Positions 1-64,000 of a stretch of 64,000 bases of DNA are shown in pieces; within the stretch, counting starts at the first letter, position 1; every line of letters starts with the position of its first letter. The notes under the pieces are model-generated. The model saw only the letters and a list, made by a program, of their open reading frames with translations. It was not told the origin of the DNA and did not search any database. This DNA comes from Saccostrea echinata. Lineage: Eukaryota. The translations under genes and the position numbers were made by a program. The stretch lies in NCBI RefSeq assembly GCF_033153115.1, contig NW_026889757.1:5084001-5148000 (forward strand). The letters are read 5' to 3'.

Positions 1-14037: not shown

Positions 14038-17000
14038 ATGGTGTTCTTCAAGAGGAAATCCCAGATCCAACCTTCGTCAAAGACGAATCTATCCCTGAGT
14101 AGCTCAATGGGTTCAATGACACAGTCTCAACTCAACACAATAATCAGCGACATGCTGAGTCTGCCTCAAGCTGGAAACAGTTGCGAGGTCATGTGCAGAG
14201 GTATGTCGGTAAAGTCGTGTTTAAAAATTCAAAAGGTCCGGCAGAAATTTATTCAGAAAGGAATATATGACCTTCAACCATCGTAAAGAAAATTTTGGGA
14301 TTCGCGTCTTTAAAAATCAATGCGTATAAAAATAGATTTACAGGTCAATTTTTACGTTTGTCAATATTCTGTTTATCATAAAAATGTAATGAGTTACAAG
14401 TAATATTCTTTTTTATTCTTGGCAAATATTAATTTTACATTTCTTCCATGATTTCGACAGGTAATGAATGGATTTTTGCTTTGATGAAGTTGCCGGTGCA
14501 TTTATATTTGCTGAATTAGATCAAAATTATCAGTGATTCCGTACATTTTATCAAACTCAAATTAAAAAAAGTAGCAGAAGAGTAATTATCTTTCAATAAT
14601 TTTTTTGATAGTTGATAGAAATGTTTATACTTTGATCCACAGACAACCCAATCACGAATGCCGGGAAGCGGAAGCAGTTATTAAAGATGCTGATTATTGT
14701 CCTTCTGCCAATGGGAATCCTGGTGGGCATGATGGGAAATGTTTTCATTTCAGTTGTCAAGAACTACTACGAGGCTACCGGCATACGGACGTCTCTCTTC
14801 TTTTCGTAAGGCTGCCTGAAATTTAATATTTTACAATAAAAAGGATTTCAATTGCTTATAATTAGACATTAAAAAGCTAGGTTCACTTTATACATATAAG
14901 GCTCTGAAGATATAACAATTATTGACCAACAACCTATGGCCCATTTCAAACAAAATATAAAGTTAAGACTTTGTACTTTCATTTTCTATAATTTTTTTCC
15001 TGAGAGTCCAGTTATTGGAAAACATGCTTCGTTAAATTGCAATGATTTTAAATTTTGCAGAAAAAAGATGTATTTTAGAACATGTATCTTCAGAAAAGAA
15101 TTAAAATATGAGCAGACCCCTCGATCAAAAATAGAGAAAAAGTTTAATAATCTTCAGAAGCAATTCTGTCATTATATAATTGCATATTTTTACTAAGGGG
15201 TTTATTATTGTAAAGCAGTTTAAACTTTTGGCCATTTTTGAAGGAATATTTAGGATATTTAAATAAAGACACAATTCATGACGTCATAATGCATTGACTA
15301 GTGCGAAGACTTTGCAGTCACCAAGGGTCCAAGTGCGTCGTCAACTAAAAAAGCAGTTTTTAATTTTTAGAAACTCACAGGGCCAGAAAGGCCCTAAGTG
15401 AAGCTTTCTCTTTCGACGGATTTTTCCGTTATTTCCCGATCATGACAAGGAGCACACGGCAGGGGATGCTCACTCCTCCATGGCACCTGATCCCACCTCT
15501 AATGTTTTGGAGGTCCGTGTTATCCCATATATTTCTTTAAAAGATTTATTAATAATGAAAGTTCCTTATTATTAATTTTCTATTAGAAATGCCGAAATTA
15601 GAAAACACCGGTTGCTCTCCTTTTCGTTAAAGCATCAAGATTTAGACGAAAATATTATGGTCTTGTGGCGTATACGTATTAAGTTGACTGTGTTTCCTTA
15701 CCATGCGTGGATCTAGAGAGAGGTCGAGGAATATAAATTTTATTACGAAAATTAATAATGTTGATTTCAGTTTGCATGCATAAATTGTATTTTTTTTTAA
15801 TCAAAAAAGCTTGCAGAAAAGGGCTATGTTAGTAAACTATTTTAAAATCATGCTTATTTTCAAATAAATCAACTATGAGTATGATATATTTGGTTCATAG
15901 CTTTAAATAGGGTAGAAATCAGATTGAAAAACTAAAAGACAACGTAATTGTTTTAAAGACCTTGCTGCCAAAACATGATTGATTGAGAATTTATGTTTTA
16001 TTTATTACTTAAATTATTATGTTAATAAACAGTAAGCCATTGATAATATGTTGATACCCCCCACCCCCCTTTACAAACGACCTTTACAACTTCCTTTTTC
16101 ATCCCTTGGGATGAGCGTTCTTAGAAATACAGGTAACACACAGTGATCTCAATAAATTAAATACCAATATCTATTGTGTTTCAGTGTGGAACTCGGTCAA
16201 ATGATGCGCTATCTGCAGCGGGAACGTGACATGAGCGCCCTCTATGTTGGAGCCATTGGTAAGGACACGAAGGATTACTTGTTGCGGAGGTATCCGGACA
16301 CAGACGCAGCACTGGCTAATATGTCTCAATGGCCGGTCAGACTTGCCAATATACGAACAGAATTTCAATCCAAAGACAAGTTCTTGGTCTACCTCAATCG
16401 GCATCGATACCAGCTAGATCAACAAAACCGAACTTCAAAGCAGGAAATGGAGTTTTATACAAGTGTGATAGAGATTTTTATGTCATGGCTGTATGAGATT
16501 GTGTCGGAATCCCGAACCGGAGCAGTATGGAAGACGCTGGTGGCATATCAAGAGATCATCGTTGCTAGTGAATACATCGGACGTGAGAGAGGTATGGGTA
16601 TCACTTACTTTGCTAGAGGGGGATTTGAAACCAAAGAAGATTATCTTCTTTTTCTAGAGGCTCAAATAAATTCAAATATTACCTTCCAATCCTGCAAACG
16701 CTACTCAGAATTGGCATATCAGATATATGAGGACCAACTCAAGACTAAAGCTACATTGTTGGCCCCTATCACTAACATGAGGCTTATGATAAGGTCTAAC
16801 AAGAGTGCCAAGAGAAACCCCTCCCTGGAGACTGCAAACTATTGGTTTGAAAACATGACTTATTATCAGGAGACGGTCAGAGAAACTCAGAAAAAACTGG
16901 CGGAGAAAATTGATTCTCAACTGTCACTTCGAGAGGAAGAGGATCTGGAGGTCATCATTTCAATCAGTTGCATCTTTGGCGTTGTCATGGTTATCTGTCC

Positions 17001-19250
17001 TTTGGTTATCCTAGGAGTATTTAAACTAACTGTGCAGATTCAAAGCTACTCACTTTCAATTGCAAATAGGTACAAATTTATTTTCTGTTATTTAACGATA
17101 TGAGCATATCAGTAGAAAAAATGATGACTTAATCAGTGGCTTTTATGCATTACAGAACGAAAGCATTGAATAAGGAGAAGAAGAGAACGGACACGCTGCT
17201 TTATCAAATGTTACCAAAGTCTGTGGCAGAACGTCTAAAGAATAATGAAATAATAGAGGCTGAACACTATTCCGAAGCCACAATCTTTTTTAGCGACATA
17301 GTTGGTTTCACCAAAATAGCTGCATCTAGCTCCCCGTACCAGGTTCTCTCTCTCTCTTTCTCTCTCTCTCCAGATATAGTATAATATTTACTAACATAAA
17401 TCATTTACAATTGTAAAGGTTGTGGACATGCTGAATAGCCTGTACATGTGTTTTGACCAAAGGATTGAGCTCTATGACGTATACAAGGTGGAAACAATAG
17501 GTGACGCCTACATGGTGGTATCCGGTAAGATTTATTCGTCACAGAAATTTTTATTTTGCTTTGTATTAATATTTCTATCAATAAACTAATAAACACATTA
17601 AAAATATATCGTTCATCGGTTCAAACTAATATAAATGTTTCATAATAACATATAAATAAGCAAAAATAATTAGGCGTGCCTCGAAAAAACGGTCAGCGCC
17701 ATGCTGCAGAGATTGGAATAATGGCTCTTGATTTGGTACGAACTGTGAAAGACCTTGAAATACCCCATGTACCTGGCATGACATTCAGCTTAAGAACCGG
17801 TTGTCATACAGGTAATATGATGACATTAAGTGATTATTTTATGACATTAAGCGATTACTTTAAGTTTATGCAGATTTGAATTCTTTCTTGACTTTTTCTC
17901 ATGTTACAAAGATGAAAAAGATGAAATCCTGAAGATTACAAACAGTGATAGATCTCAAAATTTGTTTTCTAATTCGATTTCTATCATTAATTTCTTATCC
18001 TTTGTAACTTGCTTTAAATATCTTTCTACGAAAGATGAACAAATAAAGCATGAACAAAAATATATTTACAGTCTATTAAAATCATTTTGGATAAAGTTTC
18101 TTAATATACATGTATATCATCTTTGCATACTACAATTAGGTCCTGTCGTTGCCGGTGTAGTGGGGACAAAAATGCCGAGATATTGTTTGTTCGGCGATAC
18201 CGTCAACACAGCATCTAAGATGGAATCTTTGGGAATGGGTACTTTATTTTATTCATGGTACCTTAGATTAGCTAAGTAACTTAAAGCGTATTTAATTTCA
18301 CGCAAGATTTTTAAATAAAAAAAACTTCAATATGACTGTTTGTCAAATCTTTCATATTTTGTACTTCGACGAATTACTAGATACTGTGTGTCAAGAATCG
18401 AGTATTATGTATTTACATATATGGTGGCAATTTCTGTCCCCTACATGCAAGATAAATTATGTTAACATGCAAGAAAAGTATGTCAACATGCAAGATAATT
18501 ATGTCAACATACAACATAGTAATGTTGACATGCAAGTTACCAATCTTTTTTTGAGAATCTTATTTTATTGTTGGTAAAATTACTTAATAACACCAGTATA
18601 CGACATCATAAAAGCAAGCTGAAAAAGAATTATGTTGACATGCGACTTATTTACATTTACATGCAAGATAATTATGTCAACATGCAAGATATTTGAGTCA
18701 ACATGCGACTTATTTGTAAACATGCAACATAATTATGTAGACATGCAACATAATTATGTAGACATGCGACTTATTTATGTCAACATGCAAGATATTTATG
18801 TTAATATGCGACTTATTTATGTTAACATGCGACTTATTTATGTCAACATGCAACTTATTTATGTCATCATGCGATTTATTTATGTCAACATGCGAGTTAT
18901 ATTTTAACATGCAAGGTATTTATGTCAACATGCAAGATAATAAGTTGCATGTTGACATGCATATCTCACATGTTGACATACTTGTTAACATAATTATCTT
19001 ACATATTGACATAAATCAGTTGCATGTCTACATAATTATCTAGCATGTTAACATAAATAAGTTGCATGTCAACATTTTTCCTGTTGTGTCTTGCTTGAAT
19101 GATGTCATATAATGGCGTTAATAAGTAAGTTTACCAATATTAAAATTAGATTCGCTAAAGAAATTCGTAACTTGCATGTGAACATAATTATTTTGCATGT
19201 TGACATAAATAAGTCGCATGTCTACATAATTATGTTGCATGTGAACATAA

Positions 19251-19289
<39 letters not shown>

Positions 19290-19875
19290 ACATATATCAA
19301 AACGCTGACTGTTAATATTCTTTTTTTTTTCCTTTTTTTTTAAGAAATTTGTACGTCATACATATAAATTGTTATTTTAGATATATCATTAGATAAGTTA
19401 TGGGAAAAAAAACTTCTGCAACTTGAGGATATGCTTTATTATTTAGCAAACAAAGTACATATCAGCCAGACAACCCGTGATATCCTCTTCACTATCGATG
19501 GATTCATGATTGAAGAGCGCTTTGATGAAGTTGTTCAGGTGAGAGAGAGAGAGAGAGAGGTGTAAAAGTCATCTCTATCTTAAAGTGTTTTGGTAATATT
19601 TATAAAAAATAAATTTCATGTCTTTTTTTCAGGGAGACGTCGATTTGAACAATACCTTTAGAGAATGTGTTCAAACCTACTGGCTCCTTGGCTGCAAAGA
19701 GATCCCACCAGAACTCGACAATTCAGATGAGTGAGTAACTGTGACATCTTATTTTTTATTTCACGTATGTCAATCAGTGTTAGATGTTTTTGAAGTTCAC
19801 TAAGATATACTTATTATGAATAATTTTGATTCCCTTATCGATCTTTGTACTTGCAGCCAAACTATGGAATTCTAA
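14038..19875 (+). CDS. NIT-domain transmembrane guanylyl cyclase, paralogue 1 (~649 aa); exons 14038-14200, 14643-14805, 16185-17069, 17156-17342, 17419-17524, 17674-17811, 18140-18238, 19447-19538, 19633-19730, 19857-19875 (or stop at 19734 if the last intron is unspliced)
   Basis: Phase-consistent GT-AG junctions; TM1, NIT motifs LQRERDMS and GRERG, TM2, [14 protein letters not shown] coiled coil, [37 protein letters not shown]; exon 1-8 sizes identical to the paralogues. Confidence 0.9.
18420..19288. mobile_element. Foldback-like MITE with internal 21-bp repeats in NIT-GC1 intron 7
   Basis: TIR TATGGTGGCA.TTTCTG.CCCCTACATGCAAGATAAATTATGTT and its reverse complement ending at 19288; TACATA on both flanks; GTCAACATGCGACTTATTTAT units. 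Confidence 0.8.
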
Positions 19876-20747
19876 AAGATAATCGAATGGCCAGACCAAT
19901 GATGTGTGACCAGGAACTACTATTTTAGAAGTAAACAATAGAGGGTGAAATTTCATGTAGTACTAAGTTTAGAGATACTCGACTTTCATAGCGATTGCAA
20001 TTATTTTTATTTAGCAGACTTCCATATCTGTGCGAATATTACTTGTAAGAGTAAGAAAAGTATTCATAATCCTATAAGATATGATTTTTATGTAGAAATT
20101 GCATGTTTTTCTCAATAGACCTTTTGAAAATACGAGTATAACTGAAGAAATCGCTTGCTGTTCTTTGACATTTGAATTGTTATAAAAAAAAAAATTACTG
20201 TCAATAAATTCAACAATATATGGAGATTCGTCACTCTGATTTTTATTTCCTTACTACATGTACTATGCTTTAAAAATCTATTAGTAGATTTGTGATCTTG
20301 ACTTTTCGACCTTGACCTTGACCATTCGATAAATTCAATTCTACATCATCTTAACATCAAGCTTTAAAATTTTCAGGTTGCTTGAGTTATCATATTTTGA
20401 CGTTGCTCTTACATACAATGCATGCATTATAAATGTCATGAATCAAACAATGTGTGTTGCATTAACATATAAGAACTTTTGTTTTAAAGCCATTATAGCT
20501 CTTTCTTTGTTAACGTGTAACTTTCATGTATCCTATGTAGATTGCATTGCATAATACACGTATATATTTACATTTCCAATGTCTTTGTCCGAGATAAAAT
20601 TATAAATTGTAAAAATACTTTATTTCTACATAAATCTACTGGTTCATCAATAGGCGCGGTTAAAAAAATCACGTGCGGGGCGGGACAAATAGAGACAGAA
20701 GCGGGGCTATTAGCACGGGAATTTGCAGAATCAGGAGCATGTAAATA

Positions 20748-20908
20748 TAAGGAATAACTGTCAGATTTTTTGGATTCATGACGATGATCAATCGATTGGC
20801 TTGCGTGATAATTTTATGCATAAACGCCGAAGGCGTTTATGCAAATTATCACGCAAGCCACTCGATTGATCACATCATGAATCCCAAAAATTAGACAGTT
20901 ATTCCTTA
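20748..20908. mobile_element. ~160-bp near-perfect palindromic element
   Basis: TAAGGAATAACTGTC...CGCC-GAA-GGCG...GACAGTTATTCCTTA. Confidence 0.7.
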
Positions 20909-22302
20909 AGTATTTCTCCCTGGCTACTATTAATACTTTTTACATTTCACTTTATTTCTCATAGATTTATTGAATGAATATTTGTAAGATCATGTATTTT
21001 TGTGGTATGTATTGTTGGTATGTTTATTTGAATGAAATTTTTTAATCATATAATTTCCTAACAAATTTAGCTTTTTATGATTATGTATCTTCCAGATAAA
21101 TTTAATGAATGTAACACCCCCTTTTTCATTAATCCCACAATATCGTGTATTTTTGCATTCATAATAAAATAAAATGAAATCAACAATGCTTTAATATTTG
21201 TAACATACATCACAACTTAAAGGTGCTTATTTTATGGCGTAAATATGTAGTATCGGTACTCCTTTTAATATACTATATATGGAAATTTAAAAGTTGATAC
21301 ATTTGCAAATAGTTTGCTTAAATGAACTTATTGAAGAGAAAAATAATATATTTAATTCTGTATGAACTTATTAGGGGGTCCAAGGTCATAGCATACCAAA
21401 GCACACGGCGAGATGATATTCTGTCGGTGAAACTGGTTTCGGAACTTCTAACTTGACAGCGATGACGAAGGTAAAATAATTGCAGCCCGGAGGACCGGGC
21501 TGCTCTATACATATAAGTTTAAGTGTTGGTATATGGGGATTGAGGTGGGAGAAGTTATTCAGAATTAATGGTTTTCTAAACATTAAAAAGATTGTTAATC
21601 AGAATGTTCTTTCCCTTTATAAATTACGAGATACACAATATATTTACTTCCATAAAGTGAATCTGTAAAAATATATATGTTTTTCATATTTAATATATAA
21701 AGTTGCTTATCATTTACTATCGAAAAAACGACAGGTCCCTTTTTTTAGAACATCGAATTTTACTTATCGCATAAAAACGTAAAAAGTACTTTACACAGTT
21801 CGTGTTTTATATTCTTTAAGTGAAAGACATTTTTGAAAATAGGTGATGCATGTGTCTGGTTTCAAATTATATTTTATGCAGCCACCATTTACTTGAGGAA
21901 TTGATAAAGTTTAAAAAGGGTATCGTTTTTGTTCGATTTTCATCCGACTATAAGTTTTCAAAATATTCTCGACTATCGTCTCCATCATTTAGACGCATGC
22001 CTTTTTCACACATATCGAAGCGGTTTGATGATCAAGACTCATTTCCATTGTTTACTTTATTTATTTCCCGGGCGACAATTGATGGTTACATCAATGTTTT
22101 CTTGTTGAAAAATGTGGTTATTTTTTTTTTCAATCAACAGATGTCCGTTAGATCTTCCTTCGTGTGATGAAAGGGTTTGAATAATAAACTAGAACTGTCC
22201 AAAAGGGACAAATACCCCCCGCTGGGTTTTTCAGAGAAGGTACCAAATCACTAATGTTTTCTAGATGTGAGAGGTGTTCACAATTTGCTTAAACATTTAG
22301 AG

Positions 22303-22637
22303 CACAGGAGTTCGCATACCTGTCAATTTTACCGAAATTTTTTGCAAATAAAAAAAATACGTAATACCTATAATAATAACACAAGGAGTGCAACGCATTT
22401 CAGGTCACCGGGGAACCCCTCTCTTAGTATCGAGGCTGCCGCGCAATCAATTTTCAATCGAAAATAATAAAACACTAACCAATCTTTTCGGAAGGAACCA
22501 TTCTTTATGTCTGTTAATGCATGTGACTTCAAACGCCTGATTAACAGCAGCAGCAGTGACGTTTCTCCACGACTTCGCTCAAACATTCGTTGTCCGCGAC
22601 GCCATTACGTGACGTATGACTATCACAGGTTCGTAGT
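22303..22637 (+). repeat. Left terminal inverted repeat (335 bp)
   Basis: Reverse complement of 32368-32702; same length and an identical 72-aa translation in both copies. Confidence 0.96.
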
Positions 22638-22852
22638 AAATGGATGTACTTGTCAAAGATAATAAAATATTTCTATTTAGAACAAGTTTTGTTTATTTGG
22701 TTACTATATTAAATTACAAATATATATATATAGGGTTTATTGTTAAGAAATATTTTTATGTTGAGGAAACTTTAAAACCCAGGGGAAACAACTCTACCCA
22801 AAATGTCAACAGTTGAATTTGGCTCGAAATTCAAATCTTATTAAAGATAAAT

Positions 22853-25800
22853 ATGTCAACTCATTTAGACATTCTTGCTTGGTAAGTTGGGCTTTTAGAA
22901 CTAACATTTATAGCATAGAAGTTGCAATTAGATTAGTCCTAAAAATAATTTACATATTATCTTATGTACTGATACCATGTGCATTGAATATATTTTAAAA
23001 TAAAAGATTAAAACACAAGTCAATGAAAAAAATTGAAAATTACAAAATCAAAAATATTTTACTATATAAAAATATTTATGTTTACCTTTTCAAACATATC
23101 TGAATATAAGATGATGTGCAGAAGAAGTGCAGGTCCCCCCCCCCCTTTTTATTTGAAAATTATGTTAAAATAATGATGAGTAATTCTAACTGTTGAAAGT
23201 ACTGGTATCAATAAATAAAAATCACATGCTAGCATACTTTGAATTGAAAGAGAATAATGATGAAAATCAATACTAAGTAAAACTTCCTGAGGCAGGACTT
23301 CATGAATTTATCTCTACTCACTCTGGACCATAAGATTAGCCCACATATCATACATATTTAACATCCACTGAGCCTGCCTCATGCAAAGCAAATGTTCATA
23401 TGTGAAATTTAATATAATTGCAGTCTTGTAAATGAAAATATAGAGCATCAAAAGTCTGTGTTTTAAATAAAGCCCACTCTTGCTATTTATTTCACATAGA
23501 ATCTCTCACATATTCACAAAAACATGAGAACCGAATAAAAGACACCAAAATTTAGGTTAATTTTGTTTATTTCAATGATATAATGCAGCAAACATTACAT
23601 GTCAGCAGAACCTCAGAGAGTTAATGACAAGTTCCCAAAAGTGGTATGCAAGAAGGTTAAAGCAGAACCTGGGCCAAATTCTAAAAGCACAAGGAATTTC
23701 AATAACTAGTTCCATGATGAGAAGGATTAAGTATGAATACATTATAAAAACCATGCTTAGAAATTTGAATGTTATTTGCATTAGGGAATGAGAGTTAAAT
23801 TTTGCATTACAATATTTCTTTGATAAATGTGTGTGATGCACTGGTTTGTTTGATATTTCTAGTATGATTGTAAATGATGTACATTATAATCCTGTTACAT
23901 TTGCTAATCATAATCCATTTACACTGATATATATTTGTCATTGTGATTCCTTACAATATATAACTAATTTGGCCCAGGTTCTGCTTCAACCCTCTTGCGT
24001 TTCTTCGTAATCTGTCCAGATTTTCTCTCCGATAGAGCAGTTACTTTGGATCTGAGAGCCATTTTCTTTTTTCTGGGAACTTGTCGTTTGAACTCTTTAA
24101 GAGAGTCAACAAGACTTAATTTTATGAAATGTTCACTTATGTCTTGGAAGAGCTCTATGATGAGTTGTAAAACTATTTCATCCTCTATATCACTATCTGT
24201 GGGTATCTTACAAATACTTATCCACTCCTGTATCAATGAATAATTTTCATCAATCTTATTTCTCAGAAACTGATGAATGTTTTCTGTGTGAAAATTAATG
24301 TGTTCAATAGTTAGAGATGACTGTATTGCTCTATGAAGACTGATAAAAAATTTAAAGACTGGTTCACTAACTATAGTAAGCCCTCTACTTTCACCTTGTT
24401 TGGCTTTAATTTCCAACACAGTTTGGTCATTAGTATTAACATCCTCTTCCTTGATCCTCAGTTTCTGAAGAATTGCCTGTTTCTTGTAATCCAGGTTACA
24501 AAGCGCTTTCATCTTTCGACTTGTGCTTCCCAGTCTATGTAGTACGGAGTCTTGAAGCCGTCTTCTGATTTTATAAACACATCTTCCAGCAAGATACCTC
24601 ACCTTGTTCTTTGCTGCACAACTTATATCACCTTGTGTCTGTTCACCTTGTACATGTTGTAGGTTCAAAGAATCTTCTTGCTCTTCTAAAATGGCACTTG
24701 CTTTAGAAGCAAGGATTTGATCTATTATCCACAAAGTTAACTTTGAACTGAACTTGTTTTGTTCTTTTGTTACCTGTTGAACATTGAAAGTTAGTTTAGC
24801 ATAATTGATATGTTCATCACTTAACAGGAAACTGTTTATACTGTGATAAAATGCTGTAAATTCTGGGGGATTTCTCAGTCTAGATGACATATAATTTTCC
24901 ACCTTGTGCTGCAAGAAACAGGCATGTTTTCTAATAGTTTGGGAACAAAGGAATTCCAACGAAAATGATTTCAGAAATTGAGCTGATTTATTTTCATCTA
25001 AGAAGTCATTTATGTTGTATTTAAAGTCATCAGGAATGTGCTGAAATTCTTGACTATTTTCTTCCTCCTGATGAAAGTCCTCTTTGTACAATTTCTGTTC
25101 CTCGGTTTGTTGTGCAGTTTCTGATGGTATTTCGCAAAGTGCACTTGACGAACTATTACAGCACTCCAGATCATCCTCAGGAACAAGAAATGTCTCATTA
25201 TAAAAGTCAAACACTTTCTGAGGATGTTTCAGAAAAGCAGCATCCTGATTGAAATTCCTAATCCTCAGTCCGTCAATAGTTGTTGCCCTTCCAAGGGCAA
25301 CCCCTAGCTGCCCAGCACAGAAAAAAGAGTAACAATCTACTTCCACAAATTCCAGGGTTTGTCCCTGGGCCCTATGTACAGTCAGAGCAAATGCAAGACT
25401 AAGTGGATATTGTTTTCTACAAGCTAGAGTGACATTTCTATCAGGGTCAAAAATATCAAAGTTAGCTTGTTTCATAGTCACCAATTTTCCTGAAAAGTTT
25501 ACTACAGGAGGTTTGTCCTTTTCCAAGGAGTGGATAGTCCCTCTCATACCATTGTAAAGGCCAGAAGCAAGGTTTTTTAAAAGAATTACAGGTGCATCCT
25601 TCTTCAGTAACAGGTGCTTCTGCACTGGACTTTTCCTCAAGAGCTGAATATTTCCTACGATGATATACATTTATAAATATAAAGTCATAACAGATTTAAA
25701 TACTTTCAAAATTTGCCTAAGTCACAATCTCCTGCTACCTGCTAAGAAGGACTTGAATCTCACCTGCCCCTAAGATTTACATTAGGTAAAATATTTGTAT

Positions 25801-48800: not shown

Positions 48801-50790
48801 ATCAGATATTGTGCATTAAATACAAATAAAGATGACACAAATTTAATTCAAAATAGGTGTACCAAGAAAGAACGGGAAACAGCACGCATCAGAGATTGCC
48901 AAGATGGCCTTTGACCTTGTGAGAAAACTTCGCCATCTAGAAATACCTCACCTTCCGGGCATCAAATTCAGTCTGCGTATCGGCTGTCATTCTGGTAAAT
49001 TGTCGTTTTTGTATTACACATTACTCATACAGTTTTTCCAAACAATGCTGCATCTGGCATTTGTACTTTTTTGAAATGGTGCTGGACTGCATTTATACCT
49101 GTTATCTTTTCATATTTTTAGCAAGGTGTTACCACTGTCCAGATCTGATGTTTCAGTAACTCTCGCAAAAGGAAAAACAAAATTTAAGGAAATCCGATCC
49201 TCAGAAAGGAAGGATAACTCTTAAAATTATTAATTAATTTAAAAAAGTCTCAAAATTAAGCTTGAAATTGAGAAAATACCATGAGTAAATACACATTACT
49301 TTGAGAATTCTCGGACATTTTTGTGAGCACTTTCAATTATTAAACTCCTGATTTTCAATACCTGAGGATCGCACTACCTTAATAGCGAGCGCAGCGAGCG
49401 GCGCGAAGCGCCGCTCGTCACTGCGAGCTCTTAAAGCAACGCCTGGGCGAAGAGAAAATTCTGACTTTGCACATTGATCCAAACGAATTTTTTTCCGCAG
49501 TTAACTGTGGTCCTATAATGCTTTGCGAATTCCATCTCGCCGCAAACAACGTTCACGCGGTAACAAGAAGTTCCAAGAAAAAAATACACTCACCTTGATT
49601 TGATGGATGTATAGTAGATAGATAGAAGATTAAACCTTCTTTATTAAAATTAGCACTGTTCAGACTTCGTTTTGGTAATGCAACTTACAAGCGACGTCAT
49701 GTGACGTCAGAGTCTAGACGTACTAAATGTCACGTGCGATTTGAAGAGCCCGATCTGAATATAGGTATCTGCGCTCGCCCTAACGGTCGCACCGTCAACA
49801 TATTATCTCAATAAACAAAAAAAAAATCGATTTTTGGTTCTACGCGTGAATGCTGTGGTCATTGCAGCTTTGAAATACGCATTTTTTTTTTAGTATTATA
49901 GTATTCCATGTTAGTGAAAAGCTTTTCAGAGCATTTTGTTGCACACACAGGTGCCGTGGTGGCTGGAGTAGTAGGGAACAAGATGCCAAGGTATTGTTTG
50001 TTTGGAGAAACAGTTAGCGTGGCCTCAAAAATGGAATCTCTCGGAAAAGGTAACACAACAGAATATTCCACTAACAACTAACCTCGTTCAAACGTCGAGG
50101 ATTTTTCAAATTCTTATTTATTTCTATGAATTACATAGCAAACAAAGTTCACCTGAGCGAGACAACATTTGATCTCTTGACCTCTATTGGCGGATTTACA
50201 ATGCAGGAAAGGAAGGATTCCATTGCAAAGGTTTGAAGTGTTATTAAGCATCATTATGACTTTTTACTTCGAATAGAAATACTTTTAAATATATTAATGG
50301 ATCTTTTATCTCTGATCGAATTTCTTATGCCTCCTCTTTCTTTTACTTATCAGCTAGCAATGCAAGTAGAGTGAATCAAAATGATATTTTTTTATGATTT
50401 ACAGAACGATATCGACCTACAGAACGCCTTTAAGGGAATCGTTCGCACGTATTGGCTGGTGGAGGTGGAAGGGGTGGATACTGACTCGGAATCTGTTCAT
50501 ACAGATAACGACGATGTGCCTCACGAGAGGCATGCAGGTGGGACTATTAGGCTACCTAAGTACCATTACCCCCCAATACTTGTAACCCATTAGCACAACA
50601 AAAATGTTGAAAAATGATGGTATTTCAAATTTTGAAATAATTTTTGATATCTATGATATAGATACTTTTATAAATTTTATTCATATATGACCAATACATG
50701 TACATGTATGTGCCTCTCCTAATTACCTAAGTACCAGATTTGAATTTCAGTTCTCTTTTCACAGGTTCCAAGAGCTTCTGGTTGCATTAA
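45874..50790 (+). CDS. NIT-domain transmembrane guanylyl cyclase, paralogue 3 (~663 aa); exons 45874-46036, 46754-46916, 47008-47892, 48393-48579, 48666-48771, 48857-48994, 49951-50049, 50139-50230, 50405-50537, 50765-50790
   Basis: Phase-consistent GT-AG junctions; protein nearly identical to paralogue 2; ends GSKSFWLH*. Confidence 0.9.
46150..46665 (-). mobile_element. Penelope-like 3' fragment in NIT-GC3 intron 1
   Basis: Reverse-complement match to 54830-55420 (GACAAGGTCATTGTATCGACC, AACTTACCTCGTTT, ATCCAAATATGAAACAGATGTG). Confidence 0.7.
47970..48135. repeat. Imperfect palindromic insertion in NIT-GC3 intron 3
   Basis: AAAGTATA..GAGTTAGCAAGATT pairs with AATCTTGTTAACTC..TATACTTT around a GCGAAGC centre. 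Confidence 0.5.
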
Positions 50791-51051
50791 GAGACTAATC
50801 TCTAGCATACTGCAGATTCCACAAAATAGGATGAACTTTCTGTATTGTTATGATTTATTATTCATATTTTCAGTGGATACTAGTATGTACATGTAGTTAA
50901 AGACGTGTAATCATAGTTAATTCTTCTGGTCCAAAAAATTTTTTCAGTGAAATTTGAAAATATAGGATTCTAAAAATGATCTTTCTTAGGAAACAATTCG
51001 TAAAATCTTACAGAAAAAAAATCAAAAATCGGGCGGGACCATGAGATAGTG

Positions 51052-52099
51052 CAAGGGTTGTCCGGTAAAATTGTGGACATCACAATAATTCACACTGAGT
51101 TGAAATTTTCAGGAAATGTTTATCAATCATATTTACGTACATATTTATATTTTAAATAAATTATAGGCAAAAATTGGGATTTTATTATACTGGAATGTGT
51201 ACAGGGTATGGTCCTACGGCGCAGAACCCAAAAATTAGGATTTTATGAGGAAATATTCGAGTATTATTTCGAAATAAAAGTATTAAATAGATAAGGTTGG
51301 GGTAAAAATTATCATATTTTTAATTCCCTATCTATTATGTCGTCATTTGGAAAATTTCAAGGAATTTGCTTAATTTTTATCAGTTTTCCTAGACTTTAAA
51401 ATAGGGAAAGTGGAAAACGTAACACACGAAAAATGGCGACGCTTGATGACGTTACGTCGCACCGGAAAGCAGTTCAGTTATATGTTGAGTAATGACGCCT
51501 TACGAGACTTTAAATGATAACAGAATATAAAAATACATATAAAATATCACTTACACATTAAATTACAAGTGGATTGGGCAATTTTAACGGCGGCTTTTTG
51601 ATCGAGTCCTCCAGTAGATCGAAACATACATAAAATCAGCTATTGGCAATAACGGAAGACGCTTTCATTGCAAACCGTCGAAAAAACACTGCCAATTTAG
51701 TTCAGTGAGAGTACCTTCCATATCTTATTAATGAAAGTTTTCATAACGTCCCATGTGTGTGCGAGATTGGTCACTCGACTATTTAAGGAGGAATAAAGGC
51801 GAACTCGAGTGTGTGCGTCGGTAAAATTCCTGAAATTTAAGTGGGGCTCATCCAACTTTTTTAAGCAAAGATGAAATGTGACGTTGCTTTTGACATTTTG
51901 ACGTTATTATCTGTGCTCCGTAAGACGATATCACTTATAACATAAAATCCCATATTTTGTTTATTTCAGCATATAACTCTTTGAAATTTGCTATGTATAT
52001 TAATGAAAAATGTACTAATGGGTAGGGAAATTTTAGAATAAAATGTTGATTATTTTTCACTCTAGACTACTTGTTCACGATTTTACCGGACAACCCTCG
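51052..52099. mobile_element. Tc1/mariner-like non-autonomous element
   Basis: AGGGTTGTCCGGTAAAATTGTGGACA and TGTTCACGATTTTACCGGACAACCCTCG-TA. Confidence 0.7.
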
Positions 52100-52802
52100 T
52101 ACTCAAAATTTCAAGCTAATTAATTTATTAATATATTGTTTTAATGTCTGAAGTTTTGTACTTGTTTTTTTTAATTGGTCAATAAAGATAGCAGGACATC
52201 AGTTCGTGACAAATTTTTGTTCATTTATTTTCAATAACATTCTGGTCAAGATATCTTTCAAGGTATTCTTGCTCTTGGAAAATCTTGGAATTTCTATAAA
52301 TAAATTAAGATTTATCGGTATAATTTGGGCCTATATCAGATCAGCCCTGCTTGGGGTGGAATTCAAAGCAACAGATATGATCTGAATTTCTTCTTTTGAA
52401 TTTTCAAATTAGCTTTAATTGCAGAGTATTTTCCGCACACGATTAATTGACCGATTGATATATAGGATGCCAGGATTAAGGGGTTTTTTTTTTTGGGGGG
52501 GGGGGTATTTATTTATTTTGTTTGGTTGGTTTTTTTTTTTCGAAATTAATCTTCCGCGTAAATTTCCACTTTTTTTTCAAAGATCCATTGTTCCGATGTT
52601 CACGTGATCACTATTTTTTTTCCTGAACGTAGCTTTTATAATTGAAAAGGGAGTAGAATCATGTAAATGATATGTCAAAGCCATACCATTCGGTCATGTT
52701 ATCCTGCGCCGACAAAAATATATATGGAGAAGGATATAAATAATGCTAGTTAAAAAGTATGAAAGCAGTCTCGAGAATCAGTGTGAGTATAAATCTGTTA
52801 CT

Positions 52803-52847
<45 letters not shown>

Positions 52848-53741
52848 TAAAGCAAATATGAATATAATTTCTAATAGAGCTCACAGAATTCAACAAGCAT
52901 CAATATCATTGTACAAAATACTCGTGTTGCTGTGTTTAAATATATTTTGGTCAAACACTTGTGTGTAAAAAATTACATGAAATTTCTATCATGTGTGTTT
53001 TAACTATGAGTTTATATCTGGAATTATTGCAGTATTTTGTAAGGAATGTGCATATTAAAAAGCTTCTGAAGTTGTTGACACCCAAAAAAATCTGATCTGA
53101 AATATCGAAGAAAGCATCCGAAAGCACTGAATGCAAATTATTGAAAAAATCAGGAAACGGTGACAGAGTTTGAATAAGAGGGATTTTTTGGCAGTTTGTT
53201 CAAATCATGACCCCTGGGGCAGGGCCACAATAGGCAATCAAATTTTTACATAGAAATTATTGGGGGAAAATTCTTCTTAATAACAGCAAAGTCCTGATTA
53301 TTTATATTTTTGTGCAAGCATCCTAAGGCAGTGTAGCTTCAAGCTTCTCGAACACACAGCTAATGAACAATAACTTCCTTTTTAAACTCATTTAACGGCC
53401 GGGGGATGAGAGGGTTGTTCTACATGTAGCGAGGTACGTTTAATAAGACTCGTGCACGCCCCGTTTGGGGCCCTGTGTCCTTTTCTAAAATTTTTAACAT
53501 TAGAAAGAGAGGGAGAGAAAGAGAGCTTGAAAAGAGTTTTTACAAAATATTTCATGTTGCAGGCGCTTGCAAGAATGTTTTATCATAAATGTTTAAAATT
53601 ATTGACCCAAAAATAAGTTTTTTTTTCCAGTTTTATTCATAAACACTGACGTATAGGGGGAGCAAAAAATAAATACCGGGTATTTTTTTCAAAAACGGTT
53701 TAATTACATAAAAAATAAGTATAAAACTAGATTCAATGATG

Positions 53742-56700
53742 TTACCTTCGCCATTTTTGGTCTCCTCGTATACAAATTTCCGGTTTTTTCCACCAGGATG
53801 CAAGATCTCGTATGACGAGATTTGGTTTATTAATATCATTTAACATTGCACATAATCTACACCAGAATTTAGTGTCTATGAAATCCCCTGTTCCTTTCCA
53901 TTTGAAATACTCATTATACTTTTCGTCATTAGCGTCTAAAAACTTGAGGTAATCTCCTAAATTTTCAGCAGATTCAAAGTCTTCTACGTGCAGGTAAGAG
54001 TTCGGTGGAGCAGATCTTTTGTAGTCATCAGGATGTGCTCCCATGACAACAGGAACCACGTCATTCCTGTAATAGTTAAAAAAAACGGATTGGTCAGCAG
54101 CAAGAATGGAAACAAATTCAGAACCAGTATTTAGGGGACAATGGGAAGAGGAGTGATAAAATAAAACTGGTAGTATCACTAATTAAAATGTCAAAAAAAG
54201 AAGCGAATTTAAACTTGTTTTACATATGAACAGTAATTTTCATTCTAGAAAACTTTAAATTCCTGAACAATTTAAAAAAAACATTGATAAATTGTGTGCT
54301 GAATATCTGGAAGTCTTATACAAGGTAACGTGTAAAATATTCAATCAAAATTGAAGAAGATTGAAGATTCTTCAAACACGATTTTAAAATTAAAATTTAA
54401 ACATAGTACATGCAGTTGTTTTCAAATCTAGAAAAAGAACTAGGAATGAAGAATTAAACTTTTTCGTCAAAGAGAGCAACACTGAAACAAAGTAAACATC
54501 AAAACAGCAAGTGTAACGTATCTTAATCTATTACTTTATATGGAATTGTAATGAACTCTTCGCTCTTCTATCCCACTCTTTTTCAGACTAACAACATTTC
54601 TGCACATTATCATCACTTTGTACTAAATTTGTATTGAAATCTTTTGAAAAACATGCATTTTATACATCTGAGAAGTGATGTTAATCAGATGTGCATACGT
54701 AAAAACTCCAATGAACTTTTAGAAAATTTGCAAAACATAAACATTTAACCAAAATTATCAAAACAGAATCAAATCGTATATGTATGACTTTTAAACATGC
54801 TTGAAATAAAAGATACCACAGAGTCTGACACATCTGTTTCATATTTGGATATTTTTCTAGAAAAAGACGTTAATGGTAATCTAACAATCAAGCTTTATGA
54901 TAAACTTGATGACTAATTTTCAATCGTCAACTTCCCTTACTTATGCAGCAATATACCCTTATCACCTGCATATGGGGTGTATATCTCTCAGTTGCTTCGA
55001 TACGCAAGAGCATGCTCTACGAATGAACAATTTTCAAAACGAGGTAAGTTATCGATAAACAAGTTGATGAAAGAAGAATATCAACAGTATCGTTTAAAGT
55101 CATCATTTCGTAAGTTTTGTGGTCGATACAATGACCTTGTCAGCAAATACAATCTATCATTAAGTCATATGCTGACCGACGTTTTTCATACTAATTGTTA
55201 GGCCATGATTTACACACTGAATTGCCGACGGATTTTTCCGTTATTTCCCGATCATGACAAGGAGCACACGACGAGTGTGACCGTTTGGCAGCGGATGCTC
55301 ACTCCTCCATGGCACCTGATCCCACCTCTGATGTTTTTTGAGGTCCGTGTTTGCCCTGCTCGCAATATGTATTGTTTTAATGGACTTTGAGCTTGAATAC
55401 TGTTCTTATCTCCATATTTCATTAAACAGTTCCGCAAGATAAATTAAAGACCAGGCTTTTTGACATCATAGACAGCTGCTTTTTCAATAAATATATACTC
55501 AAAAAATTTACATACCATGTCATTGGTCATCAACAAATTTACTTTGTTAAAAACAATATTGTTAAAAACAATATGATTCTACACATAAGTACTTCGAGGC
55601 TAATATTCAAAAGATGCTTGAGTTACTGACAATTTCTAAGTAGTCTTTTAACAAACTGATAGAATTTTCTTTGGTAGTACTAATTGTGTCCAGTTTGCAG
55701 ACATGTGGTTGTATTCAAAAACTCCTAAATGAAAAGAAGAAGTGCCGTGGTCTCCAATTCGACTAGATATATCAAGGACATCTTATCAATCAACAATATT
55801 CTTTTTCATTCCTACAGATTTGATACTCCATGGTACGAAAGCCATGAAGGGACATGAGAATTTTCAAAAAAGTGTAAAAGTAAACCGAGATCTCGATTTA
55901 TATAATCCGTTCTCTCGGAATGACAATCTGTTATAACGAATTACTAATTCGTTCTCACAGATTATCAATTCGTTCCCTCAAATTACACAATCCGTTATCT
56001 CGGATTGTAATTCATTCTCTCGAGTTAAAAAATACATTTTCTTGGAATGTTTGTCGTTATCGGGAGGAATATAATTTGTTTTACAGGTTATCCATTTTGA
56101 TTTCATGCACCATTTGCTGGTCTACCAGCTGGCAGCTGAGTGCACTTATTTATCTGTCCATCTCAGATATAGCAATATTTGTTTAATGAATAGAATATAG
56201 AATAGTACACACTCTACATTTCATTACATATCACGGTCCTTACTGAGAAAATTACACGAATATTTTTCTAATCCATTTACTAGTACTAATATTTGTACAA
56301 GTAAATTCTTAGATATTTGGTTATTTTAGAATCATGGAAAACACTGATAAAAGTAAACATGGGTCCTCTGTAATTATTTTTTATTAAATAAATTTACATT
56401 TACTTAATTTAAAAATACTACGGAACGGCCTGTTGCATAAACAAAATAGAACGCATGCGTTGAGATAAGGGAATGGATTCTTCAAGTCGTAAAACATGTA
56501 ATTGATGGATTGTCTAAATCAAGAGGCCGAAGTGATAATCAGTGGGAACGGATTATGTAATTCGAGATCTCGAATTATAAACCGAGGGAACGAATTGGTA
56601 ATCAGTGGGAACGGATTATGTAGTTCGAGATCTCGAATTATAAACCGAGGGAACGAATTGGTAATCAGTGGGAACGGATTATGTTATTCGAGATCTCGAA

Positions 56701-57828
56701 TTATAAACCGAGGGAACGAATTAGTAATCTGTGAGAACGGATTGTGTAATTCGAGATCTCAAATTCATTTTTGCTTTTTTGAGAAATCGACGTGTCCCTT
56801 CATGGCTTTCGTACTACTTTCGTATAAACATGATCATTCTTCTTTATCTTCACATTTCATGAAATTAAAATGGATCAATACATTTTGATCACAATCGTTT
56901 TAAAATCAGAAACGTGAAGATCATTTACTTACATTAGAGCGTTCCGGAAAAACTTTTCTGTTATATAATCCCTGCAGTTGGAATTTTCGAAAGCCAGATA
57001 AAATTTGTAGTCTTTTTTCAACATTTTAAAGCAATCCATTTCGATGGATCTGTCGCACTGTTTATTTCCACAACCACCATACACATCTACAGGTATGTAC
57101 TTCTGCAACTCTGTAACATACCCCATTCTATTATTACTGGTATCACAGTTTGATACAAAAATTGCTGCTAGCTTTTTCTTTCCAGCTGCATAATTTTTCG
57201 GTTCAGTCTTATTCTTTCTCTCTGTGAATGGTAACCATTTTTCATAAGGCGCTACTATTGTTGAATCATGGCGATATGCAACTGTCCAGTTAAAAATATC
57301 ACCCAACAAGAAATAATCTGGGGTGGCCAATGGACCCTCCAAAATATAAAGAATCCATATTTCATTTGGATCTCTACTAAACATTGATAATTCATTAAAA
57401 CTTATCATGATATTGAAGAGTTTGGCGTCGGCTTTTCTCTTCTGGTTATCGTCTCTGTGAAGTTCACAATTTTTTATCGGACAGTTGTCCTGAATAAACT
57501 TTTCTTGTCCTCTTGGAACGTCAAAATCACCGCTTCCGCTTATCAATATAATCTTATTACGAGACAAATCCACTTCCGGTTTGTAATTCATTTGTTCATA
57601 TATCCTATCCTTACCTGACGTCGTGTCCCACACTACTGTTAAGTTAGATAACACGTTTTCCTTTACACTTTCTGCACTGGATGCACACTGAGTATTATAT
57701 CTTACACACGGTAAAGTTTTCACTATTTCCTTCGGAGTGCACCGAAATATGGAAGCAAAATTAATTACACAACTTACAATTACGAACACAATGACAACCA
57801 ACAAAAAGTCTCGATATAGTCGTTCCAT
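53742..57828 (-). CDS. GT10 alpha-1,3-fucosyltransferase (FucTA-like, ~406 aa); exons 57828-56933 and 54066-53742
   Basis: Type II N-terminal TM; FNWTVAYRHDS, FVSNC, VDVYGGCG, YKFYLAFENSNCRDYITEKF, VPVVMG..APPNSY, YNEYFKW, WCRLC; phase-2 junction AT|G. Confidence 0.92.
54800..55830 (+). mobile_element. Penelope-like RT fragments (3' end with tail, then a decayed RT middle piece) in the FucT intron
   Basis: IKDTTES..SYLDI..KLYDK..VNFPYLCSNIP.SPAYGVYISQLLRYARACS; tail 55240-55420; decayed RT-like sequence 55440-55830. Confidence 0.75.
55834..56813. mobile_element. MITE with internal 60-bp repeats (56535-56760)
   Basis: TIR TACGAAAGCCATGAAGGGACA and TGTCCCTTCATGGCTTTCGTA; 20-aa periodicity in ORF 56502-56888. 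Confidence 0.75.
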
Positions 57829-58709
57829 CTTAGAAACCCAATGATCTTTCAATAAAACGTTGAAGCTTTAGATAACAGAGGGTCATTTCACCTGCACGTA
57901 CTCAAACTTTAGATAACGTTTTATGAATCGACTTGGGAAATTAAGAAAGTACATTTCATATAATCAAAGTCAAGGTAAATCATTAAATTGTAATTATTAA
58001 TAAAAACATAAACTCAAATTTTAGAGAACAGTCCCATTGGCTGTAACACTAACCTGAAGCATGCTGGGGCACTGACTGGTTGTATTATCCAAATTTATAA
58101 TAGGTCTATTTGTTTACTGAACATATCACACAGATATCTTTATAGTAATAATTTATAATTATTGACATCTATTAGGTCAAAACACTCAATCATCTCTTGG
58201 AAAATGATGACATTCAGCTAAATTGAGTATTTGCGTAAATGATCGCACTGGCCAAATAAAAATTCAATGAATGCTTTGTTCTATGAAGACCATAGCTGAA
58301 CGGCATTCAATGTTTTATAAAATTGCACTAATGAAGACAACACGACAGCCAGGGGAAAAAAATTTAATTCAGTCGTCGACTCGCAGTATTAGGTCGTTAT
58401 AAAAGGAATCATGCAAGCAGTAATCAAACAAGGTGTAATAATATCTCTAGAACAAAACAATTCCTTAATGTCCACGAGTAAGTCAAAAAGGTGATGCAAA
58501 TTTTCATAATATTTGTAGATCAAAACAGTAAAAGCACTCACATGTTCATACTTTATTTTGTTGAACAATTTGCATTAGCCAAACCTTTATAGACATCAAA
58601 AAGATTTGAAGGGATATCAAACTTTAACAAATATTGCTTACAACTTCTGATGAATCGACACTGCGTATTAGTTGTACGTAGCTTAAAATTTATGACAAAA
58701 GGCGTGCTA

Positions 58710-59012
58710 TGACCTTGATACAATGACCTTGTCAGCAAATACAATCTGTCATTAAGTCATATGCTGACTGACGTTTTTCATACTAATTGTTAGACCATTA
58801 TCTACATTACATTATTTATCTGAATTTTTCCGTTATTTCCCGATCATGACAGGAGCACACGGCGGGTGTGACCGGTCGGCAGGGGATGCTCACTCCTCCA
58901 TGGCACTTGATCCCACCTCTGATGTTTTTGGAGGTCCGTTTTTTCTCTGCTCCCGATTTGTATTGTTTTAATGGACTTTGAGCTGTAATACTGTTCGTTA
59001 TCTCCATATTTC
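58710..59012 (+). mobile_element. Penelope-like 3' fragment
   Basis: Close copy of 55125-55420. Confidence 0.75.
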
Positions 59013-60349
59013 ACTTGAATCAATGTCGAACAATGCCAAGGTCCACAAGGATTTGAATTTTCCAGTGCATACAGTGACCTTTTTAATGAAGAGTCGATAG
59101 AAATTTGCACGAACGGAGACTTTTATAAAAGCTTGTTATAACCCTGATATTAACGTCATTGTTTTATGTCCAAAGGGTTAAAGCTACACATGTGACACAA
59201 AAGTTGCTTGATGTAATGATGGAAGGTGGGTTTTGGCCCTACAAGTTATTGGATGATCACAGTTTGTGTACCAACAACATTTTTGAATAACAATTTTCAA
59301 ACATACACTGATTTGAGTGCCCATACGCAAGTTTTTGGTTAAGTTGGAAAGTTCAACTTAATGATATACTAGACTATAAGTATTACATATCATCATGTGT
59401 GTGTGGGTGGGTGTGTGGGTGTGGTTTTTCCAGCACATCCAAACTAAATAACATCGATATCAAGACGTACATGTAGTGATGCGAGTTTGTTTCTCACATT
59501 TAATTGCATTTTTCGTTCACGACTTAATGCCCTGTTTTGTAATGCTACTGGTATCTACATGTAATAAGGCAATGTGCTGTGATCTATAGGTCAACCAAAC
59601 TTGCATTAATGTTGAAGAAAGTGTTATCGATCACCTCTCGACCACGTTTTAGTCCAGGCACTGCAACCTTCATTACAGAATAATAAATATTTTAGTACAC
59701 AAATGGTATGAAACCATTGATTTCTGATTGTAGAATAAGTTACTTGACTTATTGAATGCTGTACAGTTAATGGTTGCCAACTGGACGAGCTTGATGTGTA
59801 CATTTTAACAAGAAACCTATGACACAGCCACTTCCCATTTTATAAAACCTAAAAATGTCCTTTCCATATTTCCTTTCTATGATAAAAGAATGTAGGGATT
59901 TTTTTTATCAATGAAGAGAAATGTCCAAAACGTCATGTGCCTGTGACCAATGGGCCTTGACGGTCACCCACGTATCACAAGCTTTTCAAGTTATTACTTC
60001 ATGTGTAGTTTGGTCCCACCTGGGACTGTTCTGGATTTGACTATGTGACAAAAAATTAACAATTCGGTGAGATTACATTCATGAAGCTCATCTAGATGAA
60101 GTTAAAGAAGATAAGGAACCCTGCATAATAAATATCAATACATAAACAATATTTGAGCAACTAAGCTCTACCCTGAGGCCTGATCCCTAGTCGTGGGGAC
60201 ATGAATAAAAAAACTGTAGAAAGCTAGCTTCTCATTATAATCATGCAAATAATGCGCCTGCTCTGTGTCCATGCGTTATGTACACATGTTGATTTTCAAG
60301 GATGTTATTTACTTTTAATATATGACCACTTTACCTCTACAAAAAAAAA

Positions 60350-61820
60350 TCTCAACTTTATGTAAAATACAATTTTCTGAATTACAAGATATAATAATTC
60401 AGAAGAGAAAAAGGGAATAAGATAGATTACATAATAAATATATAGTGATTCCAGCTGACCAAGCAGGAAATAACGGTGTTTGTTTGTAAGACTCAATATT
60501 ATACTAGTAATTGTATTTAGAGGATTTTAATTCCACAATTTTGAGGTAATCCAACTTACACTCAAAGTTCCCTTCCTAAGAAGGATTTTTTTTTCAAAAT
60601 CATAAGTCGGTCTAATTTTTTTTTTATTTCCCAACAATCAAGTTGAATTTTAATCACTATACCTATATTGGATTCCTGAACTACATAAAAATCCTTACAA
60701 AGGGACATAGCGGGTTTTAGTAAATGTTCTACCAAGCCTCTTTCTTACTCCTCACCAAAATATTAACAGCAGTGAAGGAGAAACATCAGGGGCACTGTAC
60801 ATCAACGTATTCGAGATGTGGATATTTAAAAACTCCAAGAAACATAATTGCAGTTGGAACTTGTAAATTTGCATACCTTTTCATTGGTCATTTGCAAAAT
60901 TATGTTAAAAAGCATTATGATTGTTCACACAAGTATTCCGAAGTTGTTACTAACTAGATACTTGGGTTTTTGATTGACAACATCAATGTAGTTTTTGAGG
61001 ATCAAGTTTTCCAATGATCTGTTGGAATTCCCATGGGTACTAATTGCTCCACGTTATTAGTAGACCTATTTTTGTATTCATATGATGCAATTTTTTTTTC
61101 AAAACATCCAAACGAAAATAAGAAGTCTGTTGCTGTGGCCTTCGATTCGAATTTATGATATATAGACGACGTTTTATCAATTAATGGTATTCCTTTTCAT
61201 TCCAATGTTGATTCGATATACGTATCCCTTTAAACTCAGAATAAATAAATACTAAATAAATAAATAAGGATAAATCTGTTTCATATTTGGATATTTTACT
61301 AGAGAAAGACAATAATGGAAAACTAATAGCAAAACTTTATGAAAAAAGTGATGACTTTAATTTTTCTTTCATCAACTTCCTTTACATGTTTTTATGTAGC
61401 AATATACCATAATCACCAACATACGGAGTTTATGTCTCCCAGTTGATTCGATAACCATACATGTTCTACTTAACGAAGAATATTTAATACAAGGCAATCT
61501 ATTCATAAATAAGTCTATACAAGAATATCAACGATCTCATTTAAAGTCAACTTTTCTATGGTGGATACAATGGTCTTGATAGGAAATACATACTGTAAGG
61601 CCATTATTTTTACACCGAATTGTCTACATATTTTTTTCTGTTTGCCCGATCATGACAAAGAGCACAAGAAGGGTGTAACCGGTCGACAGGGGGAAACTTA
61701 CTCCTCCATTGCACCTGAACCCACCTCTGATTTTTTTTAGAGGTTCATGTTTTCTCTACTCACAATTTGAATTGTTCCAATGGACTTTTGAGCTTGATTA
61801 CAGTCATTGTCTTCATACTT
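60350..61820 (+). pseudogene. Decayed Penelope-like reverse transcriptase with 3' tail
   Basis: Frameshifted motifs VIPADQAGNN, YLYWIPELHKNPYK, KCSTKPL, VGIPMGTNC..LVDLFLYSY, YIDDVLS, YGVYVSQLIR. Confidence 0.75.
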
Positions 61821-63008
61821 CATAGTAAATAATTTACGTTCTTCTGATTTATCTACCATGGGTGCTACCGGGTATTTTGCGCATTCAATGGGCAGGGCAT
61901 TTCATCATGAATTTGGTACAACAATTATTTATTTGAAATTTATTTAACCGTCGCTGTCTTAATTCTTAAAGAACCTAGGAAGTTATAAATATGTCACTGT
62001 TCGGTGCCATTTATGGTTATTTATATGTGTGTTTTTCAAATTGATGTTCAAATTATTGAGACAGAACCGATCATGGTTGACTATCCCTACAATATTATTT
62101 CAACAAGGTAAGTACATAAACATTCAAATATTTATATTAATATAGGGCATACGGGCATGTTTCTGCTAGGTATAAAGGAAACTGCCCAACCACATATGCA
62201 CCACATTTGCATCCACTTAATTACTAGACATTTACTTGTTATTTTGTAATGTCATTGAAACTCTTATAATATATTGTCTTTCAATAGAATACGCCACTCT
62301 CCCGACATTTGTATTTATTAAATACATGTACATCTTGTTCATCAAGAAATATTTTGAACATACGTTTTTTGTGGTTATTTTAAGTACTAGTATGTGAAAT
62401 AATTCAAAATTAATGATTAGGAGAATTTACGTTTAAAATTCAGGTGTGTACAATTTAAATTCGGAAATCTGATTTTCTTTTCTTTTCTTTTTTTTAATAT
62501 TCAGGGTTTTGATAGTTACACTATACTTTGTACATTTTTACATATTTTGAAAATAACTTCAAAAGTAAATAACCCTTTTTGCAAATAGAATCTAACATCT
62601 GACAAATATGTATATGATCTCTTTTTCAAAATCAAATATGCTCTCTTTTTCAAAATTGATTACAAAGCCAATCGGAGAACTGGCATGATTGCCAATATTT
62701 CAACACTTTACACTCTTTAGACTCATAATTTTGCTTAAAAAATCCACTAAACTGTTGCACCTCAAATACAATTTTCACAGCAAAAAAGTGTCTCGGCCAA
62801 TATATCATCAAGAACAGTTTCATAAAGCTTATTTCAAACAACAAATTCCACTTTATTAAACACAGTGTTACAGTTCAAATTTGTTGTGGTTTGATTAAAT
62901 TTTTCAATAATAGTTCAAGCTAAACAAAAAGGGATAGGTGTAATTTTTTCAATAGCATCAACTTGTCTTATCATAGTACTTTAAAGATAACTTAATTGTA
63001 ATACAGGG

Positions 63009-63647
63009 CAGGGATCGACATTAACAGTTGTCCGATTGCCCGGGACAAGTAAATTCTCAGTTCGGGCAAGTGAAATTGTCGACGTACTTGTCCGATCGGG
63101 CAAGTGAATTTTTTTCATACAAATGTACATATTTATTAAGTTTACATTAATTTATAAATAAAATGATAAATTGAACACTTTTTCCCCAACGCACCTGACT
63201 GACAATGTTTTTGCATTTGGAATTCCTTGCTAGCGTTTCTGTATTATACCGTTCACTTATAAATTGGGTTCGTTATTTTTTTTTTCATTGTAAATACGCT
63301 CTACGTCTAACAAAATTTTGTTAACTTCTTATAGGGATAGGAAATTAGATTATTTATTCGTAGCAACTATCTTCCTTTAGCGTTGCTTCACAGTCATCTC
63401 TGAAAATCACGTTTACAAAAGGATCCTACAAAAAAAAATTTAATGAATTTTATTTAAAGGAAACGGAGGGTTATTGCTGCATGGCAATGTGTGCTAACAG
63501 GTTAAATTTACAAGTACAGTGGTATACATTTATGTACAAATGCAGCATCGCAGATTTTGGGCAACCAAGTTTTGCATTCGGACAAGTAAAAGTCTGAGAT
63601 CACTTGCCCTTCGGGCAAGTGAATCTGAAAGTTAATGTCTATCCCTG
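63009..63647. mobile_element. MITE with CAGGG termini and GGGCAAGT subterminal repeats
   Basis: CAGGGATCGACATTAAC and GTTAATGTCTATCCCTG; CAGGG on both flanks. Confidence 0.7.
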
Positions 63648-63900
63648 CAGGGTATCTAGTTTGTACATACATGTAATCATCTTGAGTATCATTTGGTATA
63701 ATAAAACAACAAAAAAAACTCTTTCAGCAAATAAGAAGTCATGTTATCACATGTAATTTAAAAAAAATTAGGTACATGTACATTAATGAGCTTCAATACT
63801 GCACAGTCGATACAATTCCTGTAAAAAAAAAGTTCAGAAATATTTAAGGACAACTATCACACTCATTTGATATACCATATGGATAAACAAACGGAAACAG

Positions 63901-63935
<35 letters not shown>

Positions 63936-63940
63936 CACAT
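63901..63940. mobile_element. HINE terminus (element likely continues beyond the window)
   Basis: AACAAGAGGCCCATGGGCCACATCGCTCACCTGAG with a palindromic GGCCCATGGGCC. Confidence 0.55.
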
Positions 63941-64000
63941 TGGCAAGGGGGGGGGGGGGGCTTGAATTTTAAACTACCTGATGATGCTTCCATGTCAATA

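What the first reader, a model, noticed from the sequence alone, without database searches (positions are those of the whole stretch)
24030..24620. Split transposase: the missing P C-terminal domain appears fused to the helicase
Seen: the transposase stops about 75 aa after its last catalytic motif (DLIENFF..QR..NPT). The helicase tail reads VRYLAGRCVYKI...SRGLTIVSEPVFKFF...ELFQDISEHFIKL..KEFKRQ..KKKMALRSKV. Known: P/THAP9 transposases typically continue after the catalytic Glu with a domain of pattern LxYIAGY..K...GGL..PS...F...R. Inference: that domain has moved to the helicase, which would tether the helicase to the transpososome and make the two genes mutually dependent rather than passenger and carrier.
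Basis: partly seen in the sequence, partly recalled or inferred. Interest (0 to 1): 0.88.

Follow-up and report, generated by a model that had tools for sequence, protein, structure and literature searches.

The report
P-transposase tail domain on transposon helicase
In an oyster jumping gene of the P-element type, the transposase lacks its usual C-terminal DNA-gripping domain, and a domain predicted to have that same fold sits on the tail of a helicase encoded by the same element, which suggests a two-protein division of labour not described for this transposon class.

Summary
The window (Saccostrea echinata) holds a 10.4-kb P-superfamily transposon at 22303-32702, with 339-nt inverted ends and an 8-bp target duplication. 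It encodes a P-like transposase and a Pif1 helicase.

- **Transposase end.** The transposase ends about 75 aa after its catalytic Glu motif. Four divergent paralogues with single uninterrupted ORFs end at the same place, so no exon is missing.
- **Helicase tail.** The tail (last-exon ORF aa 344-546) belongs to a conserved family of 1105 clusters. Its top members are almost all Pif1 + tail + PHD finger.
- **Sequence tests.** Pfam Tnp_P_element_C and PDB profile searches find no similarity.
- **Structure tests.** AlphaFold models of the window tail and of a 19%-identical paralogue both rank the Drosophila P transposase C-terminal domain (6p5a_B, residues 617-734) first of 48,161 PDB chains. Z is 11.3 and 9.8, and all 118 residues align.
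- **Linkage.** At least 12 tail loci in this genome lie within 10 kb of a P-like transposase.

Physical tethering, mutual dependence and the direction of the domain's move are unproven. The complex prediction gave no verdict. Another P-like clade in this genome lacks this domain and showed no tail-bearing gene in the DNA sampled. The scan's first readers also noted a P-type element with a PIF1 helicase elsewhere in this genome (s1-814987).

The parts
22295..22302 (.). Left copy of the 8-bp target-site duplication ATTTAGAG
   Evidence: Read directly. The same 8 bases follow the right end.
22303..22641 (+). Left terminal inverted repeat, starting CACAGGAG
   Evidence: arms 22298-22641 and 32364-32707, 344 nt, 99% complementary. 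Ends refined; at least 275 candidate copies of this terminus in the genome, 40 scored at 91-100% identity, many as inverted pairs about 2 kb apart.
23967..25655 (-). Last exon of the Pif1-like helicase: 2B/2A helicase motifs followed by the roughly 400-aa helical extension (approximate 5' boundary)
   Evidence: ORF 25670-23964. Pfam PF21530 and PF13538. tblastn with paralogous helicases. Database protein P0001, LOC133181165 of Saccostrea echinata.
24645..25034 (-). First helical sub-domain of the extension (ORF aa 213-342), no known fold match
   Evidence: AF2 model m301c3e9ae40a residues 13-142, pLDDT above 90. Best PDB Z is only 6.8.
24033..24641 (-).
   Evidence: Alignments A1/A2. Profile search finds 1105 clusters. 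Top members are Pif1 + tail + PHD.
24069..24632 (-). Part of the tail that superposes on the Drosophila P transposase C-terminal domain (ORF aa 347-534)
   Evidence: 6p5a_B residues 617-734, Z 11.3, rmsd 2.7 A, 118 of 118 aligned, rank 1 of 48,161. Replicated with a paralogue (Z 9.8).
23967..24110 (-). Basic C-terminal stretch of the helicase (16 K/R in 48 aa). No PHD finger follows in this copy.
25889..26119 (-). Helicase exon (approximate)
   Evidence: tblastn.
26294..26476 (-). Helicase exon (approximate), motif region GDFKQLSPV
   Evidence: tblastn. ORF listing.
26746..26936 (-). Helicase exon
   Evidence: tblastn. RNA-like contig joint 26936->27664 with minus-strand GT..AG ends.
27664..27788 (-). 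Helicase exon 2
   Evidence: Joints 26936->27664 and 27788->32204. tblastn.
32204..32300 (-). Helicase exon 1 with start codon and Walker A (GQCGTGKT), just inside the right inverted repeat (5' limit approximate)
   Evidence: tblastn. Translation. Joint 27788->32204 skipping 4415 nt (one contig, 30 letters on the short side).
28456..29625 (+). Transposase exon 1 (approximate 3' limit): N-terminal region and start of RNase H
   Evidence: ORF. tblastn with paralogous transposases.
29865..30041 (+). Transposase exon 2 (approximate)
   Evidence: tblastn.
30223..31302 (+). Transposase last exon (approximate 5' limit): insertion domain, RNase H C-terminal motif DLIENFFCQQR, short basic end, stop codon
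   Evidence: Family profile hits 6p5a_A at E 6.1e-10.
32364..32702 (-). Right terminal inverted repeat
32703..32710 (.). Right copy of the target-site duplication ATTTAGAG

Best explanation
The element at 22303-32702 is a two-gene P-superfamily DNA transposon. Its transposase has the P-type RNase H core with an insertion domain but ends right after the core, with no folded C-terminal domain.

The co-encoded Pif1 helicase carries a roughly 200-residue all-helical domain after its motor. This domain has the fold of the P element transposase C-terminal domain (CTD). In the Drosophila strand-transfer complex the CTD sits between the RNase H domain of one subunit and the GTP-binding domain of the other, and it grips the looped-out single-stranded transposon end and the target DNA.

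**Shown:** the fold match, the conserved absence of the domain from the transposase, and the conserved linkage of the two genes.

**Inferred:** the helicase tail takes the CTD's place in the transpososome, or at least on the same transposon-end DNA. This would bring a 5'-3' helicase to the cleaved ends. There it could remodel the ends or drive repair synthesis across the donor gap. Most relatives also carry a C-terminal PHD finger that would add a chromatin contact; this copy has lost it.
For: 1. **Fold match.** The AF2 model of window:23967-25070:- has pLDDT 91.8 and pTM 0.81. An all-against-all structural search of 48,161 PDB representatives ranks 6p5a_B (P transposase residues 617-734) first. 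Z is 11.3, rmsd 2.7 A, 118 of 118 residues align, and the next rows score 8.6 and 8.1.
2. **Replication.** The model of a paralogue that is 19% identical (L013, pLDDT 91.5) again ranks 6p5a_B first. Z is 9.8, it is the only chain at Z>=8, and the next scores 7.0. 6P5A was released in 2019-10, after AlphaFold2's training cut-off (my knowledge), and no templates were used.
3. **What the CTD is.** It is all-helical, contacts transposon and target DNA, and ends in a basic helix (PMC7776569). The tail is all-helical and ends in a basic stretch.
4. **Transposase family.** The family profile hits 6p5a_A at E 6.1e-10, and the alignment ends at the RNase H C-terminal motif. Five transposases that are 35-39% identical all stop about 70 aa after D-x-I-E-N-x-F-C-Q-Q-R, four of them in single ORFs. 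None of the 120 best relatives carries PF12596.
5. **Linkage.** At least 12 tail loci in this genome lie within 10 kb of a TNP-like transposase. Divergence of the transposase and of the tail are correlated (rho 0.82 over 10 non-independent pairs).
6. **Activity of the family.** 8-bp TSD, 99% identical ends, and many roughly 2-kb derivatives with the same ends.
Against: - There is no sequence-level similarity to Pfam PF12596 or to the 6p5a_B sequence. Foldseek found nothing.
- The tool's own note says Z below about 13 can arise by chance for helical proteins.
- The two AF2 models share most of their alignment, so the replication is only partly independent.
- About 70-87 residues of the tail are insertions relative to the 118-residue CTD.
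- A second large clade of P-like transposases in this genome (L019 type; 349 relatives, 120 listed, some with THAP) also lacks the CTD. No tail-like domain was found in the 7 kb sampled around four copies. A P-like core may therefore work without any CTD.
- No protein-protein contact has been shown.
Confidence: 0.55

Rival explanations
1. The tail is a true relative of the P CTD, but it works only as a DNA-binding module. It brings the helicase to single-stranded or gapped DNA at transposon ends or at the donor break. It does not occupy the CTD site or bind the transposase, and the transposase is self-sufficient for cutting and joining.
For: The P CTD mainly contacts DNA (PMC7776569). CTD-less P-like transposases with no tail gene found in the 7 kb sampled exist in the same genome. 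Drosophila PIF1 is reported to promote DNA synthesis during double-strand gap repair (title and abstract of bioRxiv 10.1101/554550).
Against: The linkage is very stable, and tail and transposase co-diverge across deep lineages. This fits a closer partnership, though it does not prove one.
Confidence: 0.25
2. The likeness to the P CTD is a convergent helical arrangement. The tail is a helicase-specific accessory domain, for example a scaffold between the motor and the PHD finger, with no evolutionary or functional tie to P transposase.
For: No sequence or profile similarity. Foldseek was blank. Helical models often reach Z 10-14 by chance according to the tool's own note.
Against: It aligned over its full length and stood 2.7-2.8 Z units above the next rows. 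It belongs to the very transposase superfamily encoded next door, whose members here lack that domain.
Confidence: 0.13
3. The helicase is a captured host gene riding as a passenger and plays no part in transposition.
For: Some tail-bearing helicase loci showed no transposase in the flank that could be fetched (L027, L029). The L023 contig from another organism has a decayed helicase without a tail.
Against: The same gene pair recurs in at least 12 loci and at least five deeply diverged lineages, with intact ORFs. In the window, helicase exon 1 starts just inside the right inverted repeat and its first intron encloses the transposase gene.
Confidence: 0.05

Closest known systems
Drosophila P element transposase / vertebrate THAP9 (P superfamily)
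   Same: RNase H core with an insertion domain (profile hit to 6p5a_A at E 6.1e-10). 8-bp target-site duplication and inverted ends. A helical domain with the CTD fold is present in the system.
   Different: - The CTD-fold domain is on a separate Pif1 helicase, not on the transposase.
- No THAP domain; the N-terminus looks RFX-like (RFX5 E 0.036; PF02257 in some relatives).
- The inverted ends are 339 nt rather than 31 nt (the 31-nt figure is from my knowledge).
- There are two genes, and the transposase lies inside the helicase's first intron.
Helitron/Helentron Rep-Hel proteins
   Same: A Pif1-family helicase encoded by a eukaryotic DNA transposon.
   Different: There the helicase is fused to an HUH Rep nuclease and the element moves by rolling circle, without TIRs or TSD (my knowledge). 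Here the partner is a separate DDE-type P transposase, and the element has TIRs and an 8-bp TSD.
Two-protein cut-and-paste systems such as PIF/Harbinger (transposase + Myb-like protein) and RAG1/RAG2-like Transib relatives
   Same: A second element-encoded protein is conserved alongside the transposase. In Harbinger it supplies DNA binding or targeting in trans (my knowledge; the RAG1-RAG2 transposon origin appears in the abstract of PMC4411706, listed).
   Different: Here the partner is a motor helicase that carries a domain which is part of the transposase itself in related elements.

Membership tests
P superfamily DNA transposon (the element) | Transposase with a P-type (TNP-like) RNase H core split by an insertion (GTP-binding) domain | tested here: met
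   Family profile A6 hits 6p5a_A at E 6.1e-10 in three collinear stretches. PF21787 is found in paralogues at 1.8e-12 to 2.3e-11. PF21788 is found in some relatives. The window's own exons give only a weak PF21789 hit (E 0.024).
P superfamily DNA transposon (the element) | 8-bp target-site duplication and terminal inverted repeats | tested here: met
   ATTTAGAG on both sides. 339-nt ends, 99% complementary.
P superfamily DNA transposon (the element) | N-terminal THAP zinc-finger DNA-binding domain | tested here: not met
   No PF05485 in the window ORFs or in the 120 best relatives. There is a weak RFX-like signal instead.
P superfamily DNA transposon (the element) | C-terminal domain (Tnp_P_element_C) on the transposase | tested here: not met
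   The transposase ends about 75 aa after the catalytic Glu, and this is conserved in five lineages. No PF12596 in relatives.
Tnp_P_element_C (Pfam PF12596), for the helicase tail | Match to the family HMM above its cut-off | tested here: not met
   No hit at E<=10 for seven tails. None among 49 full-length family members at E<=0.01. None in the genome-wide scan, whose control was silent.
Tnp_P_element_C (Pfam PF12596), for the helicase tail | Fold of the P transposase CTD (6P5A residues 617-734) | tested here: met
   Rank 1 of 48,161 in two searches: Z 11.3 and 9.8, rmsd 2.7 and 2.6 A, 118 of 118 aligned. That PF12596 covers the same residues as 6p5a_B is my inference from its name and length.
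Tnp_P_element_C (Pfam PF12596), for the helicase tail | Profile-profile (HHpred-type) similarity to P/THAP9 C-termini | not testable with these tools
   No PF12596-bearing sequence could be obtained. All three protein searches returned only CTD-less relatives.
Pif1 family SF1B helicase (the helicase gene) | PIF1 motor domains, including Walker A and the 2B domain | tested here: met
   PF21530 at E 1.5e-5 in the last exon. PF05970 at up to 2.6e-36 in paralogues. Walker A GQCGTGKT in exon 1. The exons are collinear with paralogues.

The most novel reading that the evidence does not exclude
The split state is ancestral. In this reading, early P-superfamily elements were two-component machines in which a Pif1 helicase supplied the CTD in trans. 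The CTD of Drosophila P and vertebrate THAP9 would then be a remnant of that helicase partner, captured by gene fusion when the helicase was lost. That would make the helicase-bearing elements of bivalves and hemichordates living representatives of the original P transposition machinery, with an obligate helicase step.
Probability: 0.15. Interest if true: 0.85.

Novelty: new variant of a known kind. Interest (0 to 1): 0.7.

Why it matters
P elements and THAP9 are a textbook transposase family, and the role of their C-terminal domain became visible only in the 2019 cryo-EM structure. A natural lineage in which that domain sits on a separate motor protein would be a ready-made separation-of-function experiment. 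It would show whether the CTD can act in trans, and it would tie a Pif1 helicase directly to cut-and-paste transposition or to repair of the donor gap. It would also add a helicase-assisted type to the short list of multi-protein eukaryotic DNA transposons. The family looks recently active in oysters, with intact ORFs, a target duplication and many short derivatives, so it is experimentally approachable. I found no description of it in the searchable literature. Repbase reports could not be searched.

Tried and rejected
**Sequence routes to the P CTD, all blank**
- Pfam on the window ORFs, on seven tails at E<=10 and on 49 full-length relatives.
- phmmer and hmmsearch against PDB sequences. 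A wider profile (A5) was swamped by PHD-finger hits.
- A PF12596 scan of the whole genome found nothing, but its control was also silent, so it is uninformative.

**Structure and feature searches that gave nothing**
- Foldseek against PDB and against viral models found nothing significant.
- The ESM Atlas gave only weak hAT-dimerisation leads (0.76), which I disregarded.

**Attempts to obtain PF12596-bearing proteins for a profile-profile test**
- Both transposase searches returned only CTD-less relatives, so hhalign against PF12596 was not possible.

**Complex prediction**
- Complex prediction on the L013 transposase core plus the L013 helicase extension gave no verdict. The score was 0.00, ESMFold2 ran without my alignments, and the partner's own fold was uncertain. 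This is not evidence either way. Two earlier attempts found the machine busy.

**Genomic context outside this genome**
- The one outside contig (L023) has a transposase plus a decayed helicase without a detectable tail.
For seven tail loci, only the flank where a transposase was not expected could be examined.

**RNA evidence**
- Only three small runs of one sample were available, held as contigs and 90-99% alike.
- They do not cover 30.9-31.5 kb, so they say nothing about the transposase 3' end. The tail region was outside the 6-kb stretch I could lay reads on.

**Other**
- Spliced protein models were not joined.
- I rejected the idea that the short transposase is a truncated or mis-annotated copy, on the basis.
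Full report
**What is in the window**

The window comes from the oyster Saccostrea echinata (contig C8 of a 923-Mb assembly).

Between 22303 and 32702 lies a 10,400-bp element:
- It is bounded by 339-nt inverted repeats that are 99% complementary and begin CACAGGAG.
- It is flanked on both sides by ATTTAGAG, an 8-bp target-site duplication.
- The same terminus occurs in at least 275 candidate places in the genome. Forty were scored, at 91-100% identity. Many form inverted pairs about 2 kb apart, which is what short non-autonomous derivatives look like.

The element has two genes.

*Transposase (plus strand).* It lies in three pieces: 28456-~29625, ~29865-30041 and ~30223-31302.

*Helicase (minus strand).* It is a Pif1-like helicase with these exons:
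- Exon 1 at about 32300-32204 carries the start codon and Walker A, GQCGTGKT.
- Further exons lie at 27788-27664, 26936-26746, ~26476-26294 and ~26119-25889.
- The last exon is a 568-aa ORF (25670-23964).

RNA-like contigs from a public run show a joint 27788->32204 whose ends read GT..AG on the minus strand. The helicase's first intron therefore encloses the whole transposase gene (one contig, 30 letters on the short side). The database model of this gene (P0001, 806 aa, LOC133181165) lacks the Walker A exon.

**Checking the observation**

- The transposase's last ORF carries NSDLIENFFCQQRGIRNGLNSNPT. It stops 76 residues after the Glu, and its end is low-complexity and basic.
- The helicase ORF runs without a stop from the Pif1 2B domain (PF21530) into a roughly 400-residue extension.
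I set the conserved domain at aa 344-546 (24033-24641).

**Is the short transposase real?**

Yes. The genome holds several deeply diverged elements of the same kind (L013, L014, L016, L018; 35-39% identity to the window's transposase). In these the transposase is one uninterrupted ORF of 686-804 aa. All of them end 65-80 residues after the same D-x-I-E-N-x-F-C-Q-Q-R motif, with a similar short basic end.

A profile of 32 family members hits the Drosophila P transposase chain 6p5a_A at E 6.1e-10. The last aligned stretch ends at the RNase H C-terminal motif. None of the 120 best relatives carries Pfam PF12596 or a THAP domain, and a few carry an RFX domain. These relatives come from bivalves, a gastropod, the hemichordate Ptychodera and a priapulid.

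**What the tail is, by sequence**

A tail-only search of the genome found 30 places.
- The distant hits lie in ORFs of 465-1107 aa that are again Pif1 helicases, most ending in a PHD finger. Each lies beside a TNP-like transposase.
- Seven tails that are 20-44% identical share invariant K-x-R-Y-x-x-G, Q...L-T, F and K...R positions.
- Their profile finds 1105 clusters at E<=1e-3, 653 of them at E<=1e-10, among 1.84 billion representatives.
- Of 49 long top hits, 37 carry PHD, 32 carry the Pif1 2B domain and none carries a transposase domain.
- Named members come from Mytilus, Argopecten, Pecten and Ptychodera.

The tail is therefore a conserved module of a helicase family, not a piece of transposase stuck onto one copy. 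No sequence method links it to the P C-terminal domain.

**What the tail is, by structure**

AlphaFold2 with an 81-row alignment gives a confident all-helical model of the extension: 368 aa, pLDDT 91.8, pTM 0.81.
- Foldseek against the PDB found nothing.
- The search that aligns the model to each of 48,161 PDB representatives put 6p5a_B first.
- That chain is residues 617-734 of the Drosophila P element transposase in the strand-transfer complex. The C-terminal domain was deposited as its own chain.
- The match has Z 11.3, rmsd 2.7 A, all 118 residues aligned and 15% identity.
- It covers model residues 147-334, which are ORF aa 347-534. The next rows score Z 8.6 and 8.1.

I repeated this with the extension of the L013 helicase, which is 19% identical (pLDDT 91.5). 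6p5a_B is again first, with Z 9.8, rmsd 2.6 A and 118 of 118 aligned. It is the only chain at Z>=8, and the next scores 7.0.

Two caveats apply:
- The tool warns that helical models can reach such Z values by chance.
- The two models share most of their alignment.

Against that, one specific chain was predicted in advance, out of 48,161. It came first twice and aligned over its full length. It belongs to the transposase superfamily encoded next to the helicase. 6P5A was released after AlphaFold2's training cut-off (my knowledge), and no templates were used.

I take common ancestry of the tail and the P CTD as likely, at about 0.8.

**What the CTD does in P**

The review PMC7776569 describes the CTD as follows:
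- It is entirely alpha-helical and joined to the RNase H domain by a disordered linker.
- It makes many contacts with transposon and target DNA, and the single-stranded transposon end loops across it.
- It ends in a basic helix that points at the target DNA.

The helicase tail likewise ends in a basic stretch, with 16 K/R in its last 48 residues.

**Linkage**

At least 12 tail loci in this genome lie within 10 kb of a P-like transposase: the window, C81 (two copies), C9:41.25M, C54:18.80M, C33:15.12M, C20:5.03M, C29:20.96M, C25:19.97M, C43:1.88M, C1:14.66M and C1:0.517M.

Two loci showed no transposase in 8-9 kb upstream (L027, L029).

Across five elements, transposase and tail divergence are correlated (rho 0.82). 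The 10 pairs are not independent and the range is narrow.

**What limits the interpretation**

1. A more canonical P-like clade in this genome (L019 type) has strong PF21787, PF21788 and PF21789 hits. It has 349 relatives, of which the 120 listed include four with THAP. It also ends about 45 residues after the RNase H motif. It lacks PF12596, and no tail-like domain was found in the 7 kb sampled around four copies. A P-like core without a CTD is therefore common and may be self-sufficient.
2. The direction of the move is open. It could be transposase to helicase, helicase to transposase, or independent acquisition.
3. No contact between the two proteins has been shown. The complex prediction gave no verdict.

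**Most likely mechanism**

The tail probably places the Pif1 motor on the transpososome or on the single-stranded transposon ends, at or near the position the CTD holds in P. I put this at 0.55. Once there, two roles are plausible:
- It could remodel the cleaved ends.
- It could drive repair synthesis across the donor gap. This fits the reported role of Drosophila PIF1 in double-strand gap repair (bioRxiv 10.1101/554550, title and abstract).

These steps are inferred. Only the fold match, the conserved missing domain and the linkage are shown.

**Novelty**

I found no paper describing P-type elements with a Pif1 helicase or a trans-encoded CTD. Repbase reports could not be searched.

First readers of this scan noted the element itself (s1-814984), its interleaved genes (s1-814995), an RFX-like N-terminus (s1-815079) and a similar element elsewhere in the genome (s1-814987).

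I class this as a new variant of a known kind.

Noticed in passing
window 27789-32203: The helicase's first intron (4415 nt) contains the whole transposase gene on the opposite strand. Helicase exon 1, with Walker A, lies just inside the right inverted repeat. The database model LOC133181165 (P0001) misses this exon and starts with a doubtful exon at 28161-28105.
   Followed up: partly
window 29657-29868 and 30411-30544: RNA-like contigs show two further joints whose ends read GT..AG on the minus strand. These are spliced transcripts antisense to the transposase coding region, possibly alternative helicase-strand transcripts. No plus-strand (transposase) splice joint was seen in these small runs.
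   Followed up: no
own genome, e.g. G000:C12:15455910-15457996, C45:5182439-5184479, C44:3297755-3299827: Many inverted pairs of the element's roughly 314-nt terminus lie about 2 kb apart at 91-94% identity. They are likely non-autonomous derivatives mobilised by this family, with at least 275 candidate termini in the genome.
   Followed up: partly
window 28456-28720 and relatives (alignment A6 positions 5-68): The N-terminus of the transposase family shows a weak RFX winged-helix signal (RFX5 8zjr_M at E 0.036; PF02257 precomputed in a few relatives). No THAP domain was found.
   Followed up: partly
window 23648-23680 versus 23966-23998: The last 33 nt of the helicase ORF recur as an inverted copy 285 nt downstream (94%). 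This copy has no PHD finger, although the closest relatives (P0002, P0003) and 37 of 49 family members end in one. A rearrangement may have removed it.
   Followed up: partly
L023 (JBEVXV010000976.1, labelled MAG: Sedimenticola sp.): This 10-kb contig of a bacterial MAG encodes an intact P-like transposase of this family and a multi-exon Pif1 helicase remnant. It is almost certainly animal DNA binned by mistake.
   Followed up: partly
L019 (G000:C51:6928000-6935000) and relatives P0275-P0393: This is a second, larger clade of P-like transposases, often named THAP9 in mussel annotations. They are about 900 aa with strong TNP-like Pfam hits. They end about 45 aa after the RNase H motif with no C-terminal domain, and no helicase was found in the 7 kb sampled.
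   Followed up: partly
window 32016-32133: A near-perfect 57-nt palindrome (89%, 4-nt loop) lies between the transposase 3' end and helicase exon 1. Its function is unknown.
   Followed up: no
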